A stretch of 63,611 bases of DNA, filler included. It is 8 parts of 8 records of this genome, joined end to end, with 100 filler letters (N's around TTAATTAATTAA, not from the genome) between each part and the next. Parts side by side here need not be neighbours in the genome. Positions count along the whole stretch, not along the records: positions 34,118 to 39,367 come from SRR31156797_3337; 7 more parts are not named here. One strand, written 5' to 3'. The stretch's first letter is position 1; every line of letters begins with the position of its first letter. This document shows positions 1-63,611 of this stretch, piece after piece. The translations under genes and the position numbers were made by a program. Below the pieces are notes generated by a model. The model did not search any database and was not told where the DNA came from. It was given only the letters and a program-made list of their open reading frames with translations.

Positions 1-123
1 CTGCCAGCAGTGCGTCCGCACCATGACCACATATGTGCGTCGAAGCAAGGTGGACTTGCAGGAGCTGAATATTACACAGCTGGTGCGGAAGGCTCTGAGG
101 TAACAGGGTGCAGTGTACAGTTG

Positions 124-876
124 TCAGGGGGCAATACGCATCCCCGACAAACAGCGCCGCACATGGGGAGCACCGGCAAGGGCTGCGGTAAAATCTCTTT
201 TCATATGCAGCAGATGAGATATCGTTGAAGGCTTTCGAACGATCTGCCCGAAAATGTAGGAAGGCCGGGGACGGCCTTTCCGGTCAACACACTGAAACAG
301 GTATTCCGGAACGGAAACATCCGCAGGATCACAAATGGCCCGGACGGCGAAAAAAGGAATGCCCGACCGGCTTGCTGCACGCGCCACGGCCGCTGTCTCC
401 ATATCCACGGCCATTACGCCGGTTCGCTTGAAAAGAGCCTGTTTGCCTGTGGCATTCAAAACCGCCTCTTTTACCGTAACGATCGGCCCCCGATGAACAG
501 CCGTGTCTTCGGCCTCCGGGCACGAAAAAGTCACTTCAGAACTGCGTCCACCCCTTTTCCAAACCAAGGAGATTCCGTCATCCCGTTCCAAAAAGACCGC
601 ATCCGCAAATACCAGGTCGCCAATCCCCAAACCGGGATCCAACCCGCCTGAAACACCGAAACATCCTAAGGTCGCCACGCCTTTTTCACTCAACCAATGG
701 GCGGCGGAAAAAGCATTGTCCATCCCCATACCCGACTGAACAACCGCCAGTTCAGCACCATCTTTCAAAACCGTGCGGCAATGCAGGAATCCGTTGGTTT
801 TCGCCCAGGAACAACGTCCCACCAATGCCCGTACTTCACCCTGGAGTGCTATCACAATACCGATTGTTTTGTTCAT
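124..876 (-). CDS. Nucleoside phosphorylase, HpnG-like (hopanoid-associated)
   Basis: SGMG, FGVSGGL, AVDMETAAVA and RAICD motifs of the PNP/MTA family; directly downstream of shc. Confidence 0.85.
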   Translation of the reverse strand: MNKTIGIVIALQGEVRALVGRCSWAKTNGFLHCRTVLKDGAELAVVQSGMGMDNAFSAAHWLSEKGVATLGCFGVSGGLDPGLGIGDLVFADAVFLERDDGISLVWKRGGRSSEVTFSCPEAEDTAVHRGPIVTVKEAVLNATGKQALFKRTGVMAVDMETAAVARAASRSGIPFFAVRAICDPADVSVPEYLFQCVDRKGRPRPSYIFGQIVRKPSTISHLLHMKRDFTAALAGAPHVRRCLSGMRIAP

Positions 877-888
877 GTTTTAGGTTGG

Positions 889-2967
889 TTAAACCGGTTG
901 AGACAGATCGACAGGATGTTTCAGGGTGACTTCTCCTTGAAGGGTCATCTTTTCCATTCGCAATCGTCGGTATTCACCCAGTGCCCAGAGGGGAAAGAAC
1001 TGACCATAGCCGTGGTAACGCAGATAAAACACACTGGGAAAACCCGTACCGGTATAGAGCTTTTCATCCCATCGCCCCTCTTTGTCCTGGTGGCTGATCA
1101 GGTAGTGAACACCCCGTTGCACCGCGGCACTTTTCACTTCGCCTGCGGCCATGAGCCCCAGTAACGCCCAAGCGGTCTGAGAAGGGGTGCTCTTACCCTT
1201 TCCAGCAAGGAGGGGATCCGTATATGAATAACAGGTTTCACCCCAGCCGTTATCTGGATTCTGACAGGATTTCAACCATTGAACCGCCCCTCGGATATAG
1301 GGCTGGGAGGGATCTTCCCCCAAACACCCCAACCCCTTCAATACGGACCATGTGCCATAAATATAATTGACACCCCAGCGCCCGAACCAGGCCCCGCAAT
1401 CTTCCTGTTCCCGTTGCAGAAAATCCAGTGCCCTGGAAATGGGGGGGAAATCGGACCGGTATCCCAGCATTGCCAGCAGCTCAATACATCGGCCCGTCAA
1501 ATCGGATGTTCCGGGATCGAGAAGCGCCCCATGATCGGCAAAGGGGATCTCGTTTAAGTAAAGATAGTTATTATCAATATCAAAGGCGCCCCAGCCGCCG
1601 TCGGAACTCTGCATCCCGATCACCCATTTTACGGCTTTGGCAATTTTTTCACGGTATGTGTCTTCGTCTAAAGCACCGGCCCGCAATAAGGCCATCAGGA
1701 CCATGGGTGTGTCATCCACATCGGGATAAAAGGTATTTTCGAACTGAAAGGCCCATCCGGCAGGCGTTAGATCGGGCGCTCGATAAACCCAGTCCCCGGG
1801 AACAAGGATCAGTTGTTTGAAAAGCCAGTCCACGGCACCTTGAACCGCTGCATGGTTTGCGGTCAGTCCCCCTTCAAGCACGGCGGAAAGACTTAAACAG
1901 GTATCCCATATGGGGCTCAAACAGGGTTGGCAGTAACTCTCATCACCGTGGGTGACCAGCAAATCCTCGATGGCCTGGATTCCCCGGGCAACATCGGGAT
2001 GGTCATCCGGATACCCCAGAACCTTCAAAGCCATTACCGCATTGGCCATTGCCGGGAAAATGGCGCCGATACCGCCCTCCCCCTTCATCCGCTCACGGGT
2101 CCAGGTTTCAGCCAGCTTTAACCCTTTTTTCCGCAGCACCCGGGGCATCACGGGGTCAACTTTTTTGAGGACCCGATCCAGGATCAAAAAACAGTTTTTA
2201 AAAAAACTGCCCGGGACAAAACGATCCAAGTGCTGAAGTTCATGTACAGGCGACACGAAAAGTTCTGAAACGCCCTCTTCCGGCTTCAGACGACACACAG
2301 GCCTCTTGGCATATAGGATAAGGAGCGGAACAATAACGGTTCTTGACCAGTAAGAAATTTTATTGAGGTGGAAGAAAAACCACTGGGGAAGGAGCATGAT
2401 CTCGATGGGCATGGCCGGTGTTGTTTCCCAGGGGATCTGCCCGAAAAGCGCCAGCATAATGCGTGTAAACACATTGGCTTCAGCGGCCCCGCCCTGTCCC
2501 AAAACGAAGGCTCTGGCCCTGACCATATGGGGTGCATCGGGAGAGTCCCCCAATTGCTTCAACGCAAAATAAGCCTTAATGGAAGCGCTGATATTGCCAT
2601 CACCTTCGTAATAGAGTGGCCACCCGCCACTTTGAAGCTGTCGGTTGCGCAAATAATTGGCGAACCGCAACTTGAGATCCCCGGGGATTTGACGTCCCAG
2701 AAATCTTTGGAGCAGAATGTATTCCGAAGGAATGGTCGCATCCGCTTCCAGATCAAACACCCAATACCCTTTTTCGTTCTGAATATTCAGAAACCGATCC
2801 CTGGTTCTTCGAATGGATTCATTCAACCGTTCCACGGTAAACAGAGGGGTTACGGGTAGATCAGCATCTGTCTCTTCATAACCGGGCAAATGGTATCTTC
2901 CGGGATAACCGGTCCATCTTTTCGGATCAGCAAGAATTTTCAAGGCCGTGCGGATGCGCTGGTTCAT
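889..2967 (-). CDS. shc: Squalene-hopene cyclase
   Basis: DXDD motif (YPDVDDT), repeated QW motifs (QSSDGGWGAF, QNPDNGWGE), GTGFP.VFYLRYH. Confidence 0.97.
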   Translation of the reverse strand: MNQRIRTALKILADPKRWTGYPGRYHLPGYEETDADLPVTPLFTVERLNESIRRTRDRFLNIQNEKGYWVFDLEADATIPSEYILLQRFLGRQIPGDLKLRFANYLRNRQLQSGGWPLYYEGDGNISASIKAYFALKQLGDSPDAPHMVRARAFVLGQGGAAEANVFTRIMLALFGQIPWETTPAMPIEIMLLPQWFFFHLNKISYWSRTVIVPLLILYAKRPVCRLKPEEGVSELFVSPVHELQHLDRFVPGSFFKNCFLILDRVLKKVDPVMPRVLRKKGLKLAETWTRERMKGEGGIGAIFPAMANAVMALKVLGYPDDHPDVARGIQAIEDLLVTHGDESYCQPCLSPIWDTCLSLSAVLEGGLTANHAAVQGAVDWLFKQLILVPGDWVYRAPDLTPAGWAFQFENTFYPDVDDTPMVLMALLRAGALDEDTYREKIAKAVKWVIGMQSSDGGWGAFDIDNNYLYLNEIPFADHGALLDPGTSDLTGRCIELLAMLGYRSDFPPISRALDFLQREQEDCGAWFGRWGVNYIYGTWSVLKGLGCLGEDPSQPYIRGAVQWLKSCQNPDNGWGETCYSYTDPLLAGKGKSTPSQTAWALLGLMAAGEVKSAAVQRGVHYLISHQDKEGRWDEKLYTGTGFPSVFYLRYHGYGQFFPLWALGEYRRLRMEKMTLQGEVTLKHPVDLSQPV

Positions 2968-3282
2968 CTAAATTAAATAATCCTCCAGAAAAGGTTAATA
3001 CAGGAGCTATATATGACTATCTATCAAAATTCAAGTAAAATCGATATATTCTCCTTTTATTTGGCCATAATGGTATATTCTGTTGTTTCACGATAAAATA
3101 ATGATTATTCCCAAGATCTTGCACCTGACCCCATCCATATTTGAAAAAATGAGTCATAAGGGAAGGCGGTTTTTCAAGGATTCCATCATCAAAGTGCCGG
3201 AATTGGCGTGCAAAAGTACCCCCATGGGTTTATACTCCCCGGGAAATCCCATTAAAAAACCTTTTTTTGGAAAAAATTGAAG

Positions 3283-3969
3283 ATGAAACCTGAAGGCGCA
3301 GAGGCCGGCCCGGAAGCACGAGACCTGCTCATTGATCAGCTTGAAGCACTGAAAACCAGGATCAACGGTATCCATTCGGACATTCCCTGCCTCACTGAGG
3401 GCACGGCATTAAGCATCCTGCTACAGAAGCTGTATGAAATCCGGGAAGGACTCAATCAACTGGAAAAAGCCCTGTTACAGACACACCTCAAATGTTCCAT
3501 CTCTCCCGGCATCCAGGTACCGGGCCCGGTCATCCTGGCCCTTTCCAGGCTTAGCGAAAAACGTCACGGGGCCATCATCGTCATCGCCCATGACGACGAC
3601 CTGGACCATCTCCTTGAAGGCGGCGTCCATATTGATGCACCCATCAGCGTACCACTCCTGGAGAACCTGTTCTATCCCGGCAGCCCGCTCCATGACGGTG
3701 CTGTGATTATTCGAGAGGGCCGCATTCAGAAAGCGGGGGTGTTGCTTCCCCTGGCACCCCATTCCGCGGACATAGACCGACTGGGGCTCGCCTCCCGCCA
3801 CCGGGCCGCCCTGGGACTCAGCCGCGCCAGCGATGCCCTGGTTATTGCGGTATCTGAAGAAAAAGGGTGGATTTCCATGGCGTTGAAGGACCAATTATAT
3901 CCCAACCTGGGCACCTTCGCCCTGCTGGAAAACCTGAGCAAAACCAGGGAAAGAAGCGAAAATGATTGA
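3283..3969 (+). CDS. Soluble diadenylate cyclase (DisA_N/DAC domain), CdaS-like
   Basis: SPLHDGA, RHRAALG and VSEE motifs; helical N-terminal extension without TM segments. Confidence 0.9.
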   Translation: MKPEGAEAGPEARDLLIDQLEALKTRINGIHSDIPCLTEGTALSILLQKLYEIREGLNQLEKALLQTHLKCSISPGIQVPGPVILALSRLSEKRHGAIIVIAHDDDLDHLLEGGVHIDAPISVPLLENLFYPGSPLHDGAVIIREGRIQKAGVLLPLAPHSADIDRLGLASRHRAALGLSRASDALVIAVSEEKGWISMALKDQLYPNLGTFALLENLSKTRERSEND

Positions 3970-4018
3970 TTCCGGGGCAAAAACCATGCAAACCATTAAC
4001 GCGGAGAGCCCCTAAACA

Positions 4019-4603
4019 ATGGAATTTGAAGACCATCCCCTTTGGAACTTTACCATTGAGGCCCATCAGCGCCCCGGTGTGCACGAAGCGTGCATGACGC
4101 TTCAGGTAAATCATGATATTGATGTGAATTTTCTGTTCTGGTGTTGTTGGGTCGGGGCGGTGGGTACACCACCCCTTGATGGAAATCAGATGCAAAGGGC
4201 CATGGATGCCGTGGGGCAATGGCAGGAGGAAATCGTCAGGCCCGTCTGGAGGGCAAGATGGAAACTGAAGCCCGTCTACGGAAACTTTTCAGAAGACTTG
4301 ACGGAACCCCTCCGCCGGCAACTCATTGCCGCCGAGCTGAATGCCGAGCACATTGAAATGCTTCACCTGGCCCATACCGTAAAAATCCGGATGGATGCAA
4401 GTGTTTCCACATGGGACAAGGCATCGCACGCAGCGTCAAATCTGAAACTTTATCTGTCCCGTCATTTTGTCCGGGAAAGTACCAAAGTAAGTTCTACGGC
4501 GCGCCAAAACCCGATTCCAAAAAATATTCAGGATCCCTTGAGCACAGTTTTATGCGCCTGTTTTCCGGAACTGAACAGGGAAGCAGTCCTGTCGCTTTTG
4601 TAA
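4019..4603 (+). CDS. TIGR02444/DUF2390 family protein
   Basis: LWNF...PGVHEACMTLQ...DVNFLFWCCW...WQEEIVRPVWRAR...ELNAEHIE pattern. Confidence 0.8.
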   Translation: MEFEDHPLWNFTIEAHQRPGVHEACMTLQVNHDIDVNFLFWCCWVGAVGTPPLDGNQMQRAMDAVGQWQEEIVRPVWRARWKLKPVYGNFSEDLTEPLRRQLIAAELNAEHIEMLHLAHTVKIRMDASVSTWDKASHAASNLKLYLSRHFVRESTKVSSTARQNPIPKNIQDPLSTVLCACFPELNREAVLSLL

Positions 4604-4629
4604 AGAAAAACTGGAGGATTCACTAGATT

Positions 4630-5451
4630 ATGAAGGGAAAACGCTGTTTTCAACCACACCTTTTGATGATCTTTATCATGGCGCTGTTTTGTGCAACACC
4701 GTCCTTTGCCGGGGTTCTTAAAATCAAAACACAAACCACTGTGCAAACCATCAATGACCGACTCCATATGACAGTGGCCCTCACAAATGAGGGGACCGCC
4801 ATCGCTTACAATCTCCAGGTTCACCTGGAACTCCTTGGGGAAACCCTTGATTCGAAACTGAAGCCACAGCTTGACCCGGCAGGATCAAGCACCTTCGTTT
4901 TTGAAAAAAGCGCTGAAGGAATCTCAGCGGGGAGATATCCCCTGACGGTCTCGGTTGTCTTTCACGACGCAAACCGATACCCCTTTTCCGCCCTTTCGGG
5001 GATGACCTTTTCCATCGGCCCCGATGTAAATTCCGACCTTGCGGTCATGGGAAAAAATATCGCCATGGATAATGGCGGGGAACTTTCCCTGAATATCAAG
5101 AATATGGGGACCGGCGAAAAGAAGATCCTGGCCACCCTCGTGCTTCCCAGGGAACTCTCAACGCCCACTCCGCAAATGAGCTTTCTTCTGAACTCCAGGT
5201 CCCGGAAGGACCTGGATTTTGAGATCCGCAATTTTTCGGCCCTTCCCGGGGCGGATTACCCGGTTTTCTGCTATTTTGAATACGACCTGGAGGACATCCA
5301 CCACACGGCGGTCTGCACGGCGGCCATCAAAATCATTGAACCGGAGAACCTGTTTCGCCGATACCGCTGGTTATGGATGGGTCTTGCGGGAATTCTCATC
5401 ATGATCCTTTTGACGCTCATCATCAAAAGTCGTATGAAGACAAAGGGATGA
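4630..5451 (+). CDS. Secreted Ig-like protein with C-terminal membrane anchor
   Basis: Signal peptide, beta-rich body, C-terminal TM helix with basic tail. Confidence 0.65.
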   Translation: MKGKRCFQPHLLMIFIMALFCATPSFAGVLKIKTQTTVQTINDRLHMTVALTNEGTAIAYNLQVHLELLGETLDSKLKPQLDPAGSSTFVFEKSAEGISAGRYPLTVSVVFHDANRYPFSALSGMTFSIGPDVNSDLAVMGKNIAMDNGGELSLNIKNMGTGEKKILATLVLPRELSTPTPQMSFLLNSRSRKDLDFEIRNFSALPGADYPVFCYFEYDLEDIHHTAVCTAAIKIIEPENLFRRYRWLWMGLAGILIMILLTLIIKSRMKTKG

Positions 5452-5458
5452 ATAACCC

Positions 5459-6325
5459 ATGAGAGTCATTTTCCACGGTGATGATTTTGGATTAACCCCG
5501 GGGGTTAACAAAGGCATCATCGGCTCTTTCAAACACGGGCTGTTGACGAGCACATCGCTCATGGCGGTGGGAGAGGCGGCGGAAGAAGCCATGGATCTGG
5601 CACTTGAAAACCCCGGTCTGGATGTGGGAATTCACCTGGTACTTGCCGATGAACCGCCCCTGCTGCCGCCTGAAGGCCTGTCCACCCTGATCTCTCACCA
5701 TGGATTGCTGCCCTCCCGAAACCGGATTTTAAAGGCCATTTTTTCTCGAAAACTGGATTATGGACAGGTTGAAGCAGAGTGGTGCGCCCAGGTGGAAAAG
5801 GTGCTGACGCGCGGCATCGGGATCAGCCACCTGGACAGCCACCAGTTCATTCATCTCTTCCCCGGACTTTTCAATGTTTGCCGCAACATCAGTCGACGCT
5901 ACCATATCCCCTTTATGAGAAGTACCGTAATGGAACCATCGTTTTCCAGTGCATGGATCATCCCTGAAATCGGATTCGCCCGGTTGGTGCAGTGGACCGG
6001 TCTATGGGGATGGACACGGCTCATGGCTGCCGCCGGCTGTTTTCACGGAGGGGCAATCATTCCTTCAGTCGGTTTCCTGCACGCCGGAGGACGAATGGAT
6101 TGGGCCCGGGTACTGGAAATTCTGGATAAACTGGTCGAAAGAAGATCGTGTTCCCGGGTGGAATTCATCCTTCATCCCGGCATGGGAGACTACCATACGC
6201 AAAACAAGTATGGGCACTGGGGCTATACTTGGGAAAATGATCTGGCCCTGCTGTTGAATAATGATCTTCGAAAAGGGCTCCAAATGCGCCACATCAAAAC
6301 CACCTCCTTTGGAAAGGAAAGATGA
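5459..6325 (+). CDS. ChbG/HpnK (YdjC) family deacetylase
   Basis: GDDFG, STSLM, VGIHL, HLDSHQ and ILHPG motifs. Confidence 0.9.
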   Translation: MRVIFHGDDFGLTPGVNKGIIGSFKHGLLTSTSLMAVGEAAEEAMDLALENPGLDVGIHLVLADEPPLLPPEGLSTLISHHGLLPSRNRILKAIFSRKLDYGQVEAEWCAQVEKVLTRGIGISHLDSHQFIHLFPGLFNVCRNISRRYHIPFMRSTVMEPSFSSAWIIPEIGFARLVQWTGLWGWTRLMAAAGCFHGGAIIPSVGFLHAGGRMDWARVLEILDKLVERRSCSRVEFILHPGMGDYHTQNKYGHWGYTWENDLALLLNNDLRKGLQMRHIKTTSFGKER

Positions 6326-7698
6326 TGCGGCCCGGCACCATACTGCTCATCAATCCCCACTGGCAAGGTATCCGGCGGCAGATGCAACCGCAGTTCAAAA
6401 GGATTTGGCAGCCGCTGGAACTGGCACTGGCGGCAGCGCTCCTGGAAGAAAACGGCTTTACCGTACAAATCCTGGACAACAATGTGGACCGGTTGTCGCC
6501 CGCGGCCATCGGACGTCTGGCCCATGGATTTGAAAAAATTTTCATCACCTCAACACCCTATGACCGGTGGCAGTGCCCGTCCCTGGATATTCAATTCTTT
6601 TTTGACACCATGCGCCATATCCCTGGCAATCGCCTCCATATTATGGGTGCCCATGTGACCGAGCGTCCGGAAGTCATCCTCAGGCGGAGCGGGGCCCGGA
6701 CCGCCATTCTGGGGGAACCGGAAGAGACTATCCTGGAGATTGCCCTGAAGGATAGGGGCCATGAAATAGGGTCCCATATTCAAGGGATTGCCTATCTCAA
6801 AGGGAACCGGCTGATCAAAACAGCCACCCGAAAGCACCCGCTTGATTTGAACCGACTCCCACACCCGGCCTACCATCTGCTGAAGATGGATCGATACCGC
6901 TATGAGTTCATGGGGAAAAACTTTGCCATTCTGGAAGGATCGCGGGGGTGCCCCCATGGTTGCCGCTTCTGTTATCTGGGCATGTACGGCTCCGGTTTCA
7001 GGCAGAAACGCCTGGATCGCCTGCTGGATGAAGTCCGGTATGTAAACCGGGAATTCCAGGTACAAAATATCTATTTCATGGACCTTGAATTCGGCCTGAA
7101 TCGAAAATATCTGATCTCCTTTTGTAAAGCCATGGTCCATCTGAACCTAGGGATCAGATGGTGTTGCCAGACACGGGTGACGGATGTGGACGGGGATGTT
7201 TTAAAATGGATGAAAAAGTCGGGATGCCGCCTGATCCATTTCGGCGTTGAAGCGGGAAGCGATCGGATACTCCATCAAACCGGAAAAGGCATCACCGTAA
7301 ACGACTCTGTTCGGACCCTTGATTTGACCAAGAAAGCCGGCATTGAAACGGCCCTCTTCATGAATTTCGGCTTTCCCGGGGAAACATTGAGCGAAATGAA
7401 CGCAACCGTTGAACTGGCCATTCGGCTGAACCCGACCTACGCGGCATTTCACCTGATCGTCCCCTTTCCCGGCACGGAGCTGGCCCGGCAAACCGGTCTG
7501 GATATGGCGGCATTCCCCCCGCATCTATATCCCCATTTCAATTTCATTGACCACGATCTCAAAACCTTGAAATCGGTTCTGAGGAGGGCCTATGTGCGGT
7601 TTTATGTGAGGCCCGCTTATCTGATTGGGTTACTGCGCCGGCAGATACGCCCCCATCCGGGCCAGGGAAAGCTTTTCATGAGGTTGCTCAAGGGATGA
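6322..7698 (+). CDS. B12-binding radical SAM protein (HpnJ-like)
   Basis: GSRGCPHGCRFC (CxxxCxxC), GEPE, FGVEAG, FPGT; follows the HpnK-like gene. Confidence 0.85.
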   Translation: MMRPGTILLINPHWQGIRRQMQPQFKRIWQPLELALAAALLEENGFTVQILDNNVDRLSPAAIGRLAHGFEKIFITSTPYDRWQCPSLDIQFFFDTMRHIPGNRLHIMGAHVTERPEVILRRSGARTAILGEPEETILEIALKDRGHEIGSHIQGIAYLKGNRLIKTATRKHPLDLNRLPHPAYHLLKMDRYRYEFMGKNFAILEGSRGCPHGCRFCYLGMYGSGFRQKRLDRLLDEVRYVNREFQVQNIYFMDLEFGLNRKYLISFCKAMVHLNLGIRWCCQTRVTDVDGDVLKWMKKSGCRLIHFGVEAGSDRILHQTGKGITVNDSVRTLDLTKKAGIETALFMNFGFPGETLSEMNATVELAIRLNPTYAAFHLIVPFPGTELARQTGLDMAAFPPHLYPHFNFIDHDLKTLKSVLRRAYVRFYVRPAYLIGLLRRQIRPHPGQGKLFMRLLKG

Positions 7699-8765
7699 CC
7701 CATAACTGGCACATAAGACCATATGAGGCCGGCGATGAAAAGCGGATCCTCAAGCTTCGCCGGGCCGTATTCGGCGATCTTGATCCGGTGCGCCTCAAAG
7801 AATCGACCTGGCAATGGCAGTTTCAAAACAATCCTGCCGGCAAGGCCATCTGCTTTCTGGCGGAATCAAAGGGGAAAATTGTGGGCCAGTATGTGACCAT
7901 CCCCACCCGATTTTCCATTCACGGCAAAGAAACCCTTCTCGCCTTTTCATGCGACACCATGATTCACCCGGGGTTCCGCCGTCAGGGTCTGTTTTCCGCC
8001 CTGGCCCGTGAACTCTATGATTCCCTGGAAACCCGGCCCGGCATCAACCTGGTATGGGGGTTTCCCAACGACCTCTCCCTGTCCGGTTTCACCGGAAAAC
8101 TGGGCTGGCGGATACTGCCCACAATACCCCTGATGGTGATGCCCATCAGACCCTTAGGCATGGTTATTAACGCACTGCCCTTGTTCAACGGACGGGTGAT
8201 AAGCCGTCCGGCGCCAATGGAAGGGGATACCGGTTTTTCATTTTTTACAAAAATTCAAAGGCTTCACATGAACCCCATTGGGCATTTTGATGAAACCTTT
8301 GATGCCCTCTGGCAGGGACATTCGACAACGGCCCCAATAATACAGATTCGAGACAGCCGTTACCTTCAATGGCGGTATCTTTCCATCCCCGAATTTGACT
8401 ACCGACCCTTTGCCGTTCGACGTGATGGCCGTCTTCTGGGCTATGTGGTCATCAGGATGATGTCGTTAAAAGGCCAAAGGTTCGGTGTTCTGGTGGATCT
8501 GTTCCCCTTTCCCATGGAATCATTTTCGGTACTGGGTGAAATCTTTTCCTTCGCCAAACGATATGTCAAAGCCCATGGCGGGGATTTCCTGACCTGCCTT
8601 CTCCCACCCAAACAAGCGGGGCTCCTAAAAGGAGCCGGTTTCAGGAGGGTCCCTGAATTCATCAATCCCAAAACATGGCGACTCGGGTATGGCCTGGCAG
8701 GGAAAGGTCCTTCGGGGAGTCTGGATGATTGGCACGTCACCTATGGCGACACGGATGTGGTGTAA
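7695..8765 (+). CDS. GNAT family N-acetyltransferase
   Basis: HPGFRRQGLF acetyl-CoA motif, WGFPN, YLQWRY, terminal GDTD. Confidence 0.85.
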   Translation: MTHNWHIRPYEAGDEKRILKLRRAVFGDLDPVRLKESTWQWQFQNNPAGKAICFLAESKGKIVGQYVTIPTRFSIHGKETLLAFSCDTMIHPGFRRQGLFSALARELYDSLETRPGINLVWGFPNDLSLSGFTGKLGWRILPTIPLMVMPIRPLGMVINALPLFNGRVISRPAPMEGDTGFSFFTKIQRLHMNPIGHFDETFDALWQGHSTTAPIIQIRDSRYLQWRYLSIPEFDYRPFAVRRDGRLLGYVVIRMMSLKGQRFGVLVDLFPFPMESFSVLGEIFSFAKRYVKAHGGDFLTCLLPPKQAGLLKGAGFRRVPEFINPKTWRLGYGLAGKGPSGSLDDWHVTYGDTDVV

Positions 8766-8770
8766 TTTTT

Positions 8771-9478
8771 TTAAGGCCTTAAATATTTAGATTTCAGCCA
8801 CAACCGAAACAGGTTTCCGAATTTGTATATCCCTTCACTGAGCAGGTTAAATCGGCTCCCCCGCATGTCCAAGCAGTCAACCGGAATCTCTAAAATCCTG
8901 TAACCGTCACGGGACGCACGGTGAACCATTTCCACCACGTAGAAGGTATGGTCGTCAATGTGCTCGTGGTATCGCTTCAAAAGATCTTTGCGGTACCCTT
9001 TGGCCGCTATGGAATAGTCGTGATAATTGATGTGCAGCAATCGCCCGGCCAGACGGATAAAGAGGTTGCTGGCGGTTTTACGGGACCATGAACGTTGCTG
9101 TTCTCCCGTGATCTTGCTCCCGATGACCATATGCGCATGATCCAGCAACCGGCAGGCCTCGGGGATAAAATCAAGGCTGATGGAAAGGTCCATGTCCACG
9201 GTGATAATCCGATCATGGGAAGCCATCCCGACCCCTTCCCTGAAGGCCCGTCCCACACCCTTTGCGGCCAGGTGAAAAAAACGGATACCGGCATGCTCTC
9301 GGCTCAATTCCCCCGCCAGATTCACCGTGCCGTCCGTTGAACCGTTGCTGCCTAAAATTATCTCATAAGGCCACTTCAGCGTGTTCAGGAATGCCACCAG
9401 CTGAAGGGTATTTTTCACCAGCAACGCTTCCTCATTGTACACCGGGATAAAAATGGTAATTCCGGAACCTGATATCAT
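8771..9478 (-). CDS. Glycosyltransferase family 2
   Basis: IPVYNEE, NGSTDGT, GVGRA and DMD motifs. Confidence 0.9.
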   Translation of the reverse strand: MISGSGITIFIPVYNEEALLVKNTLQLVAFLNTLKWPYEIILGSNGSTDGTVNLAGELSREHAGIRFFHLAAKGVGRAFREGVGMASHDRIITVDMDLSISLDFIPEACRLLDHAHMVIGSKITGEQQRSWSRKTASNLFIRLAGRLLHINYHDYSIAAKGYRKDLLKRYHEHIDDHTFYVVEMVHRASRDGYRILEIPVDCLDMRGSRFNLLSEGIYKFGNLFRLWLKSKYLRP

Positions 9479-9842
9479 GGTGACGGCATCTCCCGTAACC
9501 GGTCTTTTGCAAAATCGGCCCAGATACTCCCGGGAAACCGGTCAATGGTCTTTTGAAACCGGACACGGGCCGGCCCACCCTTACCCTGGTTCAGATAACA
9601 CAGCCCCATGTGGTACAGGACCTCGGAAGCCCGGGGCGTTTCCGGATAGGTTTTCATAAGCCACGCGAGCCGGTTAAGGGCCTGTTCCCAGTCTTTTTCC
9701 CGGTAATGGCACATGGCATAATGGTAAGCGGCCTGGTCCACCATAATGGTCTGGGGAAATTTTTCCATCACCTGCTGAAAGTAATGCCTGGCCCCACCAT
9801 AATCCCCTTCCGTAAAGGCCTTGATCCCCCGGTTGTAGGGAA
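9475..9842 (-). CDS. Tetratricopeptide-repeat protein (5'-truncated by contig end)
   Basis: Frame open to the contig edge; repeated ...FP.T..A..A.Y..G.CY TPR units. Confidence 0.75.
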
Positions 9843-9942
9843 NNNNNNNNNNNNNNNNNNNNNNNNNNNNNNNNNNNNNNNNNNNNTTAATTAATTAANN
9901 NNNNNNNNNNNNNNNNNNNNNNNNNNNNNNNNNNNNNNNNNN
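9843..9942. other. Artificial contig linker (N44-TTAATTAATTAA-N44); same linker at 16577-16676, 21786-21885, 34018-34117, 39368-39467, 50658-50757, 57846-57945
   Basis: Identical 100-bp N spacer with six-frame stop core; GC content and gene content change across the linkers. Confidence 0.99.
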
Positions 9943-11660
9943 TGCCGGCCCAGGTAACAGGGATCATGGTAGGTATAAAGGTCGTTCGCATCCACCGCCT
10001 TGTTGGGCCGCAGAAGACCCGTCTCCACCAGGGACAGGAAAAACTGTGAATAATGAAACACCTTATAATTTTCGGGATAGTCCTTCTTGAGCGCGTTATA
10101 TGCATGGGGATCCGTGGTAACGATCCACTTGAAATCAATGTTTGAAAGGGTTTCCGTGTTTTCTTCCACCAGAACCTGAAACAGTCCCTCCTCCCCCATG
10201 CGCCGCACCTGGTGACCCGTATCCTTCTCCAGTTTCCCCAGGATACCGAAATCCATACCCGCAAGCTTCAATCCCCGTGCGATGGAAGCGGCGATTTTCT
10301 GGGACCTTGGGTCAAAGGAGGGGTACCCGTCCACGTAGTATAGCACATCCACCCGGTCTCCCGCTTTGAGGATTTTCACATCCTCAATTTCCTGTTCCTT
10401 TACCCAGTCGGCCCGCTTCACAGCGGGTTTGCCGAAGGGGTTCCCCGTCTTTTCAACATACATGAGGATCTGGTTAAAGGTCGTGGGATTTTGGGACGTT
10501 TCCAGCACATGCCGCCGCATATCGATTATTTTGTTGATATATTCGATAAATACCGGACACTCCTCCTCACAGGCGCCACAGGTGGTACAGGACCACAATT
10601 CGTCCAGTCCGATGATTCCCCCGACCATCGCGACAGCGGCTTCCCCTTCCTTATTCGAGTTCCGGGAGGGCACAACGGGATATTTTTCGTAGGCATGGTC
10701 CCTGAGCTTGATGGTGAGCTGTTTGGGGGAAAGGGGTCTCTGAATGGCATTGGCCGGACAGTTGTCGGTGCAGCGGCCGCATTCCGTACAGGTATATAGA
10801 TCGAGGATATGCTTCCAGGTAAAATCCTCGATTTTTTCAACCCCCAGGGTTTCCAGTTCAAAGATATCATCCACGCCGTATCGGGCGGGTTTGATTTCAC
10901 CTTTGCTCTCTTTCCTGAAAAACACATTGGGAAGCGCCGTAATAATATGAAAATGCTTGAACAGGGGGAGAAGGTTCAGAAACACGAAAAATGCCAAAAT
11001 ATGAAGCCAGTATGTGGTGGAAAGGATCACCGACAGGGCGCCGGGGCTATTCGCGGGCAAAAAAAGCGTCCCCATCCATGCGGCCGGAAGCCATTTCCCC
11101 GCCTCACCGGTCAGCAGCATGCCGCTCCCTTCGAAGAGCATGTCGGTGATCATGAGAAAACTGATAAGCCCCAGCACCAGATAAGCCTCAACCGTGTGAC
11201 TCCCTTCATATCGCTCGGGTTTGACGATGGCCCGCCTCAGAATCGCCCATATACAGGCGACGAGAACAATCAGTTCAAAAACATCCTTGATGGAATTGTA
11301 AAACAGACCCAAGGGACTGTGCATAAACGGACGGAAGATGGGGATGCCCAAACCTTCCGTCACCAGATCCAGGGAGCGGAGCCCCAGCACCACAAACCCC
11401 CAGAATATCATGATGTGGATCACACCCGCCCACAGATATCGCGGCTGGCGCTTTTGAATAAAACCGTACTCGATCAAATCCAGAAACCGCTGCTTCAAAT
11501 TTGAAAAACGGGGATCTTTCTGGCCGGCCAGAAGCAGATCTATACGGCTCCGGATAATGAATGCAAACACCGTGAGGGCCGAAATGGCAATGATCCACAT
11601 GAAGATATGACCGGAAATAGTGGTGTCTCCCTGAACGGCGAGGACTGGAAAAGAGGACAT
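9943..11660 (-). CDS. Membrane-bound Fe-S oxidoreductase (FadF/HdrD-like), 3'-truncated
   Basis: N-terminal TM domain, CTECGRCTDNCP and CTTCGACEEECP ferredoxin motifs, YHDPCYLGR CCG-domain motif. Confidence 0.9.
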
Positions 11661-11702
11661 AAAAGCTAACTCCTTAAACTAACGGCTAATTGCAGATTTG
11701 TA

Positions 11703-12278
11703 CTACACAAAAATGCCTTTTGTGAAAATTTCCAAAAAATAATCGGCCAGTTCACCCGATTTTACCGGACCGTTCCGGTCGTACCACTTGATGGTGTAGT
11801 GGACCATGCCGAAAAAAGCGAAGGTGGCCACCGATGGGGGTATGGGTTTCATTCGGCCTTCATCGGCCAGGGCCTTCAAAATCGACTGAATGAGGAATAC
11901 ATAGCGTCTTTCTTTTTTAATAAGGATCCTGCGGTAATCTTTCCCCAGGTTCCCCTGTTCGTTCACCAGCAACCGAAGGCGGTCCTGATCTCCCGCATAA
12001 AAATTGGTGTAAAAGCTGAGAACCCGGTTGAGTTTGCCGTGGGGTGAAATATCCGTTTCGCAGATTTCTTCCAGGGTGCTCAGTGCATCATCCATGGCAT
12101 CGTTGATCAAGGCATACAGGATATCTTCTTTACCGTCGAAATAATGGTAAAGGGAGGACTGGTTCATACCAAGCTCCCTGGCAATTTCACGCATGGAGGT
12201 GTTGTGATACCCGTTTTGAGCAAACAAACGGGTGACGACACTATGAATTTCTTCTATTTTATCAGTTTTTTTGCTCAT
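11703..12278 (-). CDS. TetR family transcriptional regulator (KstR2/FadR-like)
   Basis: LFAQNGYHNTSMREIARELGMNQSSLYHYFDGKEDIL HTH; ATG at 12278 preferred as start. Confidence 0.92.
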   Translation of the reverse strand: MSKKTDKIEEIHSVVTRLFAQNGYHNTSMREIARELGMNQSSLYHYFDGKEDILYALINDAMDDALSTLEEICETDISPHGKLNRVLSFYTNFYAGDQDRLRLLVNEQGNLGKDYRRILIKKERRYVFLIQSILKALADEGRMKPIPPSVATFAFFGMVHYTIKWYDRNGPVKSGELADYFLEIFTKGIFV

Positions 12279-12290
12279 GATTACAAATTC

Positions 12291-12339
12291 CAACAAACGT
12301 TTGGTTGATTTCTTTAGCAAACAAAAAACGGCCTGTCAA
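12291..12339 (-). promoter_or_regulatory. Sigma70-like promoter with a palindromic TetR operator
   Basis: TTGACA-17 bp-TAAAGA (extended TGn) on the minus strand; palindrome CAACAAACGTTTGGTTG at 12291-12307 just upstream of the tetR start. Confidence 0.6.
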
Positions 12340-12879
12340 TATTTTTTATAAAGAGTCCGCCCTGCTTTCTCAAGCACCGGACTGTGACAGACCGTTTACA
12401 CCTCTCTTGGAAGAATAAGGAATGGCGGTTTTGGGTGGTACTAAAGCACGGAAAAGACGACTCCTCCGATGGGGTGCATCAAAAAAGACCGCGGCTCCTA
12501 TTGAAAATCTTTTCTTCCGGTTCCGGTCGACCGTCATCATTTTCAAAGGAGGGCGGCGTACCGGGAGCCGGGTGGTGATATCTTTGGGAGGTACCGGAGC
12601 AGGAGATAAAAAACAAGGTTATCCCCAGGATGGAAATAGCAACAACAGCGGACTTTGCGAACTTCCCCAAAGCCCGAAGGGTATATTTATCCGTTTCTCT
12701 CATGGGTTTTTTCCTCCCGTCAGGTCCCGATGATAAACAGTTCATTGTAATTTTTTTGTAGATAGATTATATTCACATGGAATTCAGATATCCGCCTTAT
12801 AGCATATTCAGAAACAAAAGACATTCTGGATGTAATATTATTTCTGCTTGATGCCAAATGTCAGACGGGGAGGTTTCCC

Positions 12880-13179
12880 ATGAATATCATTAGAGGGTCG
12901 TTTTTTTTTCTCCTAATGGTTTTTGCGCTCTTTTTTTCCCTTGAAGTTCAACCCGATTCCGGAACCTCTTTTGCAAATGAGGCGGTAAGACCTCCCGGCG
13001 CTTCTATTCAAAGACCAAGAGCGGCACAAACGGATACACCCGGGCCAAGGCTTCCAAAAGTTCCAAAGCTTCCCGAAGGGCCGAAAGCCCCAAAAAGTCC
13101 GGAAGGTAGTTTCGGGAACACCGGCATTAATAGTCCCCAAGGACCCGTTCTGAATGGTCCGCAAAGACCCATAAGGTGA
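12880..13179 (+). CDS. Small secreted Pro-rich hypothetical protein
   Basis: GGAGG RBS, hydrophobic N-terminus, PK.P repeats. Confidence 0.5.
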   Translation: MNIIRGSFFFLLMVFALFFSLEVQPDSGTSFANEAVRPPGASIQRPRAAQTDTPGPRLPKVPKLPEGPKAPKSPEGSFGNTGINSPQGPVLNGPQRPIR

Positions 13180-13319
13180 TATCTGTCGGCGCCGTTCTTT
13201 TTTCTCATTTTTTTCATAAAAAAAGGGTTGACAAAGTCCGACATTTAGGCTTAATCTCGTTACTAACAATTTTTGATACGTTAGGAGTTATTTCAACACC
13301 GAATACGGGAGGGAAGATC

Positions 13320-14015
13320 ATGTGGATACGTAAACATACTTTATTAGCCCAGGCCATGGTGGTTTTTGCCTTTATCTGCTTTACGGCACCCTGTTTTGCT
13401 GCCGACCCGTTCGCAGGGCGTATTCTGCCCACCAAAAAAGTTAGTTTTTTCACCGATGGAAAGAAAGTGGGCCAATACACCGCCGAGGCACCCCTTCCCT
13501 GGGATACCCTTGTCAAATGTGAGGGCAGGACCGCCGTAAGAATGGACCACATGTACGTGGTGTTTGAAGACGGCAGTTCATTCATAATCTCCCAAACGGG
13601 AGGTGCCTCCACATTGGATCTCAAGACCGGAACCGCCTTTTTTGCTCTTAAGACCCTCCCTGAAGGGCTGACCTTTGACACGCCTCAGGCCGCCGTGGTA
13701 ACCGAGATGATGACCCTCAATGCCGCCACGGGAGACCAATTGCTGAAAGGGTATGTCAAAACCGGCAAAACCGAATCGGAACTGGGTGTTCTGGAAGGCG
13801 GAAGCCTCATGGTTCGAACCGCCGACGGACAGAAGACCATTAATGCCGGGCAACGCATCATCCTTGCTCAGGGCCAACTGGGCGGTGGTGGTGGTTTATC
13901 CACGGGTGCTGCAATAGGCATTGGCGTGGGTGCGTTGGCAGGGCTCACAGCTCTTGCAATTGCGAACTCACCTGACAGTGATGATGCGACAAGTCCATTT
14001 ATTCCTCCTAATTAA
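13320..14015 (+). CDS. Secreted FecR-like beta-domain protein with C-terminal hydrophobic tail
   Basis: GGAGG RBS, signal peptide, TPQAAV...VLEGGSLMV...INAGQ pattern, Gly linker then TM segment. Confidence 0.65.
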   Translation: MWIRKHTLLAQAMVVFAFICFTAPCFAADPFAGRILPTKKVSFFTDGKKVGQYTAEAPLPWDTLVKCEGRTAVRMDHMYVVFEDGSSFIISQTGGASTLDLKTGTAFFALKTLPEGLTFDTPQAAVVTEMMTLNAATGDQLLKGYVKTGKTESELGVLEGGSLMVRTADGQKTINAGQRIILAQGQLGGGGGLSTGAAIGIGVGALAGLTALAIANSPDSDDATSPFIPPN

Positions 14016-14056
14016 CAGGTAAACATGTAGCTTTTCCTCCATCCCCTTATCTCAAA

Positions 14057-14095
14057 CGCGCCCCTTTCCAAATCGGGGGCGCGATTGTTTTTTTT
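14057..14095 (+). terminator. Intrinsic terminator
   Basis: CGCGCCCC/GGGGCGCG stem followed by a T-tract. Confidence 0.7.
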
Positions 14096-14167
14096 GCAAC
14101 CCAAATCCTTCCTGATTCCAAAAATAAATTATAGCTTATCACATAATTTTCTTGAGGTTAAAAAGAA

Positions 14168-15201
14168 TGCATTCTAAAAATCAAAGAAAAAGTCACCCGT
14201 TTTGGCGAATGCTCATTGTCATCGCTTTTCTGGCCTCATTTGCTGGATGCACCAATACTGCCATGACCAAAAACGAGATGGTGGAAACCCGTATTGCTGA
14301 ACAGGACCGATCAAGCCGAACAAACGAGACCAATGAAAAAATCTTTAACAGAGTCCAGCCGACGGCCGCTGTAACAGACCCGATTCTGGGCCCCGGAGAT
14401 CTGCTTGAGCTGAAAGTCTTCGAAGCCCCTGAACTGGCCACCCAGGTCCGCATCAGTTCTCGTGGGTTTATCACGCTTCCGCTCCTCGCCGACGTGGAGG
14501 TTGCGGGACTCACCGCTCGCCAGCTTGAAATGAAGGTTGAGGGTCTGTACCGGGCCAAGTACATCAGGGATCCCCATGTGAGTCTTTTCGTTGTGGAGCA
14601 CCTGAGCCAGAAAGTCACCTTTGTGGGCCAGGTCAAGTCACCCGGTACCTATGAATTACCGGCCCGGATAAAATTGCTGGACGCTCTGGCCCTTGCCGGC
14701 GGCCTCACCAATAAGGCCGGCGGCACGGCCCAGGTTCGTCGTGTGGGAAAAACCATGGAAGATACGGGCTCCTATATCGTGGACCTGGACCGGCTCATCA
14801 ACGAGGGGGCTGCCGAATTGAACATTCCCATCCACGGTGGAGACGTAATCTTCATCGAGGAGGGCGGTATGTTTTATGTGGACGGCGCGGTCCGGATGAC
14901 CGGCGCATTTCCCATTAAAGCGACCACCACACTGGAAGAAGCGATCATGACCGCCGGAGGCTTTCTCTCCTATGCAGACTCTGAAGACGTCATTCTGGTC
15001 CGCCGGAACAAAGAAAACAAGCGGGTGGTCAAGCACTTGAATCTTGAAGTGGCCAAGCACGGATCTTATCCCGTCAAGGACGGGGATATCCTGGTGGTGG
15101 GCTCCACCTTCTGGGGGAGGCTTTCCAGCGGCAGCGGCTTCAGTCTCGGCATACCCTTCGTGGGAGGCATCAGCTACTCCAATCCGCAAAGATATAGATA
15201 G
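14168..15201 (+). CDS. Polysaccharide biosynthesis/export lipoprotein (Wza-like, Poly_export + SLBB)
   Basis: FAGC lipobox, LGPGDLLEL, GFITLPLL, GQVKSPGTY, LALAGGL; exact start uncertain. Confidence 0.9.
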
Positions 15202-15232
15202 CTGTTGGCTCATGGCTCATGGCTCATGGGGG
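15197..15232. repeat. Heptamer tandem repeat (CTCATGG)n, left arm of an inverted repeat
   Basis: GATAGCTGTTGGCTCATGGCTCATGGCTCATGGGGG; complementary to 15652-15716. Confidence 0.85.
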
Positions 15233-15261
15233 TGGGGTGATGGCTCTTAGGTGTGCTTTGG

Positions 15262-15633
15262 TTATGGTTTTTTGATGGAGTTAATCAGGGCGCTGACGCG
15301 TTTACCAAGCTGAATGGCAGATCTTTTGATTGAAAAAAAATCCGATTCTTTAATCCAGGATCTTCGCCGAAATATTTCTAAAAGCGTCACCGTCTCAAAA
15401 AGTGAACCACGGGCGATATAAAGAAAATGAATGAATTCCTTTTTTGAAAATCGGCCTTTTCCTTCCGCGATATTCAAACTTACACTGGTACTCGCAGATT
15501 CAAGTTGCTCCATTAGCCGATAGTGTTTACGAGTATCGGATAGATCTTCAATTACAGCCAAGCAAAGATCCGCAAAGTCGACAGCTTCCTGCCACACCTC
15601 CAGATCCTCAAACGAAAATCGCTCACCACCCAT
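15262..15633 (-). CDS. Four-helix-bundle protein (23S rRNA IVP/TIGR02436-like)
   Basis: FEDLEVWQ...QL..AS.SVSLNIAEG.GR.SKKEF.HFL.IARGSL.E. Confidence 0.93.
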   Translation of the reverse strand: MGGERFSFEDLEVWQEAVDFADLCLAVIEDLSDTRKHYRLMEQLESASTSVSLNIAEGKGRFSKKEFIHFLYIARGSLFETVTLLEIFRRRSWIKESDFFSIKRSAIQLGKRVSALINSIKKP

Positions 15634-15651
15634 TACCACCCCTTCCAACAG

Positions 15652-15716
15652 CCCCCCATGGGCTATCAGCCATCAGCTATGAACCATGAGCCAAGAGCTA
15701 TCAGCCATGAGCTATC
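15652..15716. repeat. Heptamer tandem repeat (C(C/T)AT(G/C)AG) x about 9, right arm of the inverted repeat
   Basis: CCATGGG CTATCAG CCATCAG CTATGAA CCATGAG CCAAGAG CTATCAG CCATGAG CTATC. Confidence 0.85.
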
Positions 15717-16576
15717 TCATTTCTCAAACCGATAATCAAGTCGCGATATCCGAAAATCCTTTTTATTCACTTTCAGATCCATGGCAATCTCCCCACGGCT
15801 CTGCCCGCTTGGACCGTCAAGAAAGACCCAACCCAGATCAAACCGCCCTTTCATGGAAACCGTATCGCTTCCAACTTCCTGCTCGGTTTCATCCAGGGAA
15901 ATACGGTAATCCAGGCTTTTCACTTTGTCCCAAATCTCCAGGTAATCGGGCCGAACCGACTTCAGAGGCTTTCCGTTTTCCGTGGCATTGGACGTAAAAT
16001 ATGAAAAAAAGATTTCTGCATTTCCCCTTTCATAAGCCGTTGTATACTTTTTCAAAAAAGCAAGGACCTGGGAGCGTTTTACGAAAGGTGTCTTGTGGGT
16101 CTTGGGAAGGGGGATTTCGGGAAAAGTGGCCGGGGATGGTACTTTAGAAGCGTGAAGAGAAGATTTGGGAGGGGTAACGCCATCGGTGGAATCCAGGGGA
16201 AAAACTGGGGCTTGCGCCGCAACCTTTGCTGGAATTATGGACTTTGTTGTTTGAACTTTTTCCGCGGGAGAAGGCGTAAGGCCGGGTTTAGTGCCGGAGG
16301 CCAGCAGTTTGGTGGCGGTCTGCTGAACCGGTTGCTCAGCCGGTTTTTCTGGCAATTTCAAAGGTACCCATACCGTGAAGCTTGGCTGTTTCATTTTCAC
16401 AACCTCGGGTATCTCTTTAACCGTCTCCTTTTTGGCCGGCTTCGGCAATTCTTTCGGAGTCTTCTTAAGTGACTCCCGAACAACCGTTGTCTGTTTTTTC
16501 TCTGTTTCAACGGAAGGCGATTCCTTCATTTCAACAGGCTGTTCTGGTACCGGAACTGTTTTAGCACTTTCATTTT
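15717..16576 (-). CDS. Partial protein: Pro/Lys-rich linker plus C-terminal NTF2/SnoaL-like domain
   Basis: Low-complexity region followed by FLKKYTTAYE.G....FFSYF...A.ENG; runs off the contig edge. Confidence 0.65.
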
Positions 16577-16836
16577 NNNNNNNNNNNNNNNNNNNNNNNN
16601 NNNNNNNNNNNNNNNNNNNNTTAATTAATTAANNNNNNNNNNNNNNNNNNNNNNNNNNNNNNNNNNNNNNNNNNNNTGATGTATTAAAAAGAAACTAAAA
16701 TTTATACAACATTTTGTTTACATCACTTTTACAGAAAATTTATATTAGAATAAAATATGTTTGATATCATGTAGCATGTACAGAATGAAAACATTTGGAT
16801 GTATAGAGTATTTAAAGTAGAGTTTTAGGAGGAAAA

Positions 16837-19800
16837 ATGTATTTCGGAATAAATGCTAAAAGATTTGGACTAATAAACATATTGATGTTTTCAATATCAC
16901 TTTTTATTTTTGCTGAGAGCACTTCATGGGAACGTGGTCTCACTAAAGAGAGTTTTGAATGGCTCAAAAAAAACAATGAATTAACTTTTGGATATACCAG
17001 TAATCAGGCTCCATTTGAATTCGCAGATTCTAATGGAAAATTTTCCGGAATCTCTTCTGATTATCTAAAATTTCTCTCGGAAAAACTAGATCTTAAGTTA
17101 ATAGAAAATAATGGAAACGATTGGTTTGAAACTTTTGACAAAGCAAAAAAGGGAGAGATAGATATTCTTCCTGCTGTTGTCAGGACGCCATATAAAGAAA
17201 AAGACTTCTTTTTCACTATTCCATATTTAGAGTTACCTATTGTAATTGCCACAAGAATTGATTCACCCCTTATCACAGGTATCGAGTCACTAAAAAGGGA
17301 AAAGCTGGGTGTCATCAGAGATCATAATATTGATTTCATCATGAAACATGATTATTCGCAAGTTGAGATAATAGTATATGAAAATCTGAAAAATGCTCTG
17401 GATGATGTAGTCAGAGGAGAAATAGCCGGTGTAGCGGATACTATAGTTTCAATAGAGTATTATATCAAAAAATATAATATTGAAGATCTAAAAATAGCAG
17501 CTACAACTGATTATTCTCATGAGATCTCTATGGCTGTTTCAAAAGACAAACCTGAATTAGTAGCTATTTTAAATCATTCTTTATCATCTTTTACTGATCT
17601 TGAAAATGAGATGATATTAGAAAAGTGGCTAAATATCGACACTTACGGAGTTATTAATTGGGATCTGATTTTAAAATTTTCAGTATTTGCAGGAATAATT
17701 ATTTTCGTAATGTTTATCTCATTTTTAGCTTGGAACAGACATCTGGCAAATGAAATAAGTAAAAGAAAAACTGTTGAATCAAATCTGAAAAATGCTCTTG
17801 ATAAATTCGAGATGCTGTATAAAGCTTCTCTTTCTCTTAATAAAGCACTTAATTTAGAAGAAAGTATTAAATTAATTATGGATACTCTTCATGAAGTTGT
17901 TCCATTTGACAGTGCTTCTTTCCAGAGTTTAGAGGATAATAAATTTAAAGTTTTATATATTTCTGGTTTTGAGGATTCAGAAGAACTGATAGGTACTGAA
18001 TTTCCCGTAGAAGAAGGAAATCTCTCATGGAGAATGACTCAGAACATGACTCCGAGTATTATCAATGATATTACTGCTCATAATGACATCGTAGATAAAC
18101 ATATTAAGGGTCAAATAAACTCGTGGATGTCAGTTCCATTAGTCTTTGGTTCAAAATTATACGGGCAGATTACTTTTGATAAATTTGAAGAGAATTTTTA
18201 CACAGAGGAGCACTCAAAAATTGCTGAAGCCTTTGCTGCACAAGCAACAGTAGCATTAAATAACGCTAAACTATTTGATAAACTAAAAAAAGCTAAAGAG
18301 GAAGCAGAGATTGCTACAAAAGCAAAAGGTGATTTTCTCGCTAATATGAGTCACGAAATTAGAACTCCTATGAATGCTATCATAGGTATGAGTCACTTAG
18401 CGCTTAAAACTGAGCTTAATCCTAAGCAAGAAGATTATGTAAATAAAATTAATATTTCTGCATATAATCTATTAGGTATCGTAAATGATATATTGGATTT
18501 CTCAAAAATCGAAGCCGGAAAATTTGAACTTGAGAATATAAATTTTGAACTAAACGAAGTACTTAACAACTTATCAAGTATAGTTACTTTGAAAGCTCAA
18601 AATAAAGGATTGGAGTTAATATTTTCAAAAAATACTGATATTCCGGAATCACTTATCGGAGACCCACTCAGACTAGGACAGATTCTGCTTAATTTAACTA
18701 CCAATGCTATCAAATTTACTGAAATGGGAGAAGTCATAGTCGGTATAGAGAAAGTTCATAAAACAAATAATGAGTTAACACTGAAATTTTCAGTAAAAGA
18801 TACCGGTATAGGATTAACTGAAGAACAGCGTGATAAACTCTTCCAATCATTCCATCAGGCTGATACTTCAACTACCAGAAAATATGGCGGAACCGGATTA
18901 GGATTAGCTATCAGTAAGAGTCTGTCTGAGCAGATGGGTGGTTCAATCTGGGTAGAGAGCAGATACGGAAAAGGCAGCACATTTTACTTTACTGCTAATT
19001 TCAAAACTCAGGCTGAAGAACAGAAAAAGATGATAACCCCTAAAGATATTAAGCATTTAAACGTTTTGGTTATTGATGATAACAGATCAGTTGTTGAAGT
19101 AATGAAAAACTACCTTGAATCATTTTCATTTAAAGTCTCAACTGCAACTTCAGGTGAGCAGGCTCTAATAATGCTCGAGGATAAGATACAGAAAAAAGAG
19201 AAAGTTTGGGATCTAATATTAACTGACTGGATGATGGATGGCATTAACGGCTTAGAAGCTGCTATCAGAGTTAAAAATAATGTATTTTTAGATAAAGTAC
19301 CTAAGATAATTTTAATGACAGGTTATGAAAGAGATCATTTAATCAAACACGTGGAAGCAATAAATCTGGATGAAGTGATTACAAAACCTGTTACTCAATC
19401 CTCTCTGTATAACACTATTCTCAGAGTGTTCGGGCAAGAGATCGTAGAAACTAAAGATACGAAAAAGACTATTATGCCTGAAAATTTTGACAAGATAAGA
19501 GGAGCAGAAATTTTACTTGTAGAGGATAATGAAATCAATCAGCAAATTGCAATTGAACTACTCGAATCTGAAGGTTTCTATGTCACTCTCGCTAATAATG
19601 GTGAGGAAGCAGTTAATACTATTAAAAATAACAATAAAAACTTTGATATCATCTTAATGGATATTCAAATGCCGATTATGAGCGGTTATGAAGCCACAGA
19701 ATTAATTCGAAAAGATGAAAAACATAATAATATTCCAATTATTGCAATGACTGCTGATGTTATAAGCGGTGTAAAAGAAAAAGTTGCTTCATGTGGTATG

Positions 19801-20562
19801 AATGATTTTATTAGCAAACCTGTTAATAATCAGGAGTTATTTAAACTATTAAAAAAATGGATAAAAGAAGGAGATCGAAAACTCCCTGATTTTTATAAAC
19901 AAATTAATAAAAATAACACAGCTAAAGTAAGCGACCTTCCATTTAATCATTTGAACGGAATAGACATAAATCAAGGATTAATGATCGCAAATAATAATAG
20001 TAAGTTATATATGAAATTACTATCTAAATTTTATGAAAACAATAAAGATTTCATAGCTAAATTAGATAAAATGTTCGATAAAGATAACACTGATGAATTA
20101 AAGCGTGCTGTTCATACTTTCAAAAGTGTTGCCGGAAATATTGGAGCTGTTAAATTACAGAAAATAGCCGAGACTTTTGAGGAAAACTTAATAAATGATG
20201 ACTCTCCTGATAAAACGACATATAAAAGTTTGTTAAGTGATCTGGAGATAAAATTAAATATAGTTTTAAATTCATTAAAAGCATATGTAGCCCAGAAAAA
20301 AGATATAAATTCTAAAGGAAAAGTTAGTGGTAAACTATCTGAGCTTCTAAACTCCTTAACAGAGTTGAAAAAACATATCAAAAAAGGTAAAATTAAAAAG
20401 AGTAAAACAGTATTAGCTGAAATCCTTGAAAAAGTATGGGATGAGCCTTATAATCAGAAAATATCTAAAATTGAATCTGCTGTTAAAAAATATAATTTTG
20501 AGAAAGCAGAAGACCACATTCGAGAGCTAATTAATCACCCAAGCTTAAATAAGCTGAGATAA
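16837..20562 (+). CDS. Hybrid sensor histidine kinase (periplasmic SBP, GAF, HisKA, HATPase, two REC, HPt)
   Basis: [23 protein letters not shown], two receiver domains, [13 protein letters not shown] HPt motif. Confidence 0.96.
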
Positions 20563-20600
20563 AAATAAAAAATAATAATTAATATTTTAGAGGAGGAGTT

Positions 20601-21689
20601 ATGGATTTATCAGAAAGTAAAATTCTAATAGTTGATGACACAGAAGAAAATATCGATATACTGATCGAAGTATTAGAAGACGACTACGATATCAGAGTAG
20701 CAACTGACGGAAGAAGAGCTCTAAAAATAATCTCTGAAGAGCTTCCTGATCTCATACTCCTTGATATCATGATGCCTGAAATTGACGGATATCAGGTGTG
20801 TGAGCAATTAAAGGAAAATCCGGAAACAAGAAATATCCCTGTGGTATTTCTCACAGCCCTTAGCCAGGATCAAGATGAAGCAAAAGGCTTATCACTGGGT
20901 GCTGTAGATTATATAAGTAAACCTTTTAACCCTGATTTAGTCAAAGCCAGAGTTAAAAATCATCTATTACTTAAAATGCATCAAAATAATCTTGAAGGAT
21001 TAGTAAAAGAGAGAACAAGTGAACTGGAAAGAACTCAGGCAGCAATTATTAAGAGTATGGCCATCTTAGCTGAGTATAGAGACCCTGAAACAGGAGGGCA
21101 TATCAAGAGAACACAGAATTATGTGCAGTTATTATGTGAAAAACTTAGAGAAAAAGATAAATACAAAGATATTTTAACTGATTCTCTTATAGAGAGTTTT
21201 TGCAAATCCGCTCCTCTACATGATATTGGAAAAGTTGGAGTAGCTGATAGCATATTACTAAAAAAAGGTAAATTAACAAAAGAAGAGTTTGAAGAGATGA
21301 AAAAACACGCTGTTTATGGAAGAGATGCAATTAGAGCTTCAGAGCAGGAGCTTGGAACTGACTCATTCCTAAGGTATGCAAAAGAGATTGCATACACTCA
21401 CCATGAGAAATGGGATGGCAGTGGTTATCCGCAAGGTTTAAAAGCTGAAGAGATTCCTTTATCAGGTCGCTTAATGGCTGTGGCTGACGTATATGATGCG
21501 CTTATCAGTATCAGAGCATACAAACCTCCATTTCCACATGATAAAGCTGTTAGCATAATCCTAGAGGGAAAGGGTAAACATTTTGATCCTGAACTTATAG
21601 AGATTTTTGAAAAACATGAAAATGATTTTAGATTAATCGCACTGGAAAATGCGGATTTTGAAGAGGAAAAAATTGCATTAACTAAATAA
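20601..21689 (+). CDS. Response regulator with HD-GYP c-di-GMP phosphodiesterase domain (RpfG-like)
   Basis: REC domain plus LHDIGK and HHEKWDGSGYP. Confidence 0.95.
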   Translation: MDLSESKILIVDDTEENIDILIEVLEDDYDIRVATDGRRALKIISEELPDLILLDIMMPEIDGYQVCEQLKENPETRNIPVVFLTALSQDQDEAKGLSLGAVDYISKPFNPDLVKARVKNHLLLKMHQNNLEGLVKERTSELERTQAAIIKSMAILAEYRDPETGGHIKRTQNYVQLLCEKLREKDKYKDILTDSLIESFCKSAPLHDIGKVGVADSILLKKGKLTKEEFEEMKKHAVYGRDAIRASEQELGTDSFLRYAKEIAYTHHEKWDGSGYPQGLKAEEIPLSGRLMAVADVYDALISIRAYKPPFPHDKAVSIILEGKGKHFDPELIEIFEKHENDFRLIALENADFEEEKIALTK

Positions 21690-21704
21690 AATATGATTAT
21701 AATC

Positions 21705-21730
21705 AAGCCCTTTTGAAGAGGGCTTTTTTT
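21705..21730 (+). terminator. Intrinsic terminator
   Basis: AAGCCCT-TTTGAAG-AGGGCTT followed by a T-tract. Confidence 0.8.
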
Positions 21731-21885
21731 ATATTAGAAAAAGTATAAATTACTAATATAAATTTTAGTTTCTTTGATACATCACNNNNNNNNNNNNNNN
21801 NNNNNNNNNNNNNNNNNNNNNNNNNNNNNTTAATTAATTAANNNNNNNNNNNNNNNNNNNNNNNNNNNNNNNNNNNNNNNNNNNN

Positions 21886-22730
21886 GTCGAGAAGGTCTTG
21901 TGCAGGTTGATGTGCATGCAGTCGATGCCGAGATCGCCCGGCCGCACGCGGCCGACGATGGCGTTGAAGTTGGCGCCGTCGCAATAAAAGAAGGCGCCGG
22001 TCTTGTGCGTCGCCTCGGCGATTTCGATGATCTGATCCTCGAACAGGCCGCAGGTGTTGGGATTGGTCAGCATGATGGCGGCGACGTCTTCGTCCAGCGC
22101 CTCAAGGAAGGCATCCAGATCGACCCGTCCGCGGTCATTGGCCGGGATCGATTCGACGGCATAGCCGCAGGCCGCCGCGCTGGCCGGATTGGTGCCGTGC
22201 GCCGATTCCGGAACCAGGACCCGTTTGCGCGCATCGCCCCGGGCCTCCAGCGCCGCCCGGATGGTCATCAGGCCGGTCAGTTCGCCGTGGGCGCCTGCCG
22301 CCGGCGACATGGCGACGCCGGGCATGCCGGTCAGTACCGACAGCCAACGGGCCAGTTCGGATATCAGCTCGAGCGCACCCTGCACGGTTTCCTGAGGCTG
22401 CAAGGGATGGATGCCGGCCAGGCCCGGCAGCCGGGCCAGCTTTTCGTTGAGGCGCGGATTGTGTTTCATCGTGCACGATCCGAGCGGATACATGCCGGCG
22501 TCGATGGAATAGTTGGTCTGGCTCAGGCGCAGATAGTGGCGAACCACCTGCGGTTCCGACAGGCCGGGCAGGCCGATCGGTTCCGTGCGGGCCATGCCGC
22601 CCAGCTTGTCGGATGTCAAATCCGGTTCCGGCAGGTCGACGCCGGATTTGCCGGGCGAATCCATCTCGAAGATCAGTGGTTCTTCCATCTGAAGGCCGCG
22701 GTTGCCGGTGAAGGTGTCGGGGCCGCTCAT
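21886..22730 (-). CDS. gcvPB: Glycine dehydrogenase subunit 2, 3'-truncated
   Basis: [33 protein letters not shown] (PLP lysine). Confidence 0.97.
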
Positions 22731-24073
22731 GACAGCACCTCCTTCAGGCCGGAAATCAATCGGTCCATATCCGCGTCCGTGTTGGTTTCGGTGGCGGCGA
22801 TCAGCAGCAGGTTTTCCACATCCGGATTGCCCGGGATCAGCCGGGACACCGGAACGCCGGCGAAAATGCCCTTGGCCGCCAGTTGCTCGACGACCCGGGC
22901 GGCCGATTTCGACAGCCGGACGGTGAATTCGTTGAAGAAGGTCTGGTTCAAAACCTCGGCGCCGGCTATGCCGTCCAACCGTTCGGCCAGCTTCACCGCG
23001 GCGGCATGATTAAGCTCGGCCATGCGCCGGAAGCCGGTTTCGCCCAACAGGGTCAGATGGATGGTGAAGGCCAGCGCGCAGAGGCCGGAATTGGTGCAGA
23101 TGTTGCTGGTCGCCTTGTCGCGGCGGATGTGCTGTTCGCGGGTCGACAGGGTCAGCACGAAACCGCGGCGGCCATCGGCGTCCTCGGTCTGTCCGACCAG
23201 GCGCCCCGGCAACTGGCGGACGAATTTCTGGCGGGTTGCCATGACGCCGACGGTGGGGCCGCCGAAGTTCATGGCATTGCCCAGCGACTGGCCTTCGGCG
23301 GCGACGATGTCGGCGCCCATGGCACCGGGGCTTTTGAGCAATCCGAGCGAAACGATTTCGGTGACCACCACGACCAGCAGGGCGCCGGCCTGCTGGCAGG
23401 CCTCGGCCAGGGCCGAGAGGTCGCGCACACGGCCGAAGAAATCCGGATACTGGATGACGACGCAGGCGATTTCATCGTCCAGCAATTGGGCCGCGTCTTC
23501 GTTGCCGTCGACATCGGGTTCAGGCGTCAGAAGGTCTATCCCGAAAAAGCGGCAGTTGGTTTCCGTTACTTCCCGGTAATGCGGATGCAGGCCGCCGGAG
23601 ATCACCGCCCGGTTTCTTTTTGTAATGCGACACGCCATCAGCACCGATTCGGCGCAGGCGGTGGCGCCGTCGTACATCGAGGCGTTGGCGACCTCGGTGC
23701 CGGTCAGGAGCGCCACCTGGGTCTGGAATTCGAACAGGTATTGCAGCGTTCCTTGCGAAACCTCGGGCTGATAGGGGGTATAGGCGGTCAGGAATTCACC
23801 GCGTTGGATCAGATGATCGACCGCCGCCGGCACAAAGTGGCGATAGATTCCGGCCCCCAGGAAAGACGGCGCCGTCGCCGCCGGAACGTTCTTCGCGGCC
23901 ATTCCGGCAATGGCGCTTTCGACCGCCATCTCGCCGGCGTGCTTCGGCAGGTCGACCGGGCCGCCCAGGCGGGCGGCGGGAGGCACATCGCAATAAAGAT
24001 CGTCGATGCTGTTCGACCCGATAGCGGCCAGCATGGTGTGGCGGTCGTCGTCGGTCAGGGGCAGATACCGCAT
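22727..24073 (-). CDS. gcvPA: Glycine dehydrogenase subunit 1
   Basis: [41 protein letters not shown]. Confidence 0.97.
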
Positions 24074-24450
24074 CAGTCGGACTCGTCCACCAGTTCGTTG
24101 TAGGCCGCTTCATCGAGCAGGGCTTCGGCCTCACCGGCATCAGCGATACGGATTTTGAAGAACCATCCTTCGCCCATGGCGTCGGAATTGACCTTGGCGG
24201 GGTCGTCGTTGAGGGCTTCGTTGACCTCGACGACTTCGCCGGCGACGGGTGCATAGACCTCGGTCGCGGCCTTGACCGATTCGACGACGGCGGCTTCGTC
24301 ACCCTGTTCGACCGTCTTACCGATTTCGGGCAGTTCGATGAAGACCAGATCGCCCAGTTGTTCCTGGGCGTGATCGGTGATGCCGACGGTTCCGATGTCG
24401 CCGTCGATTCGCAGCCACTCATGCTCCTTGGTGAATTTGACGATTGCCAT
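24073..24450 (-). CDS. gcvH: Glycine cleavage system H protein
   Basis: HEW...[13 protein letters not shown]...VESVKAA (lipoyl lysine); start MAIVKF with RBS. Confidence 0.97.
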
Positions 24451-24493
24451 GAATATTCCTTTCGTGTCTTTCGATCCTGTCCTTGTTGGAGCC

Positions 24494-25606
24494 CTAGCCC
24501 TTGAAATAGCGGTGTTCCGTAAACGGCATTTTGACCGTCGTTGCCGGCAGTTCGCGGCCGCGCACGACCAGGTTGAGTGCCGTTCCCGGCACCGCCAGGG
24601 CCGGCGCGACATAACCCATGGCGACGGGGCCGCCGACGCTGGGGCCGTAACCGCCGCTGGTGATTTCGCCGACGGAAGCGCCGTCGGCGTCGGTGATTTC
24701 GGTGTGCGCCCGAGCCGGCGCCTTGCCTTCCGGCTTGATGCCGACGCGTTTTCGCGTCGTGCCCTCGGCGATCTGGCGCAGAATGATGGCGGCGCCCGGG
24801 AAGTTGGCTTCCTCGCGCCGGCGCTTGTTGACGACCCAGGTCAGGCCGGCCTCGATCGGTGTCGTGGTTTGATCGATGTCGCTGCCGTAAAGGCAAAGTC
24901 CGGCTTCGAGCCGTAGCGAATCGCGGGCACCCAGTCCGGCCGGTTTGACCTCGGTCTGATCCAAAAGAAGGCGGGCCAGGGCTTCGGCCCGATCCGCCGC
25001 GACCGAAATTTCGAAGCCGTCTTCGCCGGTATAGCCGGACCGGGTCGCATCGCATTCGATGCCGCCGATGGAAAGACTGCGCGCCGTCATGAAGCCCATG
25101 TCGGTCGCACCCGGGGCCAGGCGCGCCATGACGGTTGCCGCCGCCGGTCCCTGCAGGGCCAGCAAGGCGCGGTCCTCGAGTCGCTGCAGCTCGGCGCGTC
25201 CTGCAAGTTGATCCTCGATATGCGCGAAGTCGCCGTCCTTGCAGGCGGCGTTGACGACCAGGAAAAGATGGTCGCCGCGCTGGGTAATCATCAGATCGTC
25301 TATGATGCCGCCCCGTTCGTTGAGCAGCAGGGTGTAGCGCATCTTGCCTTCAGGAAGGTCGTCAACGGCGCCGGGCACCAGGGTTTCGATCGCCCGGCCG
25401 GGATCGTCGCCGCAAAGCCGCGCCTGGCCCATATGGGAGACGTCGAACAGCACGGCTTGGCTGCGGGCGTGCAGATGCTCGGCGATGATGCCTTCGTACT
25501 GGACCGGCATTTCGTAGCCGGCGAACGGCACCAGTCGGCCGCCCAGGGCCTGATGCAGACCATGCAGCGGGGTACGCTTCAGATTTTTCGATTGGGCCTC
25601 GGTCAT
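24494..25606 (-). CDS. gcvT: Glycine cleavage system aminomethyltransferase T
   Basis: [41 protein letters not shown]. Confidence 0.97.
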
Positions 25607-25659
25607 CAGGTCCTCCTCAGGTTCGACGGAACGGCCCCTCGGCCGTGAACCGACGGACG

Positions 25660-25860
25660 CCCCCTCTGTCCTGGAACCTGAAAGATTCGCCGACGCACCG
25701 TCAGCTTACATCTTCGGTGGGACCTGTTGCCGTAGTAACGGCGGTCCTCTCTCCAGAGTTTGACCCCGGCCGCGGTCCTTTTGCCTGAGAGTTTCCGGGG
25801 CGGTTGCTCCTTCGGCGCCGGATTGGCTGCAAGACCCATCCGATCTCTCCCACGGCCGTT
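25660..25860 (-). ncRNA. Tandem glycine riboswitch
   Basis: Two aptamers GGAGAG...CGCCGAAGGAGCAA...CTCTCAGG and GGAGAG...CACCGAAGATGTAA...CTTTCAGG upstream of gcvT. Confidence 0.95.
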
Positions 25861-25961
25861 GAGCGATCGCAAACCATCGGTTCGTACGAACGCTTCTAAA
25901 AGTGAGTTTAGTAACTTGCCGCCCGAGGTCAACCGTCCAGCGGCATATTGCCCTTCCTGGA

Positions 25962-26555
25962 TCAACGGCGCTGGTTGCGGATATTGTCGCGGTTGAAGCG
26001 AAGCTCGTCCTTGGAAACGTTAAAACCGACGAATATCCGGAAATTGCGCCCGGTCTGTCCGGCCTTCAGGGGGATCGACAGATAAACCGGCTCATCCAAC
26101 CAGACCAGCCGCGTTTTATTGCCGGGGAACCGGATCGATCCCTCGAAGTTCTGTTTGTTGAGGATATTGCGTTCCGAATCGGTGATGGCGATGAAATAGC
26201 CGATCCGGGCCTGACGGTCGCGGTTGGCCGGGCCGCGGCTGATCTCAAGAGCCACCGTCATCTCGACCCCCAGGGTTCCGGCACCGGTTTCGTCGTCGAC
26301 ATCGTATTCGCAGATGCCCTTGGCGTCACCGACGGTTCCCTTGAAAAGCACGTCGATCAGATCGCGCCCCGGTCCGTCGACAAATTTGGTGATGCTCGAT
26401 GCCTCTTCCACCTGCAACACCTCGGGGCACGGCGGCGGCGGTTCACCTTCAAATATCGTACAGGCACCGATCAATGTGCCGGCGGCAGCCAGCAAAGACA
26501 GGAAACCAAGACGCCGATGCTGCATAAAAGGTGATTTCACTATCGGCATCCTCAT
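25962..26555 (-). CDS. Conserved alphaproteobacterial lipoprotein (hypothetical)
   Basis: IGAC lipobox then PPPCP, RGPA...YFIA; start uncertain. Confidence 0.75.
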   Translation of the reverse strand: MRMPIVKSPFMQHRRLGFLSLLAAAGTLIGACTIFEGEPPPPCPEVLQVEEASSITKFVDGPGRDLIDVLFKGTVGDAKGICEYDVDDETGAGTLGVEMTVALEISRGPANRDRQARIGYFIAITDSERNILNKQNFEGSIRFPGNKTRLVWLDEPVYLSIPLKAGQTGRNFRIFVGFNVSKDELRFNRDNIRNQRR

Positions 26556-26794
26556 GGAAGGGTCGCGTGCGTGCCGTCGCAGAACGGTTCGTCAGCGGTA
26601 TGCTTGCAACCGCACAGGTAGAGCGTTTCGGTGTGCTCGGCGGTAAACACGACAGGGGACATGCCGCTGCCCTTGTGGGAGCCGTCGCAGAAAGGCTGGT
26701 CGTCGCTTTTGCCGCACCGGCACCAGGCATATTTCTTGCCGACCTCGACATCGACCGCGTACGGGCTTTTTTGCGCGATTTTCGGATCTTCCAT
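26552..26794 (-). CDS. CDGSH iron-sulfur domain protein (two CDGSH motifs)
   Basis: WCRCGKS..QPFCDGSH and LCGCK.T...PFCDGTH. Confidence 0.95.
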   Translation of the reverse strand: MEDPKIAQKSPYAVDVEVGKKYAWCRCGKSDDQPFCDGSHKGSGMSPVVFTAEHTETLYLCGCKHTADEPFCDGTHATLP

Positions 26795-26858
26795 GGCGTT
26801 CCCCTTGGATTGCGGGTGACGGGGTCGAATTTAGGCGACGGCGGGGCTGCCGACAAGC

Positions 26859-28631
26859 CTACTCGACGGTCGGGTCTGCGATCGTCGACTGGGCGGTCAT
26901 CTCGATCAGGGTCAGGGCCAGGCGGCTTAGCGCCCGCGACCGGGCCCAGGCATTTTCAATGTCGGCGGCCTGTTTGAGGCCGTCGGCGAAGGCATTCCAG
27001 GCCGCGTCCTCCTCGCTTTCGATGGCATAATGTTTGGCGATGTCGCCGAACATCCAGACACGGCTTAGCGGGCTTTTCATTTGGTCGGTGGCGGTGCGGG
27101 CCAATTGGCGGGTTTGTTCGGCGCCGTTGGTATCACCGTTGCGAGCCCGTTCGACGGCGATCGTCCACAGGGTATGGGCCTTCAATCGGGCATCCGTGAT
27201 TGTATTCGCGGTTTCAACGGCGCGTTCGAAAGCCTTTGTTTCGCCGAACCGGGTGATGCCGGCGAAGGCAAGGGCGATACGGCCGAGGGCGAAATCCCTG
27301 GCAAATGGAAGTTTCACCGATTCGGTGGCGATGACGGCGGCCTCAAGGGTGTCGGCGGCGGCCGCCGTGTCGCCGCCGCCCGCTTGCGCGACCGCGATGC
27401 TGCTGAGCACGACCGCCTTGTAGCGGTCCGATTCGATGCCGCCGGCCGTTTCCAGCGCGCGGGTCGGATCGCCGGCCTTGGCCTGCGCCTTGGCGGCGGC
27501 GACGAGGACGGGGGTTTTATCCATTTTGCCGTCGATACCGTCGAGAACCGTAAGTGCGCTTTCGGGATCGCCCATTTCGGCCATCGCCGAAGCAACGCTG
27601 CGCAGGGCGGTTTCGCGATCGATTGCCGAGTCCAGGCCGCCGGCCAGTTTGTGGGCGGTCTCGATCTTGGTTCTGGCCTCGGGGTCGGCCCCGGCGACCG
27701 AAAGAATGACGGCGGCCCGGCATATCAGCGAAATCCGGCGAAGCTGCTTTTCGACGCGCCCGATGGCGTCGTCCAACCAGCCAAGGGTGTCGTCGAGGCG
27801 CGCTCGATCTTGACGGATCTGGATTTTCGCGATCGCAGCAAAGGCTTCAGCCTGGCGTTCGGCGTCGGGAATGATGGCGGCGGCTTCCAGCGCGTCGGCG
27901 GTGCGCTGGGCCCGGGCCTGGGCCTCGGCGATGTCGCGAAGTGCCACCATGATCAGGCGCGGATCGCCGATGCGCCCGGCCGTATCCATCGCGGCGCCGG
28001 GTAAGCCGGCGCGGGCCTGGGCGGCCAGCAGTTCGCCCAGGGCCCAGTCGCGAAGCTCGTCCCGATGTACCGCCTTGGCGCTTTCGGATGCTTCGGCCAA
28101 CAGGCAACTGACGCTGGGTTTTTCGAAGCAAGGCGTGGCGTCGCGGGTGGGATCGGCGATGTCGCCCGGCTCGAAGGTGATCAGGCCGCGGGTGGCCGGA
28201 TTGCTGAGCAATGCCTGGCGGGCGGCTTCGGTGTTTTGCTCGCGCGTCTTTTCCAGCCGTTTCAGAAGCACTTCGACCTTGTCGCCGGTTTCGACGTGAT
28301 TGGCCAGTTCCTCGGTAACCTGGCCGTCGGCGCGGATGCCGATGCGCCGCTGATAGGTGCGGATCGCTTTTTCCGTTTTCGGGCCCATGATGCCGTCGAC
28401 CTCGCCCTTGTAGAGGCCATAGCGGGCAAGGCCGCGTTGGATGCGTTCGACCAGCGGGTCGTATTGACGGTTCTGCCGGCGGTCGAGTTCCGGCGGGTCG
28501 CCACGCGCCGCCAGTTGAACGATGCCGGCGTCGGCGGCCGGTCCGTTCAGGACAAGACCCGCGAAAAGAGCCAGAACGGCCCATCCCGCCAATACCGGGA
28601 TAATGCGTCCAATGGCTTGATGTCCTGCCAT
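26859..28631 (-). CDS. Peptidoglycan-binding domain plus helical-repeat protein
   Basis: Signal peptide, IQRGL...G.VDG.MGPKT..AI..YQ (PG_binding_1), many A...A..I TPR-like repeats. Confidence 0.8.
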   Translation of the reverse strand: MAGHQAIGRIIPVLAGWAVLALFAGLVLNGPAADAGIVQLAARGDPPELDRRQNRQYDPLVERIQRGLARYGLYKGEVDGIMGPKTEKAIRTYQRRIGIRADGQVTEELANHVETGDKVEVLLKRLEKTREQNTEAARQALLSNPATRGLITFEPGDIADPTRDATPCFEKPSVSCLLAEASESAKAVHRDELRDWALGELLAAQARAGLPGAAMDTAGRIGDPRLIMVALRDIAEAQARAQRTADALEAAAIIPDAERQAEAFAAIAKIQIRQDRARLDDTLGWLDDAIGRVEKQLRRISLICRAAVILSVAGADPEARTKIETAHKLAGGLDSAIDRETALRSVASAMAEMGDPESALTVLDGIDGKMDKTPVLVAAAKAQAKAGDPTRALETAGGIESDRYKAVVLSSIAVAQAGGGDTAAAADTLEAAVIATESVKLPFARDFALGRIALAFAGITRFGETKAFERAVETANTITDARLKAHTLWTIAVERARNGDTNGAEQTRQLARTATDQMKSPLSRVWMFGDIAKHYAIESEEDAAWNAFADGLKQAADIENAWARSRALSRLALTLIEMTAQSTIADPTVE

Positions 28632-28801
28632 TTTTCCTCCGTGTATGGTTCGAAATATGGCCGGGCCGCCGAACCGGTGCAAGGGGAGATGGCGGTTATC
28701 CAAGAAGCTGAATGTGGACCAAGTGTGAACAAGTTCATTGAAGGCTTCCTGCCTTCCGGTCATATGCAAAGGCTGGCACCGGCGAAGGCAGGGGGTAGAG
28801 T

Positions 28802-29929
28802 ATGCTGTTTGCGGAGAAATGGATGATGCCTGTCGGCACGGCCTTGACGGCCCTGATCATGGCGATGCCGTTGGGGGCCTGTGCGGGTTCGCAACAGAAA
28901 CCCGGCGCGCCCTATCACCACACGACCGACGGATTTCGAAATCCGCCGGGCAGTCCGGAAAAAAACGCTACGCTTGAACGGCTGCCGTGGCTGTTCAAAC
29001 GCCTGACCGGCGGTTTCCCGGACGGAAAAGCGCCGGCCGGCCATGTGATTCCCAGGGACGAGGCGAAGGCGGCGTTCGATGCCATGGATGGCCGCGATAC
29101 GATAACCTGGATCGGGCACATGACGGCGTTGCTGCGGCTCGACGGCAAGACCGTGCTGACCGATCCCTGGTTTTCCGAGCGCGCCTCGCCGTTTTCCTTC
29201 ATGGGGCCGAAGCGTTACGCCCCGCCGGGCCTTGATATCGCCGACCTGCCGCCGATCGACGTCGTCGTCGTTTCCCACAATCATTACGACCATCTGGACA
29301 TCAAAAGCATTTCCGGCCTGCCGAACCGCGAGACCATCACGGCGGTGGTTCCGTTGGGTCTCGGGCATCATTTCACGGGACGCGGCTACGGCCGGGTGAT
29401 CGAACTGGATTGGCACGAAAGCACCGAAGCCGCCGGCCTGACGTTCACAGCCATGCCGGTCATTCACTGGTCGAACCGCCTGTTCACCGGCAAGGACGAG
29501 ACCCTGTGGGCGGCCTTTGCCATCGAAAGCCCGGGCGGGACCCGGGTCTATTCCGGCGGCGACGCCGAATACGGCCCGGTCTATGCCGAGAACGCCAAGC
29601 GCTACGACGGATTCGATCTGGCCCTGCTGTCGATCGGCGCCTATCTGCCGCGCGTCATGATGAACGGGTCGCACTGCGTGCCGGCCGATTGCCTGCAACT
29701 GGGGCTCGACCTTGACGCCCATACGTTGCTGGCCATGCATTGGGGTACCATCCTGTTGGGCGACGACGGCGTCGAAGAAGGCGTTACCGAATTCATTGCC
29801 GCCGGCCGCGAGGCGGGATTGGCCGAGGAACGCGTCTGGCGCATGAAGATCGGCGAAACCCGCGAAATCGTGCGGCGTCCGAAAGCGGTGGCCGATCCCA
29901 CCCTTGCCAGCGGCCCCGCCACGCCGTAA
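28802..29929 (+). CDS. MBL-fold metallohydrolase (NAPE-PLD/RomA-like)
   Basis: TWIGH, LTDPWFS, SHNHYDHLD, HWS, GGD, IGAY.P, MHWGT. Confidence 0.9.
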   Translation: MLFAEKWMMPVGTALTALIMAMPLGACAGSQQKPGAPYHHTTDGFRNPPGSPEKNATLERLPWLFKRLTGGFPDGKAPAGHVIPRDEAKAAFDAMDGRDTITWIGHMTALLRLDGKTVLTDPWFSERASPFSFMGPKRYAPPGLDIADLPPIDVVVVSHNHYDHLDIKSISGLPNRETITAVVPLGLGHHFTGRGYGRVIELDWHESTEAAGLTFTAMPVIHWSNRLFTGKDETLWAAFAIESPGGTRVYSGGDAEYGPVYAENAKRYDGFDLALLSIGAYLPRVMMNGSHCVPADCLQLGLDLDAHTLLAMHWGTILLGDDGVEEGVTEFIAAGREAGLAEERVWRMKIGETREIVRRPKAVADPTLASGPATP

Positions 29930-29984
29930 ATGAGGGCGCCGGCGCGGATCCATCGGTCGGCGCCGTACGGGAACGTGGGAAAGC

Positions 29985-30947
29985 ATGGCCGTCTATACCG
30001 AGGTTTCAGACGAGGACCTGGTCGAATTTGCCGCCGGTTTTGGAATCGGCGAGGTGCTGTCGTGCAAGGGCATCGCCGAGGGCATCGAAAACACCAACTA
30101 TCTGGTCGAAACCGAGAGCGGCCGATTCATCCTGACGCTCTATGAAAAACGGGTGAAGCGCGAAGACCTGCCGTTCTATCTGGGCCTGATGGAGCATCTG
30201 GCCAACAGGGGCATCCCGTGTGCGACGCCGCTGAAAACCGCCGACGGACGCGCTTTGCGCGAGCTCAACGGCCGGCCGGCGGCGATGGTGTCGTTCCTGC
30301 CCGGCATGTGGCCGAAGCGCCCGACACCGGTTCATTGCGCCGGCCTTGGCGAAGCGCTGGCGCGGTTTCACCTGGCCGGGACCGACTTCGAATTGCACCG
30401 CCCCAACGATCTGTCGATAGCGGATTGGCGGCCGCTTTTGCAAAGCTCGCTCGATCATGCCGATTCGGTGCGCGCCGGACTGGCCGACGATCTGACCGCC
30501 GAACTGGATTTCCTGGAAGCCAGTTGGCCGGAAAACCTTCCGTCCGGCGTCATCCACGCCGATCTTTTCCCCGACAATGTTTTCTTCCGGGGCGACACCC
30601 TGACCGGCCTGATCGATTTCTATTTCGCCTGTAACGATGCCTTCGCCTACGACATCGCGGTCTGCCTCAATGCCTGGTGCTTCGAAACGGACCACGCCTT
30701 CAACGCGACCAAGGCGCGGCGCATGTTGCGGGCCTATCGCCGGGTCCGGGAATTTTCGAAAGCCGAGCTTGCCGCCCTGCCGATCCTGGCCCGCGGCAGT
30801 GCCCTGCGCTTCCTGCTGACGCGGCTTTACGATTGGGTCCATACGCCGAAGGACGCGTTGGTGACGCCGAAGGATCCGTTGGAATATCTCGACAAACTGC
30901 GCTTTCACCGAGGCGTGCGCGGCCCCGGTGCCTATGGATTGGAGTGA
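29985..30947 (+). CDS. thrB: Homoserine kinase type II
   Basis: [32 protein letters not shown]; precedes rnhA as in Alphaproteobacteria. Confidence 0.95.
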
Positions 30948-30949
30948 AC

Positions 30950-31435
30950 ATGCCGGCGGAAAAAAACAACGATATCGTCGAAATCTTTACCGACGGCGCC
31001 TGCAGCGGCAATCCCGGGCCGGGCGGCTGGGGCGTGCTGTTGCGATGGCGCGGCCATGAAAAGGAATTGAACGGCGGCGAGCCCGAGACCACCAACAACC
31101 GCATGGAAATGATGGCGGCGATCCAGGCCCTGGAGGCGCTGGACCGACCGATGCAAGTCGTCATCAATACCGACAGCACATATCTTCGCGACGGCACTAC
31201 CAAATGGATTCACAATTGGAAGCGCAACGGCTGGAAGACGGCGGCGAAGAAACCGGTAAAAAACGAGGACCTGTGGCGCCGGCTCGATGATATTCTGGCC
31301 AAGCACAGTGTGGAATGGCGCTGGGTCAAGGGCCACGCCGGCCACGCCGAGAACGAGCGGGTCGATGAACTGGCCCGTGCCGGGGTGCCGAAGAGTGCCG
31401 CTGATGAAAGCGAAAGTGAAAACGAAGAAACCTAA
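30950..31435 (+). CDS. rnhA: Ribonuclease HI
   Basis: [36 protein letters not shown]. Confidence 0.97.
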
Positions 31436-31454
31436 AACAAAAGCGGAGGCGACC

Positions 31455-31805
31455 ATGAAGGTCATGCATTTCCAGGAAGCCGCGACCAAAGCCTATGACG
31501 CCGGCGGCGCCCAGAACGCCATCGGGCGCCTGCTGATCGGCCGGGCCGACGGGGCGGAAAACTTTGCCATGCGCTTGTTCGAACTCGACGAAGGCGGTAC
31601 GACCCCGTGCCATTCCCACGACTGGGAACACGAGGTCTTCGTGCACGAAGGCAAGGGCGCGGTCCTGCGCGACGGCAAATGGGTCGACGTCGAACCCGGA
31701 ACCGCCGTTTTCATCCCCGGCGGCGAGGAACACCAATTGAAAAACACCGGAAGCGATCCGTTTCGCTTCGTCTGCCTGGTGCCGCCGAGTAGCCCCGAGC
31801 TCTGA
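31455..31805 (+). CDS. Cupin domain protein
   Basis: FAMRLFE...HSHDWEHE...IPGGEEHQ. Confidence 0.88.
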   Translation: MKVMHFQEAATKAYDAGGAQNAIGRLLIGRADGAENFAMRLFELDEGGTTPCHSHDWEHEVFVHEGKGAVLRDGKWVDVEPGTAVFIPGGEEHQLKNTGSDPFRFVCLVPPSSPEL

Positions 31806-31826
31806 TCAAAGCCCGGCCACGGCCGG

Positions 31827-32471
31827 CTATTGGAAAGCGACCATCGCTTTCGACCGGTCGAGCTTGTCCGCCGGCCATTGTTTGGGCGGGGTTGGCGCCT
31901 GATCCGGGCCGGTGACGGTGGTGCCGAAATCGGGTGTCATGATTTCGACCGATCCGGCGCGGTTTCTGAAGATCACGCCCTTGCCGTCGAGCAGGGCCGC
32001 GTGGAAGGCGCCGTCTTCCATGACGCCGCCCCAGAAATCGGTGCCGCGAACGCCGAGGACGCCGAATTCGGTCTCGACGCCAAAAGCGCTTGCGTCGGCC
32101 TGAACGATGGCGCCGGTGACCGCCCGGAAGGATCCCGACATCAGGCGCAACAGGGCGTTCGGCTGGTTTTGTCCGAACATGTAGTCGACGACGACGAAGG
32201 ACGTGCGTTCACCCAGGGTGAAGACGCCGTCGTCGATCATGCGGATTTCAATGCGCGAGTCCCTGCCGGTCGACAGGATATCGCCGATCAGCACCGAATC
32301 GCCGATGCCCAACGGCCGCGGCACCGCATCCTGCACGGCCAGGGCGGCGCCCTGGATACGCAGGACGGTTCCGGCGACGTCGCCGTCGGCGGCCGAAGCC
32401 GATTGCCATCTCGCCGTCCCGCCAATCAGCAGGATCGAAAGCACGAATAGGCGAAGGGTCTTCGCAATCAT
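31827..32471 (-). CDS. FecR-domain secreted protein
   Basis: Signal peptide, GD.L.TG.DS, LGVRGTDF. Confidence 0.85.
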   Translation of the reverse strand: MIAKTLRLFVLSILLIGGTARWQSASAADGDVAGTVLRIQGAALAVQDAVPRPLGIGDSVLIGDILSTGRDSRIEIRMIDDGVFTLGERTSFVVVDYMFGQNQPNALLRLMSGSFRAVTGAIVQADASAFGVETEFGVLGVRGTDFWGGVMEDGAFHAALLDGKGVIFRNRAGSVEIMTPDFGTTVTGPDQAPTPPKQWPADKLDRSKAMVAFQ

Positions 32472-32552
32472 TTGGTTCTCGGTGCGGCGGCTTGTCGGAA
32501 AGGAAAGCGCGGGGCGCGCGCACGCGCGTACATGCTCGGCCCCGCAGTGTCC

Positions 32553-33035
32553 TTAGAGTTGGCCGACCAGCTTTTCGGCGCTGGAAACGTCGAACGCGCC
32601 CGGTTCCTCGATGTTGATGGCGGCGACGATGCCGTCATCGACGATCGCCGAGTAGCGCTGATTGCGCACGCCCAGCCCCTTGCCCGTCAGGTCGAATTCC
32701 AGGCCCGCGGCCTTGGCGAATTCACCGCTGCCGTCGGCCAGCAGGGTTACCGCATCGCCAACGCCGACACTTTTGCCCCAGGCGTCCATGACAAAGACGT
32801 CGTTGACGGCAATGCAGGCAATGGCGTCGACGCCCTTTGCCTTGATGTCGCCGGCGTGATTGACGTAGCCGGGCAGATGTTGGGCCGAGCAGGTCGGCGT
32901 ATAGGCGCCGGGAACGCCGAACAGGGCCACTTTCTTGCCGGCGAAAAAGTCGTCGCTGCTGACAGCCTCGGGGCCGTCGGCACCCATTACGAGAAATGTC
33001 GCGCTGGGCAGTCGGTCTCCGACTTTGATGGTCAT
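32553..33035 (-). CDS. Peroxiredoxin, Prx5 type
   Basis: VPGAYTPTCSAQHLPG, VNDVFVM.AW. Confidence 0.95.
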   Translation of the reverse strand: MTIKVGDRLPSATFLVMGADGPEAVSSDDFFAGKKVALFGVPGAYTPTCSAQHLPGYVNHAGDIKAKGVDAIACIAVNDVFVMDAWGKSVGVGDAVTLLADGSGEFAKAAGLEFDLTGKGLGVRNQRYSAIVDDGIVAAINIEEPGAFDVSSAEKLVGQL

Positions 33036-33177
33036 TTGTGCAAACTCCTTTTTTTAGGCATTAAACGAATGAGTGTCCGGGATTGTCGTGGCCCCGGTTT
33101 TGCGGTCAGTCGATAGATAGGTGTGATGGGCCCGGTTTCCAGACCCGGAGCCATCGGAATCGGTTCGATTTGGCCTG

Positions 33178-34017
33178 CTAACGCGCCGCCGCCTTGGAGA
33201 ATGCCTCGGTGACGGCTTTTTCCGTCAGCAGTTCCGGCAAGACGACGCCCATCGGCGCCCCGGGGCCGTAGACGACGTCGAACGGGATGCCGTAGCGTCC
33301 GAACCCGGCCAGATAGCGGGCGATGCCGTCGTTCGGCCGGGTCCAGTCGGCCTGCATGGCAACCACGTTCGGCGCCTTCAGACGGGCCATCACCGCCTGC
33401 CTGCCCAGGATGAAGGTCTTGTTGACCTGACAGGTGACGCACCAATCCGCCGTGACGTCGACAAAAACGGTATTGCCGTTCGCGACCTGCTTGGCGATGG
33501 CGGCTTCGTCGAAGGGTTGCCACAGATCGGACAGGGCCTTCGGATCGGCCGCATCGCGGGAACCGCCGGCGGTCACCGGAACGATCAGGGCAACCACAGC
33601 CAATCCGGCCGAACCGACAAAGGCGGCCGATTTGAAGGGTTCGCCGAAGCGGCTGCCGGCGGCGAGAAAACAGACCATGACAAACAACAGGAAACCGACC
33701 GCGCCGGCCGGCACGGCGCCGAGGACCCCAGCCAGAACCGTCAGCAGCCAAACGGCGGTGGCGGCCAGGGCAAAACCGAGTATGCGCCGCAGAACGATCA
33801 TCCACGGGCCGGGCTTCGGTAGCCAGGTGGCCATCGCCGGAACCGCCGCCACGGCCAGATAGGGCAGTGCCAGCCCGACGCCCAACGCCGCGAACACCCA
33901 AAGAATTTCAATCGCGCCGCGGGCCATCGCGAAGCCGACGGCTGTGCCCAAAAACGGCGCCGAACACGGCGTTGCCAACAGGGTGGCGAAGGCGCCGGTC
34001 AGGAAATGCCCGGCCAG
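33178..34017 (-). CDS. dsbD: DsbD family thiol:disulfide interchange protein, 5'-truncated
   Basis: ATPCSAPFLG, LPKPGPWM, TADWCVTC. Confidence 0.9.
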   Translation of the reverse strand: MAGHFLTGAFATLLATPCSAPFLGTAVGFAMARGAIEILWVFAALGVGLALPYLAVAAVPAMATWLPKPGPWMIVLRRILGFALAATAVWLLTVLAGVLGAVPAGAVGFLLFVMVCFLAAGSRFGEPFKSAAFVGSAGLAVVALIVPVTAGGSRDAADPKALSDLWQPFDEAAIAKQVANGNTVFVDVTADWCVTCQVNKTFILGRQAVMARLKAPNVVAMQADWTRPNDGIARYLAGFGRYGIPFDVVYGPGAPMGVVLPELLTEKAVTEAFSKAAAR

Positions 34018-34229
34018 NNNNNNNNNNNNNNNNNNNNNNNNNNNNNNNNNNNNNNNNNNNNTTAATTAATTAANNNNNNNNNNNNNNNNNNNNNNNNNNN
34101 NNNNNNNNNNNNNNNNNTCTGAATTCCCAAATTCGAAAGCTGTATAGCAAAAAGCAATGAGTGTAAATAGTTTTCACGTAATTACTTATAATAACAGATG
34201 CTAACGGATAGAGATTAAATGTTGGTAAC

Positions 34230-34430
34230 TTGAAAATTTTAGGTAAGGAGGTTCTTAACATGTCTGAAGAAAGAATTAACAAAGAAGTATTCATAATGGA
34301 AACAGCAGCCAAGATTTTTGCAGGTATGTTTTCAAACCATGAGAAAGACCATAACGAGAAGGTTGCAGTAGAAGAAGCGATCAACCTATGGGAAGAATTA
34401 AAAAAAGCTGAAATTATAACAGATAAGTAA
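34230..34430 (+). CDS. Small hypothetical protein (likely start at ATG 34260)
   Basis: AAGGAGG RBS before MSEERIN. Confidence 0.55.
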   Translation: MKILGKEVLNMSEERINKEVFIMETAAKIFAGMFSNHEKDHNEKVAVEEAINLWEELKKAEIITDK

Positions 34431-34711
34431 ATGAAGGAATGATGTGTCCTAAACAAGGCTAAATTGAGCATATCTTTCGTTTAGTACTAATTATATCAGG
34501 CGAAAAACACTATCCAAGCAGGCTAACAGATTGATAGCCACCAGTGAAAACGTCATGAAATACCCACCATATGAAATAGATGTGAAAGATTTTTCCTCAT
34601 CGAAAAAGTTGTATGTTAGGCCATGAGGTAGCTTAAACCTGTTGCGGTGACAGGCTTTGCATAATTTTTGAGTAACCAGTACTAGCCACACCGTAGTAGT
34701 GTTTCAATGTT

Positions 34712-34753
34712 AGGGCAAATTACCTAAGTAAAATTAGGTGGTTTGCCCTTTTT
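34712..34753 (+). terminator. Terminator-like hairpin
   Basis: AGGGCAAATTACCTAA/TTAGGTGGTTTGCCCT followed by a T-tract. Confidence 0.65.
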
Positions 34754-34850
34754 ATTTGTTGAAATCATCGTATACTGGCAAGAAAGTTTGATTAAGTCAT
34801 TTGAGCCGAGTGTGATAAAAACTCTAAAATAATATAATTGGGAGAAAAGA

Positions 34851-35213
34851 ATGAACGTTGAAGTTATTTTAAGAGAGGCGTTTCTCGCAGAAGCACAAAG
34901 AAGAAATGTTATTATTTCGCAAGCTGAATTGGAAAATATAAGCAAGAAATTTAATATAGCCGCTGTGCAAAGAACTGTAGATTTAGATATTGAAAGATTG
35001 AGGGCTCAATATCTAGGAATGCCAGCGACGATGGCAAGGGAAATTAAAATTCGTGAAAGATATCACCAGTCTAACCTTCGAAAATTAGCTCAAGATTATG
35101 CCATCCTTTTAGCAAGGCAACGGATTCAATATTTGACAGAATCAAAAGCTAGTGAAATGCGTACTATGCTTAAAGCGTCAGCGGGTAAACCGTGTGATGC
35201 TTACCCATGCTGA
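34851..35213 (+). CDS. Hypothetical protein
   Basis: GGAG RBS, 120-aa ORF. Confidence 0.6.
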   Translation: MNVEVILREAFLAEAQRRNVIISQAELENISKKFNIAAVQRTVDLDIERLRAQYLGMPATMAREIKIRERYHQSNLRKLAQDYAILLARQRIQYLTESKASEMRTMLKASAGKPCDAYPC

Positions 35214-35220
35214 GGTGCCC

Positions 35221-35697
35221 ATGGAAAAGGAAGATGAGCTCCGTGTCAAAGCGGCTGAGTTTCTAATTGAATCTCTAAAAATGATGGTAACTATTTCGAT
35301 GCTGTTTGTTGGTGGAATTGTTGCTTATGGTGGATATATTGGATTTAGTTTTAACTGTAAATATTTTTATGTAAGTGTATCGATGCTTGTGCTTGCATCG
35401 CTATTTTCAGTATTCAATATTAACTCTATAATTAATAAAATTTATGCAGGAGTTACTGAGGCGATAAGGGTTACTGAAGTTAGGGTTATAAATTTAATAA
35501 GTATTTTAACTTTAATAGTTGGTATCTTTTTTGGAGTCTATTCTGTTATTGACGCAAGAGATTCTGTTTCTGGTGATTTAAACGGGGGGAAATCTATTGT
35601 GATTTCCGATGATGAGGTATTGGTTGATGGTAACCCATTATCTCATGTGAAAATTGTTAAGAAGGAAGGAGAGGTGGTATTAATTGAAATGAAATGA
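35221..35697 (+). CDS. Hypothetical membrane protein (about 3 TM)
   Basis: GAGG RBS before MEKEDE; hydrophobic helices. Confidence 0.7.
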   Translation: MEKEDELRVKAAEFLIESLKMMVTISMLFVGGIVAYGGYIGFSFNCKYFYVSVSMLVLASLFSVFNINSIINKIYAGVTEAIRVTEVRVINLISILTLIVGIFFGVYSVIDARDSVSGDLNGGKSIVISDDEVLVDGNPLSHVKIVKKEGEVVLIEMK

Positions 35698-35720
35698 TTT
35701 TTGAAAATGGGGACATAAAT

Positions 35721-35770
35721 ATTTAACAATCAATCTACCACCGAATAAATCGGTGATTTTTACGTACGGT
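35721..35770 (+). repeat. Mini attC-like site 1 (degenerate)
   Basis: ATTTAAC...CACCGA-ATAAA-TCGGTG...GTACGGT; same core as 37686-37733 and 39067-39114. Confidence 0.55.
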
Positions 35771-35796
35771 ATAGCAGCAACAAACGAGGAATAGAA

Positions 35797-36033
35797 ATGT
35801 ATGTAATGACAGGTGATGGCCATTGGATTCAAGAAGTAAAAGAAAATGGCAAAATAATAATCCTGGAAGACGGATCAAGGTGGGAAGTTTCCTCTCTTGA
35901 CAGAATCGATTCAAGCTTGTGGCTACCAGTTTCTAACGTAACAGTACTAGATGGTGATCATCCTTTATACGAATACAAGCTAGTAAACACGGATGATAAT
36001 GAAGTTATAGATGTAAAATATCTCGGCGGCTAA
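35797..36033 (+). CDS. Small beta-rich hypothetical cassette protein
   Basis: GAGG RBS; II.LEDGSRW...WLP pattern. Confidence 0.7.
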   Translation: MYVMTGDGHWIQEVKENGKIIILEDGSRWEVSSLDRIDSSLWLPVSNVTVLDGDHPLYEYKLVNTDDNEVIDVKYLGG

Positions 36034-36184
36034 CTGCAAGTTAATGAAAAAAACGGGGACAAGTCTTTGTTTGACTCTTCTCGGATAGCGGTTGGGTAGG
36101 AGTTGATAGATAGTTTCAGACTCCGCACTTCTTTGTGCTTTTAATTAACATAACGTGTTAACTATTTGTTGACAGTTGCTTCGT

Positions 36185-36520
36185 ATGGATATAACATTCA
36201 AGACAAGAAAGTTACAAAAAATATGTTCAAAAAGCGTTGAGTCAATCAAGCAATTGGGCCATAAAGGCGGAGTCAAGTTACAGCAAAGGATGATGGAGCT
36301 GGCCGCTGCCCCGAATTTGTCTCATATCTCAAGGCTTCCTCCGCCTCGTTGCCACGAATTGAAAGGTAACAAAAAAAGGCAGCTCTCAATTGATCTAGAT
36401 CACCCTTACAGGCTTCTTTTTATTGTAGCTAATAACCCTATCCCCTCGCATGAGGATGGAGGGTTGGACTGGGAAAAAGTTACTGCGATAGAAATCGTCG
36501 GAATTGAAGACACTCACTAG
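36185..36520 (+). CDS. higB: HigB-like (RelE/ParE fold) toxin
   Basis: PPPRCHELKG....SIDL.HPYRLLF...IEDTH; upstream of an HTH antitoxin. Confidence 0.85.
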   Translation: MDITFKTRKLQKICSKSVESIKQLGHKGGVKLQQRMMELAAAPNLSHISRLPPPRCHELKGNKKRQLSIDLDHPYRLLFIVANNPIPSHEDGGLDWEKVTAIEIVGIEDTH

Positions 36521-36529
36521 GGGGTTAAT

Positions 36530-37612
36530 ATGGCATCGAAAAATACAAAATCATATTCGTTTGAACCTGATTACGCTATTGCTCCTGGTGTGACTTTATT
36601 GGAAGTAATAGATCACTTAGGAATGACTCAGAAAGAATTGGCCTTGCGAACCCAATTAACGGTTCAGTCTGTAAATAGGATAATAAAAGGTGAGCAACCA
36701 ATATCCTACGAGACTGCAAATCGGTTGGAGTTGGCTACTAATGTTTCCGCTGAAATGTGGAATAATCTTGAGTCGCAATACCGGGAACAATTAGCAAAAA
36801 TAAGAGAGAAAGAACGATTAGAATCAGATCTTGAATGGCTACGTTTAATTCCTGTGAAGGAGTTGATCGAAAGAGAATTAATAAAGGCTTGTGACAATAA
36901 AGTGGAGCAGGTCCGTGAAGCATTAAAGTTTTATGGGGTGAGTAGCGCTGATGCTTGGGGTGAAATATGGGAAAAACCAGCATTGGCAGCAAGAAGGTCA
37001 ACTTGTTTTGAATCGCGTCCAGGCGCTGCATCAGCATGGATAAGAATTGGTGAGCTTGCGGCTCAGCAAGTTAGATGTGCTGATTTTGACAAAAAGCAAT
37101 TTCAAGAAGCGCTAAAAGTAATACGGTCCTTGACGGTTGAGGCGCCGGAAGTCTTTATTCCAAAAATGATCAAGGTTTGTGCTGATGCAGGGGTTGCTGT
37201 AGTGTTGGTGCCTAGGTTAAATAAGGTGCCATGGTCAGGGGCAACAAAATGGATTTCGCCAAATAAAGCAATGATACTGCTTTCTATTAGAGGAAAGTAT
37301 GAAGATTTATTTTGGTTTTCTTTCTTCCATGAAGCGGGCCATGTTTTGCGTGACAGCAAAAAGGATTTGTTGATTAACGATGGCACAAGAACTGATCCAA
37401 GAGAAGTTCGAGCTGATGAGTTTGCGGCAAACTACCTTATTCCTGAAAAGCATAACGGTGTCATCGGAAATATAAAAAGCAGGCCAGAGCTTCTTGGGAT
37501 TGCGCGTGAATTAGGCGTGTCTCCAGGGATAGTCGTCGGACGTTTTCATCATTTAACGCAACGGTGGAAACTGTTTAATGGGCTCAAGAAAAAATTTATG
37601 TGGGTTAGTTGA
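36530..37612 (+). CDS. higA: HigA antitoxin fused to an ImmA/IrrE-like metallopeptidase domain
   Basis: APG..L.E....GMTQKELA HTH, WNNLE..Y, FWFSFFHEAGH (HExxH), E..ADEFA. Confidence 0.9.
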   Translation: MASKNTKSYSFEPDYAIAPGVTLLEVIDHLGMTQKELALRTQLTVQSVNRIIKGEQPISYETANRLELATNVSAEMWNNLESQYREQLAKIREKERLESDLEWLRLIPVKELIERELIKACDNKVEQVREALKFYGVSSADAWGEIWEKPALAARRSTCFESRPGAASAWIRIGELAAQQVRCADFDKKQFQEALKVIRSLTVEAPEVFIPKMIKVCADAGVAVVLVPRLNKVPWSGATKWISPNKAMILLSIRGKYEDLFWFSFFHEAGHVLRDSKKDLLINDGTRTDPREVRADEFAANYLIPEKHNGVIGNIKSRPELLGIARELGVSPGIVVGRFHHLTQRWKLFNGLKKKFMWVS

Positions 37613-37622
37613 GAAAGAGCGA

Positions 37623-37733
37623 AGGCTCAGCTCTTTGCTTGACCCTTCTTAGGACTAATTAGGGGCGGACCACAGTTCTTTCATTCCACAACAAGATGGT
37701 GCACCGGATAAATCGGTGATCAACATATTGTGA
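37623..37733 (+). repeat. 111-bp intergenic repeat copy 1, ending in a 48-bp mini attC-like hairpin (37686-37733)
   Basis: Aligns without gaps to 39004-39114 (about 70% identity by manual count). Confidence 0.8.
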
Positions 37734-37751
37734 CAAAAAAGGAGTAATCTC

Positions 37752-37970
37752 ATGGCAATGTTACCTCAATCATTAGAAGCATTAGCCCAAATGGGCGCAA
37801 ACATTGAATTAACCGCTGAAGCTAAATATTTACCAGACACTGTAGAAAAAATTCTTCATATTGCTAAACAAAACGGTTCACATGTTACCATCGAAGCCGG
37901 TAATTACCTGCCTGATACTTTGAAAAAATTTGTTATTATTGCGCAAGAGAACATAACGATAAGAGTTTAA
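37752..37970 (+). CDS. Small hypothetical cassette protein with internal repeat
   Basis: AGGAG RBS; YLPDT(V/L) repeated. Confidence 0.7.
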   Translation: MAMLPQSLEALAQMGANIELTAEAKYLPDTVEKILHIAKQNGSHVTIEAGNYLPDTLKKFVIIAQENITIRV

Positions 37971-37986
37971 CAAAAGGCCAGCAAAA

Positions 37987-38241
37987 ATGATTATTCACGA
38001 AGGGCAACTGAAAGGGGCATTTAAAGGGTTTAAAAATCGAGATACTGATTTCGAATTTTTTGGTGGACCAAAATTTCAGCAAAACGAATACAAATATCAT
38101 TATCACTATGCATACATGCCGAGAGCAAAGGTGGTGCAAAATGGTGGTAGGTACTTTCTCCATGTTGAAGGGGTAAACGACCCTGTAGAAGCGAATAATA
38201 GGGGACGTACCACGATAAATGTAAAGCTAGAGTGCCAATGA
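37987..38241 (+). CDS. Hypothetical protein, possibly 3'-rearranged
   Basis: G.FKGF...F.F..G...Q.EYKY.YHYAYMP pattern; last codons run through a GGGGAC motif. Confidence 0.55.
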   Translation: MIIHEGQLKGAFKGFKNRDTDFEFFGGPKFQQNEYKYHYHYAYMPRAKVVQNGGRYFLHVEGVNDPVEANNRGRTTINVKLECQ

Positions 38242-38414
38242 CAAATACCGTTACTCCCTAATAGGTCGTTTGCCACATGTTTGCCACCCCTGTCGCAAAC
38301 CCTGATATACATTAAGGGGGCAAGGGTTCAACTCCCGGCGTCCCTGTCATTTTATGCGAAACAAAATTACCGATAAACAGAAAAAGTTTTATTAAAATAA
38401 TAACAAATAAACTG

Positions 38415-38545
38415 AATCACACAGATGCTCAAGAGGGACGGCAAGAGGCTATGCTGTTTGCCAAAATCAAAGTTGAACCAAAACTTACAAATATTAAATC
38501 ATTTTCGGGGTAGTTCATTCGCCGCCCCTTAGATAAATGTTATAT
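38415..38545 (+). repeat. attC site resembling Vibrio VCR (R'' box degenerate)
   Basis: GCTCAAGAGGGACGGC...GCCGCCCCTTAGATAAATGTTATAT; complementary L boxes, GTT R' box just before the next gene. Confidence 0.75.
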
Positions 38546-38569
38546 TTAAGAACAAAAAGGAAGATAATA

Positions 38570-38989
38570 ATGAAGAAAGCAATATTGATTTTACTATTTA
38601 TTACATTTTGTCAAAATGCCTTGGCTTACGATGGGACACCTGAAGATCAAGTCGATCTCTTTTTTAAAGATATAGCTTCTGGGAATACCAATGTTGCAAT
38701 TGATAATCTGTATTCCTCCAACCCTTTAATGAGCCAGAAAATCCAACAATTAACAATGCTCAAGCAACAAGTTGGTATGATTAACTCTTTGTTCGGAAAA
38801 ACAATTGAATTTGAAACCTATACAGTAGAAAAATTTACTGACTCAATTAAACGAATTGTAAAAATACAAAAATGTGAAAATCATCCTATCGTATGGGAAT
38901 TTTATTTTTACAAACCAAAAGATAAATGGATGATAAGTAAAGGCACCTTCAATGATCAATTTAGTAACATATCTAAAAAACAAAAATGA
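38570..38989 (+). CDS. Secreted hypothetical cassette protein
   Basis: Signal peptide MKKAILILL...ALA; begins just after the attC. Confidence 0.75.
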   Translation: MKKAILILLFITFCQNALAYDGTPEDQVDLFFKDIASGNTNVAIDNLYSSNPLMSQKIQQLTMLKQQVGMINSLFGKTIEFETYTVEKFTDSIKRIVKIQKCENHPIVWEFYFYKPKDKWMISKGTFNDQFSNISKKQK

Positions 38990-39003
38990 TTCATGAGGAA
39001 CGT

Positions 39004-39114
39004 GGGGTCAGGTCTTTGCTTGGCTCTTCTCGATGCTAATTAGGAGCAGCCCGCCCTCATTTCGTTTCCCAAAAAGATAATGCACCGGATAAACCGGTGG
39101 CCAGCATGTTAGGC
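39004..39114 (+). repeat. 111-bp intergenic repeat copy 2, ending in a 48-bp mini attC-like hairpin (39067-39114)
   Basis: GGGGTCAGGTCTTTGCTTGG...TGCACCGG-ATAAA-CCGGTGGCC-AGCAT-GTTAGGC (GTTRRRY). Confidence 0.8.
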
Positions 39115-39136
39115 TTATAAAAAGACTTCTGATTTC

Positions 39137-39367
39137 ATGGAAGAAAATGCAATTAACAAAGCATTTCAAATGCAAAAAAAAAGATCAAGAATAATTAAAT
39201 TATTTCTTTTCTTTTTGCCTGTGAGTTGCTTGTTACTTGTATTAATACCAAGAAACCCAATAACACCTTTGATGCTAGTATTATATGGCTTTTATTCTGG
39301 TTACCTTTGGTGGACGTTCCTTTTTTCATTATGTCCAAATTGTAAACATATATTTGTTTTAAGCTGG
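39137..39367 (+). CDS. Membrane protein with CPNC motif, 3'-truncated
   Basis: Two TM segments then LCPNCK; follows the mini attC. Confidence 0.6.
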
Positions 39368-39468
39368 NNNNNNNNNNNNNNNNNNNNNNNNNNNNNNNNN
39401 NNNNNNNNNNNTTAATTAATTAANNNNNNNNNNNNNNNNNNNNNNNNNNNNNNNNNNNNNNNNNNNNG

Positions 39469-39702
39469 GTTTATGGCAACGCTAGGGTTTATGGCAAACT
39501 AAAAATATTAGCTGGATTCTTTTTTGGCATGAGATATAACAAGGAAGAAATTAAGTATAAAGAAAATGAAGGGCAAGAAATTATCTATAAAGGCGAAGCA
39601 AAATTTGGAGAAGAAAATACAAAGAAAGATGAACTTCTTAAGAAAGCTGATGAATTAATAAATAAAGCAGAAGAATTAAAAGAGGAAGCTGAAAATCTTT
39701 AA
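39469..39702 (+). CDS. Partial phage hexapeptide (VYGNA) repeat protein
   Basis: Manual translation VYGNARVYGKLK...EEAENL*; open at the contig edge. Confidence 0.65.
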   Translation, partial: VYGNARVYGKLKILAGFFFGMRYNKEEIKYKENEGQEIIYKGEAKFGEENTKKDELLKKADELINKAEELKEEAENL

Positions 39703-39719
39703 AACTAATATTAAACAAA

Positions 39720-40091
39720 ATGAGGTTTCTTGCAAAAGTAGAAAAAGGAAAGTTAAACTTTTGGCAACCTGATAAATTCAAAGAATACATCTCAACTCTT
39801 AAAGGCGAGATAGATATAATCGTAGAAAAGCATATTGATGTCAGAACAAAACAGCAGAACAGATTTTATTGGCTCTATCTTTCAATCATCGAACAAGAAA
39901 CAGGAAACAACGCCAACGACTTGCACGAATATTTTAAAAGGGTTTTTCTTCCGCCGAGATTTGTAATAGTTCTAGGAAAAGAAATAAAACTACCAGCCAC
40001 TACCACCAAACTAGACAAAGTTCAAATGACAACCTACCTTGAAAAAATTTGTGCCGAGACAGGAGTGCCAATTCCCCCACCTAATTTTTAA
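39720..40091 (+). CDS. NinB/Orf-like recombination protein
   Basis: RT.QQN..YW...LHEYFK..FL...TT.L....M..Y.E.I. Confidence 0.75.
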   Translation: MRFLAKVEKGKLNFWQPDKFKEYISTLKGEIDIIVEKHIDVRTKQQNRFYWLYLSIIEQETGNNANDLHEYFKRVFLPPRFVIVLGKEIKLPATTTKLDKVQMTTYLEKICAETGVPIPPPNF

Positions 40092-40100
40092 TCCAAAGGA

Positions 40101-40529
40101 GTGAACGCAAGAAGCAAAAAAAATAAAGGCAACCGATTTGAAAATCTTTTAATAGATATTTTCAGAAAGCAATTAGATTGTAACGCTCATAGAACGCCAG
40201 GAAGCGGAAGCGGATTAGATAAAAATGATATTGTTTTACCAAATTATAATATTGAGATAGAAGCCAAAAACGCTAAAACATATAAACTAGGACACGATTG
40301 GGAGCAACTCAAAAGGCAAACCACATCAGTAAACACAGGAGTATTAGCAATCCGTAATCCAAAAAAAGCAGAAGGAGAAGAAACATTAGTTGTAATGGAG
40401 CTTGGAGATTTTATAGAACTGGTTAAGGGGAAAGATAACGAGCCAGCAGTAGTTGAGTTGCCTCAAGATATAAAATGGAGATTTAAAAGAGTTAAAGACG
40501 CAGTTCACGATGTTATGAAATATTTATAA
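40101..40529 (+). CDS. Hjc-like Holliday junction resolvase (PD-(D/E)XK)
   Basis: KG..FE...RTPGSG....DI....IEAKN. Confidence 0.8.
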   Translation: MNARSKKNKGNRFENLLIDIFRKQLDCNAHRTPGSGSGLDKNDIVLPNYNIEIEAKNAKTYKLGHDWEQLKRQTTSVNTGVLAIRNPKKAEGEETLVVMELGDFIELVKGKDNEPAVVELPQDIKWRFKRVKDAVHDVMKYL

Positions 40530-40702
40530 TTATTAACATTAAACAAATGACAAAAGAAGAATTATTAAAACAGTTTGTTAAAGATTTGGTAGATATTTAT
40601 CCGCTTGGCAATAAGAATGCTAAAAGGATATTTGATTTTTATTGTGATTGGATTGGTAAGAATGCTGATAAATTTATAAACCCAAAACGGAGGATGTAAC
40701 CA

Positions 40703-40885
40703 ATGGCAGACGTGGACATCAAAGCGGAAATGATGAAAGTGTATGAAGCAGGGCAGAAAGAGATTGACGACCTCAAGGCTCAAATCAAGGAGAAGCAGGA
40801 AGCCTTGAAAGGCGCTAAAGCCTATCTCGTGGCAGTCGGAGTTATCAAAAAGCAAAAGAGAAAACCCCGTACGCCAAAAGAATAA
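40703..40885 (+). CDS. Small coiled-coil basic protein
   Basis: GGAGG RBS; followed by GGGGCTTC/GAAGCCCC hairpin (40894-40913). Confidence 0.7.
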   Translation: MADVDIKAEMMKVYEAGQKEIDDLKAQIKEKQEALKGAKAYLVAVGVIKKQKRKPRTPKE

Positions 40886-40933
40886 ACCTATCCGGGGCTT
40901 CAACCGAAGCCCCACCAAATCCCTGAGGCAAGA

Positions 40934-41131
40934 ATGGACCTGATTAGAGAAATAATGAAAGAAGCTTCTAGAATAGGAGTTAATAAGCTTATAGGTAATG
41001 ATACTGACTCTATAATTCTTAGAAACAAGCTTGATGAATACAGAAAAGAAACAGGGTCAGACCTTCCAGATGACCAGCTTTATGAGTATATTTGTAAAGA
41101 GTATTACAAGATTATAAGAGATAACGCATAG
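40934..41131 (+). CDS. Hypothetical phage protein
   Basis: 65-aa ORF in the co-oriented gene string. Confidence 0.55.
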   Translation: MDLIREIMKEASRIGVNKLIGNDTDSIILRNKLDEYRKETGSDLPDDQLYEYICKEYYKIIRDNA

Positions 41132-41326
41132 ATTGTTTCTTAATACCTGGAGAATGACATTAAAGGGAATTGTCTCCTTGTCGGCAATCCCCTCCAGGTA
41201 TAAACGAATAATTGTTCATTACCTCCAGCCTATCCCAACCTTATAAAAATAGACCGTTATTTGTTGGTAAGTCACTAAAACTAATTAATCAACGTAAGGT
41301 TGATGGCTGGCGATAGTTCGCAATTG
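41132..41326 (+). ncRNA. Two tandem stem-loop RNA units (41132-41209 and 41210-41325)
   Basis: ATACCTGGAG/CTCCAGGTAT; CCAGCC..CAACCTTA/TAAGGTTG..GGCTGG; no ORF. Confidence 0.55.
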
Positions 41327-41496
41327 TTCATTACAAGTTGCATAGTTGAGTGGCGGAATAGGTAGACGCTGGTAGGAAGGTATTGAGCCAATGCCATAGT
41401 TGGTGCTACTAGGGTGAGGGATTATGGAATAACGGCATGCTGAAACTCACTAAAAACATACTATGCAGGGTGACTTTCTATCCCCACCAAAGAACA

Positions 41497-41524
41497 TTGA
41501 CAAGGTATATAACCTTGCTATAAT
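41497..41524 (+). promoter_or_regulatory. Consensus sigma70 promoter with a palindrome in the spacer
   Basis: TTGACA-16 bp-TATAAT; CAAGGT-ATATA-ACCTTG at 41501-41517. Confidence 0.85.
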
Positions 41525-41550
41525 GTAATCATAAGCAATAACAAGAACTT

Positions 41551-41976
41551 ATGAACACAGTAGCAAGGGGAACGGTTGCAGAGCTAATGGTTGCGACCGA
41601 ACTATCAAAAAGCGAATTAACGGTTTGTTTTCCGTTAAATCATAGCTCAGAGTATGACTTAATTGTTGACACCGAGAATGGACTTAAAAAAGTTCAGGTG
41701 AAAAGAGCCTACAAAACGAACAACCACGGAAAGATGGTTCTATGTGTTGAGACGAGAAGAATTTTTGTTAAACACTCTGGTAAAAAAGGAAGTGTTGTTC
41801 GCAGATATTCAGAGAATGGTTATGATTTCTTGATAGCTTGTGATGTTGATAGTAATACTTTCTGGATTATACCAAAGAGTGTTGCGTCAAAATACAAGGC
41901 ACAAATATACCTAACTGCCAAAATGGAGCAGTATAAAAATCAGTGGTCTCTGGTGGGGATAGATGTAAGTTCTTAA
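41551..41976 (+). CDS. PD-(D/E)XK endonuclease, I-Ssp6803I/PDDEXK_5-like homing endonuclease
   Basis: G..AE..V...L......V..P......YDLIVD...LKKVQVK...Y....YDFLIACD....FWIIP. Confidence 0.88.
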   Translation: MNTVARGTVAELMVATELSKSELTVCFPLNHSSEYDLIVDTENGLKKVQVKRAYKTNNHGKMVLCVETRRIFVKHSGKKGSVVRRYSENGYDFLIACDVDSNTFWIIPKSVASKYKAQIYLTAKMEQYKNQWSLVGIDVSS

Positions 41977-42128
41977 TGACTATACGAGTACATCTACCTT
42001 AACTAGGTAGCTCTGAGCTGGGAAGCATGACCAATTTATTGGTACTACTGTCGGTCAGTAGTTAAAGTTGGCTTTTAAATAACCAGTCTCGGCAAATCCC
42101 TGCCTCAATTATGTAACTTATAGTTAAT

Positions 42129-42298
42129 AATTGTTTGTTAAGCAGAGAGAGTGGCGGACTGTGAGCCGTAAATCGATTATGTACTTGGTAAATACTGTAA
42201 GTTGGTATCAGTAACCTTGGTACAAGGAGTTTGTTGGTTCGAATCCAACCCAAGTACCCGCAAGTCAAACCTTGCCTCTCTCTGTTTAGTTAATAATT
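42129..42298 (+). ncRNA. tRNA-like ncRNA (outer shell) containing a nested tRNA-like cloverleaf
   Basis: TAAGCAGAGAGAG/CTCTCTCTGTTTA closing stem, TGGCGGA, GCAAG-TCAAAC-CTTGC. Confidence 0.65.
42181..42258 (+). tRNA. tRNA-like/pseudo-tRNA with collapsed anticodon loop (identity undetermined)
   Basis: GTACTTGG/CCAAGTAC acceptor, TACTG/CAGTA D-stem with GG loop, CCTTG-GTA-CAAGG, GTTGG-TTCGAAT-CCAAC T-arm. Confidence 0.6.
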
Positions 42299-42310
42299 AA
42301 AGATAAAGAA

Positions 42311-42418
42311 ATGGATATAGAACAAAAGATTTATTTGCTACTCGCAGGATTTTTCATAGGAGGAATTTGTGGAATTATTATTCTCGGTCATATTACGGAC
42401 AATTTATTCGCAAAATAA
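42311..42418 (+). CDS. 35-aa single-TM phage protein
   Basis: MDIEQKIYLLLAGFFIGGICGIIILG...; preceded by the junction motif; below the ORF-track cutoff. Confidence 0.55.
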   Translation: MDIEQKIYLLLAGFFIGGICGIIILGHITDNLFAK

Positions 42419-42436
42419 TTAATTAAAGATAAAGAA

Positions 42437-42580
42437 ATGTCTAAAAATAAATGCGAACATAAAAGACTAATAAAAGATAAAAAAACAGATTTTATATATT
42501 GTGAAGATTGTTTGATGTGCTTTAAGAATGGAAAGTGGATAACCAAAGAGGAATACAGAAAAAAATATCTTAATAATTAA
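42437..42580 (+). CDS. 47-aa Cys/His (Zn-binding-like) phage protein
   Basis: MSKNKCEHK...YCEDC...; preceded by the junction motif. Confidence 0.55.
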   Translation: MSKNKCEHKRLIKDKKTDFIYCEDCLMCFKNGKWITKEEYRKKYLNN

Positions 42581-42591
42581 AGATAAAAAGG

Positions 42592-42792
42592 ATGAAACAA
42601 AAAATTCGCTCAACATTAAATGCCTCACCTCATTGTTTAGCTGGATGTTTCGATTGCGGTTGGCAGGGAGGAGATAGCCAAGACAGTTATGAAGCACGTT
42701 TGGCACTATTTAGACATTTAAGAAAAGAAAAATGTAAAAAGGGATATTTGGAAGTTGGTAGAGTTTCTTATTATGAGGTTATTAATAAATAA
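42592..42792 (+). CDS. Small phage protein with CxxC
   Basis: CFDCGW...H; junction motif upstream. Confidence 0.6.
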   Translation: MKQKIRSTLNASPHCLAGCFDCGWQGGDSQDSYEARLALFRHLRKEKCKKGYLEVGRVSYYEVINK

Positions 42793-42793
42793 T

Positions 42794-42954
42794 TTAGAAC
42801 ATTAAAACTCTTAGGGTAGTGGAGGTAAGACCGTGCTAACTCGCCATTAGTTAAGAAAGCCTGAAGATTTAGGCGTAAGGCTTTTAGCGGAATAGGGAGA
42901 GCAAGAAATAAACTACAATCCTACTTGCCTATCCTAAGAATTTAAGTGTTTTAA
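42794..42954 (+). ncRNA. Third tRNA-elbow-like long-stem RNA (degenerate)
   Basis: TTAGAACATTAAA..TCTTAGGGTAG/CTATCCTAAGA..TTTAA.TGTTTTAA; TGGAGG; GCAAG...CTTGC. Confidence 0.55.
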
Positions 42955-42969
42955 GAAGTAATAAAAACT

Positions 42970-43161
42970 ATGAAGAAAGAATATATAAGAATTTTTAAAG
43001 ATAAAAATGGAGAGTTTGATTTTGGCATATCGGGGAATATACGAGAAATAAAAAGCGAAGAATTAGCACGGTTTCGATCGATAGTTGTTACTGCAATCTA
43101 TGTAGCTGAAGATATGTGGAGGCGTGAACAAAATAACGATGCAGACTGTGTAAAACCTTAA
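42970..43161 (+). CDS. Hypothetical phage protein
   Basis: 63-aa ORF in the gene string. Confidence 0.6.
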   Translation: MKKEYIRIFKDKNGEFDFGISGNIREIKSEELARFRSIVVTAIYVAEDMWRREQNNDADCVKP

Positions 43162-43177
43162 AAAGTAATAAAGAAAG

Positions 43178-43408
43178 ATGAAGAAAAAGATTTGGGGAAT
43201 TTCAATTATAGTAGTCTTTATATTCTTGATTAATTTAATGGGTAATACTTGCAATAACAACCCAGAAGCTAATATATGTTTCTTGCCGAGTGGTTTGCAG
43301 GTTATTTGCATTATATTATTTGCTGTGTTTGTAACATTTGTGTATATGATTGTTTCCTCTTTATTCTTAAATGTAATTTTCCAAGATAAGAATAAGCCTA
43401 AATTTTAA
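43178..43408 (+). CDS. Small 2-TM phage membrane protein
   Basis: Two hydrophobic helices; junction motif upstream. Confidence 0.6.
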   Translation: MKKKIWGISIIVVFIFLINLMGNTCNNNPEANICFLPSGLQVICIILFAVFVTFVYMIVSSLFLNVIFQDKNKPKF

Positions 43409-43424
43409 TCAGTAATAAAGAAAG

Positions 43425-43598
43425 ATGTTAAAAACAACCAAAGCCAAAGACTGTAAATGTATTGATTGCGGAAAACCAGCCGTTGCATTTTTCCCTGTTT
43501 GTGACCCTGATATACCTAGTCATCCATTTTGTCGCAAATGTCTTGACGAACATAAATTTGAATTAATGATGAAACTTCAAAAAATAGATAATCAGTAA
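43425..43598 (+). CDS. 57-aa Zn-finger-like phage protein
   Basis: Manual translation MLKTTKAKDCKCIDCGKPA...PFCRKCLD; junction motif upstream. Confidence 0.6.
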   Translation: MLKTTKAKDCKCIDCGKPAVAFFPVCDPDIPSHPFCRKCLDEHKFELMMKLQKIDNQ

Positions 43599-43919
43599 GA
43601 ATCCTAACCCCCAAAATCTTAAAGATTTGCCACCTAGAATCGATTTAAACCCCCTACCACGTTAAATCATACCAAATCAGCGTTTCTCATCAATACAGAG
43701 CCTCATAATCAATAATTCCAAAATATGCCAAATAAGAAAAAAAGACTCGGACACGACCATCATAAAAGAGTTGCCCAAAGAGCCAGAACAAGAATAAACC
43801 AAATCAAGAAATACACTAAGCTAATCAAAGAAAATCCCGACCATAAAGACGTTCCTATCTGGAAAAAGAAGATAGAGGAAATCAGCTAAATTTCAATATA
43901 TAATAAGTAAAATAGAAAA

Positions 43920-44429
43920 ATGAAGAAGTATTTATTAATCATTCCAGTATTATTCCTGTTGGTCTTTGGTTTATCTGGTTGTGCAGAGACACAAAAATCG
44001 TCAGATAAACAAATGCAGGATAAAACTGAAAAGCAAATGAAAGAATTAAATAGTCAGGTAGGCTTGCCAGCTATCACAAATTATCAAGAAAAGAAATTAG
44101 CCAAACAGATATTCGAGTTGAGAGATAGGGAAGATTTAATCACTTATGCCTATATAGTCAATAAGATGACTGGTGAGCTAGTGTTTATTGGGAAGTGTTT
44201 AGGATTTGGATTGCCGTATTCCGTTCAGTACACAAATCCCATGAAGACAGGTAGGAGTTATCAAGGTGGATTTGAAATTTTACCACAAGCAGACCCTAAT
44301 GGATTATTTATGCCTGAAGGTTTATCAGCCACTTGGTTAATGATTATAGATGATAATGGTGAGCCACACCCAGTTTATATTGAGCCTGAAATAATCGTTT
44401 CTCCATTCCCATTAACAAATAATGAATGA
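43920..44429 (+). CDS. Phage lipoprotein
   Basis: LSGC lipobox; GFGLPYSVQYTNP, PQADPNGLF, TW, YIEP. Confidence 0.8.
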   Translation: MKKYLLIIPVLFLLVFGLSGCAETQKSSDKQMQDKTEKQMKELNSQVGLPAITNYQEKKLAKQIFELRDREDLITYAYIVNKMTGELVFIGKCLGFGLPYSVQYTNPMKTGRSYQGGFEILPQADPNGLFMPEGLSATWLMIIDDNGEPHPVYIEPEIIVSPFPLTNNE

Positions 44430-44755
44430 CCATCCATATAATATATTATTGGGTAATAGCTGTTATTTTAGATTGGAGTTCTACTATATGTGTTCATAAC
44501 TATAAATATGAGGAGAACCCTTTTATGAGAAGCGTTTGGAAGAACTATGGTGATTTTGGTTTTACATTCGTTTCCATATTATTCGGAATAATTTATTCAA
44601 TAATATTGTATTTCGGGATAAAATTTGCGAAGCCCAAGTTGCCAATTTATATTGCATTTTTTCTGATGACGACATTTAAAATATTGATTGCTTTAACTAA
44701 CTTAGATGTGATTCAATATTGGCTAACTGGTTGGTTTCAATTTCCTAATCAATAA
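44426..44755 (+). CDS. Small membrane protein (DUF5658-like)
   Basis: LDWSST...EENPFM followed by TM helices. Confidence 0.55.
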   Translation: MTIHIIYYWVIAVILDWSSTICVHNYKYEENPFMRSVWKNYGDFGFTFVSILFGIIYSIILYFGIKFAKPKLPIYIAFFLMTTFKILIALTNLDVIQYWLTGWFQFPNQ

Positions 44756-44764
44756 TGAAAAATA

Positions 44765-45082
44765 ATGAAAATACTTTTATCAATCGTAGCCTTTATAGTA
44801 TTATTTGTTGGAGTGATGTTTGGATTGCAAATGCTTGGCTTAGTGAATTACGGATTCTTTGCTCCAAAATATGAAAAGGTTAGACGTGAAGTTTATGAGA
44901 ATACGCAAAGTTATGTAGAGGGGAAGAGGCAAGAAATCGTTAAGTACAAACTTGAATATGAATTAGCTGAAACACCTCAAGATAAAACGGCGATTAAAAA
45001 TACTATCCTACAAACAACTGCCAATCTTGATTTATCATTACTTCCACCTGATTTAGAAAGTTTCGTTCTAAGTCTACGATAG
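44765..45082 (+). CDS. Membrane-anchored phage protein
   Basis: N-terminal TM, PKYEKVRREVYENTQSYVEG. Confidence 0.7.
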   Translation: MKILLSIVAFIVLFVGVMFGLQMLGLVNYGFFAPKYEKVRREVYENTQSYVEGKRQEIVKYKLEYELAETPQDKTAIKNTILQTTANLDLSLLPPDLESFVLSLR

Positions 45083-45178
45083 TTTGTTTCTGTGACTGAT
45101 AACTGTCAGTCACAATAAGCAAATTACCTCTTTCTAAGCTTGTGTTTACAACCATGAACCCAAGCTAAAGGAGGAGGT

Positions 45179-45349
45179 ATGGAAGAATCTAAATTTTGGC
45201 AGGATTTAAAATCCGGCAAGTTCGTTAACATGATTAAGGAGTCTGCCCCAGGGCGGACACTCGGAAGCTCCGAACAAGCTTTTAACATTCTCAAACCCCT
45301 AGCCCTCCTCAAATTAATTATTAGTTTAAATATATGGATGAACAAATAG
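45179..45349 (+). pseudogene. Possible truncated RadC/JAB-family N-terminal fragment
   Basis: Strong GGAGGAGG RBS; MIKESAPGRTLGSSEQAFNILKPL then an abrupt shift to AT-rich sequence; no JAB motif. Confidence 0.35.
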
Positions 45350-45470
45350 AAGAAGCAATATGTCATTTAATTGAAACCTCTGAAGATAAAAACGCTCAAA
45401 TAGAAATAGCTAAAATTGAAGGCTATATATACGGTCTATTGGATGCTATTAAAAAATTAAAACAATAAAG

Positions 45471-45728
45471 ATGAATAAAGAAAAAGCACTAAAAACTATT
45501 AGAGATTATATCGCAAAACATAAGATAGGAATAAAACTAAACCGAACCAATATCTATCAAGATAAATGGTTTCCTGAAATGTTTGCTAATTATAAAACTA
45601 TAGATTCTTTTTCCTTTCGTCGTGATTGGTTTTTGCAACCATTCGATTTCATCAAATCTAAAAAGGCTTGTGATAAATTTATAATAGACTGTGAAAAAGA
45701 GCTAATGTATTTGTTTTTAGAGCAGTAA
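45471..45728 (+). CDS. Hypothetical phage protein
   Basis: 85-aa ORF, ATAAAGATG start context. Confidence 0.6.
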   Translation: MNKEKALKTIRDYIAKHKIGIKLNRTNIYQDKWFPEMFANYKTIDSFSFRRDWFLQPFDFIKSKKACDKFIIDCEKELMYLFLEQ

Positions 45729-45852
45729 TTCAACCACCCTAAGTACCTACTCTATGATATACCCCGCTAGGGTAGCCAAAAGCACCCCCCGCTTTCGTTC
45801 CGCTTTTCAGATATAGCCACCGAAAGGGGCTAATCTAAGTATTATTTTTGTT

Positions 45853-45974
45853 GGGGCAGGACGGATGGGGTCTTGACTCGTTCCTCGTGCAATCCCCCGC
45901 AACATGAATTTAGCTCGGAATAAACACGAACATAAACCCATGTTGCGGGGGATTGCATCCCACCGCTCCGCCCC
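45853..45974. repeat. GC-rich long inverted repeat
   Basis: Perfect 19-bp arms TGCAATCCCCCGCAACATG (45888-45906) / 45939-45957, plus an imperfect outer stem. Confidence 0.85.
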
Positions 45975-46076
45975 GTTTGTGAATTTTTGTTCTATATAAT
46001 TAAGAACTTATTATTAATCTTATCCACATGAGTGAGCAACTTTTGATAAGAGGTTGCTCTCTTATGTGCCAAAACA

Positions 46077-46529
46077 ATGAAGTATAAAAAATGTACGAAG
46101 TGTAAAAGGACGTTGCCACTTAGTGAATTTCAAAAAGACAGGACTAGAGGAGTAGACGGATATAAATATCGTTGTAGAGAATGTAGGCATGAACAAAAAG
46201 TTGAATATCTTAAAACAGAAAAAGGTAAAAGGTTAAGTAACGAATATGCTCGTAACTATATAAAAAAATATCCTGAAAAATATAAAGAATATTTAAAACA
46301 ATGGAGAAATAATAATCCTGAAAAAGTAAAAGCCCACGGTATTTTTACCAGAGCTATAAAAAACGGAATTTTGAAAAGAGAGCCTTGTGTTGTGTGCGGT
46401 AATGAAAAATCAGAAGGTCATCATTATGACTACTCAAAACCCTTAAATGTTATTTGGTTATGCAAGCGTCATCATGTAGCTGTGCATAAAAATAGGCTGA
46501 ATATAATAAATTATTTTAAACAACAATGA
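46077..46529 (+). CDS. Phage HNH-like endonuclease/Zn-binding protein
   Basis: CTKCK...CREC N-terminus; PCVVCG....EGHHYDYSKPL.V.WLCKRHH...H. Confidence 0.8.
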   Translation: MKYKKCTKCKRTLPLSEFQKDRTRGVDGYKYRCRECRHEQKVEYLKTEKGKRLSNEYARNYIKKYPEKYKEYLKQWRNNNPEKVKAHGIFTRAIKNGILKREPCVVCGNEKSEGHHYDYSKPLNVIWLCKRHHVAVHKNRLNIINYFKQQ

Positions 46530-46747
46530 ATATCATAATCACAAAACACGCTAGAGAAAGGATTAAGGAAAGAGTGAAATTTACTGTTTCTCAAAAGTGG
46601 ATTGAAAATCTATGGAATACAGGAGAGCCAATAAAACGATTTGATAAATATGGTTTTGGAAATATGTTTTCTATTAGATATAAGAAATATATATTTTTGT
46701 TTAGTTTAGATAAGGATATATATTTAGTTACTGTATATAATTTGTAA
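46526..46747 (+). CDS. Small protein with T.HA.ER motif (possible RelE-like fold)
   Basis: IITKHARERIKER...LVTVY. Confidence 0.5.
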   Translation: MNIIITKHARERIKERVKFTVSQKWIENLWNTGEPIKRFDKYGFGNMFSIRYKKYIFLFSLDKDIYLVTVYNL

Positions 46748-46756
46748 AACTTTTCT

Positions 46757-47467
46757 ATGATAATCTCAAGACCAATCATCAGAGACTTTATAGGCACTCA
46801 TGAACAGGGTGTTATTTGGGCTACTCCTCAAAACATCACCCATCTCTTTTGCGGAAAATATGACCAAACGTTCTATCTCAATTATGCCAAGCCTGAAATG
46901 AGAAAAATGAGCCTTTTAGAATATGATAGGGAGAACGCATTAACGGCAATTTATAAAAACTTAAATACTGCTTATGTTTTGCGTGGTTCTTCAAGAAAGG
47001 CTTTACCAGAAAGGAACTTTTATTTTAAGCACAACAACTATTTAAGAAACATTTTAGCCATACTTTATCGTGAGTGTGGATTTAAGGGTGATATTCAGAT
47101 TCCTACTAAAAAATTTCCTAATAAGAAAAAAGCAGACGCTAAGTTTAACGAGTTTCATATCGAAATGGATATGGGTAAAAAAAGCTATGCAGACCTAGAA
47201 AAACAAATAAAGAAATACGCTAATCGTGAACCAGGCAGAGTGATTTATATATTTTCCCATTCACAAGATAGGGAAGATTTAGAACCCGCAAGACTGGAAA
47301 AAGCAAGGGAACTGATACCAATCGCATTTTTGAAAACAATGGGGGGAATAATGAAAAATAAAATTCTCCTCAATACATATTCGGACTTTATTAAGACTCA
47401 TAAAATTTATAATTTTAAAGGCGAAGATAAGACCGATTTATTGCCTTATATAAGGGCAAAATCGTAA
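46757..47467 (+). CDS. Replication-relaxation (Replic_Relax)-like PD-(D/E)XK protein
   Basis: FKH...L...ADA...FHIEMDMG..S...L..QI..Y. Confidence 0.65.
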   Translation: MIISRPIIRDFIGTHEQGVIWATPQNITHLFCGKYDQTFYLNYAKPEMRKMSLLEYDRENALTAIYKNLNTAYVLRGSSRKALPERNFYFKHNNYLRNILAILYRECGFKGDIQIPTKKFPNKKKADAKFNEFHIEMDMGKKSYADLEKQIKKYANREPGRVIYIFSHSQDREDLEPARLEKARELIPIAFLKTMGGIMKNKILLNTYSDFIKTHKIYNFKGEDKTDLLPYIRAKS

Positions 47468-47491
47468 GTGTTTGTAATTGCTAGAAAAAAC

Positions 47492-47520
47492 TTGACAATA
47501 TTATATAACGGGTGTAGAAT
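47492..47520 (+). promoter_or_regulatory. Sigma70-like promoter
   Basis: TTGACA-17 bp-TAGAAT. Confidence 0.75.
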
Positions 47521-47638
47521 TAGGTTAGAAGTTAAGATTAGTTAAGTGTCCTAGACATTATCAATCTGAAGCTTCCACCAAACAACTTGTTATATCTGTT
47601 TTAAGAATAATCAGTTGTATAAATATTAATATATAAAT

Positions 47639-48187
47639 ATGAGTAAAGAAGAATATTTGGAGCTGTTTAATAAGCTAAAAGTTTATGAAAATAAATGCAA
47701 AAATGATTTTCCACTTCATTTAGGCGATTATGTAGAATATGAGAAACGAGAAAAAACTGAAGAGAGAGACGCTGAATGGGGACAAGGAATAATAAGTTCA
47801 GTATTTTTTGAAGATGAGAAAGGGGAAGCTTATGCTGTTGTGAAAGATAAGGCAAGCGATAAATGGGTAACATTCGGAGATAAGCGAAGCTTTTATCAAG
47901 AGGATATTGGAAAAAGAATTAGAGAAGTTAAAAATCCCGTTTCCATAGAACAGGTTGAAAAAATACAAGATGAATTATGGAATTTAGAAAGCGATAAAAA
48001 ACTAACTAGGGAACAGTACGAAGATAAAAAAGAAAAATTTCAAAAACAAATATCGCAGTTACAAGATAAATGTATTCATAAATGGCAACAAGGAGGGTTT
48101 GTAAAGACAATTCGAACAACCTTTGGAGGAGAAACAGATGTTTACAGTTATATTTGTATGAATTGCGGAATGGAAAAAGAAGAATAA
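47639..48187 (+). CDS. Hypothetical phage protein with C-terminal CxH...CxxC
   Basis: 182-aa ORF downstream of the promoter. Confidence 0.7.
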   Translation: MSKEEYLELFNKLKVYENKCKNDFPLHLGDYVEYEKREKTEERDAEWGQGIISSVFFEDEKGEAYAVVKDKASDKWVTFGDKRSFYQEDIGKRIREVKNPVSIEQVEKIQDELWNLESDKKLTREQYEDKKEKFQKQISQLQDKCIHKWQQGGFVKTIRTTFGGETDVYSYICMNCGMEKEE

Positions 48188-48355
48188 TATTTAATTCTAT
48201 CAAATGACAATACCTGATTACATAGACGCTTATAAAAACGCAACCACCTTTGAGGAATTTGTAGAGAATGTAAAAGACCAACTTGGAGAGAATGAAATTG
48301 ACGAGGTAGAGGTTGCCGAGGCTTGGGACAGTTTAAATTTTGAATATGAAAACTA

Positions 48356-48640
48356 ATGAACAAAGAAGTTGAAAAAGCATTGGAGGAAATGCACCAAAAA
48401 AATCTTGAACTAGGTAAACAAATAGATGAAACTTTTGACGCCTTAAATAATGCCATAGACTTATTGGTAGTAGCTACTCAAACACAAGGAGAAATTATAG
48501 AGTCAAGTGTTGGTATTAAAAATGTTATTTCAGAAGTAAAATATTACTCGAAAAAGGGAAGCGATAAAGTTGATAAAAAAGGTGGTTCGACTGGAATAGG
48601 AGAAAAAAAGTTAAGGGAAAATTTATCATTAAATAAATAA
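48356..48640 (+). CDS. Hypothetical phage protein
   Basis: Coiled-coil N-terminus; ends in the junction motif. Confidence 0.6.
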   Translation: MNKEVEKALEEMHQKNLELGKQIDETFDALNNAIDLLVVATQTQGEIIESSVGIKNVISEVKYYSKKGSDKVDKKGGSTGIGEKKLRENLSLNK

Positions 48641-48642
48641 AG

Positions 48643-48996
48643 ATGAGAGATAGACAAAAATTTTGGAAAAAAAATGGATATACAGACGAACAGATTGAAA
48701 ATCATCTTAGATATGAAAGATATAAAGCAAAAGAAATTAGGGAAAAAAGAAAAAGAAATAATGAAGATAACAAGGAATTAATAAAGAAAATAAAAGACGA
48801 CCTCATAGGAAAGACATTTTTTGATAGAGATATTAGTATGAAAATATTAACAGTTAATCCAACAGTGGACGGAGTAGGGTTTTGGTTCAAAATGCACAGG
48901 GTATTTCCAGATAAAAGCGAAGGGGATTTTAGATACTTTAAAGACTTTGAGGGATATAATAGGGAGGAATTTATTGAAGACCTAAAATATTTATAA
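48643..48996 (+). CDS. Hypothetical phage protein
   Basis: 117-aa ORF with junction-motif start. Confidence 0.65.
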   Translation: MRDRQKFWKKNGYTDEQIENHLRYERYKAKEIREKRKRNNEDNKELIKKIKDDLIGKTFFDRDISMKILTVNPTVDGVGFWFKMHRVFPDKSEGDFRYFKDFEGYNREEFIEDLKYL

Positions 48997-49014
48997 TCCA
49001 TTAAATATATAAAG

Positions 49015-49245
49015 ATGAGACTTTACTATCACAAAACAGACGGAGGAGCAGAATATCTTTGCTCAAACAATGTTAAAGGAACAGAAGAAGGAAGTTTGAA
49101 ATCTAAATATATTGTTAGAATTGATGGCGATATTGAAGAAGACGCAGAGCTTTTAATCAATGATGAAATTAAGGAAGAAATCCCAATTTTCAAAGGAACT
49201 AAAGAAGCACTTGACAATTTGAGAATAAGATTTTTAAATAAATAA
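49015..49245 (+). CDS. Hypothetical phage protein
   Basis: 76-aa ORF with junction-motif start. Confidence 0.65.
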   Translation: MRLYYHKTDGGAEYLCSNNVKGTEEGSLKSKYIVRIDGDIEEDAELLINDEIKEEIPIFKGTKEALDNLRIRFLNK

Positions 49246-49247
49246 AG

Positions 49248-49679
49248 ATGAACACAAGAGAAAAATTTAAACGACAAATTATAGAATTGGTTGACGGTAC
49301 AGAATATTTTTCGAAGTGTTATCCTTGTAAGGGCACTGGCAGAAATGAACATTGCACAAGTCCAACTGGCAAATGTTACTGGTGCGATGGAAAAGGCAAA
49401 AAAAGAGGTGTTCTCCCAATCACAATAGGAAGAGTTATGCAGGCGTTAGGCAATAGAAGAAATGATATTATAGTTCGGTTTGGTGATGTTAAAAATAATA
49501 AAAATGCATATTTTATATATTCTGGCGAAAAAAGTTTTGTTGCCGATACAAGATATGAAACAACAGAAGCTATAACCAAATGGCAACTAACCAAAGAAAA
49601 CGGAATCGAATGCACAGACGACGACCAAAGCGATGAGACTATAGAAAAACTTTTGAAACTCTTAAATATTAATAAATAA
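49248..49679 (+). CDS. Phage protein with DnaJ-type CxxCxGxG repeats
   Basis: CYPCKGTG and CYWCDGKG. Confidence 0.7.
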   Translation: MNTREKFKRQIIELVDGTEYFSKCYPCKGTGRNEHCTSPTGKCYWCDGKGKKRGVLPITIGRVMQALGNRRNDIIVRFGDVKNNKNAYFIYSGEKSFVADTRYETTEAITKWQLTKENGIECTDDDQSDETIEKLLKLLNINK

Positions 49680-49681
49680 AG

Positions 49682-50077
49682 ATGAGAGAAATAAAATTTA
49701 GAGGAAAATTTAAAGACGGTGAATGGGAATATGGTGGTATTAGGTTTGGAGATATGGGACAAGCATATATATTACCACACGGAGCAAATTCTATTGTTGA
49801 GTTAGTCGATAGGCACACTGTTGGTCAATACACAGGACTAAAAGATAAAAACGGAAAAGAGATTTATGAGGGGGATATAGTTGAATACAAAATAAGATAT
49901 TTTACTGGTTCAGGTAATATTCAGGAATTTAAAAGAATAAATACAGTTGAGTGGGACGAAAAAGAATTTGAATTTAAGGGTATAAGAACAAGTTACAAGG
50001 AAATTTTTGAGGTTAAAGCTGAAATTATAGGAAACATCCACGAAAACCCCGAACTCTTGGAGGATAAAAATGGCTGA
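49682..50077 (+). CDS. YopX family protein
   Basis: MREIKFRG...GQYTGLKDKNGKEIYEGDIV...IGNIHENPELL. Confidence 0.95.
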   Translation: MREIKFRGKFKDGEWEYGGIRFGDMGQAYILPHGANSIVELVDRHTVGQYTGLKDKNGKEIYEGDIVEYKIRYFTGSGNIQEFKRINTVEWDEKEFEFKGIRTSYKEIFEVKAEIIGNIHENPELLEDKNG

Positions 50078-50309
50078 AAGATTTAGTTTATTAAAACATT
50101 ATCGGGAAGAAGAAGAGAAAAGAAGAGCCGAGAGAAAAAAGAATTTTGAGCAGTTCCTAAAAGATAATCCCGAAAAAGAAAGAATGATTAATCAACTGCT
50201 TCAAGACTTAGCTGATGAGATAGCCAAAGAACCGCCTACAACAATCGAATGGCTAAGAGGAGTTATGAACGCTAAACAAGCGGAAAGGGAAAAAGCAAGG
50301 GGGATATAA
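50070..50309 (+). CDS. Hypothetical phage protein
   Basis: 79-aa ORF overlapping the yopX stop, GGAGG upstream. Confidence 0.6.
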   Translation: MAERFSLLKHYREEEEKRRAERKKNFEQFLKDNPEKERMINQLLQDLADEIAKEPPTTIEWLRGVMNAKQAEREKARGI

Positions 50310-50889
50310 TTTGTAAAATAATATGATAATTCCGAAAAACATTTTGAAAATTTTGGAGAAGTGTAATTCTTATTGGATATTCAGAGCCAAGACTGATTTA
50401 AGCAATGGGCTGGCTTCTGCTTATTGGATGGAGTACCGAGTGAGGAAGTTTGGGCATTGTTGAAGGGCTGGCTGCGGGAGGGAGGACCGCACAGCCGCCT
50501 TGTCGGGCTAGTCTCGCTTGAGCTATTTGGGGCTCCACTCAACTAACCACTCCAAGGCGGCTTCCGTTTACCCACAACTTTTACACAGGTGAGTACACCT
50601 ATGCAAAAGCTATGGATAAACCTTTTGACAGTACTGACGCACGAGTATGAAGATCCGNNNNNNNNNNNNNNNNNNNNNNNNNNNNNNNNNNNNNNNNNNN
50701 NTTAATTAATTAANNNNNNNNNNNNNNNNNNNNNNNNNNNNNNNNNNNNNNNNNNNNCTTCGTAGCTCGAAGAGCGAAGTAGGGTTCGATATTCATTATT
50801 CAAATGGATCTATTTATAAAGAATTTCTTACATAATAAAAAAACCACCTCTCAATGAAAGGTGGTTTAATTATGGAAAATATCTAAATA

Positions 50890-51495
50890 TTACTGATTCA
50901 TTGCCTTTTCAATCTGAAGGCCTTTAGAAAGATAATAGTTTACGCCGATGTATGCGCCACCGCCGTAATTCATTACACCGGTTTGAATTTCCATATAGAG
51001 CTCCAAATGGCTTGCTATGTCGATCTGTGTTCCATAGTAAAGACCTAGAGGAATATCAATATAAGCACCGGTCCATGTGTTGGTGCCAAATGTAAAACCA
51101 CCAATAACGCCACCGTAAAAATCTACATCTTGAGTGAAGTTATAGGACATGTTCCAGGAAGCCAAAGGTTTGATCTCTAAGTTACCCGGACGAAATTCAA
51201 GTTCACCACCATATCCGAAGCCCATGTCGATGCCGTTCCACTCTAGAATGCAATGGCGTACAAATCCTTGAACACGTGTGATCCTTAATCCGTATGAGGC
51301 TTTAACATGCAAGTTGGTTCCTTTAAGGCCTTGTGTATATTCAAGATTCCAGGTACCAAAACCAATAGCCATAACTCCACCGGAAAGTGTAGATGCTTTC
51401 TGTGGGATCAAGGTTGCATTGTGATTGACTGAGAATTCTGCGAATGCTGAAGTTGATACGAGAAGAGTCAGAATAACAATAAGTGCTTTTTTCAT
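50890..51495 (-). CDS. Putative outer-membrane beta-barrel protein
   Basis: Signal peptide, alternating beta strands, YIGVNYYL; terminator-like hairpin at 50838-50868. Confidence 0.65.
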   Translation of the reverse strand: MKKALIVILTLLVSTSAFAEFSVNHNATLIPQKASTLSGGVMAIGFGTWNLEYTQGLKGTNLHVKASYGLRITRVQGFVRHCILEWNGIDMGFGYGGELEFRPGNLEIKPLASWNMSYNFTQDVDFYGGVIGGFTFGTNTWTGAYIDIPLGLYYGTQIDIASHLELYMEIQTGVMNYGGGAYIGVNYYLSKGLQIEKAMNQ

Positions 51496-51789
51496 TTTTA
51501 ATCTCCTTTTGAATTGTGTGTGTCGAATTTAAGATGGAATTTTAATAAAATATTAAGTAGAAACAAAACAAGAATTACCATATTGTTATAAAAAAATATA
51601 AGCTAATATTTGACATAAATAAAAAGACCGTACAAGGAAACACAACTATAACTATATGATAATAAGACGATAATAAAATAAACGTGATTGTGTTGACAAA
51701 TAGATACGTGAATTAATTAAAAAAATCAATAATAATTAATTAAAAAAAAGGCGCCGTTACAGCGCCTTCAATTTATCATTTAATAAGGA

Positions 51790-53016
51790 TCAGTATAAAA
51801 GGTATTCTCCCCTGATCTCTACAAATTTTGCCAGCTCTTTTTCATAGCTTTTTATTATTTCATCTGCAGGTTTATTGGCTTCGTACATTTCAAAAGCATT
51901 TGTATTACCCCAGAGCTTATGCATCCAACGCGGACGTGTAATAACGAATTTGTCTGGATAAAGGTCCTTTAGAACGTCGATCAGGTGTACACCGAATTCC
52001 AATGCCATAAAATTAATGGGATCTGTTACAGTAAGGGCAATACCTTCACAGGGGACATTATTATACTTCGGTTTGTATTTTGTATCCGGCGGGCAGGTGG
52101 GAGTAAATGCAATAGCCTCGATCTCAATACCGGGGATATTTCTTTTTATTATTTCTGCGGCCAATTCTTCACCATCGACATAAGGTGCGCCGACCCATTC
52201 AAATGGTGCTGCGGTGCCTCTTCCTTCAGAGAAATTAGTTGCTTCGAATAAACAGGTACCCGGGTAAACAAGAGCTTCATTTACATTGCGAATGTTAGGG
52301 GAGGGATTGATCCAGTCCATTTTTGTTGCTGAATATGGTTTGTCGGAATTCCATCCTTTGCATTTAACGATCTCAAGTTCAAGCTTATCAGCATGTGGGA
52401 TCCAGGCATTGTCTTTAAGCATCATAGCCAATTCACCGACTGTTAATCCATGTCGCAAGGGAATGGGATATCTGCCAACACCCGAATAATATTCTTGCTG
52501 CATGATCGCACCTTCAGCTATACGACCGATCGGGTTGGGACGATCAAAGATGTAGACAGGAATATTGTTTTCTGCACCTGCTTCCATAGCATATCCCATG
52601 GTGGAAATATAGGTATAAAAACGTGCTCCGATATCCTGGATATCAAAGATCAAAACGTCAACATCTTTAAGCATTTCCGGAGTAGGTTTCCGGGTTCTCC
52701 CATATAAACTGTAAACGGGTGCTCCGGTTTTGGTATCAACATTATCTTCAACAAGCTCTCCTGCTTCTTCAATACCTCTAAAACCATGTTCCGGACCGAA
52801 AATAGCTTGAACTTTAATGCCTGAATCGTGGATCAGGTCTACAATATGCTCACCATTTCCATTTTTTGCAGTGTGATTGGTAACGATCCCCACATTTTTA
52901 CCCTCGAGCATGGGGAATCCATCTTTTGCTGCAAGATCAAGGCCGCTTTTTGCAGAACAGCCAAGAAAAAGAGATAATAAAATGAACATAACTGTCATTG
53001 TTTTAATTTTTTTCAT
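51790..53016 (-). CDS. namZ: Exo-beta-N-acetylmuramidase NamZ (DUF1343/YbbC)
   Basis: TNHT, PEHGFRG, SLYG, DIQDIGARFYTY, DRPNP, EGRGT. Confidence 0.93.
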   Translation of the reverse strand: MKKIKTMTVMFILLSLFLGCSAKSGLDLAAKDGFPMLEGKNVGIVTNHTAKNGNGEHIVDLIHDSGIKVQAIFGPEHGFRGIEEAGELVEDNVDTKTGAPVYSLYGRTRKPTPEMLKDVDVLIFDIQDIGARFYTYISTMGYAMEAGAENNIPVYIFDRPNPIGRIAEGAIMQQEYYSGVGRYPIPLRHGLTVGELAMMLKDNAWIPHADKLELEIVKCKGWNSDKPYSATKMDWINPSPNIRNVNEALVYPGTCLFEATNFSEGRGTAAPFEWVGAPYVDGEELAAEIIKRNIPGIEIEAIAFTPTCPPDTKYKPKYNNVPCEGIALTVTDPINFMALEFGVHLIDVLKDLYPDKFVITRPRWMHKLWGNTNAFEMYEANKPADEIIKSYEKELAKFVEIRGEYLLY

Positions 53017-53031
53017 GTCATCCTCAAATAA

Positions 53032-53910
53032 TTATTTTTTCTTAAAAATTTTATTTACAAATCTTCCAACAGATACGGAAGATGATATCAATCCTATTCC
53101 AATACCGAAACTGATGGTGATGATCCATAGCAGTTTGTAAGTTCCGGAGTTTATTTCAACCAGTTGGAATGATCCCTCAATGAATTTATGTGCCATGATC
53201 AAGCAAACAGCAGAGAACATACCACCTATAAAGCCCTCAATAGCACCTTCCAGAATAAACGGTAGGCGTATCAGCAAATTGCCTGCTCCCAATACTTTCA
53301 TGATATCGATCTGTCTACGTTTTGCATAGACTGAGAGTTTGATCGTATTGCGGACCAGAAGGTTCATGGCAAAAACCAGGACGATCAGAACAAAAAGTCC
53401 GCCGATCGCCACCGCTTCGGTCACATCTTCCAGTTTTTCGATCAAGGCATGACGATAATGAACTTCATCAACGCCATTCATATCTTCTACTTGTGTTTTG
53501 AACAGTGACAGGTATTCCTGATGATTGAATTCTTTTCTTAAGCGTACCTCAAAAGAGACAGGCAGAGGGTTTTCATCAAGAATATCCATGATATTCTCTC
53601 CGAATTCCTCTTCAAATATTACAGCTGCGGTTTCTTTTGAAACGTACCTGAATTTTTCTATCGTATTGAAATCTTCAAGTTCAGCCTGAATTTCTTTTAT
53701 TCTGGAATCCGATGTACCGGGATCAAGGTAAACCTCAATGACCATATTGCTTTTCAGATCCCTTAATTGGTCATAAAGCACAAAAGATACTTCAAAAAGG
53801 GCAACAAGAATGGTCAAGGCGATACAGATCGTCATAATGGTGGCGACAACGGGTGTCCGTTCACGCCAAAGATTCGAAAATGTCTGCCTGAGTACAAAAA
53901 TGAATTTCAT
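53032..53910 (-). CDS. ftsX: Cell division permease FtsX
   Basis: ENPLP, NTIKL...RRQI.IM..LGA....I..PFILEG. Confidence 0.92.
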   Translation of the reverse strand: MKFIFVLRQTFSNLWRERTPVVATIMTICIALTILVALFEVSFVLYDQLRDLKSNMVIEVYLDPGTSDSRIKEIQAELEDFNTIEKFRYVSKETAAVIFEEEFGENIMDILDENPLPVSFEVRLRKEFNHQEYLSLFKTQVEDMNGVDEVHYRHALIEKLEDVTEAVAIGGLFVLIVLVFAMNLLVRNTIKLSVYAKRRQIDIMKVLGAGNLLIRLPFILEGAIEGFIGGMFSAVCLIMAHKFIEGSFQLVEINSGTYKLLWIITISFGIGIGLISSSVSVGRFVNKIFKKK

Positions 53911-54617
53911 TCGCTGTCAGCCAGTATCGTTATGCGTTTATTGGGAATGGTGATGGTCCTTTGACCGGGCAGAACTTCACCGTTTTCCATATAAATGCGC
54001 TTGTAGGGCGTCTTTTTTATCAACTCATAATCGTGGGTAGCCATAATGACCGATGTGCCGTTAGAATTGATCCTTTCAAGCAAGGACAGAACATTCTTGG
54101 ATGCTTCCCTGTCCAAATTACCGGTAGGTTCATCGGCAATGATCACAAAGGGGTTCTTTGCCATAGCTCGTGCAATGGCCACACGCTGTTTTTCACCTAA
54201 ACTCAGCGTATTTGCACGTTGATCCATGCTTTGAAGCATGTTGACCTCATCAAGCAGTACGTGAACCAATTTTTTTATGTATTTACGTGTGTATCCTTCG
54301 ATCACCAGAGGTAGTGCAACATTGTCATAAACGCTCATGTTGTCGATCAGCTTAAAATCCTGGAATACAACACCGATCTTACGCCTGAGCTGGTTTATCT
54401 GATGGGGTGTAATTCGCTGGGATGTCCATTTATCAACGATCACTTCTCCCGAGGAGGGGAGAATATCCATATAGATCAATCTTAATAGAGTGGATTTTCC
54501 GGAACCTGTCGGTCCAAGAATAAGGGTGAATTCACCGTCTTGCAATTGAAGATTGATATCTTTCAATGCACCGGGGACGAAACTGTAATTAACGTTTACT
54601 TCTTTAAATTGGATCAT
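53907..54617 (-). CDS. ftsE: Cell division ATP-binding protein FtsE
   Basis: GPTGSGKST, RRKIGVVFQDFKL, ADEPTGNLD, ATHD; upstream of ftsX. Confidence 0.93.
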   Translation of the reverse strand: MIQFKEVNVNYSFVPGALKDINLQLQDGEFTLILGPTGSGKSTLLRLIYMDILPSSGEVIVDKWTSQRITPHQINQLRRKIGVVFQDFKLIDNMSVYDNVALPLVIEGYTRKYIKKLVHVLLDEVNMLQSMDQRANTLSLGEKQRVAIARAMAKNPFVIIADEPTGNLDREASKNVLSLLERINSNGTSVIMATHDYELIKKTPYKRIYMENGEVLPGQRTITIPNKRITILADSE

Positions 54618-55339
54618 CGCATTATGACTAGTAATCTATTTGAGGCTTTATGAGCTTTCTCAAACGTAAACTCTTCAAGAAATATAAAGGTTCTGGAGGG
54701 AAATTCCACAGACAAATTTTTAATTTCTTGATAGTCATAAATGTACTGGATGTGCTGCTCGTGAAATGAACGGCCGTCGGGGTGGTAAATATATAGATCC
54801 GTAATGGAACGATTTTTCTTTTTATCGTAGCGGTTCTTTCTTTTAAAAGATATCCCGGCTTTATTTGTATCCTCGTATGAGGTGTCGTCAAAATAGTTCA
54901 ACATAACGCCCGGTAAGGCAAAATCAAAAAGATAGACCTGGCCTTTTTTCAGGTGCTTATCCATATATTGCAAATGATCTTTGATTGCATTAAGGTCAGA
55001 AATATAATTTAATGCGTCATGTATGTTCAGGTAGAGATCAACGTTCTTAACCGGGGGATGAAGCATATTTCCAACACTCATCTCCAATTCCGGGTAAGTT
55101 CTATTGCCTTCATCTATCATTTGCTCGGAAATATCAATGCCGAATTTTTCTGCAGCAGGAAAAAGATGAAGAAATGTACCGGTACCTGCTGACAGATCAT
55201 AGACGGAGGATGTTTTGAAATCGAATTCTTCAGACAGGTCAAGAATATATTGGCACCAGCCCGGGTAATCCACTTCTTCCATCAGGCGGTTGTAGATCAA
55301 TGATGATTCGGTGTAGGGAGGAACAGGTTTGTAATTCAT
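54614..55339 (-). CDS. Class I SAM-dependent methyltransferase
   Basis: DLSAGTG, GIDISEQM, DALNY. Confidence 0.85.
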   Translation of the reverse strand: MNYKPVPPYTESSLIYNRLMEEVDYPGWCQYILDLSEEFDFKTSSVYDLSAGTGTFLHLFPAAEKFGIDISEQMIDEGNRTYPELEMSVGNMLHPPVKNVDLYLNIHDALNYISDLNAIKDHLQYMDKHLKKGQVYLFDFALPGVMLNYFDDTSYEDTNKAGISFKRKNRYDKKKNRSITDLYIYHPDGRSFHEQHIQYIYDYQEIKNLSVEFPSRTFIFLEEFTFEKAHKASNRLLVIMR

Positions 55340-55342
55340 ATT

Positions 55343-56278
55343 TTAACGCCAGATGTATGAAACCGCAATGAATAGGATATATAAGCTAAGAAAAGCAAAA
55401 GCATGCGGACGTTTGATCCCTTTGCTGACAAAGATGATCGGGAAGAGCAACAGGGTGAACAGCATCATGAAGGGAACTTCAAAATTATATATTGCTGTGT
55501 TGATCTGAAGACCGCGAACCGTTGCTGCACCACCTCCGACAAAGAACATATTGAACAAATTGGAACCGATAACGTTTCCAATGGAGATATCCGATTCATG
55601 TTTTACCTGTGCCATAATGCTGGCAGCCAGTTCGGGAAGAGAAGTTCCCAGGGCCACGATGGTCATTCCGATAACCATTTGTGAGATACCGAAATGTTCT
55701 GCAATATTGGTTGCGCCTTCAATGATCCCGCGGGATGCAAAGACTAGTCCGATGATCCCACCTACCGTGTATAGAATATTCCTTACCATGGAGCTATCTT
55801 TTTTAGGCAGGTCTTCTTTTACTTCATCTTCGCGTGATGAACGTATCAGGTATACAACATAGCCGACAATGATCGCAATGAACAGCCAGCCTTCCCAGCG
55901 TGATATTCCGTCGTAAGCCATGATGCAAAAGAATAGTGATCCGAAGAGCAAGATAAGCAATTGTTGCCGGATATGATGATATCTCAGCATAATGGGAGCG
56001 ATCAATCCGGCTGCACCGAGTATGAGTCCGATATTCGCAATATTTGAACCAATAATATTTCCGACAGAAATGTCCGAAGCACCTTGCAGAACGCCAAACA
56101 TCGATACAGTGAATTCCGGCATGGATGTTCCGAAGGCAACAATGGTCAAACCGACAATAAGTGGCTTTACACCAAGGATCCTGGCAATATTGGCAGAACC
56201 TTTTACCAGAAAAGCCGCACCGTAGTAGAGGAGGAATATTCCGCCGATGAGGATGAGGATACTAAGGGTCAGTGACAT
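55343..56278 (-). CDS. Calcium/sodium antiporter (YrbG family)
   Basis: Duplicated GTS(M/L)PE...GN(I/V)IGSN motifs. Confidence 0.93.
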   Translation of the reverse strand: MSLTLSILILIGGIFLLYYGAAFLVKGSANIARILGVKPLIVGLTIVAFGTSMPEFTVSMFGVLQGASDISVGNIIGSNIANIGLILGAAGLIAPIMLRYHHIRQQLLILLFGSLFFCIMAYDGISRWEGWLFIAIIVGYVVYLIRSSREDEVKEDLPKKDSSMVRNILYTVGGIIGLVFASRGIIEGATNIAEHFGISQMVIGMTIVALGTSLPELAASIMAQVKHESDISIGNVIGSNLFNMFFVGGGAATVRGLQINTAIYNFEVPFMMLFTLLLFPIIFVSKGIKRPHAFAFLSLYILFIAVSYIWR

Positions 56279-56281
56279 GCG

Positions 56282-56869
56282 TTACCTGTACAGTTTGTTA
56301 GCCGAAATATAATCATTTATTTCATTAGGAACATAGGATAATATTGAACGACCGTCTTTGATGGCTTTACGAATATCCGTAGAGGATACTTCTACGATAT
56401 CTGTATCAAGTACGTGTATTTGAGAAATAAAAGGGTGTCCCATTATTAAATTCTTAACATTTATTCCTGTTCTGGGAAGGACAATAAAATCACAATAAGT
56501 GAAATGTTCGGGATAACCTTTCCATCTGTCAAGAGTTTCAAGATGGTCATCGCCAATGATCCAGAAGAGTCTGTGCCCGGGGTATAATTCATGGAAAGCC
56601 TTTAAGGTTTCCAAGGTATATGAGAGTCCTTTTCTTTCCAGTTCCATGGTGGAAACATGAGCATTGGGAATATGTTTAGCAGCAAGCCCAAGCATGTTCA
56701 GCCGATGCTCGTCCGATACGTGTTTTGTTTCACCTTTGAAAGGAGAATAAAAGGTAGGGATAAAGTAAAAAGAATCAGGTTTGAACGTATCGTTGATACC
56801 TTCGGCAAAATGAATATGTCCCTTATGAACGGGATCAAATGCCCCGCCATACAGGCAAAGTTTCATCAT
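56282..56869 (-). CDS. nadD: Nicotinate-nucleotide adenylyltransferase
   Basis: GGAFDPVHKGH, SYT, IIGDD, SSTDIR. Confidence 0.93.
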   Translation of the reverse strand: MMKLCLYGGAFDPVHKGHIHFAEGINDTFKPDSFYFIPTFYSPFKGETKHVSDEHRLNMLGLAAKHIPNAHVSTMELERKGLSYTLETLKAFHELYPGHRLFWIIGDDHLETLDRWKGYPEHFTYCDFIVLPRTGINVKNLIMGHPFISQIHVLDTDIVEVSSTDIRKAIKDGRSILSYVPNEINDYISANKLYR

Positions 56870-57642
56870 TCAGGCCAATCCGTTGATAACTTTAGTAAAT
56901 TATTGTATTTTAATGAATTACGTGTAGATAACTGAGATGCTTTCACTTTACTGAGCATCTGGATCATTTCTTGACGTTGTTCCAGTTTGGCATGGCAGGC
57001 GGCCATTTGTAAATGAGTATCGTTTACAAGCTCAGTGTCATAATAGGTATCCAGAACTTCCTGAAAGGTGATGATCGCCGCATCCCATTCGCGCAGGATC
57101 ATGTATAGTTCTCCTGCTTCATAAACTTTTTTAGCCAATCCTGTCCTGAGTTCTTTGATCCGGCCTTCTGCAGCAGGTCTTTGTTCGCTAAAAGGATATT
57201 CGTCAATGAAATTCTGATAGGAACGTATCGCCATCAGGATGTATTGCTGATCCCTTTGATAACCCGGACTTTGATTATAATAGCATTCCGCTATCTTAAA
57301 ACGTGTTTCTTCGTAAAGATCGCTTTTGGGCCAGCGCCTAAGCAATTGCTGGTATTCTTCAATAGCTACGAGATACTCTTTCATTTCAAAGTGAGAAGAA
57401 GCTTGATAGAATTGGGCGTCGTCAGCAATATCTGATCCCGGTGCGTTGAAAACGACAAATGCGAAATCTTCCAGGCCTTTATAATATTTTTTTTCTTCAA
57501 AGAATTTAACGCCATTTTCAAAGCGTTCAATATAGGTCAGTTCGCGTTTTGGCTCTTTTGAAGCTGCTTCTTTGGATCCGGAACATCCGGAAAGTAAAAG
57601 TACAAGTACCAATAAAATGCTTAATAATTCGTTTCGTTTCAT
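56866..57642 (-). CDS. bamD: Outer membrane assembly lipoprotein BamD
   Basis: LSGC lipobox, TPRs, RDQ...AI..YQ.FI..YP.S. Confidence 0.88.
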   Translation of the reverse strand: MKRNELLSILLVLVLLLSGCSGSKEAASKEPKRELTYIERFENGVKFFEEKKYYKGLEDFAFVVFNAPGSDIADDAQFYQASSHFEMKEYLVAIEEYQQLLRRWPKSDLYEETRFKIAECYYNQSPGYQRDQQYILMAIRSYQNFIDEYPFSEQRPAAEGRIKELRTGLAKKVYEAGELYMILREWDAAIITFQEVLDTYYDTELVNDTHLQMAACHAKLEQRQEMIQMLSKVKASQLSTRNSLKYNNLLKLSTDWPE

Positions 57643-57655
57643 AATATCCCGTCGT

Positions 57656-57845
57656 TTAAAAACTTACGTTGATCCCCGTTTGAAATCCAACCGCGCCCGA
57701 CTGCCGGATGAGCGGTGCAGTATGTAATGTAAGTAAAATATCCTGATTTTCATTGTGTTTCTTTAAGCGAAAACCGGCGTCTATCGCAGAAATGAAATGA
57801 TTTAAAAAGATTGCTGTTCCGCAATATGTTGCATAATCCAATAAT
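57656..57845 (-). CDS. C-terminal fragment of a membrane/outer-membrane protein
   Basis: LNHFISAIDA...INVSF C-terminus; truncated by the contig edge. Confidence 0.55.
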
Positions 57846-58221
57846 NNNNNNNNNNNNNNNNNNNNNNNNNNNNNNNNNNNNNNNNNNNNTTAATTAATTA
57901 ANNNNNNNNNNNNNNNNNNNNNNNNNNNNNNNNNNNNNNNNNNNNTTTTTAAGTCAAATTGATTCGTTTTGACTTTGAGCTATAAAAAATTCTATATTTT
58001 TTAATTTCAATCTAATAAACTCAATATTTTTGATAATATACTTAAATTCTAACAAAGAAATTTCACTAAAGCAAAGAATTTGAAGTAAATATTGAGTAAA
58101 ATATTGATTTTTAGCCGAACTTCGTATACAATGTGTACTGAGTTTTCCTTTTATTATTGATAAAAGAGCTTTACATAATAGTCAAAAAATTAAAATATAG
58201 AATTTTGAAAGGAGTCATTCA

Positions 58222-58572
58222 ATGAAAACTTTACCTAATTGTCCTGAGTGTAACTCAGAATATACGTACGAAGATGGAAGTTTATTCGTTTGTCCTATGT
58301 GTTCTCACGAATGGACAGCACAGTCAATGAAAGATGCTGCTGAAGCAAATATTATCAGAGATATTAACGGAAATGAATTAAAAGATGGAGATTCTGTTTC
58401 TGTTATTAGAGATTTGAGAATAAACGGTAGTGCAACAAATGTTGTAAAAGTCGGTACAAAAGCTAAAAATATCAGATTAATGCATGACGCACCTGATGAT
58501 CATGATATTAGTTGTAAAATTGATGGTTTTGGTGCTATGAAACTAAAATCTTCGGTAGTTAAGAAAATTTAA
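58222..58572 (+). CDS. PhnA/YjdM zinc-ribbon protein
   Basis: CPECNSEYTYEDG...CPMC.HEW, D.NG..L.DGD.V, LKS..VKK. Confidence 0.93.
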   Translation: MKTLPNCPECNSEYTYEDGSLFVCPMCSHEWTAQSMKDAAEANIIRDINGNELKDGDSVSVIRDLRINGSATNVVKVGTKAKNIRLMHDAPDDHDISCKIDGFGAMKLKSSVVKKI

Positions 58573-58599
58573 CTTATAACTCAAATTAGTAAACCATAT

Positions 58600-58638
58600 A
58601 AAAAGTACTCCTCTTTGTGATTAAGAGGAGTACTTTTT
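58600..58638. terminator. Bidirectional intrinsic terminator
   Basis: AAAAGTACTCCTCTT/AAGAGGAGTACTTTT between convergent genes. Confidence 0.85.
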
Positions 58639-58658
58639 ATTTATTATTTCGCTATAAG

Positions 58659-59834
58659 CTACAAATCTTTTAATGCATTTTTAATTCTATTTAAGCCCTC
58701 TTCTAACATATACTTAGGACAAGCTATGTTTATTCTTTCAAATCCTTCTCCTTCAATGCCAAACCAATAACCATCATCTAAAGCTATCTTCCCTTTTTCT
58801 ATCATTATTTTAGATAATTCCTCCTTGGAAAATCCATACTCAGAAAAATCAAGCCATACTAAATAAGTAGCTTCAGGCTTAGAAACTTTAATTCTAGGCA
58901 GCTCTTTCGCCATAAACTCTAAGAGATAATCAAAATTTTCTTGCAAATGTATCATTAAGGAATCTACCCATTCATCCTGTTCAAATGCGACTTCTCCTGC
59001 TACTAAATTAAAAGGGCTGTTTCTTTTAATATCCAACACTCCTAACTCATAGTCATATTTCTCAAGTTCCTCTTTTCTGGGAAAATGAACATACGAGGCT
59101 TGTAAACCAGCCAGATTAAATGTTTTACTTGCTGAGAAAAACGTAACTGTTATATCTTGAATTTCCGGTGACAAAGAAGCTATTGCTGTATGTTTATATC
59201 CCAGGTATACCAAATCCCGCCAGATTTCATCTGCATAAATTCTCACGTTATGCTTTAAACACAGTTCACCTATTTTTTCCAATTCATCTTTAGTCCACAC
59301 TCTTCCCACCGGATTATGAGGACTACACAAAATAAATACTTTTAATTCTGGATCTGATAATTTTTTTTCCATATCCTCAAAATCCATCGTATAGTAACCA
59401 TCTTTCCCTTTGATAAGGGGATTCGTAACTAATTCTCTGTCATTTTGCTTTACCACATTAAAAAAAGGGTAATATACCGGTGTTTGTATCATAATTTTAT
59501 CATTTTTCTCAGTAAATAACCTCACAGCTATTGTTAATGCAGGAATAACACCTAATGTATGAATTATTTCATTAGAATTAATTTCCCAATCAAATCTTCT
59601 TTTACACCACTTTACTGCATTTCCATAATAAGTTTCAGGTCTGTATACATAACCGAATATGCCTTCATGTGCTTTTTTCACCAAAGCCTCTGTTATAGCA
59701 GGAGCTGTTTTAATATCCATATCAGCTATCCACATAGGCCAAAGATCATCACTTCCAAAATTTCTTTTTATTTCTGACCATTTCGCAGAATGATTATTTT
59801 TTCTATCTATTTTTTCGTTAAAATTATATTTCAT
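58659..59834 (-). CDS. MalY/PatB family PLP-dependent C-S lyase/aminotransferase
   Basis: SAKW, PMWIADMD, LCSPHNPVGRVW, SASKTFNLAGL, ATYLVWLD. Confidence 0.93.
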   Translation of the reverse strand: MKYNFNEKIDRKNNHSAKWSEIKRNFGSDDLWPMWIADMDIKTAPAITEALVKKAHEGIFGYVYRPETYYGNAVKWCKRRFDWEINSNEIIHTLGVIPALTIAVRLFTEKNDKIMIQTPVYYPFFNVVKQNDRELVTNPLIKGKDGYYTMDFEDMEKKLSDPELKVFILCSPHNPVGRVWTKDELEKIGELCLKHNVRIYADEIWRDLVYLGYKHTAIASLSPEIQDITVTFFSASKTFNLAGLQASYVHFPRKEELEKYDYELGVLDIKRNSPFNLVAGEVAFEQDEWVDSLMIHLQENFDYLLEFMAKELPRIKVSKPEATYLVWLDFSEYGFSKEELSKIMIEKGKIALDDGYWFGIEGEGFERINIACPKYMLEEGLNRIKNALKDL

Positions 59835-60110
59835 CTCTCCTCCTAAATTGTTTTTCTTTTCTAAGTCAGAACGTTTCAATCTGAGTTTATTCAGAAAAAT
59901 AATTGTTATTCTATATATTTTTCAATTTCAATTACGGCTTAAAATTCAAATGTTTTGAAAATAACACCTTTTATAAATTGTTTTATTTTTTAAGTTAAAA
60001 CATTAATTTATTTAGTTAAGCTTACAAAACTATTATAAACTAGTTTCTTTACAATAACAATCATCTTTTTTAGAAATATAGTAATTTAAATATAGAGGAG
60101 ATTTTCTATA

Positions 60111-61340
60111 TTAATTTTTCTCTTCTGCTAATTGAGTCTCTACTTCATGATATGGTTCTAAAAATCTGTGTGCTGTTAGCTTTATTCCTATTGCACCTAT
60201 TGGTGCAGTAATAAGTACAGCTATAATAGATAGTGCCTGTATTATTTCACCGCCTGCAACCCCCATTTGAAGAGGTATCCCGGCTTTAGCTGATTGCACA
60301 GTTGCTTTTGGCAGATAAGCGATTACACAGAAAGCCCTCTCTTTCCAGTTAAGATTCGTTCCAATAAGTGATAATAAAACTCCAATACTTCTAACAAATA
60401 GAGACACACTTACTATCCCAAGTCCTGTTAAGAATAGATCTCCTGCTAATCTGGGATCAATTGCCGTTCCAACAAGAGTGAATAGATATATCGAACCTAT
60501 CAGCCAGGCTTTTTTTAAACCGTGAATAATTTTTCTTCCCTCTGCATCAAAATAATTAGTAATAACATATCCCATTGTCATCACCCCGATAAGTGAGTTA
60601 AAAAACGCTGTATGATAATGTTCCTCAACTAACCTCATACAAATAGCAAGCACAGTCACTATGAGAGCCTTCATATGATCGTTTTTAATCATTTGCGACA
60701 CTTTACCCCCTATTATCCCCATAAGGATTCCTACTGCCAATCCTGTGATTATAGACAGTGGGATATTAATTAAGTTTCTTGCGATATTTCCGCTTCCAAA
60801 GTATATACCTATAAAACTAGTGAACATTGCAATAGCGATACTATCATCTGCTGAAGCTCCTGTTAATAACATTTGAGGAATTGCTTTCTTTTCTCCTAAT
60901 CTTCTGTTAATCAAATCAACCATGTTTGGAACTAATACTGCCGGACTAACCGCAGCTATAATAAAGCCTAAAATTCCACCTTGAACAAAAGAAAAACCTA
61001 ATAATTTCATTGCAATAAAAGCAACAGTAAATCCTTCTAAACTAGCTGGAATGGCACTTAGCAACATTGCAGGTCTTCCTACTTTTTTTATCTGCTCTGT
61101 TTTAATACCAAATCCGCCTATTAATAAAACTATTACAAGAGCCATACTCTTAATTTTTTTACCAATTTCAATTGCCTCCGGATCAATCCAACCTAGATAA
61201 ACATTTACTATGCAGCCAAACACTATCATTCCAATTAATTTAGGTAGTTGCAACTTTCCAAACACTTCACCTAATAAATATCCACCTACAAGCAAAATCA
61301 CAAAACTTAATACTACACTCATTATTCCACGACCTTTCAT
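60111..61340 (-). CDS. Cation:proton antiporter (NHA-like)
   Basis: AAVSPAVLVP, GASADD, AYLPKATVQ; many TM helices. Confidence 0.9.
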   Translation of the reverse strand: MKGRGIMSVVLSFVILLVGGYLLGEVFGKLQLPKLIGMIVFGCIVNVYLGWIDPEAIEIGKKIKSMALVIVLLIGGFGIKTEQIKKVGRPAMLLSAIPASLEGFTVAFIAMKLLGFSFVQGGILGFIIAAVSPAVLVPNMVDLINRRLGEKKAIPQMLLTGASADDSIAIAMFTSFIGIYFGSGNIARNLINIPLSIITGLAVGILMGIIGGKVSQMIKNDHMKALIVTVLAICMRLVEEHYHTAFFNSLIGVMTMGYVITNYFDAEGRKIIHGLKKAWLIGSIYLFTLVGTAIDPRLAGDLFLTGLGIVSVSLFVRSIGVLLSLIGTNLNWKERAFCVIAYLPKATVQSAKAGIPLQMGVAGGEIIQALSIIAVLITAPIGAIGIKLTAHRFLEPYHEVETQLAEEKN

Positions 61341-61360
61341 TATATAAAATTTTTAATTAC

Positions 61361-61404
61361 AAAAAAAAAGCTTCTATAGACGGACTTATCCCTATCTATA
61401 GAAG
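61361..61404 (-). terminator. Riboswitch-controlled intrinsic terminator
   Basis: CTTCTATAGA...TCTATAGAAG plus U9, overlapping the aptamer 3' end. Confidence 0.85.
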
Positions 61405-61470
61405 TCATCAGCTACTTGTTAAACAAATTGCGGTTCGAAACATTCGTTTCAGGAGGAACATCATCTCCTA
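61399..61470 (-). ncRNA. Fluoride (crcB) riboswitch
   Basis: TAGGAGATGATGTTCCTCC...AACCGC...GCTGATGACTTCTA consensus pattern. Confidence 0.9.
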
Positions 61471-61485
61471 AGTTTATTTTTTTAT

Positions 61486-61514
61486 ATTTTACTTTTTCCA
61501 GAAAAAAATGTCAA
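61486..61514 (-). promoter_or_regulatory. Sigma70-like promoter for the riboswitch leader
   Basis: TTGACA-17 bp-TAAAAT. Confidence 0.75.
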
Positions 61515-61659
61515 GTAAAAAAGTTTTGCGTATCATAAGTTCTTAACTAAAATTTACTATTTACCGATATTTTAAGTGTGTGCTTAAAATCTTATATTGA
61601 TTTGAGATTCAAATAAAATATGTGTTATACTTAAGGTATAATATAAAAGAGGTGGTAAA

Positions 61660-62301
61660 ATGAAACTTAGAAAAAACTATTTTCTTATTTTTTTAACTTA
61701 TTTTATAATTATTTTCCCAATGAATGCAGCATATTATGGATTCCAATATAGAGAGTTTGGTGCTACTGATAGTACAGACTCTTCGCAACTATTTGGCGGA
61801 AAGACATATACTGCTATGGAAAACGGATTAGGTGCCGGAGTGGGAGGTTATCTTTCTCTTAGTCCAATTGAGATTGAAACTGATAATTTTTGGATAGAAG
61901 ATGAGGCGTATGTACAGTTTGCAGGCTTATATCTGGTTAAAAAGATTTATTATGGCGGTTTTTTTGACCTGACTTTCATTCCAAGTTTATTTTATGGAAG
62001 AGGAAATATGATGGTTAACAGAATAAATAATTACACAGATAAAACAATCTTAGAAGATAACAGTACTTTTACTATTGTAGAACCTGGAATAAGTATTGAA
62101 TTTTCAATTACAAGCGCAGTTAGAATTGAATCCAGTTTCTCAATCTCTTCTCTCTCAGGAACTGATTTAGAAAATTATGAGGATAATGATTTCGGTGGAT
62201 ACACAATCACTTTCTCCGTTATAACCGGATCAAGTCCGTTTGATTACACACTTGGAAGAGAAAGAAGTAGCGCCGTAGAATCATCATTACACAGAAATTA
62301 A
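61660..62301 (+). CDS. Putative outer-membrane beta-barrel protein
   Basis: Signal peptide, Gly/aromatic-rich strands, IVEPGISIE. Confidence 0.6.
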   Translation: MKLRKNYFLIFLTYFIIIFPMNAAYYGFQYREFGATDSTDSSQLFGGKTYTAMENGLGAGVGGYLSLSPIEIETDNFWIEDEAYVQFAGLYLVKKIYYGGFFDLTFIPSLFYGRGNMMVNRINNYTDKTILEDNSTFTIVEPGISIEFSITSAVRIESSFSISSLSGTDLENYEDNDFGGYTITFSVITGSSPFDYTLGRERSSAVESSLHRN

Positions 62302-62423
62302 TTTTTTATCCTTTGAGTAACATATGAAATTTTTTTAAGCTTATTTTTAGTAACAAATAATAAAATTATATTAAAATATTCAAAACTATACATAAAACAT
62401 AAATTAAAGGGGAGGAATTTAAT

Positions 62424-63284
62424 ATGAAAAAAAAGCTAATCGTACTTTTAATATTAGCAAGCTCAATCTCAGCTTTTGCAAAAGGGTTTATTGTTAAACT
62501 TGGTACTACTGCAAATCCAAAAGTAGCTGTTGATCTCGACGAAGGTGAGATTTACGACAGCACAGCTAATCTTACTCTTGAGTTAATGGGGGCAATGTCT
62601 GACAATATGGATATTGGTGCTGGTATTGAATTCAATAGCCAACTTGAAAAAAATGGTAAAGAACTTGAACTTGGTTATCTGCCTGTTTATATCAATGTAA
62701 AAAGAAGATTTGGTAATCCTGATGCAACAGTTTTCCCATACACACTTGGAAGAGTAGGATTTGCATTTCCTGTAGATTACGACAGAGATGACAATACTGA
62801 AGCTGACATGGGACTTCACTTAGGTGTCGGTGTCGGTTTGGAATTCAACCACTTCATTATTGAAATGTCAGGAACATATAACGGAATCAAAACCGAAAGC
62901 GATGATAGCGCATTCGAAGACGGTCAAACAAGCTTTACTAAATTAACATTCAGCTTTGGTTATAGATTCGGTTCAGATTACGGAGCTGAAAAAGAAGAAA
63001 CAATAATTAGAAAAAAACCGGTAAAAGAAAAAGTTACTCCAACTAAAGTTGAAGAAAAACCTGCTACTACTAAAACTGAAACTACTACTCCTGAAGAGAC
63101 TGAAGTAAAAAAAGAAACTGATGAAGTATATGATGATCTTTTAGCTCCTGAAGGAGAAGAGGAACTAAGCAGACAGAAATATATTGAATCAAAAATTAAT
63201 GAATTAGATCAAATGAAAGAACAAGGAATAATTACTGAAGAGGAATATCAAGCTGAAAAGCAACTAATTATGAATGAATATTAA
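62424..63284 (+). CDS. Outer-membrane beta-barrel fused to a charged linker and SHOCT domain
   Basis: Barrel ending FSFGYRF, K/E/T-rich linker, L..MKEQGIITEEEYQAEK..I. Confidence 0.75.
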   Translation: MKKKLIVLLILASSISAFAKGFIVKLGTTANPKVAVDLDEGEIYDSTANLTLELMGAMSDNMDIGAGIEFNSQLEKNGKELELGYLPVYINVKRRFGNPDATVFPYTLGRVGFAFPVDYDRDDNTEADMGLHLGVGVGLEFNHFIIEMSGTYNGIKTESDDSAFEDGQTSFTKLTFSFGYRFGSDYGAEKEETIIRKKPVKEKVTPTKVEEKPATTKTETTTPEETEVKKETDEVYDDLLAPEGEEELSRQKYIESKINELDQMKEQGIITEEEYQAEKQLIMNEY

Positions 63285-63292
63285 AATCTTAA

Positions 63293-63329
63293 AAGGAGTT
63301 TAGCGACCTGCTAAACTCCTTATTTTTTT
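63293..63329 (+). terminator. Intrinsic terminator
   Basis: AAGGAGTTTAGC/GCTAAACTCCTT followed by a T-tract. Confidence 0.85.
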
Positions 63330-63611
63330 ATATTAATATAAAAAAAAGAGGGACTTCATAGTCCCTCCCTAACGGCTCCAGCCAAAACTATTTAATTCTA
63401 ATTTAACTCTTTTGATACACTTACTCCTATCAGCCGATTTTTAAATACTATATATTATTATTATTATTTCACTATTTGCCAATCGACTTCTTTAAAAATT
63501 TTGGTTCTTTATAACTTAAAAATATACTACATGGTACATATTACTTATTACAAATACTTTAATACTTTTATAACTTTAAAACATGGTACATGGTTTAACT
63601 ATTACATTTAA

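Follow-up and report, generated by a model that had tools for sequence, protein, structure and literature searches.

Probable TIRtron end repeats co-inherited with attC sites in an integron cassette contig

The GGGG(A/T)C-tagged sequences found at gene ends in one contig of the window (that is, the whole 63.6-kb stretch of DNA that was analysed) are most probably solo, partly decayed terminal inverted repeats of two families of TIRtrons, which are small elements coding for a tyrosine transposase of the Y1 (HUH) class and RAYT/TIRYT type, and appear to have been co-inherited with integron attC sites. The motif can now be identified: it is a leftover TIRtron end repeat, a known kind of repeat in an unusual place, and not a new signal. 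Judging from sequence comparison, the repeats, which are solo, partly decayed and situated between a stop codon and an attC, would be inherited with that attC as one unit.

The window comprises eight unrelated contigs, with GC contents ranging from 31 to 64%, that are joined by linkers of the form given in Table 1; it does not represent a single array, and 'array-wide' readings that cross the linkers are unsafe.

Repeats and attC sites of the contig

The five sequences from which the motif was originally described were all confirmed at their positions, but they do not represent a single boundary motif, and instead split into two different repeat families, A and B (Table 1). The hexamer GGGGWC on its own shows no enrichment over the 63.6-kb window (29 copies versus 50.1 expected). 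Within the contig it is present in four copies, all on the + strand, that occupy four of the five ORF-stop windows (-45 to +25), whereas in 2000 mononucleotide shuffles no such window was hit in 1830, one in 168 and two in 2, with higher numbers in none. The 19-mer GGGGWCANGTCTTTGNTTG, allowing up to three mismatches, was found three times against 0.37 expected (a number reached in 0 of 100 shuffles), and the hairpin CACCGNATAAANCGGTG was found three times against 0.10 expected.

Table 1. Features of the contig carrying the repeats, numbered along the window
Feature	Position	Strand	Sequence	Remarks
Contig	34118..39367	.		5250 bp, 37.5% GC
Linkers bounding the contig	34018-34117; 39368-39467		N44-TTAATTAATTAA-N44
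Motif	35709, 36055, 38201	+	GGGGAC	String match
Motif	39004	+	GGGGTC	String match
Decayed tip	37623	+	AGGCTCAGC	String match
Family A pattern	36055, 37623, 39004	+	GGGGTCARGTCTTTGCTTGRCTC
Family B pattern	38200; truncated at 35709		AATAGGGGAC(GT/AG)ACCACG	Decayed copies in both 111-bp units
Truncated B tip	35709..35722	+	GGGGACAT...AAAT	12 nt past stop of ORF 35152..35697
Decayed mini attC-like site	35721..35770	+		R''-like ATTTAAC, hairpin 35739-35755, R'-like GTACGGT
A solo repeat	36055..36081	+	GGGGACAAGTCTTTGTTTGACTCTTCT	22 nt past stop of ORF 35797..36033
Sigma-70-like promoter for higBA	36169-36197			
A solo repeat, decayed tip	37623..37649	+	AGGCTCAG...	11 nt past stop of HigA-like ORF 36530..37612
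Decayed B copy	37655..37675	+	CTAATTAGGGGCGGACCACAG	Between A and mini attC
Mini attC-like site	37686..37733	+		R''-like CCACAAC, hairpin 37702-37718, R'-like ATTGTGA
B repeat	38194..38216	+	AATAATAGGGGACGTACCACGAT	0 mismatches to B pattern
Classical long attC	38416..38544	+	...CAAGAGGGACGGC...GCCGCCCCTTAG...GTTATAT
A solo repeat	39004..39030	+	GGGGTCAGGTCTTTGCTTGGCTCTTCT	15 nt past stop of ORF 38537..38989
Decayed B copy	39036..39055	+	CTAATTAGGAGCAGCCCGCC	In-register homologue of 37655-37675
Mini attC	39067..39114	+		Hairpin 39083-39099, canonical R' core GTTAGGC at 39108-39114

The repeats of the contig lie 10-22 nt past a stop codon, with the tip facing the ORF and an attC-like hairpin downstream; the A repeat at 36055 has no mini attC following it, and the B repeat at 38194 codes for the last residues and stop region of ORF 37987..38241. 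Assignment of the truncated tip at 35709 to family B was made by eye against the B-attC units of genome G003, and the decayed copy at 37655 was likewise judged against the AATTAGGGGACAGACCACGTT variant of G001:C66, where the flanks of B were read directly. The gapless alignment of the two 111-bp segments, previously put at approximately 70% identity, was upheld at 73% (37617-37729 versus 38998-39110) by a repeat search, with which an in-register comparison of the segments agrees; the likeness of the 39004 unit to the 37623 unit stops at GTT.

An integron attC is expected to combine an R'' of RYYYAAC and an R' of GTTRRRY with L-box pairing that leaves a base extra-helical, and to set the cassette boundary at G|TT. 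A canonical R' is retained by just the last of the three putative mini attC sites in the contig, those of the other two being decayed, and the best mini attC, in G003, reads ATCCAAC-AA-GATAAT(A)CACCGG-loop-CCGGTGATTATC-GC-GTTAGGC. In the mini hairpin 74.7% of cells pair, versus 21-43% when slid, and its covariation falls within that of shuffles (79 of 500 reach it). The classical long attC displays 88-89% identity to two sites in G020 and one in G123, and is alignable with the attC beside the integron integrase IntI in G001:C88. That integrase and the one in G003:C165 match TIGR02249 above its cut-off (433 and 376 bits), and the same attC types are found there.

Each of the 12 mini attC sites examined (three in the contig, seven in G003 and two in G001) is preceded by an A- or B-like tag that points the same way. 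Repeat or repeats, spacer and attC together display whole-length homology between different cassettes, with edges at the repeat tip (5') and at G|TTA (3'), and the coincidence of the 5' edge with the repeat tip marks it as a real sequence junction. The modules combine as A-C, B-C and A-B'-C (C being the mini attC); copies of A or of B that have no C behind them also occur.

Y1 transposase genes and family assignment

A Y1 gene was searched for and is absent from the 63.6-kb window, so that the link of the repeats to a transposase is based on other genomes. There, the earlier suggestion of a non-integron signal of the HUH/Y1, REP-associated type is supported: A and B each represent the inverted terminal repeats of their own Y1 gene in related Desulfobulbales. 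The check that had been proposed, for the motif next to Y1 genes, was run in related genomes and found motif A at the gene end in six of the seven best full-length orthologs of the A-type protein (58-62% identity), and B in at least eight of 11 full-length matches to a 230-amino-acid Y1 protein, which lie between or adjoin B copies. In the remaining one of the seven best A-protein orthologs, at G105:C33, no motif A was found within three mismatches; the three B-protein matches without B, among the places listed, are those at 52% identity. Inverted pairs of A stand 1009 bp apart in G009:C14, G068:C56 and G106:C78, A repeats were seen directly at the Y1 loci G003:C198 and G002:C3, and the A copies of the contig are homologous to such gene-flanking repeats across 27-42 nt.

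The A 27-mer (up to three mismatches) occurs in 10 copies in G001, 16 in G002 and five in G003, with 0 for a reversed-pattern control. Among 151 genomes drawn from the order to which G001 belongs, A was found in 31 (control 0 in those listed), at a low copy number of 1-16 per genome, and homologues of the 330-amino-acid A-type protein, which joins Y1_Tnp to Bac_DnaA_C, in 110. The B pattern has matches in 66 of the 151, with up to 52 copies per genome, although its control yields 0-3 matches per genome and low B counts are therefore noise. Both families are distributed in related genomes as dispersed singles, inverted doublets and clusters. B-type genes, some of them with stops, are multi-copy in G140 and G027, which suggests that the family is active in the order.

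The Y1_Tnp domain scores 43-55 bits (cut-off 23), Bac_DnaA_C scores 34.7 and 46.1 bits in two A-type proteins (cut-off 31.5), and the B-type protein consists of Y1_Tnp alone, with no HTH tail; the HUH motif and catalytic Tyr of Y1 transposases are represented in the translations by NHYH and YIHRNP. NF047646 (REP_Tyr_transpos) is the best NCBIfam family for all four Y1 proteins scored, its 65.7-78.9 bits falling just short of the 80-bit cut-off. Assignment to IS200/IS605 was rejected, since NF033573 reaches 16-24 bits where 55 are required and the elements possess terminal inverted repeats of 27-36 nt, whereas IS200/IS605 ends have subterminal hairpins and lack inverted repeats. According to PMC3733652, GGGGWSAS is common to the published TIRYT repeats, which are found singly, as dimers or in groups, and most TIRYTs belong, according to PMC6006769, to subclass 2.1, with Bac_DnaA_C or HTH tails. 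The repeat at 39004 (GGGGTCAG) fits GGGGWSAS at 8/8 positions, that at 36055 (GGGGACAA) at 7/8 and that at 38201 (GGGGACGT) at 6/8, and the copy at 37623 is decayed; the corresponding consensus in related genomes is GGGGTCAA/G for A and GGGGACAG for B.

Proposed history and alternative readings

Probably through single-strand transposition close to an extruded hairpin, a TIRtron end would have landed beside an ancestral attC and would then have lost its transposase gene. Repeat and attC may subsequently have been copied jointly, either as the 3' module became attached to new ORFs or through cassette homogenisation, while cassette movement itself would have followed the ordinary IntI/attC route; the repeats would thus be passengers, possibly reused as hairpins at mRNA 3' ends. 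Neither a target duplication nor a conserved target was seen by eye at the repeat tips, so that the insertion is something we infer, as is the order of events (insertion, then co-propagation), for which the whole-length homology of the units is the only basis. Homologues of higBA in other genomes lack any of the motifs, and at 63-66% nucleotide identity they are too distant for breakpoints to be mapped from them.

It is unlikely that selection maintains the motifs as 3' elements acting at the RNA level in cassette transcripts (terminators or mRNA-stabilising hairpins), with their likeness to transposon ends reflecting history or convergence. The constant placement of the repeats on the coding strand, 10-22 nt past stops, is in keeping with such a role, as is the A stem, in which two positions varying between A and G keep G-T/G-U pairing on the + strand only (by eye); REP-type repeats are also presumed, according to PMC3733652, to act in termination and mRNA stability. 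However, a scan for terminator-like sites returned four, with 3.5 expected; motif A is not among them, and the two hits within the 111-bp units are the mini attC hairpins. The A copies of the contig, furthermore, fold as single strands at -0.1 to -4.7 kcal/mol, no better than shuffles (gene-flanking copies reach -5.0), and may be inert, and convergence leaves their 27-42 nt of homology to gene-flanking repeats unexplained. An RNA role is nonetheless compatible with a TIRtron origin, to which it would add reuse of the repeats.

It is highly improbable that these repeats serve a second mobilisation system as its live ends, with a Y1 enzyme acting at the GGGG tip to move repeat plus attC, or whole cassettes. 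The 5' edge shared by unrelated cassettes is indeed the exact repeat tip, the A, B and hairpin modules do occur in several combinations, B-type genes are multi-copy in G140 and G027, and in G009:C14 a single intact Y1 gene is surrounded, amid small ORFs, by A copies of which three are left ends and four are right ends. The additional A copies in G009 nevertheless come with remnants of the transposase gene and so point to truncated insertions, not to the limits of a cargo; a cassette between two inverted repeats was never seen among the loci examined; the contig copies are solo and in a single orientation; and no genome pair differing at a motif breakpoint was found among the genomes compared. 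The view that the motif delimits modules and that genes are shuffled by two overlapping systems likewise finds no support: the copies are solo with eroded hairpins, a Y1 gene is lacking in the window, and each shared unit has the ordinary attC G|TTA as its 3' edge.

Still less credence is given to the possibility that a TIRtron end joined to attC serves as an attC delivery vehicle, with a Y1/HUH nick at the GGGG tip followed by one-ended single-strand transfer to a gene 3' end, even though this would explain why all 12 mini attC sites are tagged, why units begin at the tip, and why they follow unrelated stops by 10-22 nt. If it were true, genes would thereby become integron cassettes, which would be one way for cassettes to arise, a process as yet unexplained.

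The least probable reading makes the block a working 5' part of an attC of unusual length, the whole 111-bp repeat being the recombination site and the block being needed by IntI or an accessory factor: the block does stand directly 5' of the hairpin in 12 of 12 cases and is conserved jointly with it, and chromosomal integrons, with their long, homogeneous attC sites, provide a precedent, but the 3' half holds no partner complementary to the block and the GGGG motif makes no R/L box pairing, the intergenic fold of 38990-39136 is not better than shuffles (z of -0.57 on the + strand and -0.76 on the - strand), blocks are present far from attC (at Y1-gene ends, and as doublets in G002, where no IntI match above cut-off was found), and A, B and hairpin combine variably, at times with no mini attC.

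Relation to known systems and meaning

Several features agree with the TIRtrons and TIRYTs (TIR-associated tyrosine transposases) treated by Di Nocera et al. (2013, PMC3733652) and, as subclass 2.1, by Quentin et al. (2018, PMC6006769): (i) a RAYT-like Y1/HUH gene bounded by inverted GGGGWSAS repeats, of which the 3' one overlaps the gene end; (ii) an A-type protein with a C-terminal HTH of the Bac_DnaA_C type; and (iii) further repeats at a distance from the gene, lying singly, as dimers and in clusters, at moderate copy number. The present families differ in their derivation from Desulfobulbales ('Desulf' appears nowhere in the main text of PMC3733652) and in a B-type protein that lacks an HTH tail, and the contig differs in harboring solo copies exclusively, fused to attC in one orientation; the literature search returned no report of TIRtron ends fused one-way to integron attC sites. 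Two well-supported TIRtron families, each with a cognate Y1 gene, are thereby added in Desulfobulbales, one possessing a DnaA-type DNA-binding tail and the other multi-copy and seemingly active. TIRtron ends would further appear able to settle permanently in the 3' module that integron cassettes conserve, and since the conserved block exceeds the attC, this is relevant to those who annotate environmental integrons and place attC sites and the limits of cassettes in them.

REP/REPIN systems with their RAYT (TnpA-REP) likewise display short repeats flanking one cognate Y1 gene, in intergenic positions at gene 3' ends, with inverted doublets approximately 45-100 bp apart (here in G001:C66 and G002:C56) and REP_Tyr_transpos as best NCBIfam family. 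The tag here, however, is GGGG rather than GTAG or CGTC, copies number in the tens per genome rather than hundreds, the family scores fall below the cut-off, and the B-type genes, multi-copy and in part with stops, are closer to an insertion sequence than to a domesticated single-copy RAYT. A REPtron (a high-copy GTAG/CGTC palindrome of 20-40 bp) was rejected because of the GGGG tag, the low copy numbers and contig folds no better than those of shuffles.

BIMEs (bacterial interspersed mosaic elements) are mosaic intergenic blocks at gene 3' ends in which short repeats are assembled in varying combinations. The present units are similarly mosaics of different short motifs, but they include an integron attC as one piece, and their REP-type pieces bear the TIRYT tag; BIME is a listed abbreviation in PMC3733652.

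Non-integron elements in fixed orientation that adjoin an attC hairpin are also represented by IS1111-attC elements and group IIC-attC introns, which insert inside attC as complete elements with their own enzyme, whereas in the present case a 20-30 nt end repeat alone is found, upstream of attC and co-inherited with it. Group II intron domains are present in the arrays of G003.

Repeat families of a short contig

Seven linkers divide the 63,611-base window into eight pieces whose GC content ranges from 31% to 64% (52, 50, 32, 64, 38, 34, 40 and 31%, in order), and the whole is probably a draft assembly or a bin of mixed origin whose contigs were concatenated. The pieces are eight separate contigs, and features are not to be read across the linkers. 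The window is not a single locus, and statements on 'the array' are limited to the 5.25-kb contig 34118-39367 (5250 bp, 37.5% GC), within which the whole finding lies.

Coordinates of the features discussed in the text
Feature	Position	Remark
Linkers N44-TTAATTAATTAA-N44	9843-9942, 16577-16676, 21786-21885, 34018-34117, 39368-39467, 50658-50757, 57846-57945	
HigB-like ORF (114 aa) and HTH_3 + Peptidase_M78 (IrrE-type) ORF (360 aa)	36176-37612	
Family A (GGGGTCARGTCTTTGCTTGRCTC...)	36055, 37623 (decayed tip), 39004	cross-genome comparison
Family B (AATAATAGGGGACGTACCACGAT, or ...GGGGACAGACCACGTT)	38194-38216	cross-genome comparison
Family B, truncated tip	35709	
Family B, decayed copies between A and hairpin	37655-37675, 39036-39055	
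Classical long attC	38416-38544	88-89% identical to sites in two related genomes (G020, G123)
Group II intron domains	L152 5937-6288 (-), L156 1083-1434 (-)	RF02001, RF01998

The small ORFs of this contig lie on the + strand and include a HigB-like ORF (PF05015, 19.7 bits, under its cut-off), downstream of which is an ORF combining HTH_3 and Peptidase_M78 domains; this higBA-type pair has its own promoter-like site (36169-36197), and the other ORFs scanned matched no Pfam family, except for a weak KHA match (17.6 bits, below cut-off). When the contig was compared with 151 genomes sampled from the order of Desulfogranum marinum, it recovered only the long attC and distant homologues of the higBA pair (63-66% nucleotide identity, in at least 11 genomes), and the repeats were absent from the surroundings of every one of these homologues. 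A metagenome scan with the HigA-like protein gave 33 pattern matches and no confirmed relative, a scan with the junction of family A and decayed family B gave no match, and neither the 151 genomes nor the metagenome scans yielded a close relative for any of the cassettes. The contig had no match in a plasmid collection, and a known RNA family was ruled out, since Rfam at E values up to 5 over the contig returned only spurious miRNA and snoRNA matches and ARAGORN returned nothing. A 250-bp stretch (34519-34767), 75-77% identical to two contigs of Desulfogranum marinum (G001:C22:66613-66855 and G001:C215), contains a strong terminator-like hairpin of 16 pairs followed by a T run (34712-34749), and is a further non-coding element common to the window and that genome.

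Every sequence string quoted in the preliminary description is present in the window, where a 19-mer core occurs three times (0.37 expected) and the hairpin CACCG.ATAAA.CGGTG also three times (0.10 expected); the hexamer GGGGWC by itself shows no enrichment across the chimeric window (29 copies against 50 expected). Within the contig all four GGGGWC copies lie on the + strand and occupy 4 of 5 ORF-stop windows, while no more than two such windows were occupied in any of 2000 shuffles, so that the placement of the motif relative to genes is not random. The five sites had been read as a single boundary motif, and comparison with other genomes split them instead into two families, A and B. The 111-bp repeat is composed of family A, a decayed family B copy and a 48-nt attC-like site (the mini attC). 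The repeats themselves indicate that ORF ends are reshaped by their insertion: the final residues (...NNRGRTTINVKLECQ) of an 84-aa ORF (37987-38241) are encoded by the family B repeat, which also accounts for the same terminal residues in a tiny ORF of D. marinum (G001:C25).

Homology to the ends of TIRtrons

The relevant passages of Di Nocera et al. 2013 (PMC3733652) describe RAYT-like genes with long inverted repeats in place of REPs, and introduce the name TIRtrons for these elements and TIRYTs for the enzymes; the sequence GGGGWSAS is common to many of the repeats, some of which form moderately abundant families found as singles, dimers and clusters. Passages of Quentin et al. 2018 (PMC6006769) place 20 of 26 of those TIRYTs in a subclass, 2.1, whose tails are of the Bac_DnaA_C, HTH_23 or HTH_28 type, and quote the flanking consensus as GGGG[AT][CG]A[CG].

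The GGGG(A/T)C motif corresponds to this tag, with which GGGGTCAG agrees at 8 of 8 positions, GGGGACAA at 7 and GGGGACGT at 6, and the earlier suggestion that it might belong to an HUH/Y1 REP-associated transposase is correct in kind: the feature is real, and its Y1/HUH nature was rightly sensed. At the level of sequence, the motifs are shown to be homologous to TIRtron ends. Tn3-type 38-bp inverted repeats also begin with GGGG; an assignment to that type was dropped, as the present repeats flank Y1 genes of approximately 1 kb. The feature falls within a described class, to which its fusion with attC sites adds a modestly interesting twist; full-text searches, whose coverage leaves out most subscription journals, found no report of attC sites to which TIRYT or REP repeats are fused.

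When each species was represented by a single genome, the matches listed by a pattern scan were mostly due to chance, and among them only Desulfobulbales-type loci extended past an 18-mer, sharing 27-42 nt with the window copies. Three genomes were searched whole: D. marinum DSM 2058 (G001, locus L065), a Desulfobulbaceae MAG (G002, locus L005) and Desulfobulbus rhabdoformis DSM 8777 (G003, locus L057). The family A 27-mer, allowing up to three mismatches, occurs in them 10, 16 and 5 times, respectively (reversed-pattern control, 0), and family A is present in 31 of the 151 genomes (control 0 among the matches listed). At two loci (G003:C198 and G002:C3) inverted copies of motif A bracket an ORF of some 330-340 aa, the terminal residues of whose product are encoded by the right-hand copy. 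The protein carries Y1_Tnp and Bac_DnaA_C domains, and among NCBIfam families it matches 'REP-associated tyrosine transposase' best, with 76.8-78.9 bits, slightly below the 80-bit cut-off, compared with 16-18 bits for the IS200 transposase family. Homologues are found in 110 of the 151 genomes; motif A lies at the gene end in six of the seven best full-length homologues (58-62% identity), with inverted pairs 1009 bp apart at three of those six, and the seventh, at G105:C33, had no motif A within three mismatches. At G009:C14 a single intact Y1 gene is surrounded by seven A copies, and the extra copies bear stubs of the transposase gene, which points to truncated insertions. In the MAG, motif A also forms two inverted doublets of 107 bp, whose arms of about 30 nt are perfect and which lie in opposite orientation around one small gene (G002:C56; L005 2001-2107 and 2563-2670), a REPIN- or MITE-like shape.

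Family B has pattern matches in 66 of the 151 genomes; the control gave 0-3 per genome, so that only high counts are meaningful, and these reach 52 (G027), 28 (G001), 27 (G026) and 14-18 in six more. Inverted doublets spaced by about 45 bp and pairs spaced by about 770-790 bp are both seen among its copies, and inverted B-like copies flank a gene for a 230-aa Y1 protein in D. marinum (G001:C66). That protein has 11 full-length matches spread over five genomes; at least 8 of these sit between B copies or next to one (for G027, among the places listed), and the remaining three are the 52%-identity matches. Since the gene has four copies in G140 and many in G027, some with stops, family B looks, from its copies, like an active insertion element. 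A third Y1 gene in the MAG (G002:C64; L161 around 4411-5430) encodes 339 aa with a sigma-70 region 4-type HTH tail, and is flanked by direct, not inverted, repeats starting GGGACG...TAATTGACTA.GTTGACAAAC.

Repeats joined to attC sites

The motifs are fused to attC as units common to different cassettes. In each of the 12 mini attC copies examined, a tag of A or B-like sequence precedes the site and shares its orientation, two badly decayed tags having been judged by eye, and units on unrelated ORFs are similar along their full length, spacers included. In D. rhabdoformis the A-attC units (n=2) and the B-attC units (n=4) are each nearly identical; the window's two units are 73% alike, and the ungapped similarity earlier noted between two long segments holds at that identity (37617-37729 against 38998-39110). 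In every pair of units the similarity extends from 5-8 nt before GGGG to the attC G|TTA, and these edges identify the repeat tip as a true junction, the G|TTA end being the usual point of integron crossover.

The clearest mini attC, from D. rhabdoformis, reads ATCCAAC-AA-GATAAT(A)CACCGG-loop-CCGGTGATTATC-GC-GTTAGGC, in which R'' and R' cores can be recognised along with a single bulged base and a short spacer left unpaired. The proposed pairing is plausible: it accounts for 74.7% of cells over the 12 copies, compared with 21-43% in slid controls, and covariation among these copies does not exceed that of shuffles (79 of 500 reach the observed level). Only the mini attC at 39067-39114 keeps the canonical GTTAGGC in the window, the other two being decayed. 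The pattern for the mini attC has 17 matches in D. rhabdoformis (control 1), which cluster on C131 and C188; in D. marinum it has three (control 1); IntI (TIGR02249) scores above cut-off in both, and had no match above cut-off in the MAG. The long attC can be aligned with the attC beside the IntI gene of D. marinum (G001:C88), the similarity stopping just after GTTA, and G020 has two matches to it 1.2 kb apart.

Further arrangements of the modules are seen: A without a mini attC downstream (window 36055), A followed by a fragment resembling a tmRNA 3' end (G001:C22), and B with a similar fragment after it (window 38200-38352). The stretch 38278-38352 reads GTCGTTTGCCAC..., then GGGGGCAAGGGTTCAACTCCC, which we take to resemble a tmRNA 3' end; it and the B tip can be drawn as a 7-bp acceptor-like helix (GGGGACG/CGTCCCT), and both G001:C22 and D. 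rhabdoformis have related copies, one of those in G001:C22 ending ...CTCCACCA. The apparent acceptor pairing and the T-arm-like GGGTTCAACTCCC are truly present in 38200-38352. A tRNA-like or tmRNA-like RNA beginning with the B motif was rejected, as ARAGORN and Rfam (gathering threshold at the related loci) call none there or at related loci and the 5' part is accounted for by the B repeat; 38278-38352 may be an old attachment-site remnant.

Origin of the fused repeats and other elements of the arrays

The window's repeat copies are solo and in a single orientation throughout, and no Y1 gene lies within the window. Folded as single-stranded DNA, gene-flanking A repeats form an 8-bp hairpin of -5.0 kcal/mol (equalled by 10 and 3 of 200 shuffles), and the window's A copies fold no better than shuffles (-1.6, -4.7 and -0.1 kcal/mol). 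The most probable history is that a TIRtron end landed next to an ancestral attC and lost its gene, and that the end repeat would from then on have been carried along with that site, the cassettes themselves moving via IntI at G|TT.

Reuse of the repeats at the RNA level is unlikely: a terminator-like scan showed no enrichment (4 matches against 3.5 expected), and in these units its matches were the mini attC hairpins, none falling on motif A, which argues against a terminator role. The full shuffling of genes by two overlapping systems, as first proposed, is very unlikely. Also very unlikely is a putative Y1 action at the repeat tip that would carry the end and attC together to new genes, creating new cassettes, a process that would fit both the association of tag and attC in 12 of 12 copies and the position of the tag 10-22 nt after unrelated stop codons. 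An extended attC including the GGGG block is likewise very unlikely: when four intergenic regions were folded as single-strand DNA, on both strands, the 39004 unit showed no pairing over long range.

Other elements also occur in these arrays. Group II intron domains (RF02001, 131 bits; RF01998, 59 bits) are found in or beside the cassette arrays of D. rhabdoformis, and a repeat downstream of the first cassette beside IntI in D. marinum (G001:C88) recurs at the end of G001:C25, and is a candidate for a further intron, or an insertion sequence, lodged at an attC.
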